A stretch of DNA of 64,000 bases, from the NCBI RefSeq assembly GCF_009931435.1, contig NZ_CP043414.1; one strand, 5' to 3'. The DNA is from Escherichia coli (GTDB taxonomy: Bacteria; Pseudomonadota; Gammaproteobacteria; Enterobacterales; Enterobacteriaceae). Every line of letters starts with the position of its first letter. The stretch's first letter is position 1. Shown here piece by piece: positions 1 through 64,000 of this stretch. The notes under the pieces are model-generated. The model was not told where the DNA came from, made no database searches, and saw only the letters and a list, made by a program, of their open reading frames with translations. The position numbers and the translations under genes were made by a program.

Positions 1-282
1 CGATCGGTAAAACTCCGCCAGTTGCACGCCACGTCCGGCCAGTTGAAACAGCCCAACATCGAGATCAATGACCTGACGTACCGACCCCATATCGTGACGC
101 CGCTGCTGTTGTACTAACCAAACAGGTTCCCCCTGCCATTCGCCGATTTGTAGTGCGCGCTGACCCACAAGATCGAAATTTGCCGCTTCGCCATATGGCA
201 ATTCTCCCTTCGGCAACCATAATTTTTGTTCATGGCTGACGACCCACCAGCCGTGATCTAATTTTTCAATTATACGATCCAT
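1..282 (-). CDS. nudC: NADH pyrophosphatase NudC, N-terminal portion (gene continues beyond window start)
   Basis: Reverse-strand translation from the ATG at about 280-282 reads [42 protein letters not shown]..., matching the NudC N-terminus as I recall it; no stop before the window edge. Confidence 0.8.
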
Positions 283-376
283 AGCTCTTGCACTACCTTT
301 GCATCACTGGCATGTTTAACATGGTTTTTACATTTCTCACTGAGCAGTTTTTGAATACAAACTTGCGGAGTCAATC

Positions 377-853
377 ATGCTTAACCAGCTCGATAACCTG
401 ACGGAGCGCGTCAGAGGAAGTAACAAACTGGTTGATCGCTGGCTACATGTACGTAAGCATCTGCTCGTGGCTTACTACAATCTGGTTGGCATTAAGCCTG
501 GCAAAGAATCGTACATGAGGCTAAACGAAAAAGCCCTTGATGATTTTTGTCAGAGCCTGGTCGATTACTTGTCTGCCGGACATTTCAGTATTTATGAGCG
601 CATTCTTCATAAACTGGAAGGCAATGGGCAACTCGCACGCGCCGCGAAGATTTGGCCACAACTCGAAGCCAATACCCAACAGATTATGGATTACTACGAT
701 TCCAGCCTGGAAACCGCTATCGATCATGATAATTACCTTGAGTTTCAACAGGTTTTATCTGACATCGGCGAGGCCCTGGAAGCGCGCTTTGTGCTGGAAG
801 ATAAGCTGATTCTGCTGGTGCTTGACGCCGCCCGCGTCAAACATCCTGCTTGA
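377..853 (+). CDS. rsd: Regulator of sigma D (anti-sigma-70 factor Rsd)
   Basis: 158 aa ORF MLNQLDNLTERVRGSNKLVDRWLHVRKHLLVAYYNLVGIKPG...; matches Rsd; conserved position upstream of the thi operon. Confidence 0.93.
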   Translation: MLNQLDNLTERVRGSNKLVDRWLHVRKHLLVAYYNLVGIKPGKESYMRLNEKALDDFCQSLVDYLSAGHFSIYERILHKLEGNGQLARAAKIWPQLEANTQQIMDYYDSSLETAIDHDNYLEFQQVLSDIGEALEARFVLEDKLILLVLDAARVKHPA

Positions 854-911
854 GTTCTGCGCTGTTAACGCGTAATTTACATTCAACGCCCCGTTTGCGG
901 GGCTAATTTCT

Positions 912-1000
912 TGTCGGAGTGCCTTAACTGGCTGAGACCGTTTATTCGGGATCCGCGGAACCTGATCAGGCTAATACCTGCGAAGGGAACAAGAGTTAAT
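912..1000 (+). promoter_or_regulatory. TPP (THI-box) riboswitch aptamer in the thiC leader
   Basis: Conserved THI-element motifs CTGAGA ... CCTGATC ... GCTAATAC ... CGAAGGGAA lie 90-170 nt upstream of the thiC ATG. Confidence 0.8.
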
Positions 1001-1082
1001 CTGCTATCGCATCGCCTTTGCGGCGATCGTCTCTTGCTTCATCCGTCGTCTGACAAGCCACGTCCTTAACTTTTTGGAATGA

Positions 1083-3608
<2,526 letters not shown>

Positions 3609-3616
<8 letters not shown>

Positions 3617-4364
3617 CCGTGACTTTATGCGTTATAGCCGCCAAATCCTGCTCGACGATATCGCTCTTGACGGGCAGCAAAAACTGCTCGACAGCCAGGT
3701 GCTGATTATTGGTCTTGGCGGGCTGGGTACACCTGCTGCGCTATACCTGGCGGGGGCTGGTGTCGGGACGCTGGTACTGGCAGATGACGACGATGTGCAT
3801 TTAAGCAATCTGCAACGACAAATCCTCTTTACCACTGAAGATATCGATCGCCCGAAATCGCAGGTCAGCCAACAGCGACTGACACAGTTGAATCCCGACA
3901 TTCAACTGACAACATTACAACAACGGTTAACGGGTAAGGCGTTAAAAGATGCGGTAGCACGGGCCGATGTGGTGCTCGACTGTACCGACAACATGGCGAC
4001 TCGCCAGGAGATTAATGCCGCCTGCGTAGCACTTAACACACCGCTTATCACCGCCAGCGCGGTCGGATTTGGTGGTCAGTTGATGGTGCTGACACCGCCC
4101 TGGGAACAGGGGTGTTACCGCTGCCTGTGGCCGGATAACCAGGAGCCTAAACGCAACTGCCGCACGGCAGGCGTGGTTGGCCCGGTGGTCGGGGTCATGG
4201 GCACGTTACAGGCACTGGAAGCAATTAAGCTATTGAGTGGTATAGAGACCCCTGCGGGATATCTTCGACTGTTTGACGGTAAATTAAACCAATGGCGCAA
4301 CCTGGCGTTGCGCCGCGCCAGCGGTTGCCCGGTATGCGGAGGAAGCAATGCAGATCCTGTTTAA
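3609..4364 (+). CDS. thiF: Sulfur-carrier protein adenylyltransferase ThiF
   Basis: Internal ATG of track ORF 3516..4364 gives [27 protein letters not shown]... (251 aa) with the GLGGLG nucleotide-binding motif; start chosen by homology. Confidence 0.93.
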
Positions 4365-4548
4365 CGATCAACCGATGCAGTGCGTCGCCGGGCTAACTGT
4401 TCACGATCTGCTCGTGCAACTCAATCAACAACAAGCGGGCGCGGCGCTGGCGATTAACCAGCAAATCATCCCGCGAGAGCAGTGGGCGCAACATATCGTG
4501 CAGGATGGCGACCAGATCCTGCTTTTTCAGGTTATTGCAGGGGGTTGA
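4348..4548 (+). CDS. thiS: Sulfur carrier protein ThiS
   Basis: 66 aa [25 protein letters not shown]... ending in the characteristic C-terminal GG. Confidence 0.93.
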
Positions 4549-4549
4549 G

Positions 4550-5320
4550 ATGTTACGTATTGCGGACAAAACGTTTGATTCACATCTGTTTACCGGCACC
4601 GGGAAATTCGCCTCTTCACAATTGATGGTGGAGGCGATCCGCGCTTCCGGCAGCCAACTGGTGACGCTGGCGATGAAACGCGTCGACTTGCGCCAGCACA
4701 ACGATGCTATCCTCGAACCGCTTATCGCGGCGGGTGTGACCCTGCTGCCGAATACTTCCGGGGCGAAAACAGCGGAAGAAGCCATTTTCGCCGCCCATCT
4801 GGCACGTGAAGCATTAGGCACAAACTGGCTAAAATTAGAGATTCACCCTGACGCCCGCTGGCTGTTGCCCGATCCCATCGAAACCCTGAAAGCCGCCGAA
4901 ACACTGGTACAACAGGGATTTGTCGTGCTGCCTTACTGCGGTGCCGATCCGGTGTTGTGCAAACGTCTGGAAGAAGTCGGCTGTGCAGCGGTGATGCCGC
5001 TCGGCGCGCCGATTGGCTCGAATCAGGGACTGGAAACCCGCGCCATGCTGGAGATTATTATCCAGCAAGCCACGGTTCCGGTGGTCGTTGATGCTGGCAT
5101 TGGCGTTCCCAGCCATGCCGCGCAGGCGCTTGAAATGGGAGCCGATGCGGTGTTAGTGAATACGGCGATTGCCGTCGCGGACGATCCCGTCAACATGGCG
5201 AAGGCATTTCGTCTGGCGGTAGACGCCGGCCTGCTGGCACGTCAGTCCGGGCCGGGCAGTCGCAGTCATTTTGCTCATGCCACTAGCCCGCTGACCGGAT
5301 TTCTGGAGGCATCGGCATGA
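4550..5320 (+). CDS. thiG: Thiazole synthase ThiG
   Basis: [20 protein letters not shown]... (256 aa), using the internal ATG of track ORF 4505..5320 directly after the thiS stop. Confidence 0.94.
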
Positions 5321-6450
5321 AAACCTTCAGTGATCGCTGGCGACAACTGGACTGGGACGACATCCGCCTGCGAATCAACAGCAAAACGGCAGCTGACGTA
5401 GAGCGGGCGCTCAATGTTTCGCAACTCACTCGCGACGATATGATGGCATTGCTATCACCTGCCGCCGGTGAATACCTGGAACCACTGGCTCAACGGGCGC
5501 AGCGTCTGACCCGTCAGCGATTTGGCAACGTCGTCAGCTTCTACGTCCCGCTTTATCTTTCCAATCTTTGCGCTAACGACTGCACGTACTGCGGATTTTC
5601 CATGAGCAATCGCATCAAGCGTAAAACGCTGGATGAAGCGGATATCACCAGGGAAAGCGCCGCTATCCGGGAGATGGGCTTTGAACATCTATTGCTGGTC
5701 ACTGGTGAACATCAGGCGAAAGTGGGGATGGATTACTTTCGTCGTCATCTCCCTGTCCTGCGTGAACAGTTCTCTTCACTACAGATGGAAGTACAGCCAC
5801 TGGCGGAAGCGGAATACGCCGAGTTAAAGCAACTTGGTCTGGATGGGGTGATGGTTTATCAGGAGACATATCACGAGGCGACATACGCCCACCATCATCT
5901 GAAAGGGAAAAAACAGGACTTCTTCTGGCGGCTGGAAACGCCGGATCGGCTGGGCCGTGCGGGGATAGATAAGATAGGCCTCGGCGCGCTAATCGGCCTT
6001 TCCGACAGCTGGCGCGTTGACTGCTATATGGTTGCCGAACATTTGCTATGGCTGCAACAACATTACTGGCAAAGCCGTTACTCTGTCTCCTTCCCGCGCC
6101 TGCGCCCGTGTACTGGCGGGATTGAGCCAGCGTCGATTATGGATGAACGCCAGTTAGTGCAAACTATCTGCGCCTTCCGCCTACTTGCGCCGGAGATTGA
6201 ACTGTCACTCTCCACGCGGGAATCACCGTGGTTTCGCGATCGCGTTATTCCGCTGGCGATCAATAACGTCAGCGCCTTCTCGAAAACGCAACCTGGTGGC
6301 TATGCCGACAATCATCCGGAGCTGGAGCAATTCTCACCGCACGACGATCGCAGGCCGGAAGCCGTTGCTGCTGCATTAACTGCTCAGGGTTTGCAGCCGG
6401 TATGGAAAGACTGGGACAGCTATCTGGGACGTGCCTCGCAAAGGACATGA
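5317..6450 (+). CDS. thiH: 2-iminoacetate synthase ThiH (radical SAM)
   Basis: 377 aa ORF with the radical-SAM CxxxCxxC motif ([10 protein letters not shown]); ATGA overlap with thiG. Confidence 0.95.
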
Positions 6451-6642
6451 GACAGAATGTAAGAACGTAAATTTATTCCGAGCAGCTACGGAAGATGAAA
6501 AACGCAAGGTTGTTGAAAGCGTTGCGTTTTTTTATGTTAGTACCGTCAGCAGGAATGTTGTCCAGGGCGAAAAGCTTCTTCCTCGTTTCGCCCTGCCTTT
6601 CTTAATATTTCCCATGAAGAATTTGCCCTCTGAATAACACCC

Positions 6643-6672
6643 ATAAAAAAACCCGCCGAAGCGGGTTTTTAC
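6643..6672. terminator. Bidirectional rho-independent terminator between thiH and rpoC
   Basis: AAAAAAACCCGCCGAAGCGGGTTTTT: GC-rich hairpin flanked by an A-tract and a T-tract, sited between two convergent genes. Confidence 0.8.
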
Positions 6673-6691
6673 GTTATTTGCGGATTAACGA

Positions 6692-9600
6692 TTACTCGTT
6701 ATCAGAACCGCCCAGACCTGCGTTCAGCAGTTCTGCCAGGCTGGCAGATGCGTCTTCTGCAGTCACCTGCGGTGCAGCCGGAGCTTCACCCGCAGCACGG
6801 CGACGCATACGATCCTGGTGGTACGCGTAACCGGTACCTGCCGGGATCAGACGACCTACGATAACGTTCTCTTTCAGGCCGCGCAGTTCGTCGCGTTTGC
6901 CCGCAACGGCTGCTTCGGTCAGCACGCGAGTGGTCTCCTGGAACGATGCCGCGGAGATGAAGGACTCGGTTGCCAGAGACGCTTTGGTGATACCCAGCAG
7001 ATCGCGGGAGTAAGTTGCACCCACTTTGCCGTTCGCTTCCAGTTCGCGGTTTGCGATCTTGACGCGAGAGTATTCAACCTGTTCGCCTTCCAGGAAGTCG
7101 GAGCTGCCCGCGTTAACGATGGTAGCTTTACGCAGCATCTGACGAACGATAACTTCGATGTGTTTATCGTTAATCTTAACGCCCTGCAGACGGTATACGT
7201 CCTGTACTTCGTTAACGATGTAACGAGTCACAGCATGAACACCACGCAGACGCAGAATGTCATGCGGCGCTTCCGGACCGTCGGAAATTACGTCACCACG
7301 TTCTACACGTTCACCTTCGAACACGTTGAGCTGACGCCATTTCGGAATCATCTCTTCGTACGGCTCGCTACCGTCTACCGGGGTGATAACCAGACGACGT
7401 TTACCTTTGGTTTCTTTACCGAAGGAAACCACACCGCTGATTTCAGCCAGGATTGCCGGCTCTTTCGGACGACGTGCTTCGAACAGGTCCGCAACGCGTG
7501 GCAGACCACCGGTGATGTCCTTGGTACCGCCAGATTCTTGCGGAATACGCGCCAGGGTGTCACCAGAGCTGATCTGTACGCCATCTTCCAGCTGAACAAT
7601 CGCTTTACCCGGCAGGAAGTACTGCGCAGGCATGTCGGTACCCGGGATCAGAACGTCGTTACCCTGAGCATCAACGATTTTCAGTGCCGGACGCAGATCT
7701 TTACCACCTGCGGTACGTTCTGCGGAATCCAGAACCACCAGCGAAGACAGACCGGTCAATTCGTCGGTCTGACGAGTAATGGTCTGGCCGTCGATCATGT
7801 CAGTAAAGCGTACAAAACCGCTTACTTCGGTGATAACCGGCATGGTGTGCGGGTCCCAGTTTGCAACGGTCTCGCCGCCAGCAACCTGTTCGCCATCGCC
7901 TTTCGCCAGTACTGCACCGTAAGGCACTTTATAGCTTTCTTTGGTACGACCGAATTCGTCGATCAATTTCAGTTCGGTGTTACGGGAAGTGATAACCAGT
8001 TTGCCGCTGGAGTTCACAACCGACTTCACGTTGCTGAGCTTGATGCTACCTTTGTTTTTCACCTGGATGCTGGATTCAGCAGCCGCACGAGATGCCGCAC
8101 CACCGATGTGGAACGTACGCATGGTCAGCTGTGTACCCGGTTCACCGATGGACTGTGCCGCGATAACACCGATTGCTTCACCTTTGTTGATGATGTGGCC
8201 ACGTGCCAGGTCACGACCGTAGCAGTGCGCACATACACCAAAGTCGGTGTCACAAGATACAACAGAACGTACTTTAACCGCGTCGACAGAGTTCTCTTCC
8301 AGCAGGTCACACCACTGTTCGTGCAGCAGCGTGTTGCGCGGAACCAGGATATCAGCAGTACCCGGTTTAAGAACGTCTTCAGCAGTTACACGACCCAGTA
8401 CGCGATCGCGCAGCGGCTCTTTAACATCACCACCCTCGATAACCGGCGTCATCATGATACCTTCATGGGTACCACAATCGTCTTCGGTTACCACCAGGTC
8501 CTGCGCAACGTCAACCAGACGACGAGTCAGGTAACCGGAGTTCGCCGTCTTCAGTGCGGTATCCGCCAGACCTTTACGAGCACCGTGGGTTGAGATGAAG
8601 TACTGGAGTACGTTCAGACCTTCACGGAAGTTCGCGGTGATTGGCGTTTCGATGATGGAGCCATCCGGCTTCGCCATCAGACCACGCATACCCGCCAGCT
8701 GACGAATCTGTGCCGCAGAACCACGCGCACCGGAGTCGGCCATCATGTAGATGCTGTTGAAGGAAACCTGCTTCTCTTCCTGACCGTCACGGTTAATAAC
8801 GGTTTCAGTTTGCAGGTTATCCATCATCGCTTTGGATACACGATCGTTCGCCGCAGCCCAGATATCGATAACTTTGTTGTAGCGTTCGCCCGCAGTTACC
8901 AGACCAGACTGGAACTGCTCCTGAATCTCAGCAACTTCAGCTTCTGCCTCGGAGATGATTTCGTGTTTCTTCTCCGGGATGACCATGTCATCGATACCAA
9001 CAGATGCACCAGAACGCGCTGCATATGCAAAGCCGGTGTACATGATCTGGTCCGCAAAAATAACGGTCGGTTTCAGACCGAGAATGCGGTAGCAGGTGTT
9101 CAGCATTTTGGAGATTGCTTTCTTACCCAGCGCCTGGTTGACGATGGAGTAAGGCAGACCTTTCGGTACAATCATCCACAGAATGGCACGGCCAACGGTC
9201 GTATCTTTCAGGCTGGTTTTCGCTACTAATTCACCGTTAGCATCTTTTTCATACTCGGTGATACGCACTTTAACGCGCGCATGCAGAGAAGCCAGACCAG
9301 AGCGATACAGACGTTCTGCTTCTTTCGGGCCAGTCAGTACCATGCCTTCGCCTTTGGCGTTAACACAGTCACGGGTCATGTAGTACAGACCCAATACAAC
9401 GTCCTGAGACGGAACGATGATTGGTTCGCCGTTCGCCGGGGACAGGATGTTGTTGGTAGACATCATCAGCGCACGCGCTTCCAGCTGGGCTTCCAGTGTC
9501 AGCGGTACGTGAACAGCCATCTGGTCACCATCGAAGTCGGCGTTATATGCCGCACAAACCAGCGGGTGCAGCTGGATAGCTTTACCTTCGATCAGTACCG

Positions 9601-10915
9601 GTTCAAATGCCTGGATACCCAGACGGTGCAGAGTCGGTGCACGGTTCAGCAGTACCGGGTGTTCGCGGATAACTTCGTCCAGGATATCCCAAACGACAGC
9701 TTCTTCGCGCTCAACCATTTTCTTCGCAGCTTTAATGGTGGTAGCAAGACCACGCAGTTCCAGCTTGCCGTAGATGAACGGTTTGAACAGTTCCAGTGCC
9801 ATTTTCTTCGGCAGACCGCACTGATGCAGACGCAGGTATGGACCTACGGTGATTACAGAACGACCGGAGTAGTCAACACGCTTACCGAGCAGGTTCTGAC
9901 GGAAACGACCCTGTTTACCTTTGATCATGTCGGCCAAAGATTTCAGAGGACGCTTGTTAGAACCGGTGATCGCACGACCGCGACGACCGTTATCCAACAG
10001 GGCGTCTACCGCTTCCTGCAGCATACGTTTTTCATTACGTACGATGATGTCCGGCGCAGCCAGATCCAGCAGACGTTTCAGACGGTTGTTACGGTTAATG
10101 ACGCGACGATACAGATCGTTCAGGTCAGAAGTCGCGAAACGACCACCATCCAGCGGAACCAGCGGACGCAGATCTGGCGGCAGTACCGGCAGAACGGTCA
10201 GGATCATCCACTCTGGTTTGTTACCAGACTGAACGAACGCTTCCAGCAGTTTGATACGCTTGGTCAGCTTCTTACGCTTAGTTTCGGAGTTGGTTTCGTT
10301 CAGCTCTTCACGCAGCTGTTCGCACTCTTGCTCCAGATCCATGCTCTTCAGCAGAGCCTGGATTGCTTCCGCACCCATTTTCGCGTCGAATTCGTCACCG
10401 AACTCTTCCAGCGCGTCCAGATACTGCTCTTCAGTCAGGATCTGCTGACGCTCCAGGTTGGTCATACCGCCTTCGATAACCACATAGGATTCGAAGTACA
10501 GTACGCGTTCGATATCGCGCAGCGGCATATCGAGCAGCAGGCCGATACGGGACGGCAGCGATTTCAGGAACCAGATGTGCGCGGTCGGGGAAGCCAGTTC
10601 GATGTGGCCCATACGCTCACGGCGTACTTTAGTCTGGGTCACTTCAACGCCGCACTTCTCACAGATGACGCCACGGTGTTTCAGGCGCTTGTACTTACCG
10701 CACAGGCACTCGTAATCTTTTACCGGCCCAAAGATACGGGCGCAGAAAAGGCCGTCACGTTCTGGTTTGAACGTACGGTAGTTGATGGTTTCCGGCTTTT
10801 TAACTTCACCGAAAGACCATGAACGGATCATGTCTGGCGAAGCCAGAGCAATTTTGATCGCATCAAACTCTTCGGTTTTAGTCTGCGCTTTCAGAAACTT
10901 TAATAAATCTTTCAC
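6692..10915 (-). CDS. rpoC: RNA polymerase beta-prime subunit
   Basis: 1407 aa [36 protein letters not shown]... with NADFDGDQM catalytic motif. Confidence 0.99.
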
Positions 10916-10991
10916 GGATTTGCTCCCGTCGGAGTTAGCACAATCCGCTGCCGGGTTTTACCCCGACAGCAGTGACCTGTTTGAGCGAGAA

Positions 10992-13900
10992 TTACTCGTC
11001 TTCCAGTTCGATGTTGATACCCAGCGAACGAATCTCTTTCAACAATACGTTGAAGGATTCTGGCATGCCCGGCTCCATCTGATGGTTGCCGTCCACGATG
11101 TTTTTATACATCTTGGTACGACCGTTCACGTCATCAGACTTAACGGTGAGCATTTCCTGCAGGGTGTATGCTGCGCCGTATGCTTCCAGCGCCCACACTT
11201 CCATCTCCCCGAAACGCTGACCACCGAACTGTGCCTTACCACCCAGCGGCTGCTGAGTAACCAGGCTGTAAGAACCGGTGGAACGCGCGTGCATCTTGTC
11301 GTCGACCAGGTGGTTCAGTTTCAGCATGTACATGTAACCCACGGTTACCGGACGTTCGAACTGTTCACCAGTGCGACCGTCGTACAGGCGGATCTGACCA
11401 GAAGTCGGCAGGTCGCCAAGTTTCAGCAGTTCTTTAATTTCTGCTTCTTTCGCACCGTCGAAGACCGGCGTTGCGATTGGCATACCTTTGCGCAGGTTTT
11501 CAGCCAGACGCATAACTTCTTCATCGCTGAAGGTACTCAGGTCAACTTTCTGACGAACGTCAGCGCCCAGATCGTATGCACGCTGGATGAATTCGCGCAG
11601 TTTCGCGACTTCTTGCTGCTGTTTCAGCATGGCGTTGATCTTGTCGCCGATACCTTTCGCAGCCATACCCAGGTGGGTTTCGAGGATCTGACCGATGTTC
11701 ATACGAGACGGTACGCCCAGCGGGTTCAGTACGATGTCTACCGGCGTACCGTTTTCATCGTAAGGCATATCTTCGATCGGGTTGATCTTAGAAATTACAC
11801 CCTTGTTACCGTGACGACCTGCCATCTTGTCACCAGGCTGGATACGGCGTTTAACCGCCAGATATACCTTAACAATCTTCAGCACGCCCGGTGCCAGATC
11901 GTCGCCCTGGGTGATTTTGCGGCGTTTCGCTTCGAGTTTCTTCTCGAACTCGTGTTTCAGTTCGTCATATTGCTCAGCCAGCTGTTCCAGCTGATTTTGT
12001 TTCTCTTCGTCGGTCAGGCCCAGCTCCAGCCAGCGATCGCGCGGCAGTTTGTCGAGCTTCTCAGCTTCAACGCCACCGGCTACCAGCACAGCACGGATAC
12101 GGCTGAACAGACCCGCTTCGAGGATCTGCAGTTCTTCAGACAGGTCTTTCTTCGCCTGTTTGAGCTGCATTTCTTCGATTTCCAGCGCACGTTTGTCTTT
12201 TTCTACGCCATCGCGAGTAAAGACCTGAACGTCGATAACCGTACCGGATACACCGTTTGGTACACGCAGAGAAGAGTCTTTAACGTCAGACGCTTTCTCA
12301 CCGAAGATCGCACGCAGCAGTTTCTCTTCTGGAGTCAGCTGGGTTTCACCTTTCGGCGTTACCTTACCAACCAGAATGTCGCCACCGGTCACTTCCGCAC
12401 CAATGTAAACGATACCGGATTCATCCAGTTTGGAGAGCGCAGCTTCACCTACGTTCGGGATGTCAGCAGTGATCTCTTCTGGCCCCAGCTTGGTGTCACG
12501 GGACACACATGCCAGTTCCTGAATGTGGATGGTGGTGAAACGGTCTTCCTGAACAACACGCTCGGATACGAGGATGGAGTCTTCGAAGTTGTAACCATTC
12601 CACGGCATGAACGCTACGCGCATGTTCTGACCGAGCGCCAGTTCACCGAGGTCGGTGGACGGACCGTCTGCCAGCACGTCGCCGCGCTCTACCGGTTCAC
12701 CCAGAGACACACACGGCATCTGGTTGATACAGGTGTTCTGGTTAGAACGGGTGTATTTGGTCAGGTTGTAGATGTCGATACCCGCTTCGCCCGGATACAT
12801 CTCGTCTTCGTTAACTTTGATAACGATACGGGAAGCATCCACGTACTGAACGACACCACCACGTTTAGCAACCGCAGTTACACCGGAGTCAACGGCAACA
12901 GCACGTTCCATACCCGTACCAACCAGCGGCTTATCAGCACGCAGAGTCGGAACGGCCTGACGTTGCATGTTCGCACCCATCAATGCACGGTTGGCGTCAT
13001 CGTGTTCAAGGAACGGGATCAGGGACGCACCGACGGATACCACCTGCTGGGTGGATACGTCCATGTAGTCAACCTGGTCGCGGCTGAACAAGCTGGATTC
13101 GCCTTTGCTACGGCAAGTTACCAGGTCTTCTACGAAGTGGCCTTCTTCATCCAGGTTGGAGTTCGCCTGGGCGATAACGTAGTTGCCTTCTTCGATAGCA
13201 GACAGGTAGTGAATTTCGTCGGTTACAACACCGTCGATCACTTTACGGTACGGCGTCTCAAGGAAGCCATATTCGTTAGTCTGTGCGTACACGGACAGGG
13301 AGTTGATCAGACCGATGTTCGGGCCTTCAGGAGTTTCGATTGGACATACGCGACCGTAGTGAGTCGGGTGTACGTCTCGAACTTCGAAGCCTGCACGTTC
13401 ACGGGTCAGACCGCCTGGGCCGAGTGCGGAGATACGACGCTTGTGCGTAATCTCAGACAGCGGGTTGTTCTGGTCCATAAACTGAGACAGCTGGCTGGAA
13501 CCAAAGAACTCTTTCACTGCTGCGGAAATCGGTTTGGCGTTGATCATATCCTGAGGCATCAGGGTATCCAGATCGCCCAGAGACAAACGCTCTTTCACCG
13601 CACGCTCTACACGTACCAGGCCAACGCGGAACTGGTTTTCCGCCATTTCGCCAACGGAACGGATACGACGGTTACCGAGGTGGTCGATATCATCGACTTC
13701 GCCTTTACCGTTACGGATATCGATGAGCTTTTTCATAACATCAATGATGTCGTCTTTGCTCAGGATACCGGAACCTTCGATTTCGTCGCGTAGCAGAGAG
13801 CGGTTGAACTTCATACGACCAACCGCAGACAAGTCATAGCGGTCTTCAGAGAAGAACAGGTTCTCGAACAGGCTTTCAGCGGCTTCACGAGTCGGCGGCT

Positions 13901-15020
13901 CGCCAGGGCGCATCATGCGGTAGATTTCTACCAGTGCGCTCAGACGATCGTTAGTTGGGTCGACACGTAAGGTTTCAGAGATATACGGGCCGTGATCCAG
14001 ATCGTTGGTGAACAGCGTTTCGATACGCTTGTGACCAGACTGGCTCAGCTTAGCCAGCAGATCCAGGCTCAGCTCCATGTTCGCAGCACAGATCAGCTCG
14101 CCGGTAGACTCATCAATATAGTCTTTAGCAACCACTTTACCTGCGATGTACTCAACCGGGACTTCGATCAGTTTGACGTCGTCTTTTTCCAGCTGGCGAA
14201 TGTGGCGCGCAGTAATACGGCGGCCTTTTTCTACGTACACTTTACCGTTAGCTTCGATGTCGAAAGATGCGGTTTCACCACGCAGGCGTTCCGGCACCAG
14301 TTCCATCTGCAGCTTGTTATCACGGATTTCAAAGATAACTTTTTCAAAGAACAGGTCGAGGATCTGCTCTGTGGTGTAGTTCAGGGCACGCAGAATGATG
14401 GTCGCAGGCAGTTTACGGCGACGGTCGATACGTACGAACAGGTTGTCCTTCGGATCGAATTCGAAGTCCAGCCAGGAACCACGGTAAGGGATGATGCGCG
14501 CGTTATACAGCACTTTACCCGAAGAGTGGGTTTTACCTTTGTCGGAGTCAAAGAAGACGCCCGGACTACGGTGCAGCTGGGAAACGATAACACGCTCAGT
14601 ACCGTTGATAACAAAGGTACCGTTGTCCGTCATGAGCGGAATTTCGCCCATGTAGACTTCTTGTTCTTTAATGTCTTTTACGGTGCCTTCCGGCGCTTCG
14701 CGCTCATAGATCACCAGACGCAGTTTAACGCGCAGCGGTGCGGAATAGGTCACGCCACGGATTTGACATTCCTGGACGTCAAACACCGGTTCGCCAAGGC
14801 GGTAGCTGACGTATTGCAGCTCGGAATTACCGCTGTAGCTCTGAATCGGGAATACGGAACGGAAAGCAGCTTCCAGACCATACTGCCCTTCAGGATCTTG
14901 CTCGATAAATTTCTGAAACGAGTCAAGCTGGATAGAAAGGAGATAAGGTACATCCAGAACTTGTGGACGTTTACCAAAATCCTTACGAATACGTTTTTTC
15001 TCGGTATAGGAGTAAACCAT
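10992..15020 (-). CDS. rpoB: RNA polymerase beta subunit
   Basis: Track ORF 10992..15053; true start taken at [31 protein letters not shown]... (1342 aa); rifampicin-resistance cluster I reads as wild type ([30 protein letters not shown]). Confidence 0.98.
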
Positions 15021-15263
15021 AGGGTTCCTCAGCTCGCTGACAAGTCGACCCATCTGTCCATTGAGCGGACAGTTTGTGCAACACTATTTTGTTGACCGGA
15101 AAATGGAACACTTTCCGCAATGCCTGTTGCTATCACGCTTAAACCATTTCATTGCGATTTACACAGAACGGGCGTCCTGTCGCAGTATATTAAGTCGTCG
15201 ATAGAAACAAGCATTGAAAGGCACAGCAGTAGTCAAACAGTGTGAAACGCTACTGGCGCCTTA

Positions 15264-15300
15264 CAGCGCAAAAAGGCTGGTGACTAAAAAGTCACCAGCC
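15264..15300 (-). terminator. rplL-rpoB intergenic attenuator (partial terminator)
   Basis: Hairpin GGCTGGTGACT-loop-AGTCACCAGCC followed by a U-run on the transcribed strand, in the known attenuator position between rplL and rpoB. Confidence 0.7.
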
Positions 15301-15339
15301 ATCAGCCTGATTTCTCAGGCTGCAACCGGAAGGGTTGGC

Positions 15340-15705
<366 letters not shown>

Positions 15706-15771
15706 TTAAATTGTTCCTGAATATCAGAATAAGTTTATACGTAAGCGAATGCGTTAAAAAGATAACTGCGA

Positions 15772-16269
15772 TTAAGCAGCTTCTTTCGCATCGCGTACAG
15801 CAGCCAGAGTACGAACCAGTTTGCCAGCCGAAGCTTCTTTCATGGTTGCCATCAGGCGTGCAATTGCTTCTTCGTAGGTCGGCAGAGTTGCCAGGCGGTC
15901 GATCTGAGACGCCGGGATCAGCTCACCTTCAAAGGCAGCGGCTTTGACCTCAAATTTTGCATTCGCTTTCGCGAACTCTTTGAACAGACGAGCAGCTGCG
16001 CCCGGGTGTTCCATAGAGTATGCAATCAGGGTCGGACCAACAAACGCGTCTTTCAGGCACTCGAACGGAGTACCTTCAACAGCACGGCGCAGCAGGGTGT
16101 TACGAACAACACGCATGTATACGCCAGCTTCGCGACCTGCTTTACGCAGTTCAGTCATTTTATCTACAGTTACGCCACGGGAATCCGCAACTACTGCAGA
16201 CAGCGCGCCTTTGGCTACTTCGCTGACTTCAGCAACAATCGCTTGTTTGTCTTGAAGATTTAAAGCCAT
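15772..16269 (-). CDS. rplJ: 50S ribosomal protein L10
   Basis: 165 aa [43 protein letters not shown]... Confidence 0.98.
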
Positions 16270-16681
16270 TAGCTTTGCTCCTGGATGTTTGCCAGAGAAA
16301 ATCTCTGGAACTCACTTCACTCTTCCAAACGGAGAGAGCGTCTTAATTACGGTGAGCAGAAACAAGCCAGAATATAAAAGAATAATCTTAGCGTTCTGTC
16401 ACCGTCTACGCAGGGGATTAAGTTTCTTGCGAAACTCCTGCGGTCTTCGACGGAGGCCTGGATAGGCCAGGCTCCAACGAACAAATCTTTTCTATCCGTC
16501 GCTATTCAGCTTGTAGCGGCGTTGGCTTCCTTCGTTCGCACCAGTCACATAGTTAGCTATGCTCCTGGCGACTCACTCAGTTGCCGCCTTGCTACAACCC
16601 GAATATCTCGGATATACGTCTGCATTAAGCATTATACGTGGGGGTAAGATTGTAGACAAAATCACCGCCCACGTAAAGGCA
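16270..16681 (-). promoter_or_regulatory. rplJ promoter and long structured leader (L10-L12 autoregulatory target)
   Basis: About 410 nt untranslated interval between rplA and rplJ; position corresponds to the known L10 leader; exact elements not delimited here. Confidence 0.55.
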
Positions 16682-17881
<1,200 letters not shown>

Positions 17882-17896
17882 TTACGGGCAAGGCCC

Positions 17897-17940
17897 ATAA
17901 AAACAAAAGGCGCGAAATTGTATTCCAATCTCGCGCCTTG
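17897..17940 (-). terminator. nusG terminator, upstream of the rplK promoter
   Basis: Inverted repeat AAGGCGCGA ... TCGCGCCTT followed by a U-rich run on the minus strand, between nusG and rplK. Confidence 0.6.
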
Positions 17941-17976
17941 TGCAACGATTAAATCGCCGTTTTTTTGATCACTAGG

Positions 17977-18522
17977 TTAGGCTTTTTCAACCTGGCTGAA
18001 GTCCAGCTCTACCGGGGTCGCACGACCGAAGATAGAAACAGACACTTTCAGACGAGATTTCTCGTAATCAACTTCTTCAACAACACCGTTGAAGTCAGCG
18101 AACGGACCATCATTAACACGAACCATTTCACCCGGTTCAAACAGCGTTTTCGGACGCGGCTTATCGCCAACCTGCTGCAGGCGATTCATAATCGCATCCA
18201 CTTCTTTATCGCTGATTGGCGCAGGACGATCGGAAGTACCGCCGATGAAGCCCATCACACGCGGTACGCTGCGCACCAGGTGCCAGCTCGCGTCGTTCAT
18301 CACCATCTGAACGAGGACGTAGCCAGGGAAGAATTTGCGTTCGCTTTTGCGACGCTGTCCGCCACGGATTTCAACCACTTCTTCGGTTGGTACCATGACT
18401 TCACCAAACAAATCTTCCATGTTATGTAATTTGATATGCTCACGTAGCGACGTTGCTACGCGGCCTTCAAAACCGGAAAACGCCTGAACGACGTACCAGC
18501 GCTTTTTAGGAGCTTCAGACAT
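17977..18522 (-). CDS. nusG: Transcription termination/antitermination factor NusG
   Basis: 181 aa [42 protein letters not shown]... Confidence 0.98.
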
Positions 18523-18523
18523 C

Positions 18524-18907
18524 TCAGAACCTCAGGCCAGTGATAAAGGATACCAGGCGAACCAGAATACCATCCAGTCCCCACAGGATCAGTGACATTA
18601 CTGCGGTAACCGCAGCCACAATCAGCGTGGTGTGCAATGTTTCCTGGCGAGTCGGCCAAATGACCTTACGGACTTCGGTACGCGCTTCACGGGCAAAAGC
18701 AACGGTAGCTTTACCTTTTGTCGTTAACAGCGCGACACCACCCGCTGCAGCAATCAGAATTACTACGGCCAGCGCACGCAGCGGCAGCATAATGTCGCGA
18801 TAAAGGTAGTTGCCGACAATTGCTACCAGGAGCAATGCCACCACAACGACCCACTTCATCGCTTCCAGGCCGCGCCCGCTTCCTTGAGCTTCGGTATTCG
18901 CACTCAT
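18524..18907 (-). CDS. secE: Preprotein translocase subunit SecE
   Basis: 127 aa [49 protein letters not shown]... Confidence 0.97.
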
Positions 18908-19073
18908 AAACCAACCTGTCAGAAGTATTCTACAAACATTTTCACCCCGCGATCGCGAGGCAAACCAAATCGAAACGCGTATTAGCTTTTCGGATTATAC
19001 GCCCTCAACAGAGCCTGTCTCAGCAATGATTATGACAAAGAAAATCACTGATGAGCCAGGTTCTGGTACGAAA

Positions 19074-19106
19074 GCGTGCAAAAAGGGCATCAAATGATGC
19101 CCTTTT
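19074..19106 (-). terminator. tufB rho-independent terminator
   Basis: Hairpin GGGCATCATTTGATGCCC followed by TTTTTGC on the minus strand, just downstream of the tufB stop. Confidence 0.65.
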
Positions 19107-19136
19107 AGTGCGCATTGCGTCAAATGTTATCGGCAA

Positions 19137-20357
<1,221 letters not shown>

Positions 20358-20435
20358 TCACCACATCAACCAGGCAACATGCCCGACTTGTTGAATGCAA
20401 TAAACAGAAGGAAAAAACAGGGAGGAGAAAAGAAG

Positions 20436-20511
20436 TGGTGCTGATAGGCAGATTCGAACTGCCGACCTCACCCTTACCAAGGGTGCGCTCTACCAACTGA
20501 GCTATATCAGC
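20436..20511 (-). tRNA. thrT: tRNA-Thr
   Basis: Reverse complement reads GCTGATATAGCTCAGTTGGTAGAGCGCACCCTTGGTAAGGGTGAGGTCGGCAGTTCGAATCTGCCTATCAGCACCA (encoded CCA). Confidence 0.9.
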
Positions 20512-20517
20512 ACATCT

Positions 20518-20592
<75 letters not shown>

Positions 20593-20708
20593 ATCCTGGA
20601 ACTCGGCTACCTGATTTTCATTCTGCACTGAATATCGAGAGAAGCTCTCTTTATTCGAGCCGGTAAGCGAACTTATCGTCTCGGGCTACGCCATCGCGTG
20701 GCCGAAAT

Positions 20709-20793
<85 letters not shown>

Positions 20794-20801
20794 GGACTTG
20801 A

Positions 20802-20877
<76 letters not shown>

Positions 20878-21238
20878 ATCAAGTAGCGCGCATTCTATGG
20901 AGACATGCGAGTTCATGCAACTAAAAAATTGCATAATTTGTTTTATTGGTCACATTTTATGCGACACGATGAAGAAACAGTCGAACAGAGGGCAAATTAG
21001 CACACTTTTTCAACATCATTGTTCTCAACAATGCGCTCCTTCTAAAGCGCAATTCTTTTTATCAGATGGAATATCTGTCACATTGCTTTTCAACGATAGC
21101 TTCCTGGGAGAGATTTTTTCTTATTATTCCTCCCCATCTGGTGTTACCCTCCTGCCCATTAACCCATTCAACAGAACTGTGACGCGCCATGGCAAATATC
21201 GTTTTGCCGATAGAGCTATGACCGCCAGAAACATGCTT

Positions 21239-22189
21239 ATGAGTATAAAAGAGCAAACGTTAATGACGCCTTACCTACAGTTTGACCGCAACCAGTGGGC
21301 AGCTCTGCGTGATTCCGTACCTATGACGTTATCGGAAGATGAGATCGCCCGTCTCAAAGGTATTAATGAAGATCTCTCGTTAGAAGAAGTGGCCGAGATC
21401 TATTTACCTTTGTCACGTTTGCTGAACTTCTATATAAGCTCGAATCTGCGCCGTCAGGCAGTTCTGGAACAGTTTCTTGGTACCAACGGGCAACGCATTC
21501 CTTACATTATCAGTATCGCAGGTAGCGTCGCGGTGGGGAAAAGTACAACCGCCCGTGTATTGCAGGCACTATTAAGCCGTTGGCCGGAGCATCGTCGTGT
21601 TGAACTGATCACGACTGATGGCTTCCTTCACCCTAATCAGGTGCTGAAAGAACGTGGTCTGATGAAGAAGAAAGGCTTCCCGGAATCGTATGATATGCAT
21701 CGCCTGGTGAAGTTTGTTTCCGATCTCAAATCCGGCGTGCCAAACGTTACGGCACCAGTTTACTCGCATCTTATTTATGATGTGATCCCGGATGGAGATA
21801 AAACGGTTGTTCAGCCTGATATTTTAATTCTTGAAGGGTTAAATGTCTTACAGAGCGGGATGGATTATCCACACGATCCACATCATGTATTTGTTTCTGA
21901 TTTTGTCGATTTTTCGATATATGTTGATGCACCGGAAGACTTACTTCAGACGTGGTATATCAACCGTTTCCTGAAATTCCGTGAAGGGGCTTTTACAGAC
22001 CCGGATTCCTATTTTCATAACTACGCGAAATTAACTAAAGAAGAAGCGATTAACACTGCCATGACATTGTGGAAAGAGATCAACTGGCTGAACTTAAAGC
22101 AAAATATTCTACCTACTCGTGAGCGCGCCAGTTTAATCCTGACAAAGAGTGCTAATCACGCGGTAGAAGAGGTCAGACTACGCAAATAA
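21239..22189 (+). CDS. coaA: Pantothenate kinase CoaA
   Basis: Track ORF 20897..22189 is over-extended; homologous start [25 protein letters not shown]... (316 aa) with P-loop GSVAVGKST; an alternative start 6 nt upstream (MLMSIKEQ) is possible. Confidence 0.92.
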
Positions 22190-22191
22190 TT

Positions 22192-22216
22192 TTCAGGGGA
22201 GCTAATGCTCCCCTTT
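22192..22216. terminator. Bidirectional terminator between convergent coaA and birA
   Basis: Hairpin GGGGAGCTAATGCTCCCC flanked by T-runs on both strands. Confidence 0.6.
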
Positions 22217-22217
22217 C

Positions 22218-23183
22218 TTATTTTTCTGCACTACGCAGGGATATTTCACCGCCCATCCAGGGTTTTATTATTCCATCCTGCTCAAGCAATAAAGCGCCTT
22301 GTTTGTCTATTCCGCGTGAAATGCCAAATATTTCTTTATCACCAATGATAAGTTTCACTGGGCGATTAATAAAATTATCCAGTTTTTCCCAGCGCGAAAG
22401 ATAAGGTGCCAATCCTTCTTGCTCGAAGAGTTCCAGCGCCGCACGTAATTCACGTATTAGCATGGCCGCCAACGCATTACGATCGAGATTGATCCCAGCT
22501 TCCTGCAGCGTGATCCACCCCTGATTAACGACACTCTCTTCAACACGACGCATTGCCATGTTGATCCCGGCACCAACGACTATTTGCGCCGCATCGCCGG
22601 TTTTGCCAGTCAGCTCCACAAGAATACCTGCCAGCTTGCGATCCTGCAGATAGAGGTCATTCGGCCATTTAACACGAACTTTATCAGCGCCCAACTTGCG
22701 TAATACTTCCGCCATCACGATACCGATAACCAGACTTAAACCAATCGCCGCAGCCGGGCCTTGTTCCAGACGCCAGAACATCGACAAATATAAGTTTGCG
22801 CCAAAAGGTGAAAACCATTTCCGACCTCGGCGACCACGTCCTGCCTGCTGGTATTCAGCAACGCAGGCATCACCCGATTTAAGCTCTCCGATACGATCAA
22901 GAAGATACTGATTCGTGGAGTCAATAACTGGCAGCACGGCTACACTACCGCCATCCAGCTGACTCAATATCTTTTCGGCATTAAGTAACTGGATTGGCTC
23001 GGGCAAGCTGTATCCTTTACCCGGAACGGTAAAGACATCAACGCCCCAGTCACGCAGTGTTTGAATATGTTTATTAATGGCCGCCCGGCTCATTCCTAAC
23101 GTTTCACCCAGCTGCTCACCAGAGTGAAATTCGCCATTCGCTAACAGGGCGATCAATTTCAGCGGCACGGTGTTATCCTTCAT
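22218..23183 (-). CDS. birA: Biotin-[acetyl-CoA-carboxylase] ligase / biotin operon repressor BirA
   Basis: 321 aa [47 protein letters not shown]... Confidence 0.97.
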
Positions 23184-24208
23184 GAAATTGTCTCCACTGC
23201 GCTCACTTCACCTGATGCGCCAATAAAGCGGACTTCAGGCTCAAGCCAGACATTAAATTTTTCACCAACTTTCTGTCTTACATGATGCGCCAGCTGTACA
23301 ACATCTTCGCTTTTTGCGTTGTGCTCATTTATGAGAACCAGCGCCTGTTGACGGTGTACCGCAGCACCACCAATTTGCGTCCCTTTAAGCTGGCACTGAT
23401 CGATAAGCCAACCTGCTGCCAATTTTACTGAACCGTCTGTCTGGGGATAATGTGGTGCTGTTGGAAATTGTGCCAACAACGCGTTAGCCGCTTCGGCAGA
23501 TACAACAGGGTTTTTGAAGAAACTACCGGCATTGCCATTCACTTTTGGATCAGGGAGTTTGGTGGTGCGCATATGACACACCGCATCAAATACTTGCTGT
23601 GGCGTTACGGTTGTAGGATCCAGACGAGTTAAGTCACCATACGTTAGTACAGGTTGCCACTCTTTTGGCAGGCGCAGACCTACGGCTACAATGGCGAAGC
23701 GGTCCTGGTATTCATGTTTAAAAATACTGTCGCGATAGCCAAAACGGCACTCTTTGGCAGTTAAGCGCACTTGCTTGCCTGTCGCCAGTTCAACACAGTC
23801 AACATAAGCGCAAACTCGCTGTAATTCTACGCCATAAGCACCAATATTCTGGATAGGTGATGAGCCGACACAACCAGGAATTAACGCCAGATTTTCCAGA
23901 CCTGGCATACCTTCCTGCAAAGTGTATTTTACCAAGCGATGCCAGTTTTCTCCGGCTCCTACATGTAAATACCACGCATCAGGTTCATCATGAATTTCGA
24001 TACCTTTGATCCGGTTGATGATCACCGTGCCGCGATAGTCTTCCAGAAAAAGTACATTACTTCCTTCACCCAGAATAAGAACGGGTTGCCCTTCTGCGGT
24101 TGCATGCTGCCAGGCATTGAGTAATTGTTGTTCGTCTTCGGCACATACAATGTGCTGAGCATTATGATCAATGCCAAATGTGTTCCAGGGTTTTAAGGAG
24201 TGGTTCAT
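23180..24208 (-). CDS. murB: UDP-N-acetylenolpyruvoylglucosamine reductase MurB
   Basis: 342 aa [51 protein letters not shown]...; overlaps birA start. Confidence 0.97.
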
Positions 24209-24297
24209 AGCTGCTTTCCTGATGCAAAAACGAGGCTAGTTTACCGTATCTGTGGGGGGATGGCTTGTAGATATGACGACAGGAAGAGTTTGTAGAA

Positions 24298-24330
24298 ACG
24301 CAAAAAGGCCCAGTCTTCCGACTGGGCCTT
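24298..24330 (-). terminator. rrnB operon terminator (single hairpin, T2-like flanks)
   Basis: Immediately 3' of 5S: hairpin GGCCCAGTCGGAAGACTGGGCC followed by TTTTTGCGTTTCTACAAACTC on the transcribed strand. Confidence 0.75.
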
Positions 24331-24342
24331 CTGCTTAATTTG

Positions 24343-24462
24343 ATGCCTGGCAGTTCCCTACTCTCGCATGGGGAGACCCCACACTACCATCGGCGCTACG
24401 GCGTTTCACTTCTGAGTTCGGCATGGGGTCAGGTGGGACCACCGCGCTAAGGCCGCCAGGCA
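24343..24462 (-). rRNA. rrfB: 5S ribosomal RNA
   Basis: Reverse complement reads TGCCTGGCGGCC...GAACTCAGAAGTGAAACGCCGTAGCGCCGATGGTAGTGTGGGGTCTCCCCATGCGAGAGTAGGGAACTGCCAGGCAT (120 nt). Confidence 0.95.
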
Positions 24463-24556
24463 AATTCTGTTTCATCAGACCGCTTCTGCGTTCTGATTTA
24501 ATCTGTATCAGGCTGAAAATCTTCTCTCAATCCGCCAAAACATCTTCGGCGTTGTA

Positions 24557-27460
<2,904 letters not shown>

Positions 27461-27653
27461 TCACAACCCGAAGATGTTTCTTGCGATTCATCATCGTGTT
27501 GCGAAAATTTGAGAGACTCACGAACAACTTTCGTTGTTCAGTGTTTCAATTTTCAGCTTGATCCAGATTTTTAAAGAGCAAATATCTCAAACGTCACCCG
27601 AAGATGAGTTTTGAGATATTAAGGCAGGTGACTTTCACTCACAAACCAGCAAG

Positions 27654-27729
27654 TGGCGTCCCCTAGGGGATTCGAACCCCTGTTACCGCCGTGAAAGGGC
27701 GGTGTCCTGGGCCTCTAGACGAAGGGGAC
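27654..27729 (-). tRNA. gltT: tRNA-Glu in the 16S-23S spacer
   Basis: Reverse complement reads GTCCCCTTCGTCTAGAGGCCCAGGACACCGCCCTTTCACGGCGGTAACAGGGGTTCGAATCCCCTAGGGGACGCCA. Confidence 0.95.
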
Positions 27730-27900
27730 ACGAAAATTGCTTATCACGCGCTGCGTGATATTTTCGTGTAGGGTGAGCTTTCATTAATAGAAAGCGAACG
27801 GCCTTATTCTCTTCAGCCTCACTCCCAACGCGTAAACGCCTTGCTATTCACTTTTCATCAGACAATCTGTGTGAGCACTGCAAAGTACAGTTCTTTAAGG

Positions 27901-29442
<1,542 letters not shown>

Positions 29443-29559
29443 AAAAGTTTGATGCTCAAAGAATTAAACTTCGTAATGAATTACGTGTTCACTCTTGAGA
29501 CTTGGTATTCATTTTTCGTCTTGCGACGTTAAGAATCCGTATCTTCGAGTGCCCACACA

Positions 29560-29800
29560 GATTGTCTGATAAATTGTTAAAGAGCAGTGCCGCTTCGCTT
29601 TTTCTCAGCGGCGCGGGGTGTGCATAATACGCTTTCCCGCTACAGAGTCAAGCATTTTTTTGCTTTTCTCTGTCGAGATTCTCAGGAGAACCCCGCTGAC
29701 CCGGCGGCGTGTTTGCCGTTGTTCCGTGTCAGTGGTGGCGCATTATAGGGAGTTATTCCGGCCTGACAAGAGGAAATTTAAAATAATTTTCCGAATGCGC
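29560..29800 (-). promoter_or_regulatory. rrnB P1 and P2 promoters with UP element and boxA antiterminator
   Basis: On the transcribed strand: P1 CTTGTCAGGCCGGAATAACTCCCTATAATGCGCCACCACTG preceded by the AT-rich UP element; P2 TTGACT...TATTATGCACACC; boxA TGCTCTTTAACAATTTATCA at about 29567-29586. Confidence 0.8.
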
Positions 29801-29814
29801 AACATTCAACCAAA

Positions 29815-30672
29815 TCAGTCTGAAACTGCCAGTTTTTCGAGCGTTTTGAAGCCGTAACGCTGTAAAACGGGTAATAACTGTTCAGCTTCTGGCGTCATGT
29901 CCATGCAAAAGGCAATATTCGCATCGGCGGATTTTGCATCCGGGGCTTCATGTTCTAACAACCAGGCCGTTCGGCGAGCAATCGCAGCGCCTGAATCCAC
30001 CAGCCGTGTTCCCTCTGGCAGTACCTGTAACAGTTCTTCTTGTAGTAGAGGGAAATGGGTACACCCCAGTACAACGGTATCTGGCGGCTCTTTCATTCTT
30101 AACCACGGACGCAAGATACGTTTTAGCGCATCCAGAGAAACATCTTCGCCATGCAGCTTCGCTTCAGCCAACTCAACCATCTCTGCCGAGCCCAGCATTT
30201 CTATCTGGCATTCATTAGCGAAACGCGTGATCAGCTCATGAGTATAAGAACGTTTAACTGTTCCGCGGGTTGCCAGTAATCCGACAATGCCATTAGCTGT
30301 CAGACGTGCCGCTGGCTTAATTGCCGGAACGACACCGACAACCGGGAACGCAAACTTCTCGCGTAATGCAGGAAGTGAAACGGTACTGGCGGTGTTGCAA
30401 GCGACCACTGCCAGCGCAAGGGGATAGCGTTCTTGCACTGCGGTGACAATTGCCACCACTCGCTCAACAATAAACTCTTCGCTTTTTTCGCCATACGGGA
30501 AAGCGACGTTATCGAAAGCATAAATGTAATGGAGATCCGGTAAGAGATGCCGGATCTCGTCATAGACCGACAACCCACCAACGCCGGAGTCAAACACCAG
30601 CACGGTGGGACGTGGTTCAGAAGGTGTAGCTGCCAGACAAGGTGTATTCCCGTCCTGCAGTTTGGTAGCCAT
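29815..30672 (-). CDS. murI: Glutamate racemase MurI
   Basis: Track ORF 29815..30684; homologous start MATKLQDGNTPCLAATPSEPRPTVLVFDSGVGGLSVYDEI...; 5' end overlaps the btuB 3' end. Confidence 0.93.
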   Translation of the reverse strand: MATKLQDGNTPCLAATPSEPRPTVLVFDSGVGGLSVYDEIRHLLPDLHYIYAFDNVAFPYGEKSEEFIVERVVAIVTAVQERYPLALAVVACNTASTVSLPALREKFAFPVVGVVPAIKPAARLTANGIVGLLATRGTVKRSYTHELITRFANECQIEMLGSAEMVELAEAKLHGEDVSLDALKRILRPWLRMKEPPDTVVLGCTHFPLLQEELLQVLPEGTRLVDSGAAIARRTAWLLEHEAPDAKSADANIAFCMDMTPEAEQLLPVLQRYGFKTLEKLAVSD

Positions 30673-32455
30673 AGACTGTCTCATAATCTTTGTCGAACAG
30701 GTTGGCTATTTTACCACGAACTGTCAGGTGAGAGGTGACCGGATACGCAACCGCAAGATCCCACACACTCAGTCCCCCCATTTTCACCCTACGGGCATTG
30801 TCAAAGTCGTAATCGTATCGCTCACCGATGTACTGATACGTAACATCCCATCCAAGCTCATAAATCTCACCGCTCAACTCATATTTTACCTGCTGTTTTG
30901 CGCGACGATAGAGTTGCTGATCAGTTTCATCATCGCGGGGGTCAACATACTGCAACGTCAAACGATGATCGACTGGACCAGTTATGAGATTACCCGTCCA
31001 TTCAAGGCCCTTAATTGTCGCGGATTTGACGTTAAAATAGGTATTTTTGTTGTAGTCAATCAGATTCTGGATTTTGTAGTGATAGGTCGACAAGCGCCAG
31101 TCAACTGGACCGGTTAGGCCTTCTAATCCAGCCTCCCATTGCTTAGATTCTTCTGGCTTCAAATTAGGGTTAGAAGCAATACCGAATCGCTCTGCGCCAA
31201 ATTGTTGACCAAGCGAAGGAGCCAGGAAACCTGTTCCATAGGAAAGCGTTACTTTGTAATTATCAACAAACTGCCATCCTGCCGCCGTTTGCCAAGTACC
31301 ATGCCAGCCGAACTGACCATCGTGATCCTCACGACCAGAGGCTTCCAGCGTGACGTTGTCAATTTGCTGCTGCCCGGTCAGATAAAGCCCGGTGTTGTTG
31401 CGCTTATAGTTATCTGTGCCATAAGCACCGAAGGACATCAGTTTTTCCTGTTTCCAGTCCGCTCCTGCGCTGATAGCACCATGTCCAACAATGACATTGT
31501 TACCCCACTGGATATAACGTTGCTCCATATCATCAAGAGTATAACCTGACGCGTAACGTCTAGCCTGACTGCTGTAGTTGTAGTCCTTAATGCGCTGATA
31601 ATTTGCAACCAGCTGAGAAGAATAGATCCCCGAATTAAAACGCAACCCCGTATCCCACGACTGCGTATAATTTTGATGCTCGTCATTGCCGCCATCATAT
31701 CCCCAGTTCCCCTGGTCGTAATCAGCATTACTGGCATAACCATAACCACGGAAGTAACCATCAAACTGATCGTTAAATTTGTGCTCAATTCCGCCCCAGA
31801 ACAGCTTGTTGCGATAACCATCGCGATCGCTATCTCCGCTATAGCTTGAGTATGGCTGGATGTTGAAACCTTTGGTCGTTTGATAAGCCCCTGCAGCAGT
31901 CACGACCGTGTCACCAAAACGCTGACGGTAAGTACCATCGTATTGCTGGTAACCTTTCGAACCAATACCGATATTAATCTGCGAACGCTCTTCATTCGTC
32001 ATAGTAATGATGTTGACAACACCACCAATCGCGCCAGAGCCATAAACTGCCGAGCGCGGACCGCGGATATATTCGATACGCTGGACCAGCGAGACCGGGA
32101 TCTGGTCAATCTCTGAGTTATTCGAAATACCAGGGCGTGCTACTGGAATGCCATCGACTAACACCAGAACGTGTTTCGCTTCAGTTCCCCGGATAAAAAG
32201 AGAAGAACTCTGCCCCATACCACCATTCTGTGCGACATCAACGCCAGGCAAGCGGCGCATCACATCCAGAACAGTTCTGGATTGCCAGCGTTCGATATCC
32301 TCACGCGTGACAATATCCGTCGGAGCCAGAACCGTATTGACCGGTTGCTGAAAACGGTTAGCAGTAACGACGAGAGTATCCGGGCTGGTATCCTGTGCCC
32401 AAGCGGAAAATGCCGTGACGGAACACGCCGTCAGCAGCGAAGCTTTTTTAATCAT
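30617..32455 (-). CDS. btuB: TonB-dependent vitamin B12 / colicin E / phage BF23 outer-membrane receptor BtuB (divergent allele)
   Basis: Track ORF 30617..32500; start at MIKKASLLTACSVTAFSAWAQDTSPDTLVVTANRF (signal peptide plus TonB box DTLVVTA); C-terminus ...VYGYQTAGREYTLSGSYTF; central barrel region differs strongly from the K-12 sequence as I recall it. Confidence 0.92.
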   Translation of the reverse strand: MIKKASLLTACSVTAFSAWAQDTSPDTLVVTANRFQQPVNTVLAPTDIVTREDIERWQSRTVLDVMRRLPGVDVAQNGGMGQSSSLFIRGTEAKHVLVLVDGIPVARPGISNNSEIDQIPVSLVQRIEYIRGPRSAVYGSGAIGGVVNIITMTNEERSQINIGIGSKGYQQYDGTYRQRFGDTVVTAAGAYQTTKGFNIQPYSSYSGDSDRDGYRNKLFWGGIEHKFNDQFDGYFRGYGYASNADYDQGNWGYDGGNDEHQNYTQSWDTGLRFNSGIYSSQLVANYQRIKDYNYSSQARRYASGYTLDDMEQRYIQWGNNVIVGHGAISAGADWKQEKLMSFGAYGTDNYKRNNTGLYLTGQQQIDNVTLEASGREDHDGQFGWHGTWQTAAGWQFVDNYKVTLSYGTGFLAPSLGQQFGAERFGIASNPNLKPEESKQWEAGLEGLTGPVDWRLSTYHYKIQNLIDYNKNTYFNVKSATIKGLEWTGNLITGPVDHRLTLQYVDPRDDETDQQLYRRAKQQVKYELSGEIYELGWDVTYQYIGERYDYDFDNARRVKMGGLSVWDLAVAYPVTSHLTVRGKIANLFDKDYETVYGYQTAGREYTLSGSYTF

Positions 32456-32700
32456 TGTAAAGCATCCACAATAGAAGAAGGATGCCGCAGGCTTCATCAA
32501 TATTACGCGATGATGAGAACCAGATGCGACGTTAGCCGGCAGGTCTTCGGGCTTGGAGGGGTATATAAAATACTAAGAGATGATGACTTCCCACCGGATG
32601 GCAGTGTCCGCATAACGCAATCATCGCACCTTTCCTTACCGCTGCGCGTCAGCTCCAGATTTGCACTGGATTCCCTATTAACTCACAGGACCGGCGAGTG
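32456..32700 (-). promoter_or_regulatory. Cobalamin (B12) riboswitch in the btuB leader
   Basis: About 240 nt leader on the minus strand matches the btuB 5' UTR (GCCGGTCCTGTGAGTTAATAGGGAATCCAGTGCGAATCTGGAGCTGACGCGCAGCGGTAAGGAAAGGTGCGATGATTGCG...). Confidence 0.85.
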
Positions 32701-32823
32701 GATGCTACAGGTTGTAACAAGTTGCTGTCCAGACGTAGCTCACAAATAGGAATACATCAAGATCTGGACATCTGATGAGCAATCCCTACAATCGCCGCGT
32801 ACATTTCATTTTCAGGATACATC

Positions 32824-33924
32824 ATGACCCCCGAACACCTTCCAACAGAACAGTATGAAGCGCAGTTAGCCGAAAAAGTGGTACGTTTGCAAAGTATGAT
32901 GGCGCCGTTTTCTGACCTGGTTCCGGAAGTGTTTCGCTCGCCGGTCAGTCATTACCGGATGCGTGCGGAGTTCCGCATCTGGCACGATGGCGATGACCTG
33001 TACCACATCATTTTCGATCAACAAACCAAAAGCCGCATCCGTGTAGATAGCTTCCCCGCTGCCAGTGAACTCATCAACCAGTTGATGACGGCGATGATTA
33101 CGGGTGTGCGTAATAATCCCGTTCTGCGCCACAAGCTATTCCAGATTGATTACCTCACTACGTTGAGTAATCAGGCGGTGGTTTCCCTGCTGTACCATAA
33201 AAAGCTGGATGACGAATGGCGTCAGCAGGCGGAAGCTCTGCGCGATGCGTTGCGCGCACAAAATTTAAATGTGCATCTGATTGGTCGGGCAACGAAAACC
33301 AAAATCGCGCTGGACCAGGATTACATCGACGAACGTCTGCCGGTCGCAGGGAAAGAGATGATCTACCGTCAGGTAGAAAACAGCTTTACCCAGCCGAACG
33401 CGGCGATGAATATTCAGATGCTGGAATGGGCGCTGGACGTCACCAAAGGCTCAAAAGGCGATTTACTGGAGCTGTACTGCGGCAACGGTAACTTCTCATT
33501 AGCCCTGGCGCGCAATTTTGATCGGGTATTAGCCACCGAAATCGCCAAGCCTTCAGTCGCTGCCGCGCAATACAACATTGCCGCTAACCATATTGATAAC
33601 GTACAAATTATTCGTATGGCGGCAGAAGAATTTACTCAGGCGATGAAGGGTGTGCGCGAGTTTAACCGCTTGCAAGGGATCGATTTAAAGAGTTATCAAT
33701 GCGAAACCATTTTTGTCGACCCGCCGCGCAGCGGTCTGGACAGTGAAACCGAGAAAATGGTGCAGGCGTATCCACGTATTCTGTATATCTCCTGCAATCC
33801 GGAAACGTTATGCAAGAATCTGGAAACATTAAGCCAGACGCACAAGGTTGAACGTCTGGCTCTATTTGATCAGTTCCCCTACACGCACCATATGGAGTGC
33901 GGCGTATTACTGACCGCGAAGTAA
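32824..33924 (+). CDS. trmA: tRNA (uracil54-C5)-methyltransferase TrmA
   Basis: 366 aa [58 protein letters not shown]... Confidence 0.97.
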
Positions 33925-33928
33925 AACC

Positions 33929-33957
33929 TATGCCGGATGCGCCAGCATCCGGCATGA
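33929..33957. terminator. Bidirectional hairpin between convergent trmA and yijD
   Basis: ATGCCGGATGCGCCAGCATCCGGCAT perfect 10-bp stem; REP-like in sequence. Confidence 0.5.
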
Positions 33958-33963
33958 TACCGA

Positions 33964-34323
33964 TTACTCAGCAACTTCCTGCTTACGGTTACGCATCTTC
34001 GCGCCAATCCAGAACACCATAATGACGGACAGTACTGCCGGGAAGAAGTTAGAACCGATATCCGGATATTCCGCACGAACCACAGTGCTATACAGCAGAA
34101 CGCCGAGAATAAAACAGGCAGCTGCCAGACCCGGCAAGCCTACCGGCATAGTGCGATTAAGATAACGTTGATGCAGGCAGTAAACCGTCAGCACCAGGGA
34201 AATAATCGGGAATACAGAAAATGGCACAATGGAGCTAAACAGCGCTGCGAAAGTACCATTAATCGATAAGCCAGCCACCAGCGCCAGCAGCAGCGTACCT
34301 CTATCTTGATTTGCTTGTTTCAT
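33964..34323 (-). CDS. yijD: Inner membrane protein YijD
   Basis: 119 aa hydrophobic [53 protein letters not shown]... in the conserved position downstream of fabR. Confidence 0.9.
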
Positions 34324-34970
34324 TACTCGTCCTTCACATTTCCCGGAATAATTGCGGTTTTCTCTTGTTCACGGCGATACCAGTAATAAGCCCCTTTCGA
34401 AATCATTCGCAGTTGCAGTACCAGTCGCTCTTCTAATTGCCGACGTTGTTCGATGCCGACGTCCAACGCCTCGGCCCCCGCACTGAAGACAATCGTCACC
34501 ATGGCTTCGGCTTGCGCTTCAGTAAACGCACGCGGCATATGGTTTTCGAGTTCCAGATAGTCCGCAAGTTCCGCAATGAAGTGCTGAATTTCACGCGCAA
34601 CGGCGGCACGAAACGCAGCGGAGGTGCCGGAGCGTTCCCGCAATAATAACCGGAAGGCGTTAGGATTATTACCGATGAACTCCATAAATGTGGAGACCGA
34701 GGTGCGGATCACACTCCCGCCTTTGGCGATACGCTGACGCGCCTGGCGCATGAGTTGGCGTAGCATTAAACCGCTCTCATCAACCATGGTCAGACCCAGT
34801 TCGTCTACGTCGCGGAAATGCCGATAAAAAGAGGTGGGAGCAATGCCCGCTTCACGCGCCACTTCACGCAAACTCAGGCTGGCGAAGCTGCGTTCAGCAC
34901 TTAATTGGCTAAATGCGGCTTCCACCAACGAACGGCGGGTTTTTTCTTTTTGTTGCGCTCTTACGCCCAT
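34323..34970 (-). CDS. fabR: TetR-family repressor of unsaturated fatty acid synthesis FabR
   Basis: Track ORF 34323..35066; homologous start [52 protein letters not shown] (TetR HTH); a longer N-terminal form is possible. Confidence 0.9.
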
Positions 34971-35304
34971 CACGATGTCTGAATCCTTGCCAAAAGTACT
35001 GCTGGCACTATACCAGAGAATGAACATACTGGATTGCTCCAGTGTTGTGAATGAACCGTAACGCAATAAAACATATTTACTGCAATTCTTTGGCTGGTTC
35101 TTTTACGAACATCGGAAACCTGCCGCTTAAACGGTGAGTATTGGCGATAAAAATCCAATAAAACGTTCAAGGCAAAAGTAAGAAACAGACAAAGCAAAGG
35201 CCGCTCACGATATAGCCAGATAAATGACGGGGATCAATTGGCTTACCCGCGATAAAATGTTACCATTCTGTTGCTTTTATGTATAAGAACAGGTAAGCCC
35301 TACC

Positions 35305-36705
35305 ATGCCACATTCCTACGATTACGATGCCATAGTAATAGGTTCCGGCCCCGGCGGCGAAGGCGCTGCAATGGGCCTGGTTAAGCAAGGTGCGCGCGTC
35401 GCAGTTATCGAGCGTTATCAAAATGTTGGCGGCGGTTGCACCCACTGGGGCACCATCCCGTCGAAAGCTCTCCGTCACGCCGTCAGCCGCATTATAGAAT
35501 TTAATCAAAACCCACTTTACAGCGACCATTCCCGACTGCTCCGCTCTTCTTTTGCCGATATCCTTAACCATGCCGATAACGTGATTAATCAACAAACACG
35601 TATGCGTCAGGGATTTTACGAACGTAATCACTGTGAAATATTGCAGGGGAACGCTCGCTTTGTTGACGAGCATACGTTGGCGCTGGATTGCCCGGACGGC
35701 AGCGTCGAAACACTAACCGCTGAAAAATTTGTTATTGCCTGTGGTTCTCGCCCTTATCATCCAACAGATGTTGATTTCACCCATCCACGCATTTACGACA
35801 GCGACTCAATTCTTAGCATGCACCACGAACCGCGCCATGTACTTATCTATGGTGCTGGAGTGATCGGCTGTGAATATGCGTCGATCTTCCGCGGTATGGA
35901 TGTAAAAGTGGATCTGATCAACACCCGCGATCGTCTGCTGGCGTTTCTCGATCAGGAGATGTCAGATTCTCTCTCCTATCACTTCTGGAACAGTGGCGTA
36001 GTGATTCGTCACAACGAAGAGTACGAAAAGATCGAAGGCTGTGACGACGGTGTGATTATGCATCTGAAGTCGGGCAAAAAGCTGAAAGCCGACTGTCTTC
36101 TCTATGCCAACGGTCGTACCGGTAATACCGATTCGCTGGCGTTACAGAACATTGGGCTGGAAACTGACAGTCGTGGACAGCTGAAGGTCAACAGCATGTA
36201 TCAGACCGCACAGCCACACGTTTACGCGGTGGGCGACGTGATTGGTTATCCGAGCCTGGCGTCGGCGGCCTATGACCAGGGGCGCATTGCCGCGCAGGCG
36301 CTGGTGAAAGGCGAAGCCACCGCACATCTGATTGAAGATATCCCTACCGGTATTTACACCATCCCGGAAATCAGCTCTGTGGGCAAAACCGAACAGCAGC
36401 TGACCGCGATGAAAGTGCCATATGAAGTGGGCCGCGCCCAGTTCAAACATCTGGCACGCGCACAAATCGTCGGCATGAACGTGGGCACGCTGAAAATTTT
36501 GTTCCATCGGGAAACAAAAGAGATTCTGGGCATTCACTGCTTTGGCGAGCGCGCTGCCGAAATTATTCATATCGGTCAGGCGATTATGGAACAGAAAGGT
36601 GGCGGCAACACTATTGAGTACTTCGTCAACACCACCTTTAACTACCCGACGATGGCGGAAGCCTATCGGGTAGCCGCGTTAAACGGTTTAAACCGCCTGT
36701 TTTAA
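35305..36705 (+). CDS. sthA: Soluble pyridine nucleotide transhydrogenase SthA (UdhA)
   Basis: 466 aa [59 protein letters not shown]... Confidence 0.97.
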
Positions 36706-37605
36706 CACTTTATCGAAATGGCCATCCATTCTTGCGCGGATGGCCTCTGCCAGCTGCTCATAGCGGCTGCGCAGCGGTGAGCCCGGACGATAAACCAGGC
36801 CAATAGTGCGGCGTGGTTCCGGCTTAATACACGGCAAATAAACAACCCCATCGCGTTTGCGCTCCGGCGGCACAGCCAGTGCAGGCAGTAAAGTGATCCC
36901 GCTACCTGCCGCCACCATGTTGCGCAGAGTTTCCAGGCTGGTCGCGCGGAAGTGTGTATCTTCATCCGCCCCGGCTTCAAAGCAGAAACCCATTGCCTGA
37001 TCGCGCAAACAGTGACCATCTTCCAGCATCAGCAGTTTTTCCCCTGCCAGATCGGCCATCGGTACGCATTCGCGGTTCGCCCACGGGTGATCTTCATAGA
37101 TAGCCAGCAACATTGGCTCATCAAACAACGGCACTTCAATGAATGCTTCGCTCTCTTTCACCAGCGCGAGGATCACGCAATCGAGTTTGCCGCTGTCCAG
37201 TTGCGCCAGTAACTGGTGGGTCTGTGCTTCATGCAGATACATTTCCAGCTTTGGAAAGGTCTGGTGCAGCATCGGGATAATATGCGGTAACAGGTAAGGC
37301 CCAACCGTTGGAATCAAACCAATATGCAGCGGTCCGGACATCGTCTCACCCTGCTGGCTTGCCATCTCTTTAAGGACTTTCACCTCACGCAGCACGGTAC
37401 GCGCCTGATCCACCAGCAGCATTCCCGCCTGGGTGAACAACACTTTACGGCTGGTCCGCTCCAGCAACATCACGCCCAGCTCATCTTCCAGCTTACGAAT
37501 TTGCCCGCTAAGCGTCGGCTGGCTAACGTGGCAGGAGTCTGCCGCACGCCGAAAATGGCGGTGTTCAGCCAATGCCACCAGGTACTCAAGATCACGAATA
37601 TTCAT
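36688..37605 (-). CDS. oxyR: LysR-family hydrogen peroxide-responsive regulator OxyR
   Basis: Track ORF 36688..37635; homologous start [54 protein letters not shown] (305 aa); 3' end overlaps sthA convergently by 18 bp. Confidence 0.97.
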
Positions 37606-37609
37606 TATC

Positions 37610-37700
37610 CATCCTCCATCGCCACGATAGTTCATGGCGATAGGTAGAATAGCAATGAACGATTATCCCTATCAAGCATTCTGACTGATAATTGCTCACA
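37610..37700. promoter_or_regulatory. oxyR-oxyS divergent promoter region with OxyR binding site
   Basis: GATAGGTAGAATAGCAATGAACGATTATCCCTATCAAGCATT (ATAG-n7-CTAT type repeats) followed by a TGATAAT -10 box just upstream of the oxyS start. Confidence 0.7.
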
Positions 37701-37809
37701 GAAACGGAGCGGCACCTCTTTAACCCTTGAAGTCACTGCCCGTTTCGAGAGTTTCTCAACTCGAATAACTAAAGCCAACGTGAACTTTTGCGGATCTCCA
37801 GGATCCGCT
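37701..37809 (+). ncRNA. oxyS: OxyS small regulatory RNA
   Basis: GAAACGGAGCGGCACCTCTTTAACCCTTGAAGTCACTGCCCGTTTCGAGAGTTTCTCAACTCGAATAACTAAAGCCAACGTGAACTTTTGCGGATCTCCAGGATCCGC followed by a T-run; matches oxyS; divergent from oxyR. Confidence 0.9.
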
Positions 37810-37855
37810 TTTTTTTATTCTACAGGCCCACAGCAAGAGAGCCTGATAGTAACAG

Positions 37856-39139
37856 TTACTCAATCCGATCTTTGACAATAAAGAAGTAACACAGCGCCCC
37901 GGTGAATGTCACACAGGCCGCGATAACCAGCGCCAGATTAAACGAGTGCGTGGTATCCACTACCCAACCGGTTACGATCGGAGCAAAGGAAGCAAAAACA
38001 AAACTGCCAAAGTTTTGAATCCCGGCGATGGAAGCCACTTTTGTTTCTGACACCATCACCTGCACCAGTCCCCATGCAGATGTTCCCGCGAAATGCACGC
38101 AGAACAGCGCCATTGAGATAAACGCTACAGCCTGGGCTGGCGAGGAGGATTGCACGACCAGCAACGTGCCTAATGCCGACATCATCAAACCGCAGACAAT
38201 AGCCGTTTTACGCGTCTTCGCCAGGTCGTAGCCTTTTTTCGCCAGCCGATCGACAACAATACCGTTAACCCACATCCCGACCGCCGCCGCGAGGAAAGGA
38301 ATCGCCGCCACCCAACCGGTTTTCGCCAGACTGAAGCCTTGCTCGGCTTGTAAATAACCGGGTAACCACGCGATGTAGAGCCAACCGGTATAATTGACGC
38401 CAGAGAAACCTAAAATCATCCCCCAGGTTGTCCGATGCTTAAACAGCGCCAGCCACTCGCTAAATTGTAATTGTGGACGCGGTTTAACCGGCGCGGAGAG
38501 ATAGGTCCGTTCTTCGTCGGTCAGGACAAACTGCGCCCGGTTGCGATACCACGCGTACCAACAGATCCCAACCAGAATCCCCGCCACGCCGATGATGACG
38601 AACATTGCCCGCCAGCCCCATGCCAGCTGCATCAATACAAGAGCAGGAGGCGCAATAGCCTGACCGATAACGGTAGATGAGTTAAAAATCCCCAGCGCCG
38701 TGCCGCGTTCTTTTTGCGCATACCAGTCGGTGATCGACTTTACTCCCGCAGGCATAAATGGCGCTTCGCCAATACCCAGACCGATACGCATTAAAATAAA
38801 GTGGCTAAAAGAATTAACCATTCCTGTTAATGCCTGCATTAATGACCAGAATATTAAGCCTGCGCCTAAAACTATTCGTGGGCCAAAGCGGTCTAGCAAA
38901 ATACCGGAAGGGAGTTGTGAAAAACCATAAGACAGAGAAAATGCAGAAAGCAAAACGCCAAATTCTGTCGCCGATAATCCTAACTCGCCACGAATCGCTT
39001 CGCCTGCCACGCTCAATGACGAACGGTCGAGGAAATTAACGATCCCCGCCATAAATAATAAAACCAGCGTTACTGTCTGAATACGACGAATCCGTTGCGG
39101 TTTATTACCCGCAACACTGGTTGACACATCAACGTCCAT
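37856..39139 (-). CDS. MFS transporter, anion:cation symporter (ACS) family; sugar-acid (DgoT/ExuT/GudP-like) permease
   Basis: 427 aa, 12 predicted hydrophobic segments; N-terminal LLFMAGIVNFLDRSSLSVAG and GLGIGEAPFMPA motifs typical of ACS-family hexuronate/aldonate transporters. Confidence 0.8.
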   Translation of the reverse strand: MDVDVSTSVAGNKPQRIRRIQTVTLVLLFMAGIVNFLDRSSLSVAGEAIRGELGLSATEFGVLLSAFSLSYGFSQLPSGILLDRFGPRIVLGAGLIFWSLMQALTGMVNSFSHFILMRIGLGIGEAPFMPAGVKSITDWYAQKERGTALGIFNSSTVIGQAIAPPALVLMQLAWGWRAMFVIIGVAGILVGICWYAWYRNRAQFVLTDEERTYLSAPVKPRPQLQFSEWLALFKHRTTWGMILGFSGVNYTGWLYIAWLPGYLQAEQGFSLAKTGWVAAIPFLAAAVGMWVNGIVVDRLAKKGYDLAKTRKTAIVCGLMMSALGTLLVVQSSSPAQAVAFISMALFCVHFAGTSAWGLVQVMVSETKVASIAGIQNFGSFVFASFAPIVTGWVVDTTHSFNLALVIAACVTFTGALCYFFIVKDRIE

Positions 39140-39205
39140 TTTTAGCTCCTTGAGCGGAATTAATCGATTTGCTGACTATTCAGAAAATAATTAAGCGAAC
39201 CGTTA

Positions 39206-40417
39206 TTACCAGTTCCACAATGTGCCATCTTCCAGTCGTGCGACGGGGAGATACGCCGGGTCATACGGATATTTCGCCGCCAGTTTCTCATCGAAAGAAA
39301 TACCCAGCCCCGGTTCATCGCCTGGGTGCATATAACCTTCATCGAAGCGCCAGCTGTGCGGGAAGACTTCAAGCATTTGTTCGGAATAGCCCATGTACTC
39401 CTGAACACCAAAGTTTGGCACCCAGAGGTCAAAATGCAGCGCCGCCGCATGACAAACAGGCGATAAATCTGAAGGGCCATGCGAACCGGTACGTACCTGA
39501 TAAAGCGATGCAAAATCGGCAATCCGTCGCATCCCGGTAATGCCGCCTGCATGGGTAATCGTCGTGCGAATATAGTCAATCAGCTGCTCTTCGATTAACT
39601 GCTTGCAGTCCCAGATACTGTTAAACACTTCACCGACCGCAATCGGCGTCACAGTATGCTGGCGAATCAGACGAAAACATTCCTGGTTCTCGGCAGGCGT
39701 CGGATCTTCCATCCACAACAGGCGGTAATCCTCAATGCTCTTCCCAAAGCGCGCCGCTTCGATAGGAGTCAGGCGATGGTGCATGTCATGCAACAGATGT
39801 TCGTTAAAACCGAACTTATTACGCACCGCTTCAAATAACTTCGGTGTAAAATCGAGATACTTTTCTGAAGACCACAACTGCTCTTCCGGCCACAGGCCTT
39901 TGGTTGCCGGTTCATACGCCAGTCCTTTGCCCTTCGCCAGGCCATAAGTGGTTTGCATACCCGGTACACCGCACTGCACACGAATCGCCTTAAAGCCCAT
40001 CTGCTGGTGCTTTGCATAGTCTTCAAGGACTTCATCAATCGTGCGCCCGGTGGTGTGGCAATAAACCATCACGCCTTCACGAGAAGCCCCACCAAGCAGT
40101 TGATACAATGGCATATTTGCCGCTTTGGCTTTGATATCCCACAACGCCATATCAATGGCAGAAATGGCCGACATCGTGACGGGGCCACGTCGCCAGTAAG
40201 CACCTTTATAAAAGAATTGCCAGATATCTTCGATACGGCTGGCATCGCGGCCAATTAATTGTGGACAAAGATGATCTTTCAGATAAGAAGCGACCGACAA
40301 TTCGCGACCATTTAATGTGGCATCTCCCAATCCACAAATTCCGCTTGCAGTGGTTATTTTAAGCGTAACGAAATTACGTCCTGGGCAAGTAACAAAAACA
40401 TCTGCAGCAATAATTTT
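39206..40417 (-). CDS. Enolase-superfamily dehydratase, D-mannonate dehydratase (ManD/RspA-like) subgroup
   Basis: Track ORF 39206..40480; homologous start [59 protein letters not shown]...; very similar to E. coli RspA as I recall it. Confidence 0.85.
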
Positions 40418-40768
40418 CATTATTGCAATCTCCTGTGTTGTAAATAGACGCTTCAAACTTAATTTTACGCCTACTACCATACAAGAGAGAAAGGGCGATT
40501 ATTCAACCGTGATCACATTAAAAATAAAAATTTCCGCCGAGGAACAAAAATATCCTCAAATCTCACCTACACTATTAACTACCATCGTTAAAACAACGTG
40601 TTAAATAATCACATAACAAATTCCTTTAAGGAAAGGAGTTATAACAACAACAAAAGATAATCATATTTTACTTAATTCAATACGTATCGATAGGTTTATT
40701 TAAAAAGGATTTTTCGGAATGAGAGATGAAAAGAAGATACACAAGCAGGAAGAAATACGATTAATATT

Positions 40769-40904
40769 AGTTGCGGTAAGGGTAGCCGTTCCTCCCTTCC
40801 GCAACCCATTAACCGTTGAAGTCACAGACTATTTCAGGCATTTCTCAACTCAAAATAACGACAGCCAACGTGAACTTTATGGCTCTCCAGGATCTGCTTT
40901 GTTT
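40769..40904 (+). ncRNA. oxyS-like element: diverged second copy (paralog or relic) of the OxyS sRNA
   Basis: AACCGTTGAAGTCACAGACTATTTCAGGCATTTCTCAACTCAAAATAACGACAGCCAACGTGAACTTTATGGCTCTCCAGGATCTGCTTTGTTTT aligns at about 80 percent identity by eye to oxyS 37722-37817; a 5' stem-loop and a TAATAT -10-like box sit upstream; terminator stem is degenerate. Confidence 0.5.
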
Positions 40905-40908
40905 TCCA

Positions 40909-42387
40909 TCAAACAACGGAGCTCAGCGCACTGGCTACCTGTTTAAAGCGAGCAAACCGTCGCCTGAGCATGTGTGCTTTTTCTACATTCGGTTCAAGAC
41001 GAATCACGTTGAGCTGCGTAGCCTTCATGGCCTGTTTGAATCCAGAATAAGCCCCTCCTCCTACTGCCGCACACATTGCAGCCGCTCTACAACCTGACTG
41101 TTCAATATCGACAATTTCAAGAGGCATTTTGCTGGCATCACAAAACATCTGCATCCAGATTCTGGAATGCGTTGGCCCGCCAGAGAAACGAATCGTTTGC
41201 AATGACTTATCAATCTCAATAAGACGGTCCTGATGCAACAAATGAGAAAAGACAACGCCCTGATAAATAGCGTACACCAAATCTTCTCTTTTATGATGCC
41301 CACACAGCCCCAAAAATCCCCCGCTTAATGCCTCATGGTAATTCGAGCCAAACAACCACGGGAAAAAGAGAATATCATTCTGTTTCTCATACCCTCGTTC
41401 CACCCACTCATTAATCACCCGATAACTGTCAGGAAGACCCGGTAAAAATTGCTGCAAGAACCATGTTAAATTACTGGCTGATGTAGGGCTTCCCTCATGG
41501 GCGAAAAATGTACCTGGAATGCTAAATTTCCCCCATACATAGGGATAATCAGAAGGAATAATGCGATCAAAGATTCGCGTTGCAATTGACCAGGTGCCAG
41601 CAACCGCACTTAACGTTGTACTGTCATAGATGCCAGAAGTGAGCGCCGCACCAACGACATCAAAAACACCACCAAAAACAGGCGTTCCGGCGAGAAGCCC
41701 ACATTGGCTGGCTGCTTCAGATGTCACAAACCCAGCTAAATCAGCGGAGCCAATAATATCGGGAACCTTACCCGCAACTTCCTTAATCTCAAATAGGCGA
41801 AAAAGTTCAGCATCATAAGCACTGGTATATTGATTATAAAAATTACTGCCTGAAATATTGGTTTCTTCACAAGCCAGTTTGCCAGTAAGCCGTGAACGTA
41901 TGTAATCATGAACCATCAAAATGGTTCCGATGCGGCCATAATTGTCAGTCTCATGTTTTTTCAACCAATGCAATAGTGCTACAGGGTGCGATGGCCAGAG
42001 CTGTTGCAGACTACGGTGATAACTTTCGCGGTCAATTCCTTGTTCTTTCCAGCTTGCAACCAGTTGTTGTGCGCGAGAATCAGAGGAAACAATGCCGTGT
42101 CGTAAGGGCTTACCTTGCCGGTCGAGCAGGTACAAACCTTTACCATGAGCAGAAAAACTGATGCCATCAATCTGACTCGCAGTAATATTGTTATCTGACA
42201 TCGACAGTGAAATGACCTGGCACGTTACCTTCCATAACGCCTCCATGTCGCGTTCGCAAAAACCAGGACATGGGCTTAACAGAGGTAACGCCTGCGAAGA
42301 GACACCTATTTCACGTCCTTCTGCCGTATAAATTCCCGCTTTGGTTTCTGTACCACCTAAATCGACACCAATAAAATACCGCTCCAT
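40909..42387 (-). CDS. FGGY-family carbohydrate kinase (L-xylulose/3-keto-L-gulonate kinase LyxK-like)
   Basis: 492 aa MERYFIGVDLGGTETKAGIY... with FGGY N- and C-terminal signatures (HDY..., SGGPTHSRIWMQM); family assignment confident, substrate not. Confidence 0.85.
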   Translation of the reverse strand: MERYFIGVDLGGTETKAGIYTAEGREIGVSSQALPLLSPCPGFCERDMEALWKVTCQVISLSMSDNNITASQIDGISFSAHGKGLYLLDRQGKPLRHGIVSSDSRAQQLVASWKEQGIDRESYHRSLQQLWPSHPVALLHWLKKHETDNYGRIGTILMVHDYIRSRLTGKLACEETNISGSNFYNQYTSAYDAELFRLFEIKEVAGKVPDIIGSADLAGFVTSEAASQCGLLAGTPVFGGVFDVVGAALTSGIYDSTTLSAVAGTWSIATRIFDRIIPSDYPYVWGKFSIPGTFFAHEGSPTSASNLTWFLQQFLPGLPDSYRVINEWVERGYEKQNDILFFPWLFGSNYHEALSGGFLGLCGHHKREDLVYAIYQGVVFSHLLHQDRLIEIDKSLQTIRFSGGPTHSRIWMQMFCDASKMPLEIVDIEQSGCRAAAMCAAVGGGAYSGFKQAMKATQLNVIRLEPNVEKAHMLRRRFARFKQVASALSSVV

Positions 42388-42403
42388 GATCCCTCCTTAG
42401 TTT

Positions 42404-43267
42404 CTAAATATTATCCCAGCCGGCAAGGCGCATTTTCTCTTCAATCCATTGACGTGCATGAATAATTTCTAATAGAGGTTCCGTCGCTTTTTCTGTCCAC
42501 ATTTCTATCAGAAACGTTCCGCGATAATTAAGATTACGCAGGATCTTAAATAATTTAATAAAATCTACACACCCTTCACCAAAAGGAACGTCACGAAATT
42601 GCCCTGGAGAATCAGGCGTTACTGGGTACGTATCTTTAAGATGGATTGCGGCAATTCGATCAATCCCCTTTACCAGCTCACTTTCCAGTTCATTACCCCA
42701 TGCGGTCAGATTGCCAACATCCGGATAAACGGTAAACCAAGGGGAATTAATTTTTGTATCCAGGACTTTCCATTTACTAATAGAATTAATAAATGGCGTA
42801 TCCATGATCTCTACAGCACACATAACTTGTGCCGCTGCGGCCTGTTCAGCTGTCCAGGCCATCGCATCTTCAAACCAGGCGATAGTTTCTTCATTCTGCG
42901 GCTCATAATAAACGTCATAGCCTGCCAGTTGGATTGTTCGAATCCCCAAATCCTGCGCCAGGCGTAACGCCTTCAACATAATCGTACGTGCCTGCTGACG
43001 AGTATCTCTATCATGGCTACCAAATGGAAAACGCCGGTGAGCAGACAGGCACATTGTCGGAATACGGATCCCCGTTTGCTGAATGGCGCTAATAAGCTCC
43101 ATACGCTCGGTGAGCGACCAGTCCAGGCGGGCGAGTCGTTCATCATTCTCATCTACCGACATCTCAACAAAATCAAAACCGCAAGATTTAGCCAGGGCTA
43201 GTTTCTCTACCCAACTGGTATTCCTGGGTAGCGCTTTTTCATAAATACCTAACGGGTGGCGTCGCAT
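42404..43267 (-). CDS. Sugar-phosphate 3-epimerase of the xylose-isomerase-like TIM-barrel family (L-ribulose-5-phosphate 3-epimerase SgbU/UlaE-like)
   Basis: 287 aa MRRHPLGIYEKALPRNTSWVEKLALAKSCGFDFVEMSVDENDERLARLDWS...IRTIQLAGYDVYYE...HLKDT...FLIEMW; close resemblance to SgbU/UlaE as I recall them. Confidence 0.8.
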   Translation of the reverse strand: MRRHPLGIYEKALPRNTSWVEKLALAKSCGFDFVEMSVDENDERLARLDWSLTERMELISAIQQTGIRIPTMCLSAHRRFPFGSHDRDTRQQARTIMLKALRLAQDLGIRTIQLAGYDVYYEPQNEETIAWFEDAMAWTAEQAAAAQVMCAVEIMDTPFINSISKWKVLDTKINSPWFTVYPDVGNLTAWGNELESELVKGIDRIAAIHLKDTYPVTPDSPGQFRDVPFGEGCVDFIKLFKILRNLNYRGTFLIEMWTEKATEPLLEIIHARQWIEEKMRLAGWDNI

Positions 43268-44343
43268 TATTTTCCCTCACGAGTGATCAATTGTTGTTGA
43301 AAGATTTTCCGGCTCTTATTCATGTCACGCTGCAACTGCCATTTTTGTTTGATGAATTTAAATGCCAGTGCGGCGATCAATGTGATCCCCCATACCGCCA
43401 GATTGAAATGCAAACTAAGTCCCAACAGACTAAGGCCGGTAGCAATAACCTGAAGCACAAGTAAGGCACAAAAAACATGACTGACTTTACCCGCCCCACC
43501 GAATGGATCTGTGCCTCCCAATACAATTGCAAGAACCGTCAAGAGCAGATAGGAATCGCCATAGCCCATACGCGCCGAATTAAATCGCGCGAGCATAATA
43601 AGACCTGCTAATACACACAACATGCTGGATATAGCATATATAGCAATTAATACGCGGTCGGTGCGAATACCGCTAAACCATGTGGCGTTAATATTACTGC
43701 CACACATATAAATCGTTTTTCCCGTACGGGTTTTGCCGAGGAACAGAGCTAAAGCAACGGTGGTGACGATAAAAATTATCATCGGTACTGGGATCCCCAT
43801 GATAACTTCAGACCCAATACTGCGGACTACTGGTGGCATACCACTTAAAGCTGCCCCCTTAGTCAGGTAAATACCGATACCACTAATAATGGTCATGCTA
43901 CCCAATGTGACCAAAATAGGGTGAGCGCCTATATGAGAAATAATTGACCCAGTAATAGCTCCAATGATGATGGCAATAAGCATCGCCCCGACAATAGCCA
44001 GGAAGAGCCAAAACAACTGACTACCTGTAGATGCATCTGCGGGTACATATTGAATCAACAGCCAGGCCATAAACAGGCTGGTCAGATTCGCAGTACCGAT
44101 GATTGCCAGATTGAGCCCCCCGCTCAACATGGGTATAAACATCGCAAACGTGAGCAACCCAAGCTCTGGCAATTGAAATGCAATGCTCAGAAAAGTATTG
44201 CCGGTGAAAAAACGCCCCGGCATTACCAGACTAAATAACACCACCGCAATAAAACATATTGATAATAAGCCTGAACTGGTACCATCTAGTGGAAAAAATA
44301 TCCGCTTGTTCATTTCGATCCTCCCGTTAGACGAAACCAACAT
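43267..44343 (-). CDS. ABC transporter permease (CUT2, RbsC/LsrD-like)
   Basis: 358 aa polytopic membrane protein; stop/start overlaps neighbours within the ABC operon. Confidence 0.8.
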   Translation of the reverse strand: MLVSSNGRIEMNKRIFFPLDGTSSGLLSICFIAVVLFSLVMPGRFFTGNTFLSIAFQLPELGLLTFAMFIPMLSGGLNLAIIGTANLTSLFMAWLLIQYVPADASTGSQLFWLFLAIVGAMLIAIIIGAITGSIISHIGAHPILVTLGSMTIISGIGIYLTKGAALSGMPPVVRSIGSEVIMGIPVPMIIFIVTTVALALFLGKTRTGKTIYMCGSNINATWFSGIRTDRVLIAIYAISSMLCVLAGLIMLARFNSARMGYGDSYLLLTVLAIVLGGTDPFGGAGKVSHVFCALLVLQVIATGLSLLGLSLHFNLAVWGITLIAALAFKFIKQKWQLQRDMNKSRKIFQQQLITREGK

Positions 44344-45319
44344 CAGTTTCTTTACGTTTTTTGTAATGGGTCACACAAATCGCCGAGACAATAACCACTC
44401 CAATAACGATATTGACGAAATAACTCGAGATGCCAATCAAATTAAGGCCGTTTTTAAGAATACCGATAAGAAATACGCCCATAAGCGTACCAATGACCGT
44501 ACCACGTCCGCCTGATAAACTGGCACCGCCCAATACCGCTGCAGCCAGCACATCCAACTCTCCGCCAACCAATGCATTCGGCACAACTTCACTCATACGA
44601 TAAGCTTGCAGCATTCCACCAATTGCTGCAGCGGCACCAAGATAACCATAAGCAAACAGATAAATTAGCGACACCCGAATCCCAATACGTCTTGCTGATT
44701 CGGTATTCCCTCCCACGGCATAAAGCTGACGCCCAATATGGGTTTTGTTCATTATCATCCACGTCAGAAATGCCATTCCCAGCATAACCACTAACGGTAA
44801 TCCGATCTGGTAATCTTCTCCGCCAAATTCAAAACTCAGGAAAGAACGCTGCGTAATCCACCAATCCGGTAAATCGTAAATACTGTGGCCATTAGTCAAC
44901 CACATCAACATACCGAACAGTAGCGACTGCATACTAATCGTAATGATGATGGAAACGACATTAAGGTAATAAATAAGAATAGCGTTTATCAAACCAAAAA
45001 TGATGCCAAGAAAAACAGCAAACACCAGACAGAAAAATGGATTTGATAGCGTTTCATTAAGCAGTAACGACGCCACAACATATTGCACAACCGAAGCTAC
45101 TGCTGCAAAAGAGATATCAATTCCGCCAGTAACCAATACGACAAATAATCCGAGGGCGAAAATACCCGTTACGGCATAACTTTCCGAGAGATCGAGCAAG
45201 TTCTGTATTGATAAAAACTCATCGCTCATGATGGAAAAAAATACCAGCATGAGAACAATGACCCATCCTAACCAAGCTTCGACTGAACGAGGAAACCGCA
45301 GCCGCATAAAGCTAACCAT
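44327..45319 (-). CDS. ABC transporter permease (CUT2, RbsC/LsrC-like)
   Basis: 330 aa polytopic membrane protein with GGIDISFAAV and GGxSLxGGRGT motifs typical of ribose-type permeases. Confidence 0.8.
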   Translation of the reverse strand: MVSFMRLRFPRSVEAWLGWVIVLMLVFFSIMSDEFLSIQNLLDLSESYAVTGIFALGLFVVLVTGGIDISFAAVASVVQYVVASLLLNETLSNPFFCLVFAVFLGIIFGLINAILIYYLNVVSIIITISMQSLLFGMLMWLTNGHSIYDLPDWWITQRSFLSFEFGGEDYQIGLPLVVMLGMAFLTWMIMNKTHIGRQLYAVGGNTESARRIGIRVSLIYLFAYGYLGAAAAIGGMLQAYRMSEVVPNALVGGELDVLAAAVLGGASLSGGRGTVIGTLMGVFLIGILKNGLNLIGISSYFVNIVIGVVIVSAICVTHYKKRKETDVGFV

Positions 45320-46829
45320 TAATCACCTCCGCCAACTGCTGCTCGGTATAATTCGAAGGCAACAGCTCATTAATAATCTTTCCGCGCTTCATATGAAAAA
45401 TACGATCGCAGTTATAATAAGCTTCTGGTGCTTCATCAGTAATTAATATCACTGAAATACCCACACCTGAAAGCCGATGAATAAGCTGGTAAATACTATC
45501 TTTTGCGCCAATATCTACACCTACCGTTGGCGCATCCAGAATTAAAACCTTAGGTCGTGTTAAAATCCATTTAGCCAGGACAACCTTTTGTTGATTGCCG
45601 CCAGATAGCGTTGAAAGTGGATTATTTGGATCGGTGACTTTAATATCCAAATCCTGGATCCACTCCTTGACTAAGGTTTCTTTTCGATTTTCATCAATAA
45701 ACCCCGATGCCGTCTTTAAACGATCCAGAATCGAGAGCACCATATTATCGCTGATAGATTGGGGTAATACGGCCCCCAGTGTCAGGCGATCTTCTGAAAC
45801 ATATGCTATTCCCAGTTTTACCGCATGCGTGTTGTCTTTAATTGTAACGGGCTTACCTTCCAGATAAATATCACCACTATCTGGTCGAGTAATACCGAAA
45901 AGACTCAATGCTAATTCAGTTCTCCCCGCACCAAGTAAACCACACAATCCCAGAACCTCGCCCTGGTGTAGTTTTAGAGAAACATCTTCAAATTGCCCTT
46001 TTCTGCATAATTTGTTTAGTTCAAGGACTACTTTGCCTTCAACGCTATTTGGTAGCTTCTTCTGGTGGACTATAGTTTTTCCGGTCATTAACTCAGTAAT
46101 ATCGCCCGGAGAAAGTTGATTGGCAGCCCACGTTCCAATTATCTCTCCATCACGGATGACCGTAATCCGATCTGAAATTTCCTTAACTTCATCAAGGCGG
46201 TGGCTAACAAAAACTACGGTAATATTTTTATCGCGTAAGTAATTCACTGTGCGTAGTAATTGATTAACTTCTGTACGCGTCAATGATGCCGTTGGCTCGT
46301 CCATGATGACTAACCGGGCATCGGCAATCAGAGCCCGGCAAATCGCGACCTGTTGGCGTTGTGCAATCGGCAAATGTTGTACTAACGCATCAGGATCGAG
46401 ATTGAATTGCAGCTCCTGAATTATTTTCTGCGATACATCTCGAAGTTGTTTTTTTCTGTGCAGCCCTAAATATCCCTTCAGGTTGTATTCAAAAGCGATA
46501 TTTTCAGCAACAGAAAGATTTGGGAATAAAGAAAGATCCTGATATATCACCTGAATACCCAGTTCCCGAGCTTTATCAGGAGAAAGACGAGTCCAGGACT
46601 TACCATCTATAATAATTTCACTTCCCGAATCAGGGACATAAACACCACACAGCGTTTTGATCAGAGTACTTTTACCACACCCATTCGCACCAGCAAGACA
46701 ATGAACCTCACCTTTATTTAAGGTAAGATTGATATTCTTTAGAGCCCTATGGCCACCGAAACTTTTCGTTAGTGACCTTAGCGTCACTAATGGTTGCTCC
46801 GCATTCTTCTCTATAATATGAGGCATCAT
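45312..46829 (-). CDS. Sugar ABC transporter ATP-binding protein with duplicated ABC domains (RbsA/LsrA-like)
   Basis: 505 aa; first Walker A GANGCGKST, LSGGNQQK-type signature, second degenerate P-loop GLLGAGRTE as in CUT2 ATPases. Confidence 0.85.
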   Translation of the reverse strand: MMPHIIEKNAEQPLVTLRSLTKSFGGHRALKNINLTLNKGEVHCLAGANGCGKSTLIKTLCGVYVPDSGSEIIIDGKSWTRLSPDKARELGIQVIYQDLSLFPNLSVAENIAFEYNLKGYLGLHRKKQLRDVSQKIIQELQFNLDPDALVQHLPIAQRQQVAICRALIADARLVIMDEPTASLTRTEVNQLLRTVNYLRDKNITVVFVSHRLDEVKEISDRITVIRDGEIIGTWAANQLSPGDITELMTGKTIVHQKKLPNSVEGKVVLELNKLCRKGQFEDVSLKLHQGEVLGLCGLLGAGRTELALSLFGITRPDSGDIYLEGKPVTIKDNTHAVKLGIAYVSEDRLTLGAVLPQSISDNMVLSILDRLKTASGFIDENRKETLVKEWIQDLDIKVTDPNNPLSTLSGGNQQKVVLAKWILTRPKVLILDAPTVGVDIGAKDSIYQLIHRLSGVGISVILITDEAPEAYYNCDRIFHMKRGKIINELLPSNYTEQQLAEVING

Positions 46830-46892
46830 AATATTCCTGAATACGACTAAAGGAATTCCGGGTCAAATTTGACCCGGTGATTTACGGTAAAA

Positions 46893-47897
46893 TTACAAGC
46901 CTAGCTTCACTAAACGTCGTGTATTTTCAAGATCGAGCTTTTCTGGATTATCACTATAAATAGTGTTGTTATTAACCTTGATCTCGCCCATATCACCGAT
47001 TTTTACACCGTCTTTAATAGGTTCACCGTTCATCATTGCCGTCGCAACCTGGACAAAAACCTTACCCGCAATCATAGGGTTTGAAATATATCCCCCATCA
47101 ATGGCACCTTTTTCGAGTAGCTTAATTCCCTGACCTGGAGTGAAGGTTCCAAAAACGCAAATTGCATCATTTTTCTTCCGCTTATCAATAGCACGCCCCG
47201 CACCAATTGGTCCTTGTGAACCAAATGACATAATGCCTTTAAGATCTTTATATTTAGACATTAAATCGTTCGTCGTGCGCATTGAATCATCCACCGACTC
47301 AGCAACACCAAAACGATCTTCAACCAACGTCATATTTGGATAATGTTCTTTTTGATAGGCAATCGCGGCATTGGCCCAGTCATTTACCAAAGGCACAGTC
47401 AGACTGCCGACAAACATGGCGTATTTACCTTCTTCGCCCATACACTTCGCCATATCTTTCATATGATTGGCACCCATTGTCTGGGTATTTAACAACTCAA
47501 AATCCCAATCTGCATTTTTTTGATCTGGTGATTCGTGGGTAATAACTTTAATACCGGCTTCTTGTGCACGCTTAAGTACAGGTTCAAGAACCTTTGCATC
47601 GTTAGGAACAACACCAATAACATCCACTTTTCGTGCAATTAAATCTTCAATCGCCCGAACCTGTTCAGCTGGATCTGCCGTTGTAGGGCCGACCTGCCAT
47701 GCATCAACCCCCAATAGTTTTCCTTCATTTTTAATGCCTTGTTCCATCACATTAAACCAGGGAATTCCACCGACTTTTACTACTACCCCCATCGTAAAAG
47801 GTTTATTCGCTTTTTGTGATGTTACAGTCTGATCAGCCCATGCAGCAGTGGAAGATAATACGGTAGCAATAAGGCAGGGTAAGATTAATTTTTTCAT
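46893..47897 (-). CDS. Periplasmic sugar-binding protein (PBP type I, LsrB/RbsB-like) with signal peptide
   Basis: 334 aa MKKLILPCLIATVLSSTAAWA (signal peptide) followed by a two-lobe sugar-binding fold pattern. Confidence 0.8.
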   Translation of the reverse strand: MKKLILPCLIATVLSSTAAWADQTVTSQKANKPFTMGVVVKVGGIPWFNVMEQGIKNEGKLLGVDAWQVGPTTADPAEQVRAIEDLIARKVDVIGVVPNDAKVLEPVLKRAQEAGIKVITHESPDQKNADWDFELLNTQTMGANHMKDMAKCMGEEGKYAMFVGSLTVPLVNDWANAAIAYQKEHYPNMTLVEDRFGVAESVDDSMRTTNDLMSKYKDLKGIMSFGSQGPIGAGRAIDKRKKNDAICVFGTFTPGQGIKLLEKGAIDGGYISNPMIAGKVFVQVATAMMNGEPIKDGVKIGDMGEIKVNNNTIYSDNPEKLDLENTRRLVKLGL

Positions 47898-48019
47898 CGT
47901 AATTTCCTTAAGAAATAGTTCAGGTGTCAGGAAAACTCGATATAATATCGACCTGACTATTTATATAATTTATAATCCCTTAGGCATTGATTAATAATTT
48001 AGACAATAAATAACGCCTA

Positions 48020-48829
48020 TTATTTATCAACCTCCACAATGTTTAATTGTGGAAATTGTGTTCGATACCGAGTATCTGTACAAACATTAGTCACCAGAAT
48101 ATCGATTTCATCCAGCGTGCATATTTTACTAAATGCATACTGTTCAAACTTAGTGGAGTCGACCAGCAATATTTTTTGTCCTGACACCTGAAGCATCACC
48201 TGTTTAAGTCTGGCATTAATTTCACTGCCATCGCGGACACCATTCCCCAGATTCAACCCCTGGCATGAAAAGAAAAAACTGTTGATTTGAAAATTTCGGA
48301 TCGCACTCTCTGCAACCGGGCCATGAAAATCATCATGTCGCTCAGAATACTCACCACCGATACCAATAATTCGAACTCGATCACGGCAAGCTAACGCCTG
48401 AATTATCCGTAATGAATTTGTAACTACGGTAACATCTATATCGGGAATTTGACGAGCTAAAAACCAACAAGTACTACTGTTATCCATTAAAATACAATCA
48501 CCAGGGTGAATAAATTGCAATGCGGCCTTCGCAATTCTGGCTTTTATATCAGGATTTTCTTCAGTCCGTTTACGGAATGATTCCGCACGATCGATACTAT
48601 TATCTTGCCACGCATTATCGGCGAGCATAACCGGAGCGCTATCAGATGAATCCAGAGCGACCGCGCCACCAAAGCTACGGATTAACTTTTTGTTGCGCTC
48701 CAGTACCGTTAAATCCCGACGAATTGTCTCAGGAGACGCTTTAAATAATCGTGATAATTCAGTTACCCGCACAGCACCTTGTTTTTGTACATGTGCGCAT
48801 ATCATTTTATGGCGCTCTGCCTGCAACAT
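48020..48829 (-). CDS. DeoR/GlpR-family transcriptional regulator
   Basis: 269 aa; N-terminal HTH (VTELSRLFKASPETIRRDLTVLE) and C-terminal DeoR sugar-phosphate-binding domain; first gene of the minus-strand operon. Confidence 0.85.
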   Translation of the reverse strand: MLQAERHKMICAHVQKQGAVRVTELSRLFKASPETIRRDLTVLERNKKLIRSFGGAVALDSSDSAPVMLADNAWQDNSIDRAESFRKRTEENPDIKARIAKAALQFIHPGDCILMDNSSTCWFLARQIPDIDVTVVTNSLRIIQALACRDRVRIIGIGGEYSERHDDFHGPVAESAIRNFQINSFFFSCQGLNLGNGVRDGSEINARLKQVMLQVSGQKILLVDSTKFEQYAFSKICTLDEIDILVTNVCTDTRYRTQFPQLNIVEVDK

Positions 48830-49282
48830 AGTATCGGTCCGTTATTATCAAATTAGCATGCTTATATAATTAACTGTTCCCTCATAAAATAAAGTGATAG
48901 GAATCAAGATTCATTTTATAATTATAATCGCAAACAGGAATGGTGATCTTTATCACAAATTAAATTGAGAACACTCTACTATTTGACATTACTTTGAGAT
49001 ATCGGTCACTAAATAAGTCTTATTCTGCCATCTAACGAAAAATTTAAATACAAAAACAAAAATAATCGGGCATAGCAATCGCTTCCATTCATGACCGAAT
49101 ACGCCCGAATAAAACCGTTTATACCCACTTATCCTCTTTCGTTGCCTTCTTACATGCCTTGAATATTTTACATTTCTTATATTCAGCGTAATTTAGGAAA
49201 CATAATTTATGAGCAAAAAAAGCCCAAACTCAAAAGTTAAAGTTTATTTATATAATACATACAGATTATCGTGGAGTTAAAA

Positions 49283-49975
49283 ATGGATATGCTAAAGGAA
49301 AAAGTTCTTGCTGCGAATTTATCATTACCCCTTCATCAGTTAGTGACGTTTACCTGGGGAAATGTTAGTGGTGTTGATCGCGAAAAAGGTGTCATGGTTA
49401 TTAAACCTTCTGGGGTCGAATACAGCCAAATGGGCATTGCAGATATGGTGGTAGTGGATTTACAAAGTGGTGAAGTTATTGATGGACACAGGAAACCCTC
49501 TTCAGACACCGATACTCATCTGGCGCTATACCGTGCTTTCCCGGATATTGGTGGTATCGTTCATACCCATTCCCGACACGCCACAATATGGGCTCAGGCC
49601 GGAAAAGATCTCACGGCCTTTGGGACAACCCACGCTGATTATTTCTACGGCACTATCCCCTGTACACGCCCCATGAAGGATGACGAAATTAATGGACAAT
49701 ATGAATATGAAACGGGGCGAGTGATTATTGAAACGTTCAGACAACGAGAAATATCTCCCGCTGACATTCCGGCTGTTTTAGTAAACAGTCATGGCCCCTT
49801 TGCCTGGGGAACTGATCCCGCGAACGCCGTGCATAACGCCGTTGTACTTGAAGAAATTGCCTATATGAATCTCTTTACACAACAACTACAGCCCCATCTT
49901 ACGGCTATTCAACAGCCTCTACTGGATAAGCATTTTTTACGCAAGCATGGTGCCAATGCTTATTACGGGCAGTAA
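49283..49975 (+). CDS. L-ribulose-5-phosphate 4-epimerase (class II aldolase fold; AraD/SgbE/UlaF paralog)
   Basis: Track ORF 49271..49975; about three-quarters identical by eye to AraD ([31 protein letters not shown]...[14 protein letters not shown]...HGPFAWG...[18 protein letters not shown]); start chosen by alignment, alternative ATGs at 49271 and 49289. Confidence 0.85.
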
Positions 49976-50024
49976 CCCTCTTAGCATGGCCTGGCGTTTT
50001 GCCAAGCCATAAATCGCCTAAGAC

Positions 50025-51398
50025 TTACTCCAACCGCGCCTGCGCAAAAGCAATCGCCTGCGCCACCTGCTGCGGTGAGACGCCGCCTTTTGCCGCACGC
50101 TTGTCGAGGCACGATTGCAGCGACAGAATCGGATAGACATCTTCGCCAATCACCTGACTGAATTTCTGCAACTCACTGAGCGGCAGATCTTCCAGCGGTT
50201 TGCCCTGACGAATGGCTTCCACCACCGCTTCACCAACAATATGGTGCGCCTCGCGGAACGGCACACCTTTCGCCACCAGGTAATCCGCCAGTTCAGTGGC
50301 GTTCGCATACCCCTGCTGCGCCGCTTCCTGGCAACGTGGGCGTTTCACCTGAATGCCGTCCAGCACCAGCGCCGCCATATGCAGGCAGTCCAGCCAGGTA
50401 TCGAGCGCGTCGAATAAGCCCTCTTTGTCTTCCTGCATATCTTTGTTGTAAGCCAGCGGCAAACCTTTCAGCGTCATCATCATGCCAGTCAACGCGCCCT
50501 GAACACGACCGCATTTACCCCGAATCAGCTCCAGCGCATCCGGGTTTTTCTTCTGCGGCATTAATGATGAACCGGAAGTCACGCGATCAGAAAGCTCCAC
50601 AAAACCCGCTTCGCCGGTGTTAAAGAAAATCAGATCTTCGGCAAAACGCGACAAATGCACCATACCGATAGCGGCGGCAGAAAGCAGTTCCAGCACGTGG
50701 TCGCGGTCAGAAACGCTGTCGAGACTGTTACGGGTCGCCGAGGCAAAGCCCAGCCAGCCTGCTAACTGTTCACGGTCGATTTCATAAGCCGTTCCCGCCA
50801 GTGCGCCACAGCCTAACGGGCTGACATCCAGACGCTTAAGCGCATCCTGCAAACGACTTTCATCACGCGCCAGCATCTCAACATAGGCCAGGCACCAGTG
50901 CGCGAACGTCACCGGCTGGGCGCGTTGCAGGTGAGTGTAACCAGGCATTACCGCGTCCTGATTATTCTGCGCGGTCTCGACCAGAGCGGATTGTAACTGT
51001 CGGTTAGCCGTCAGTAACTCGCTAACGGTATCTTTGCACCACAGTTTCAGGTCAGTCGCTACCTGATCATTACGGCTACGCCCGGTGTGCAGTTTTTTGC
51101 CTAACTGGCCCACTTTGTCGATCAGTTTGCCTTCTACCCAGCTATGGATATCTTCAGCGTCGCTTTCAAGAATTTGTTGTGGTCTGGCGCGAACATCTTC
51201 CAGCAGCACATTGAGCGCCTCTTCCAGTTGCACCTGTTCTTCTGCGGTTAACACGCCTACCGTTACCAGCGCTTTGGACCAGGCCACAGAGCCAACAATA
51301 TCCTGCTCCGCCAGACGGTAATCAAAGCGCAGTGAGTCGTTGAATTGTTTAAACCGTTGATCTGCTGCCTGGGTAAAACGCCCGCCCCAAAGTGCCAT
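50025..51398 (-). CDS. argH: Argininosuccinate lyase
   Basis: 457 aa [45 protein letters not shown]... Confidence 0.97.
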
Positions 51399-51458
51399 AA
51401 CTCTGTTTCCTTATTTTGAAATTCAATGCCAGAAAGCTACGTCTCCGGCCAACAAAAC

Positions 51459-52235
51459 TTAAGCTAAAATCCGCGTACCCATCGGCATACCGTTAAACAG
51501 TGCCGGAAGCTGTTCCGCATGACGCCAGGAAGCGATATCTACCGGGCGGCCCAGCGTGCGCGCAGCATCCAGCGCCGCGTTCACTTTCACTATCATGCCG
51601 TCAGTAATAATGCCCTGCTCAATCAGTTGTTCTGCTTTCGCGGCGGTCATTTCGGCAATACGTTGCCCTTTGCCGTCGAGAATACCGCTGACATCAGAGA
51701 GCAAAATCAGATCTGCGCCCAGCGTTGCCGCCAGCGCCGTCGCCGCCTGGTCGGCATTGACGTTCATCAGTTGCCCTTCGTCTGTTACGCCAATGGAGCT
51801 GACCACCGGCAGATAACCGTTCTCCAGCAATGTGTTGATAAGCTTAGGCGAACCTGGCTGCGCCAGTCCAACATGGCCTAACTCTTCATCGAGCTGGGTC
51901 ACTTTTACGCTGTCGCCGTCACCAAGAAACAGGCCTACGCCAGCAATCTGATGTTTCTTCGCCCACGCCAGCAAGGTTTTATTTGCCGTTCCCGCCAGCG
52001 CCCCGGTGATAATGTCTATCTGATCCGCAGGCGTCACCCGCAGGCCATTTTTCTTTTTCACCGGCAGATTCAGCCCTTTCATTAGTTCATCCACCACGCA
52101 GCCGCCGCCGTGAACAATCACCAGCGGACGCTGATGTGACTCACGATAATTCACCAGTGCGCTAAACAGACGTTCCAGCGCCTCTTCGCTATCCAACAGT
52201 ACGCCGCCCAGTTTGATAATTAATGGATTCATCAT
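51459..52235 (-). CDS. argB: Acetylglutamate kinase
   Basis: Track ORF 51459..52313; homologous start [45 protein letters not shown] (258 aa). Confidence 0.95.
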
Positions 52236-52242
52236 TGCACCC

Positions 52243-53247
52243 TTAAATAAGAGACTGCGTTTCCGCATAGCCGAAACGAATATTGGCGCACTGTACCGCT
52301 TGTGCCGCCGCACCTTTCAGTAAGTTGTCTTCGGTCGCCACAATAATCAGATGCTCGCCCTGAACTGCAAACCCGATATCGCAAAACGGCAGCCCGACGA
52401 CATTTTTCAGCGCCGGAACGCCTTTGTCATACAACCGTACCAACGGTTTATGGGCATACGCCTGCTGCAACGCTTGCGCGACTTGCGCCTGGTTTACACC
52501 ATGCTTCAGGCGGCAGGTAATGGTTTCGAGAATGCCACGAGGGAAATTGCCCAGATGCGGGGTGAAAATCACGTCAGCACCGAGATGCGTGGCGATCTCC
52601 GGTTGATGGCGATGGGTAAAGACACCGTATGGTTGCAGGCTAACTTCGCAAAAGCTGTTTGAAATTGCCGCTTTACGTCCTGCACCGCTCACACCGCTGG
52701 TGGCGTTGATGACCGGCCACTGATTGAGGTCAAGGAGATCGGCGTCAATCAACGGTTTCAGCGCCAACTGCGCTGCCGTCGGATAACAGCCCGGCACCGC
52801 AATCAAGTTCGCTTCTTTTAATTTATTGCCGCACCACTCCGCCAGCCCATAAGCCGCCTGATCAAGCAGTTCCGGGTATTGATGGGTAAAGCCGTAATAT
52901 TTTTCATAGAAGGCGGCGTCATTAACGCGAAACGCGCCGGAAAGGTCGAACACCACACAGCCTGCTTCGAGAAATTGCGGCGCTAAATCGTGGCTAACTT
53001 CATGGGCGGTGGCGAGAAACACCACGTCCACCCCTGGGCTAAACTCGCTGATATCCGACATCGGCTGCAACGGCAGATCAACGACGCCTTTGAGCTGCGG
53101 ATGCAAATCGGAGATTAACTTTCCCGCATCATTGCTTTGCGCTGAGACAGTCAAAGCGGTTATGTTCATATGCGGATGGCGATTTACATAGGTCACTAGC
53201 TCTGCGCCAGCATAACCGCTGGCACCCACAATCAGCGTATTCAACAT
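52243..53247 (-). CDS. argC: N-acetyl-gamma-glutamyl-phosphate reductase
   Basis: 334 aa [54 protein letters not shown]... Confidence 0.97.
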
Positions 53248-53329
53248 CGGGGCTATTCACCTTCTTATGTCTGGTTGCCTGGTTAAACGTAAAACATTCA
53301 CCTTACGGCTGGTGGGTTTTATTACGCTC

Positions 53330-53380
53330 AACGTTAGTGTATTTTTATTCACAATTAATGCATGAATATTGATACTATCA
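53330..53380. promoter_or_regulatory. argE / argCBH divergent control region with ARG-box-like operators
   Basis: AT-rich imperfect palindromes TGTATTTTTATTCACA and TGCATGAATATTGATA between the divergent argC and argE starts. Confidence 0.5.
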
Positions 53381-53400
53381 TGACCAGAGGTGTGTCAACA

Positions 53401-54552
53401 ATGAAAAACAAATTACCGCCATTTATCGAGATTTACCGCGCTCTGATTGCCACACCTTCAATAAGCGCTACGGAAGAGGCTCTCGATCAAAGCAATGCAG
53501 ATTTAATCACTCTGCTGGCGGGCTGGTTTAAAAATTTGGGCTTCAATGTGGAAGTGCAGCCCGTGCCAGGAACTCGCAACAAATTTAATATGCTGGCAAG
53601 TTGCGGACAGGGTGCTGGCGGCCTGCTGCTGGCCGGTCATACTGATACCGTACCGTTTGATGATGGGCGCTGGACGCGCGATCCGTTTACGCTGACGGAA
53701 CATGACGGCAAGCTTTACGGCTTAGGCACTGCCGACATGAAAGGCTTCTTTGCGTTTATCCTCGATGCGCTGCGCGACGTCGACGTCACGAAACTGAAAA
53801 AGCCGCTCTACATTCTGGCGACTGCCGATGAAGAAACCAGTATGGCCGGAGCGCGTTATTTTGCCGAAACTACCGCCCTGCGCCCGGATTGCGCCATCAT
53901 TGGCGAGCCAACGTCGCTGCAACCGGTACGCGCGCATAAAGGCCACATCTCAAATGCCATTCGAATTATGGGTCAGTCGGGCCACTCCAGCGATCCGTCG
54001 CGCGGGGTTAACGCTATCGAACTGATGCACGACGCCATTGGCCATATTTTGCAATTGCGCGATAACCTGAAAGAACACTATCACTATGAAGCGTTTACCG
54101 TGCCATACCCCACGCTCAACCTCGGGCATATTCACGGCGGCGACGCCTCTAACCGAATTTGCGCTTGTTGTGAGTTGCATATGGATATTCGTCCGCTGCC
54201 TGGCATGACGCTCAATGAACTTAACGGCTTGCTCAACGACGCGCTGGCGCCGGTGAGCGAACGCTGGCCGGGTCGTCTGACGGTCGAAGAGTTGCACCCA
54301 CCGATCCCAGGCTATGAATGCCCGCCAAATCATCAACTGGTTGAAGTGGTTGAGAAATTGCTCGGAGCAAAGACCGAAGTGGTTAACTACTGTACCGAAG
54401 CGCCGTTTATTCAGACATTATGCCCGACACTGGTGCTAGGCCCTGGCTCAATTAATCAGGCCCATCAACCTGATGAATACCTGGAGACGCGTTTTATCAA
54501 GCCCACCCGTGAGCTTATCACCCAGGTAATTCACCATTTCTGCTGGCATTAA
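53401..54552 (+). CDS. argE: Acetylornithine deacetylase
   Basis: Track ORF 53362..54552; homologous start [48 protein letters not shown] (383 aa). Confidence 0.95.
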
Positions 54553-54556
54553 AACG

Positions 54557-54655
54557 CAGGCTGGATAAGGCGTTTACGCCGCATCCGGCACCGTTGTCAA
54601 ACGCCAGCGCCGCAATAATGTCGGATGCGATGCTTACGCATCTTATCCGACCTAC
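54557..54655. repeat. REP elements (BIME-like pair) between argE and ppc
   Basis: GCAGGCTGGATAAGGCGTTTACGCCGCATCCGGC and GTCGGATGCGATGCTTACGCATCTTATCCGACCTAC: typical REP palindromes in opposite orientations. Confidence 0.65.
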
Positions 54656-54903
54656 ACTTTTGGTGTTATGTGCGGCGAATTTTTAACATTCCCATAAGTT
54701 ACGCTTATTTAAAGCGTCGTGAATTTAATGGCGTAAATTCCTGCTATTTATTCGTTTGCTGAAGCGATTTCGCAGCATTTGACGTCATCGCTTTTACGTG
54801 GCTTTATAAAAGACGACGAAAAGCAAAGCCCGAGCATATTCGCGCCAATGCGACGTGAAGGATACAGGGCTATCAAACGATAAGATGGGGTGTCTGGGGT
54901 AAT

Positions 54904-57555
54904 ATGAACGAACAATATTCCGCATTGCGTAGTAATGTCAGTATGCTCGGCAAAGTGCTGGGGGAAACCATCAAGGATGCGTTGGGAGAACACATTCTTG
55001 AACGCGTTGAAACTATCCGTAAGTTGTCCAAATCTTCACGCGCTGGCAATGATGCTAACCGCCAGGAGTTGCTCACCACTTTACAAAATTTGTCGAACGA
55101 CGAGCTGCTGCCCGTTGCGCGTGCGTTTAGTCAGTTCCTGAATCTGGCTAACACCGCCGAGCAATACCATAGCATTTCGCCGAAAGGCGAAGCAGCCAAC
55201 AATCCGGAAGTGATCGCCCGCACCCTGCGTAAACTGAAAAACCAGCCGGAACTGAGCGAAGACACCATCAAAAAAGCAGTGGAATCGCTGTCGCTGGAAC
55301 TGGTCCTCACGGCTCACCCAACCGAAATTACCCGTCGTACGCTGATCCACAAAATGGTGGAAGTGAACGCCTGCTTAAAACAGCTCGACAACAAAGATAT
55401 CGCCGACTACGAACATAACCAACTGATGCGCCGCCTGCGCCAGTTGATCGCCCAGTCATGGCATACCGATGAAATCCGTAAGCTGCGCCCAAGCCCGGTA
55501 GATGAGGCCAAATGGGGCTTTGCCGTAGTAGAAAACAGCCTGTGGCAAGGCGTACCGAATTACCTGCGCGAACTGAACGAACAACTGGAAGAGAACCTCG
55601 GCTACAAACTACCCGTCGAATTTGTTCCGGTGCGTTTTACCTCGTGGATGGGCGGCGACCGCGACGGAAACCCGAACGTCACTGCCGATATCACCCGCCA
55701 CGTCCTGCTGCTCAGCCGCTGGAAAGCCACCGATCTGTTCCTGAAAGATATTCAAGTTCTGGTTTCTGAACTGTCGATGGTTGAAGCAACTCCGGAACTG
55801 CTGGCGCTGGTCGGCGAAGAAGGTGCCGCAGAACCGTATCGCTATCTGATGAAAAACCTGCGTTCCCGCTTGATGGCGACACAGGCATGGCTGGAAGCGC
55901 GCCTGAAAGGTGAAGAAGTACCAAAACCAGAGGGTCTGCTGACGCAGAACGAAGAACTGTGGGAGCCGCTCTACGCTTGCTACCAGTCCCTTCAGGCGTG
56001 TGGCATGGGTATTATTGCCAACGGCGATCTGCTCGACACCCTGCGCCGCGTGAAATGTTTCGGTGTACCGCTGGTCCGTATTGATATCCGTCAGGAGAGC
56101 ACCCGTCATACCGAAGCGCTGGGCGAACTGACCCGCTACCTCGGCATCGGCGACTACGAAAGCTGGTCAGAGGCCGACAAACAGGCGTTCCTGATCCGCG
56201 AACTGAACTCCAAACGCCCTCTTCTGCCGCGTAACTGGCAACCGAGCGCCGAAACGCGCGAAGTACTTGATACCTGTCAGGTAATTGCTGAAGCACCGCA
56301 AGGTTCCATTGCCGCCTACGTGATCTCGATGGCAAAAACGCCGTCCGACGTACTGGCTGTACACCTGCTGCTGAAAGAAGCGGGTATTGGATTTGCGATG
56401 CCGGTTGCACCGCTGTTTGAAACCCTTGATGACCTGAACAACGCCAACGATGTCATGACCCAGTTGCTCAATATCGACTGGTATCGCGGCCTGATTCAGG
56501 GCAAACAGATGGTGATGATTGGCTATTCCGACTCAGCAAAAGATGCGGGGGTGATGGCGGCTTCCTGGGCGCAATATCAGGCACAGGATGCATTAATCAA
56601 AACCTGCGAAAAAGCGGGTATTGAACTGACGCTGTTCCACGGCCGCGGCGGTTCCATTGGTCGCGGCGGCGCACCTGCCCATGCGGCGCTGCTGTCACAA
56701 CCGCCAGGAAGCCTGAAAGGCGGCCTGCGCGTGACCGAACAGGGCGAGATGATCCGCTTTAAATATGGTCTGCCAGAAATCACCGTTAGCAGCCTGTCGC
56801 TGTACACCGGGGCGATTCTGGAAGCCAACCTGCTGCCACCGCCGGAGCCGAAAGAGAGCTGGCGTCGCATTATGGATGAACTGTCAGTCATCTCCTGCGA
56901 TCTCTACCGTGGCTACGTACGTGAAAACAAAGATTTTGTGCCGTACTTCCGCTCCGCTACGCCGGAACAAGAGCTGGGCAAACTGCCGTTGGGTTCACGT
57001 CCGGCGAAACGTCGCCCGACCGGCGGCGTCGAGTCACTGCGCGCCATTCCGTGGATTTTTGCCTGGACACAAAACCGCCTGATGCTCCCCGCCTGGCTGG
57101 GTGCAGGTACGGCGCTGCAAAAAGTGGTCGAAGATGGCAAGCAGAGCGAACTGGAAGCCATGTGCCGCGACTGGCCATTCTTCTCGACGCGTCTCGGCAT
57201 GCTGGAGATGGTCTTCGCCAAAGCAGACCTGTGGCTGGCGGAATACTATGATCAACGTCTGGTAGACAAAGCATTATGGCCGTTAGGTAAAGAGTTACGT
57301 AATCTGCAAGAAGAAGACATCAAAGTGGTGCTGGCGATTGCCAACGATTCTCACCTGATGGCCGATCTGCCGTGGATTGCGGAGTCTATTCAGCTGCGAA
57401 ATATTTACACCGACCCACTGAACGTATTGCAGGCCGAGTTGCTACACCGCTCCCGCCAGGCAGAAAAAGAAGGCCAGGAACCGGATCCTCGCGTCGAGCA
57501 AGCGTTAATGGTTACTATTGCCGGGATTGCGGCAGGTATGCGTAATACCGGCTAA
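54904..57555 (+). CDS. ppc: Phosphoenolpyruvate carboxylase
   Basis: 883 aa [40 protein letters not shown]... ending ...[10 protein letters not shown]. Confidence 0.98.
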
Positions 57556-57569
57556 TCTTCCCCCCTCCT

Positions 57570-57605
57570 GCAAACCCTCGTGCTTTTGCGCGAGGGTTTT
57601 CTGAA
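57570..57605 (+). terminator. ppc rho-independent terminator
   Basis: AAACCCTCGTGCTTTTGCGCGAGGGTTTTCTG hairpin plus U-run 15 nt after the ppc stop. Confidence 0.65.
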
Positions 57606-57738
57606 ATACTTCTGTTCTAACACCCTCGTTTTCAATATATTTCTGTCTGCATTTTATTCAAATTCTGGATATCCCTTCAGATATCCTTAAGGAATTGTCG
57701 TTACATTCGGCGATATTTTTTCAAGACAGGTTCTTACT

Positions 57739-59472
57739 ATGCATTCCACAGAAGTCCAGGCTAAACCTCTTTTTAGCTGGAAAGCCCTGGGTTGGGCACT
57801 GCTCTACTTTTGGTTTTTCTCTACCTTGCTACAGGCCATTATTTATATCAGTGGCTATAGTGGCACCAACGGCATTCGCGACTCGCTGTTATTCAGTTCG
57901 CTGTGGTTGATCCCGGTATTCCTTTTTCCGAAGCGGATTAAAATTATTGCCGCAGTAATCGGCGTAGTGTTATGGGCGGCCTCTCTGGCGGCGCTGTGCT
58001 ACTACGTCATCTACGGTCAGGAGTTCTCGCAGAGCGTTCTGTTTGTGATGTTCGAAACCAACACCAACGAAGCCAGCGAGTATTTAAGCCAGTATTTCAG
58101 CCTGAAAATTGTGCTTATCGCGCTGGCCTATACGGCGGTGGCAGTTCTGCTGTGGACACGCCTGCGCCCGGTCTATATTCCAAAGCCGTGGCGTTATGTT
58201 GTCTCTTTTGCCCTGCTTTATGGCTTGATTCTGCATCCGATCGCCATGAATACGTTTATCAAAAACAAGCCGTTTGAGAAAACGTTGGATAACCTGGCAT
58301 CGCGTATGGAGCCTGCCGCACCGTGGCAATTCCTGACCGGCTATTATCAGTATCGTCAGCAACTAAACTCGCTAACAAAGCTACTGAATGAAAATAATGC
58401 CTTGCCGCCGCTGGCTAATTTCAAAGATGAATCGGGTAACGAACCGCGCACCTTAGTGCTGGTGATTGGCGAGTCGACCCAGCGTGGACGCATGAGTCTG
58501 TACGGTTATCCGCGTGAAACCACGCCGGAGCTGGATGCGCTGCATAAAACCGATCCGAATCTGACCGTGTTTAATAACGTGGTGACGTCTCGTCCGTACA
58601 CCATTGAAATCCTGCAGCAGGCGCTGACTTTTGCCAATGAAAAGAACCCAGATCTGTATCTGACGCAGCCGTCGCTGATGAACATGATGAAACAGGCGGG
58701 TTATAAAACCTTCTGGATCACCAACCAGCAGACGATGACCGCCCGCAATACCATGCTGACGGTATTTTCGCGCCAGACCGACAAGCAGTACTACATGAAC
58801 CAGCAACGTACGCAGAGTGCGCGTGAATACGACACCAACGTGCTGAAGCCGTTCCAGGAAGTGCTGAATGACCCTGCGCCGAAGAAACTGATCATCGTTC
58901 ATCTGCTGGGTACGCATATCAAATACAAATACCGCTACCCGGAAAATCAGGGCAAGTTTGATGGCAATACCGATCATGTTCCGCCGGGACTAAGCGCAGA
59001 AGAGCTGGAGTCATATAACGATTATGATAACGCTAACCTGTATAACGATCATGTGGTTGCCAGCCTGATTAAAGACTTTAAAGCAGCAGACCCGAACGGT
59101 TTCCTGGTTTACTTCTCTGACCACGGTGAAGAGGTTTACGACACGCCACCGCACAAAACTCAGGGGCGTAATGAAGACAATCCGACGCGCCACATGTACA
59201 CCATTCCGTTCTTGCTGTGGACGTCAGAAAAATGGCAGGCAACTCATCCGCGTGATTTCTCGCAGGATGTTGATCGTAAATACAGCCTGGCGGAACTGAT
59301 CCACACCTGGTCAGATTTGGCGGGCTTATCTTACGACGGTTACGATCCAACCCGTTCAGTGGTGAATCCGCAGTTCAAAGAAACTACCCGCTGGATTGGT
59401 AACCCGTACAAGAAAAACGCGCTGATCGATTACGACACTCTGCCGTATGGCGATCAGGTGGGTAATCAGTAA
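57739..59472 (+). CDS. eptC: Phosphoethanolamine transferase EptC (YijP/CptA)
   Basis: 577 aa; N-terminal multi-pass membrane domain followed by a sulfatase-like periplasmic domain. Confidence 0.93.
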   Translation: MHSTEVQAKPLFSWKALGWALLYFWFFSTLLQAIIYISGYSGTNGIRDSLLFSSLWLIPVFLFPKRIKIIAAVIGVVLWAASLAALCYYVIYGQEFSQSVLFVMFETNTNEASEYLSQYFSLKIVLIALAYTAVAVLLWTRLRPVYIPKPWRYVVSFALLYGLILHPIAMNTFIKNKPFEKTLDNLASRMEPAAPWQFLTGYYQYRQQLNSLTKLLNENNALPPLANFKDESGNEPRTLVLVIGESTQRGRMSLYGYPRETTPELDALHKTDPNLTVFNNVVTSRPYTIEILQQALTFANEKNPDLYLTQPSLMNMMKQAGYKTFWITNQQTMTARNTMLTVFSRQTDKQYYMNQQRTQSAREYDTNVLKPFQEVLNDPAPKKLIIVHLLGTHIKYKYRYPENQGKFDGNTDHVPPGLSAEELESYNDYDNANLYNDHVVASLIKDFKAADPNGFLVYFSDHGEEVYDTPPHKTQGRNEDNPTRHMYTIPFLLWTSEKWQATHPRDFSQDVDRKYSLAELIHTWSDLAGLSYDGYDPTRSVVNPQFKETTRWIGNPYKKNALIDYDTLPYGDQVGNQ

Positions 59473-59545
59473 ATGACCTTTGTATCGCGTCTGGCGCTAT
59501 TTGCCGGATGCGATACTGGCACAATGTTTACATCGCACTCCCATC

Positions 59546-59575
59546 AGGCCACACTTTTCAGGTGGCCTTTTTTCA
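59546..59575 (+). terminator. eptC rho-independent terminator
   Basis: AGGCCACACTTTTCAGGTGGCCTTTTTTC. Confidence 0.55.
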
Positions 59576-59620
59576 TAATGCCAGTTACTGTTTTCCCGTC
59601 TACATACCTAAGGGAATAAC

Positions 59621-60472
59621 ATGTATCACGACGTCAGCTATCTGCTCTCCCGCCTGATAAACGGCCCGCTGTCGCTGCGCCAGATTTACTTTGCCAGCAG
59701 CAACGGTCCGGCGCCCGATCTTGCGTATCAGGTCGATTTTCCACGGCTGGAAATAGTGCTGGAAGGTGAATTTGTTGATACCGGCGCTGGCGCAACGTTA
59801 GTTCCCGGCGATGTGCTGTACGTTCCCGCTGGTGGCTGGAATTTTCCACAATGGCAAGCCCCCGCCACTACCTTTAGCGTGCTGTTTGGCAAACAGCAAC
59901 TCGGCTTCAGCGTCGTGCAATGGGATGGCAAACAATATCAAAATCTGGCGAAGCAACACGTCGCCCGACGCGGCCCGCGCATTGGTTCTTTTCTGCTACA
60001 AACGCTCAATGAAATGCAAATGCAGTCGCAGGAGCAGCAAACGGCCAGACTTATCGTCGCTAGCCTGCTTAGCCACTGCCGCGATTTGCTTGGCAGCCAA
60101 ATCCAGACCGCCTCACGCAGCCAGGCACTATTCGAAGCTATTCGCGATTATATCGACGAACGCTATGCCTCCGCGCTTACCCGCGAATCTGTCGCACAGG
60201 CGTTCTATATTTCGCCAAATTACCTCTCGCACCTGTTTCAAAAAACGGGGGCTATTGGATTTAACGAATACCTGAATCACACGCGACTGGAACACGCTAA
60301 GACGTTATTGAAAGGCTATGACCTGAAGGTAAAAGAAGTGGCGCACGCCTGCGGCTTTGTTGACAGCAACTACTTCTGCCGTCTGTTTCGTAAAAACACC
60401 GAACGCTCGCCGTCGGAATATCGTCGGCAATACCATAGCCAACTGACAGAAAAATCGACTACTCCAGAATAA
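59621..60472 (+). CDS. yijO: AraC/XylS-family transcriptional regulator YijO
   Basis: 283 aa with a C-terminal AraC-type HTH (EVAHACGFVDSNYFCRLFRKNTERSPSEYRRQ). Confidence 0.9.
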   Translation: MYHDVSYLLSRLINGPLSLRQIYFASSNGPAPDLAYQVDFPRLEIVLEGEFVDTGAGATLVPGDVLYVPAGGWNFPQWQAPATTFSVLFGKQQLGFSVVQWDGKQYQNLAKQHVARRGPRIGSFLLQTLNEMQMQSQEQQTARLIVASLLSHCRDLLGSQIQTASRSQALFEAIRDYIDERYASALTRESVAQAFYISPNYLSHLFQKTGAIGFNEYLNHTRLEHAKTLLKGYDLKVKEVAHACGFVDSNYFCRLFRKNTERSPSEYRRQYHSQLTEKSTTPE

Positions 60473-60800
60473 GATGGGTTTGCTGCGGCGCAGAAAGCAC
60501 TTTACGCACCGCGCTCATCACCCGCTGCGGCTCACGCAGGAACGCGTAGATGCTGCATTGCACGTAGCGGCAATGTTCAAATCGCTCAGCACCGGCAAGT
60601 TCAATATCCGTAATCAACAGCGCAACATCCGCCCGGCGGATATCCTCGTCCGCTAAACGATTCTCCGTTCCCAAAGCACCCTGAGTTTCAATGCTGACGC
60701 CCCACTTCTCTAACTGGCACAACTTTTCCAGCCGTTCCGCCGCCATATAAGTATGCGCCACGCCACTGACGCAGGCGGTTACTGCCACCAGGTATGCCAT
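60459..60800 (-). CDS. frwD: PTS fructose-like EIIB component FrwD
   Basis: 113 aa MAYLVAVTACVSGVAHTYMAAERLEKLCQLEKWGV... (EIIB-Fru type with active-site Cys near the N-terminus). Confidence 0.9.
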   Translation of the reverse strand: MAYLVAVTACVSGVAHTYMAAERLEKLCQLEKWGVSIETQGALGTENRLADEDIRRADVALLITDIELAGAERFEHCRYVQCSIYAFLREPQRVMSAVRKVLSAPQQTHLILE

Positions 60801-60801
60801 T

Positions 60802-61680
60802 TTAACCTCCCACGGTAACCTGAAATCCGGCCCGTTCTGCCATTTCGCGCATCGTTGTCACATCGGCTGACGACGGCGCAGGCACCTCTTTCATCGACCA
60901 TGTTTTCCCCAGCAGGCGGTATTTCGGTTCGCCGTACTGGTGAAACGGTAACAGATGGATCTGCCTGATATTCAGCGGGATCAGTACGTCCAGCGCCTGC
61001 TGCATATTCTCCCGACTGAGCGTGAAACCTGGGATCAGTGGCAAGCGCGGTATCACATTAACACCTTCGCTCACCAGCAAACGTAGGTTCTCCAACACGC
61101 GCGGCAGGTTCATCTTCACCACATCCCGCGCCTGAGTTGCATCCATTATTTTTAAATCGAACAACACTTCATCGCACAATTTCGCCAGCGGTAACAGCTT
61201 GCTGGCTGGAGCGTCTCCGGCAGTTTCGATGGCGCATGACACGCCCCACAGACGAAGTCGCTGTAAAAAACGGGTAGCAAACTCCGCCTGCATTAACACT
61301 TCGCCGCCAGAAAGCGTGACGCCACCGCCGGACGCGCGAAAGAAAATGTCATCTTTCATCACTTCCCGCTCCAGCGCGTCAAGGCTGATATCGCGACCAA
61401 TCCGTTCAAATGCGCCGGAGGGGCATTCATCCGCATCACGCAAACATTTTGCGCAGTGCAGGCATTTCGCCTCTCTGCGCACCGTCTGGATTTTGCCGGA
61501 GATCGACTCCGGATTAGCACACCACGGGCAAAGATGCGGGCAGCCTTTAAAAAAGACCACCGTACGAATGCCCTCGCCGTCATTCAGTGAATAACGCTGA
61601 ATGTTGAAAATGCGCGCCACATCATCGCGGCGCGTTTCCACAACGTTACAGCTGATGCGCTGTCCGGCGGATGATGTCAT
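60802..61680 (-). CDS. pflC: Pyruvate formate-lyase 2 activating enzyme PflC (radical SAM)
   Basis: Track ORF 60802..61749; homologous start MTSSAGQRISCNVVETRRDDVARIFNIQRYSLNDGEGIRTVVFFKGCPHLCPWCANPE (292 aa). Confidence 0.93.
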   Translation of the reverse strand: MTSSAGQRISCNVVETRRDDVARIFNIQRYSLNDGEGIRTVVFFKGCPHLCPWCANPESISGKIQTVRREAKCLHCAKCLRDADECPSGAFERIGRDISLDALEREVMKDDIFFRASGGGVTLSGGEVLMQAEFATRFLQRLRLWGVSCAIETAGDAPASKLLPLAKLCDEVLFDLKIMDATQARDVVKMNLPRVLENLRLLVSEGVNVIPRLPLIPGFTLSRENMQQALDVLIPLNIRQIHLLPFHQYGEPKYRLLGKTWSMKEVPAPSSADVTTMREMAERAGFQVTVGG

Positions 61681-63943
61681 CCTGGATCTCCTTCGACAGT
61701 TCGACAAAGAAGGCGCTGTATCCGGCAACGCGCACCACCAGCCCGGCATAATCTTGTGGGCGCTGTTGAGCTTCCCGCAACGTGTCAGCGTTCACCACGT
61801 TAAACTGAATATGCTGCAACTTAAGCTGGGTAAATGCCCGTAAGAAGTCGGCCAGTTTGCGTAATCCCGCTTCACCTTCCAGGGTCGCCGGAGTGAATTT
61901 CACGTTCAGCAATGTACCGTTAGAAAGCAGCGTGTTATCGAGCTTGCTGACTGATTTCAGTACCGCCGTTGGTCCTTGTGCATCCTGGCCCAGCATGGGA
62001 GACAAACCACCGTCTGCCAGTTGTTCCCCGGCAAAACGGCCGTCTGGCGTCGCACCAACCACCGATCCCAACGGGACGTGAGCAGAAACGGTATACGATC
62101 CCGGCGTGAAGTAGCCACCGCGCGGGTTCTGGTATTTTTCCACTTCTTTGCAGTAATGACGCAGGAGTTCGGCGCTAATGTTATCCACCTCGTCGATATC
62201 GTTACCGTATTTCTCAAAGCGGTTAATTAAGCGAGCGCGGACTTTTTCGCCTTCTGGCGTTGCGAAGTTGGCTTTTAATACCGACAGCAATTCGTCAAAA
62301 CTTAAACGCTGTTGCTCAAAAACCATCCCTTTCAACGCATGGAGAGAATCGCTCAGGTTGGCGATACCGATCCCCTGTACGCCGGAGAAGTTATAACGCG
62401 CGCCGCCATCGGTAATATCGCGGCCTTTTTCCAGACAATCGCTGATAAACGACGAGAGCAGCGGTACAGGAGCCCAGTCACGGTGACCGATATCACAAAT
62501 ATTGCTGCCTTCAACCATCAGGGTGATGTAGTGGCTGATCTTGGCGCGGATCTGTTCCAGCAAACCTTCATAACTCAGCGTGGCATTACCTTCATTTTCA
62601 TGCAGGCAGATTTCCATCACTTTCAGCAGGTTAAACATCGCGATGTCATGCAGACCATAGGTTCTGCCAGGAATAGATAACTCCACGCAACCCACTACGG
62701 AATAATCGCGCGCATCTTCCAGCGAAACTCCACGATTGAGGAACGCTGGCACCACCACTTCATCGTTGAAGATTTGCGGAATACCCGTGCCGAGGCGAAT
62801 GGTTTCTGCGGTTTTCATCAGGAACGGCGTGTCGATCAAGGCGTTAGTGCGCACACCCAGGTTCGGTTGTGGTAATTGCACGCTTTGATAGGCATCGAGG
62901 CAAAGGAACGAAAGCACGTTCACCGCGCTACGTCCGTTTTCGGTTAACCCACCGAGCAGGGCGGTATAGCCGGTCGGGAAACCTGCAAAATAGCGCGCGC
63001 TGCTGGTGGAGCGTAACAGCACGATGTCGTTGCATTTCACCCATAAAGATTCGAGCAGTTCTTTCAGGAACGCCGGATCTTCGCCCTGGGTTAATGATGC
63101 CTGATAGAACGGCAACATATACTGGTCGAAGCGCCCTAAAGACAGCGAGCTGGCGTTGGATTCGTATTGCAGAATGATGTTCATGTACCAGAACAACTGG
63201 CACGCTTGCCAGAACGTCTGCGGCTTATGTTCGGCGTTATGGCGGGAGATCTCCGCGATAGTCAGCAGTTCTTCGCGACGCTGGGCATCAGTGCAGTTTG
63301 CCGCCATCGTTTCCGCCAGTTCGGCGTAACGCAAAATGTGTTTCTGCGAGGCTTCGAGCAATAACAGCGCAGCCTGATAAAAGTGATTCTCCGGCTGTTG
63401 CTGGCAATGTTGCTGCATCTGCGCCACCAGCTCACCCAGCCCGTGATTCAGCAGGCGCGGGTAATCAATAATGATGTGCCCCTGGCCTTTATCTGTCTGG
63501 TTGATACTGAAAATCTGCGTGCTGGTCGCGACTTTTACTTCATCCGTCATCTGCCCGTTGATGAAATCTTTCATCGAACGTTTTTCCCAGTATGGGAACA
63601 GTTCTTCGCGGTAGATACGTTTATCTTCTTCACTAATGGCGAAGCGGTCCTGCGGTCGCGTCGGAAATTGATCCAGCTCTTTCAGCAGCCAGTAAGGGGC
63701 CATTTCCGGCGACATAATCCCGGCGCGCGGTTTTACGGTACGGTTACCAGCAATCAGTTCTTCATCACGAATCGAAATTTCAACATGTTCAAGGATATAC
63801 GCTGTTGCTTTCGCCCGGCGCAATATCACTGGTTCGCCTTCGGTTTGCCGATGGCTGGCGGTATAAAGCAGCGCCCGCTCCAGCGAGATTTCACGGGTAT
63901 TAGCAAACAGTGCAGTTTTAAGGCGAGAGATACGATTCGTCAT
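61646..63943 (-). CDS. pflD: Glycyl-radical enzyme PflD (formate acetyltransferase 2 family)
   Basis: 765 aa; C-terminal glycyl-radical motif VVRVAGYSAFF; overlaps the pflC start. Confidence 0.95.
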   Translation of the reverse strand: MTNRISRLKTALFANTREISLERALLYTASHRQTEGEPVILRRAKATAYILEHVEISIRDEELIAGNRTVKPRAGIMSPEMAPYWLLKELDQFPTRPQDRFAISEEDKRIYREELFPYWEKRSMKDFINGQMTDEVKVATSTQIFSINQTDKGQGHIIIDYPRLLNHGLGELVAQMQQHCQQQPENHFYQAALLLLEASQKHILRYAELAETMAANCTDAQRREELLTIAEISRHNAEHKPQTFWQACQLFWYMNIILQYESNASSLSLGRFDQYMLPFYQASLTQGEDPAFLKELLESLWVKCNDIVLLRSTSSARYFAGFPTGYTALLGGLTENGRSAVNVLSFLCLDAYQSVQLPQPNLGVRTNALIDTPFLMKTAETIRLGTGIPQIFNDEVVVPAFLNRGVSLEDARDYSVVGCVELSIPGRTYGLHDIAMFNLLKVMEICLHENEGNATLSYEGLLEQIRAKISHYITLMVEGSNICDIGHRDWAPVPLLSSFISDCLEKGRDITDGGARYNFSGVQGIGIANLSDSLHALKGMVFEQQRLSFDELLSVLKANFATPEGEKVRARLINRFEKYGNDIDEVDNISAELLRHYCKEVEKYQNPRGGYFTPGSYTVSAHVPLGSVVGATPDGRFAGEQLADGGLSPMLGQDAQGPTAVLKSVSKLDNTLLSNGTLLNVKFTPATLEGEAGLRKLADFLRAFTQLKLQHIQFNVVNADTLREAQQRPQDYAGLVVRVAGYSAFFVELSKEIQDDIIRRTAHQL

Positions 63944-64000
63944 GAGGAACTCCTGTGGGGAAGCGAACCCGCCCTTGCGAGCGGGATAAGGACTTAAGCG

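Follow-up and report, generated by a model that had tools for sequence, protein, structure and literature searches.

The 453-bp gap between a DeoR/GlpR-family regulator gene and an araD-like gene of Escherichia coli is probably the divergent control region of an accessory pentulose-type sugar island. It would consist of a leftward promoter, P_L, with CRP-type boxes; an array of half-sites for the regulator; and a rightward promoter, P_R, followed by a small ORF without function. The start sites of P_L and P_R, the assignment of proteins to sites, the direction of control, and the inducer are all inferred from the sequence. An earlier note on this DNA had proposed divergent promoters and DeoR operators in this interval, and the comparison upholds it: promoter cores, three CRP-type boxes, and a locus-specific array are kept in sequence and spacing across seven genera. 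The gap is an ordinary type of catabolic control region—previously uncharacterised, and no surprise to a specialist in catabolic operons.

The window, that is, the whole stretch of 64,000 nucleotides analysed, carries the intergenic region at 48830-49282 (no strand assigned). The regulator gene lies to its left on the minus strand at 48020-48829 and encodes, by Pfam and annotation, an HTH_DeoR domain (PF08220, E = 4.5e-15) and a DeoRC domain (PF00455, E = 7.3e-50). The araD-like L-ribulose-5-phosphate 4-epimerase gene lies to its right on the plus strand at 49283-49975 (RefSeq), its product scoring 414 bits against NCBIfam TIGR00760, above the cut-off. The start codon of this gene is ATG 49283 and not GTG 49271, according to both RefSeq and the N-terminal sequences of 18 orthologues. 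It is preceded by a GGAG ribosome-binding site at 49273-49276, the two together spanning 49273-49285 on the plus strand (RefSeq, orthologues), and GGAG, GAGG, or GGGG followed by ATG is kept among the orthologues. The gap has a G+C content of 0.30 compared with 0.39-0.48 for the flanking genes and 0.52-0.62 for argH; the island has about 0.41 and the surrounding genome region about 0.55. The surrounding 34 kb of annotated sequence have five divergent gaps, and this one is the longest. Binding of nucleoid proteins to its AT-rich DNA is plausible.

The island is present in 146 of 5426 complete E. coli genomes. Its products are an ABC transporter, an FGGY kinase, and L-ribulose-5-phosphate 3- and 4-epimerases, and the gene order on the left side is regulator first, then ABC transporter, 3-epimerase, and kinase genes. 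Loci with a 63-86% identical regulator number 19 and occur in Atlantibacter, Citrobacter, Yersinia, Erwinia, Pantoea, Affinibrenneria, and Providencia; in 18 of the 19, the epimerase gene is divergent from the regulator across a gap of 423-628 bp. The long gap is hence itself kept in 18 of 18 orthologous loci, and the long, AT-rich DeoR-araD interval that the earlier note described stands. The comparison set consists of 20 gaps: the 18 orthologues from the seven genera and two E. coli alleles. The regulator is not equivalent to FucR, SrlR, AgaR, GlpR, UlaR, or DeoR, since every named NCBIfam equivalog score stays below the curated cut-off. Its best matches, all under the cut-off, are FucR, SrlR, AgaR, and GlpR, with FucR barely ahead of the repressors; the score is 161 bits against the FucR model (cut-off 259), which shows that the regulator is not FucR, and 112 bits against the UlaR model (cut-off 244). 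Neither the binding protein nor the regulator, when searched against the PDB, pointed to a ligand or a DNA complex, and literature searches on the GlpR operator consensus and on the island found no direct source.

P_L is predicted on the minus strand from a -10 hexamer, AATTAT, at 48866-48871, with a putative start near 48859; it features a -10 only and no -35. A hexamer of the form nAnnAT lies at identical distance from box C1 in 20 of 20 gaps and in all seven genera, and this fixed distance centres C1 at -41.5 from the putative P_L start. The E. coli alleles are identical over 48771-48921. Box C1, AGTGATAGGAATCAAG, at 48893-48908 (centre 48900.5; this and the other two boxes are given without strand), is CRP-like and present in all 20 gaps, and its right half is always TCAAG or TCATG. 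It matches the CRP core only in part, with always three to four mismatches across the gaps, and could bind something other than CRP. Box C2, GGTGATCTTTATCACA, at 48942-48957 (centre 48949.5, about -90.5 from the putative P_L start), is CRP-type with one mismatch to TGTGA-N6-TCACA, the palindromic core of the 22-bp CRP site, and is placed exactly 49 bp from C1 in 20 of 20 gaps; the sole difference between the E. coli alleles within this box falls in its N6 spacer. Box C3, TGAGATATCGGTCACT, at 48995-49010 (centre 49002.5, about -143.5), likewise CRP-type, has two mismatches to the consensus and a distance of 102 bp to C1, which 17 of 20 gaps keep exactly and the other three miss by 1 bp; here as well, the allele differences are confined to the spacer.

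Taken together, 34 C2 and C3 boxes give the consensus TAATGTGATTTAAATCACATTA. A matrix made from the C2 and C3 boxes only gives C2 as the top match in the 64-kb window (21.5 bits) and C1 as the third best (15.1 bits). On the K-12 lac region, the same matrix places the classical lac CRP site at the top with 15.0 bits, the next best match reaching 2.1. CRP can activate from -41.5 at class II promoters and from about -60 to -100 at upstream sites. P_L would most likely depend on cAMP-CRP through C1 at -41.5 in class II fashion, aided by the boxes near -90.5 and -143.5. It would transcribe the regulator gene and probably read on into the transporter and enzyme genes; the latter may have a promoter of their own between the regulator and binding-protein genes. 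In Erwinia, a terminator follows the regulator gene.

The array is built from 10-bp units with the half-site consensus WATGMCCGAWT. An inverted copy, ATGCCCGATT, lies on the minus strand at 49064-49073 and matches ATGMCCGAWT exactly. With a matrix trained only on Providencia gaps, this copy is the best match in the whole window, at 16.2 bits. On the plus strand at 49091-49130, there follow four direct 10-bp half-sites—ATGACCGAAT, ACGCCCGAAT, AAAACCGTTT, and ATACCCACTT—a strong pair and then a pair that is degenerate but in phase; the E. coli alleles are identical in the first three. All 20 gaps feature one to two inverted copies and then two to four direct copies with an exact 10-bp period, and the offset from inverted to direct copies is always 17, 27, 37, or 47 bp. 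The array is 233-296 bp from the regulator start codon in every genus scanned. The Providencia-only matrix ranks positions 49062-75, 49089-102, 49099-112, and 48998-49011 as 1, 3, 8, and 12 of the 128 kb scanned, and within the island (37800-50030), it gives no further match of at least 11 bits. A generic repeat search returned many AT-rich chance pairs, the only meaningful one being I11 (49063-74 / 49100-11). In E. coli, neither the surroundings of P_L nor the interval separating the regulator gene from the binding-protein gene contains a half-site of at least 6 bits, and both predicted core promoters are free of half-site overlap. The P_R spacer of Citrobacter contains an operator-like ATTCGG, which was set aside because the matrix does not score it and the other genera do not keep it.

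Half-sites phased at about 10 bp, located by a promoter, and travelling with the regulator gene are the pattern of DeoR-family operators, and the array is most likely the operator of the adjacent DeoR-family regulator, to judge from the sequence. It would bind an oligomer, probably a tetramer, of this protein. Candidate operators are hence found where the earlier note had thought of palindromic ones, but they are not simple palindromes: they are phased 10-bp direct repeats with one to two inverted copies upstream. That another factor—a global regulator or nucleoid protein—binds the array, with the true operators of the regulator elsewhere or too weak to see, is quite unlikely. The distance of more than 200 bp between the E. 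coli array and the regulator's own predicted promoter would agree with such a factor. However, the motif accompanies the regulator gene in all seven genera and keeps a fixed distance from it, strong half-site matches in the 64-kb window are confined to this gap, and phased 10-bp units with a WATGnnCGW core are the form reported for DeoR/GlpR-family proteins. H-NS, IHF, and Fis prefer AT-rich sequences, unlike the G+C-rich TGMCCG core of the half-site.

P_R is predicted on the plus strand at 49167-49194, with a -35 TTTACA (49167-49172), a 16-bp spacer, and a -10 TAATTT (49189-49194), which would place the start near 49201. It would be a weak sigma-70-type promoter, about 36-47 bp beyond the array and with roughly 80 nt left to the epimerase gene. 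A 35-bp block at this position is invariant in E. coli, Citrobacter, and Atlantibacter, the E. coli alleles are identical over 49142-49197, and all seven genera retain the pattern TTT, 16 bp, TAnnnT; the -35 and -10 are poor in most of them. According to the alignments, a stretch of 11 bp at 49152-49162 (no strand assigned) between the array and the P_R -35 is found only in E. coli and adds one helical turn. The array covers roughly -71 to -137 from the predicted P_R start in E. coli and is about 11 bp closer in the other genera. Sigma-70 promoters combine -35 and -10 hexamers at a spacing of 16-18 bp; a simple consensus scan for them gave two sites against 2.8 expected by chance, neither of them P_L or P_R, and was uninformative. 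The plus-strand match GTGATA, 17 bp, TATAAT (48894-48922) was rejected as a promoter, not being conserved outside E. coli. Two adjacent TATAAT hexamers occur at 48917-48928.

Over the whole window, the count of TGTGA-N6-TCACA with up to two mismatches is at chance level, as is that of ATGMCCGAWT with up to one mismatch, so the argument rests on clustering and conservation. Another notion is that the gap is an AT-rich, horizontally acquired spacer silenced by H-NS, its motifs incidental. The low G+C content of the gap (0.30, compared with about 0.41 for the island and about 0.55 for the genome region) suits this notion, as do promoter-like hexamers such as the adjacent TATAAT pair and consensus scans at chance level. 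It is nevertheless highly improbable: conserved blocks with base-pair-exact spacing persist across genera amid otherwise unalignable sequence, and E. coli substitutions avoid the predicted elements, with none of 25 inter-allele differences falling in their 91 bases (hypergeometric P = 0.003). Binding of H-NS could coexist with specific sites but does not explain them.

In the proposed control region, the regulator on the array would set the activity of P_R, and possibly that of P_L as well through CRP-bent DNA. It would probably respond to a phosphorylated intermediate, for example, L-xylulose-5-phosphate or L-ribulose-5-phosphate. By analogy, repression that is relieved by the inducer is slightly favoured as the direction of control. 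This leaning is because of the characterised family members in enterobacteria, most of which are repressors (DeoR, GlpR, SrlR, AgaR, GatR, and UlaR). Core promoters free of operators are unusual for a simple repressor and leave the substrate-specific control of P_L unexplained.

The same anatomy could, with a lesser but real probability, belong to an activator, which, given the sugar phosphate, would recruit RNA polymerase to the weak P_R while bound to the array. All of the array precedes the -35, and no half-site covers either core promoter, a placement that fits an activator almost as well as a repressor. In addition, most genera have poor -35 and -10 hexamers at P_R, and the sole length difference between array and promoter is the 11 bp that keep the helical face. 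The best NCBIfam match is the activator FucR, albeit below the cut-off and barely ahead of repressors. Against activation stand the prevalence of repressors among the characterised enterobacterial relatives, a P_R position that is itself only predicted, and repressors known to act from upstream sites by looping or polymerase contact. DeoR-family activators are known, for example, FruR of Spiroplasma and Faecalibacterium (PMC11906611).

A further arrangement joins both promoters. The module of about 350 bp—C1, the CRP boxes at +49 and +102 bp from it, and the array—might form one higher-order nucleoprotein complex, in which CRP bends would bring the distant oligomer to P_L while the same oligomer activates P_R. 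Such a complex is unlikely; if true, it would explain the operator-free core promoters and give the DeoR family a counterpart of the MalT-CRP malEp-malKp complex. The regulator array of the module is more than 200 bp from the leftward promoter, and three CRP-induced bends are invoked.

The layout can be compared with that of known systems. Common to it and the glp regulon (glpFK; glpTQ-glpACB) are a DeoR/GlpR-family regulator, a series of neighbouring operators in 10-bp phase, and a dependence on cAMP-CRP, the last two being predicted for the island. GlpR operators are tandem 20-bp palindromes that overlap the promoter and have the consensus WATGTTCGWT. The half-site of the present array, TATGMCCGAW, shares the frame W-A-T-G-n-n-C-G-W with units of K-12 glpFK such as AATGAGCGTT. 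It differs in the central dinucleotide, MC here and TT in GlpR; the repeats are direct and head-to-tail, the inverted copy stands apart from them by 17-47 bp, and no predicted core promoter is overlapped. The regulator itself is far below the GlpR equivalog cut-offs. At E. coli glpFK, four tandem GlpR operators occur together with CRP sites (PMC2753651). FruR of the Bacillota, also of the DeoR family, features four 10-bp direct repeats, TGAWWGWTTT, at fruRKA, takes a sugar phosphate as effector, and represses or activates with a sign differing between species (PMC11906611). The likeness lies in the regulator gene being first in the operon and in the 10-bp direct repeats. The differences are that the FruR repeats span the -35 and have another motif, and that the system has a PTS instead of an ABC transporter and no CRP.

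The fucAO/fucPIKUR system of E. coli has a class II aldolase-family gene divergent from an operon of transporter, kinase, and DeoR-family regulator, with a long, CRP-dependent gap. The same divergent layout is found here, and FucR is the best, sub-cut-off NCBIfam match of the regulator; in contrast, the enzyme here is a true L-ribulose-5-phosphate 4-epimerase (TIGR00760) and not an aldolase, and the pathway is another one. The ula and yia-sgb systems of E. coli K-12 are controlled by UlaR or YiaJ with CRP and IHF, UlaR being a DeoR-family repressor at a divergent CRP-dependent gap. They share with the island the route from L-xylulose-5-phosphate via L-ribulose-5-phosphate to D-xylulose-5-phosphate, run by the paralogues UlaE/SgbU and UlaF/SgbE. 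They differ in that the regulator here is not UlaR, uptake is by an ABC transporter, and decarboxylase and lactonase are missing.

The 23-codon ORF within the leader of the epimerase gene arose by chance and has no function. It lies on the plus strand at 49209-49280, from ATG 49209 to TAA 49280; coordinates and translation, as first described, were reproduced. Its stop had been thought to overlap the start region of the epimerase. It does not overlap the coding sequence: with the epimerase start at ATG 49283, the stop falls between ribosome-binding site and ATG, 2 nt before the latter. Of the 146 complete E. coli genomes with the island, 137 have ACG in place of the ATG of the ORF, and in this allele in-frame TAG and TAA codons lie just upstream with no alternative start. 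All four inter-allele differences inside the ORF alter the protein, one of them by removing the start codon. Conservation in orthologous loci, on which the earlier note had let the case of the small ORF depend, is missing: none of the 18 has a related small ORF, and leader length ranges between about 80 and about 250 nt. The gap holds three ATG-ORFs of at least 23 codons, where simulated sequence with the same dinucleotides gives a mean of 1.8 (P = 0.26), in line with the alternative already raised that the ORF arose by chance in AT-rich DNA. A ribosome-binding-like AGGAAA lies upstream of its ATG.

The leader peptide that had been suggested is not borne out. That the ORF is translated and controls the epimerase by coupling or attenuation is scarcely credible, even though this allele does contain the ORF, with its end between ribosome-binding site and epimerase start codon, and one locus of Citrobacter amalonaticus has an unrelated 22-codon ORF overlapping the epimerase start. 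Besides the lost start codon, the protein-altering differences, the lack of related ORFs, and the number of such ORFs in random sequence, the RNA of the leader stands against it: its fold shows no unusual structure (z = -0.11), a terminator scan found none, and Rfam gave nothing in the gap in a whole-window scan at the gathering threshold and only chance-level matches (E >= 1.8) in a permissive scan of 48600-49500. The Rfam scans hence indicate no riboswitch or known small RNA in the gap. If P_R is correct, moreover, the ATG of the ORF would be only about 8 nt from the 5' end and AGGAAA would precede the transcript start and remain untranscribed. Attenuator leader peptides such as trpL, pheL, and tnaC are likewise short ORFs just upstream of a structural gene, but the present ORF features neither conservation nor regulatory codons nor a terminator/anti-terminator, and its start is missing in most strains. 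It needs no follow-up. A second small ORF, MTEYARIKPF... (49091-49162), was also rejected as a gene: MTEY... recurs in other genera while the remainder diverges in sequence and length, and the ORF is not taken as coding because its conserved part is the 10-bp-periodic operator ATGACCGAATAC.

The analysis yields a testable regulatory map for an uncharacterised sugar island, with promoter positions, three CRP boxes, and a new motif, WATGMCCGAWT, in a phased layout. The natural ATG and ACG alleles of the small ORF are a ready control. The operator-free core promoters pose a small puzzle, that of DeoR-family action from a distance. The island is rare in E. coli (146 of 5426 genomes) yet common to Citrobacter, Atlantibacter, Yersinia, Erwinia, Pantoea, and Providencia, and the WATGMCCGAWT motif can be used to find other targets of the regulator in the carrier genomes.

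The control region lies in the E. coli chromosome on an accessory island with its insertion site between oxyS/oxyR and argH; 146 of 5426 complete E. coli genomes carry this island, on which no paper was found. Leftward from the gap, the island encodes a DeoR/GlpR-family regulator (48020–48829, minus strand), a periplasmic binding protein, an ABC ATPase, and two permeases; further left follow an L-ribulose-5-P 3-epimerase and an FGGY kinase, and then manD and an MFS transporter. To the right lies a single araD-like L-ribulose-5-P 4-epimerase gene facing argH. The regulator belongs to its family by domain make-up, and the NCBIfam equivalog profiles assign it to none of FucR, SrlR, AgaR, GlpR, UlaR, or DeoR. 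The island flanks are at 37701–37809 and 50025, with oxyS (Rfam RF00035, 133 bits) on one side and the argH 3′ end on the other, which are adjacent in K-12. The island likewise adjoins argH in Citrobacter and Atlantibacter, which reflects either a shared insertion site or island transfer via recombination in the flanking genes.

The regulator and epimerase genes are separated by a gap of 453 bp (48830–49282) with a G+C content of 0.30, in agreement with the long AT-rich interval described in the earlier note. The start codon of the epimerase gene is ATG 49283, preceded by GGAG as ribosome-binding site (49273–49276, plus strand); GTG 49271, chosen by the longest-ORF rule, was rejected since RefSeq annotation and orthologs give ATG 49283. 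Nineteen loci were fetched from Atlantibacter, Citrobacter, Yersinia massiliensis, Erwinia, Pantoea, Affinibrenneria, and Providencia, with encoded regulators 63–86% identical, and the epimerase gene is divergent across a gap of 423–628 bp in 18 of them. Most gap sequence is unalignable between genera, but it contains five conspicuous elements whose spacing is exact to the base pair.

The predicted leftward promoter P_L features a −10-like hexamer nAnnAT (AATTAT in the window; 48871 to 48866, minus strand) at a constant distance from the CRP-like box C1 (AGTGATAGGAATCAAG, 48893–48908) in 20 of 20 gaps, namely the 18 orthologous gaps and two E. coli alleles. P_L has no −35 element. If transcription starts 7 nt beyond the −10, near 48859, C1 is centered at −41.5, the class II CRP position. 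Two further CRP-type boxes, C2 (48942–48957, about −90.5) and C3 (48995–49010, about −143.5), keep distances of exactly 49 bp and 102 bp to C1 throughout the 20 gaps, except that C3 is displaced by 1 bp in three of them. Together, 34 C2 and C3 boxes give the consensus TAATGTGATTTAAATCACATTA. On 1 kb of the K-12 lac region, their matrix places the classical lac CRP site on top (15.0 bits versus 2.1 for the next), and over the 64-kb window C2 ranks first, C1 third, and C3 fourth. P_L would depend on CRP, with additional CRP sites in tandem upstream, and would drive the regulator gene. Between C1 and C2, two adjoining perfect TATAAT hexamers (48917–48928, plus strand) occur in E. coli only and probably represent a spurious resemblance to a promoter in AT-rich DNA. 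In Providencia rettgeri PROV023 and P. alcalifaciens PAL-1, the regulator leader carries two or three tandem units of ~19 bp, (C)GTGGAAAGAATGTTT..., so that 101–120 bp instead of about 65 bp separate C1 and the start codon.

Transcription from P_L probably continues beyond the regulator gene, given that in E. coli no terminator lies between this gene and the binding-protein gene, a gap of 122 bp (47898–48019). This gap features a two-tier hairpin GTCAGG-TCGATAT-T-ATATCGA-GTTTT-CCTGAC (47926–47957, minus strand) that is not followed by a T-run. Citrobacter and Atlantibacter retain the hairpin with compensatory changes (CCGAT/ATCGG versus CCAAT/ATTGG) and have a common box, CAATRCCAGAG..GTTGAAATAAATAA, upstream of it. 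Erwinia has an intrinsic terminator directly after the regulator gene, and Pantoea appears alike by eye. A separate promoter for the transporter and enzyme genes, or a site of RNA processing, may therefore lie here. At the far operon end, a second long gap (40481–40908) separates the manD-like and kinase genes by 428 bp according to the longest ORF in the window or 488 bp according to RefSeq. It contains a CRP-like box (40499–40520, 10.8 bits with the C2/C3 matrix) and a G+C-rich inverted repeat, GTTGCGGTAAGGG...CCCTTCCGCAAC, and may be the junction between two separately acquired modules. A whole-window Rfam scan returned naRNA4 (a REP-type element, 54559–54652), StyR-44 beside the 23S rRNA gene (27468–27576), 'P26' (15274–15335), an rRNA operon, tRNAs, and TPP and cobalamin riboswitches, all unconnected with the control region.

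Between the CRP-type boxes and the epimerase gene lies an array of 10-bp half-sites with the consensus TTATGMCCGAWTAT over 14 positions. The window has one inverted copy (49064–49073, minus strand) and direct copies at 49091, 49101, 49111, and 49121 (plus strand), the first two strong and the last two degenerate but in phase. Every genus features one or two inverted and two to four direct copies with a period of exactly 10 bp, and the inverted-to-direct offset is always 17, 27, 37, or 47 bp. A matrix built solely from Providencia ranks four sites in the gap of the window 1st, 3rd, 8th, and 12th in 128 kb scanned. Exact matches to the core ATGMCCGAWT occur only twice in 64 kb, both in the gap and 27 bp apart, and the island holds no further site of at least 11 bits. 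The half-site motif appears to be new.

The predicted rightward promoter P_R consists of a −35 TTTACA (49167–49172), a spacer of 16 bp, and a −10 TAATTT (49189–49194, plus strand), and would drive the epimerase gene. Its 35-bp block does not vary among E. coli, Citrobacter, and Atlantibacter, and the pattern TTT, 16 bp, TAnnnT is recognizable in all genera. Between array and block, E. coli alone carries an extra 11 bp (49152–49162), one helical turn. Between the two E. coli alleles, the gap shows 25 differences, none of them within the 91 element bases (hypergeometric P = 0.003); they are located in the CRP-box spacers, between elements, and at the 5′ end of leader and 23-codon ORF. Compared with the other allele, 47280–50830 is a mosaic: divergence is about 1% in the regulator and binding-protein genes, zero in 48771–48921, 5–9 per 100 bp in the gap from 48922 on, 2–3% in the epimerase gene, and up to 7% in the 3′ part of argH, which suggests a recombination boundary within the control region.

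The 23-codon ORF (49209–49280) exists with the translation given in the earlier note, but its stop falls between the GGAG and the epimerase ATG rather than overlapping the start. A role as leader peptide does not hold up. The ATG belongs to the rare allele of the window (nine genomes) and is ACG in the dominant alleles (133 genomes, plus four with a close variant), where TAG and TAA stand in frame immediately upstream and no alternative in-frame start exists; all three remaining differences within the ORF alter an amino acid. A related ORF is absent from all 18 orthologous gaps (seven genera), most of which lack any ORF at that position. The epimerase leader varies from about 80 to about 250 nt, is alignable only among close relatives, and folds no better than shuffles (z = −0.11); neither a terminator nor a credible Rfam match was found in the gap. 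With P_R predicted to start near 49201, the ATG would be only about 8 nt downstream, and the AGGAAA preceding it would thus be untranscribed. The gap holds three ATG-ORFs of at least 23 codons versus 1.8 in simulated sequence of the same composition (P = 0.26). The ORF is a chance ORF. A second 23-codon ORF (49091–49162, MTEYARIKPF...) has a start, MTEY... or MPEY..., that recurs in Pantoea and Providencia; this was rejected as a coding sign, since the recurrence results from conservation of the operator repeats ATGACCGAATAC. The kept start of a short ORF can hence arise purely at the DNA level.

The divergent promoters and DeoR operators proposed earlier are matched by conserved promoter-like elements and the repeat array, the latter probably bound by an oligomer of the adjacent regulator. 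The arrangement of the array is unlike the palindromes of GlpR. The frame W-A-T-G-n-n-C-G-W is common to the array and to units visible in the K-12 glpFK region, the published GlpR consensus being WATGTTCGWT. The effector would be a phosphorylated intermediate, as is usual in the DeoR family; the encoded kinase, 3-epimerase, and 4-epimerase make L-xylulose-5-P or L-ribulose-5-P obvious candidates. We lean slightly toward repression, the usual habit of the family. Activation is only somewhat less likely: the array lies wholly upstream of the P_R −35 (in E. coli at about −71 to −137), both core promoters are free of overlapping half-sites, and this position, together with a weak promoter and a length change that preserves the helical face, suits an activator or a looping mechanism. 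FruR of Bacillota, a DeoR-family member encoded first in its operon, uses four 10-bp direct repeats and represses or activates depending on the species (PMC11906611). A layout of the same kind as the array and CRP boxes has been described at glpFK, where GlpR has four adjacent operators together with CRP (PMC2753651). The region is a genuine, tidy but conventional catabolic control region.
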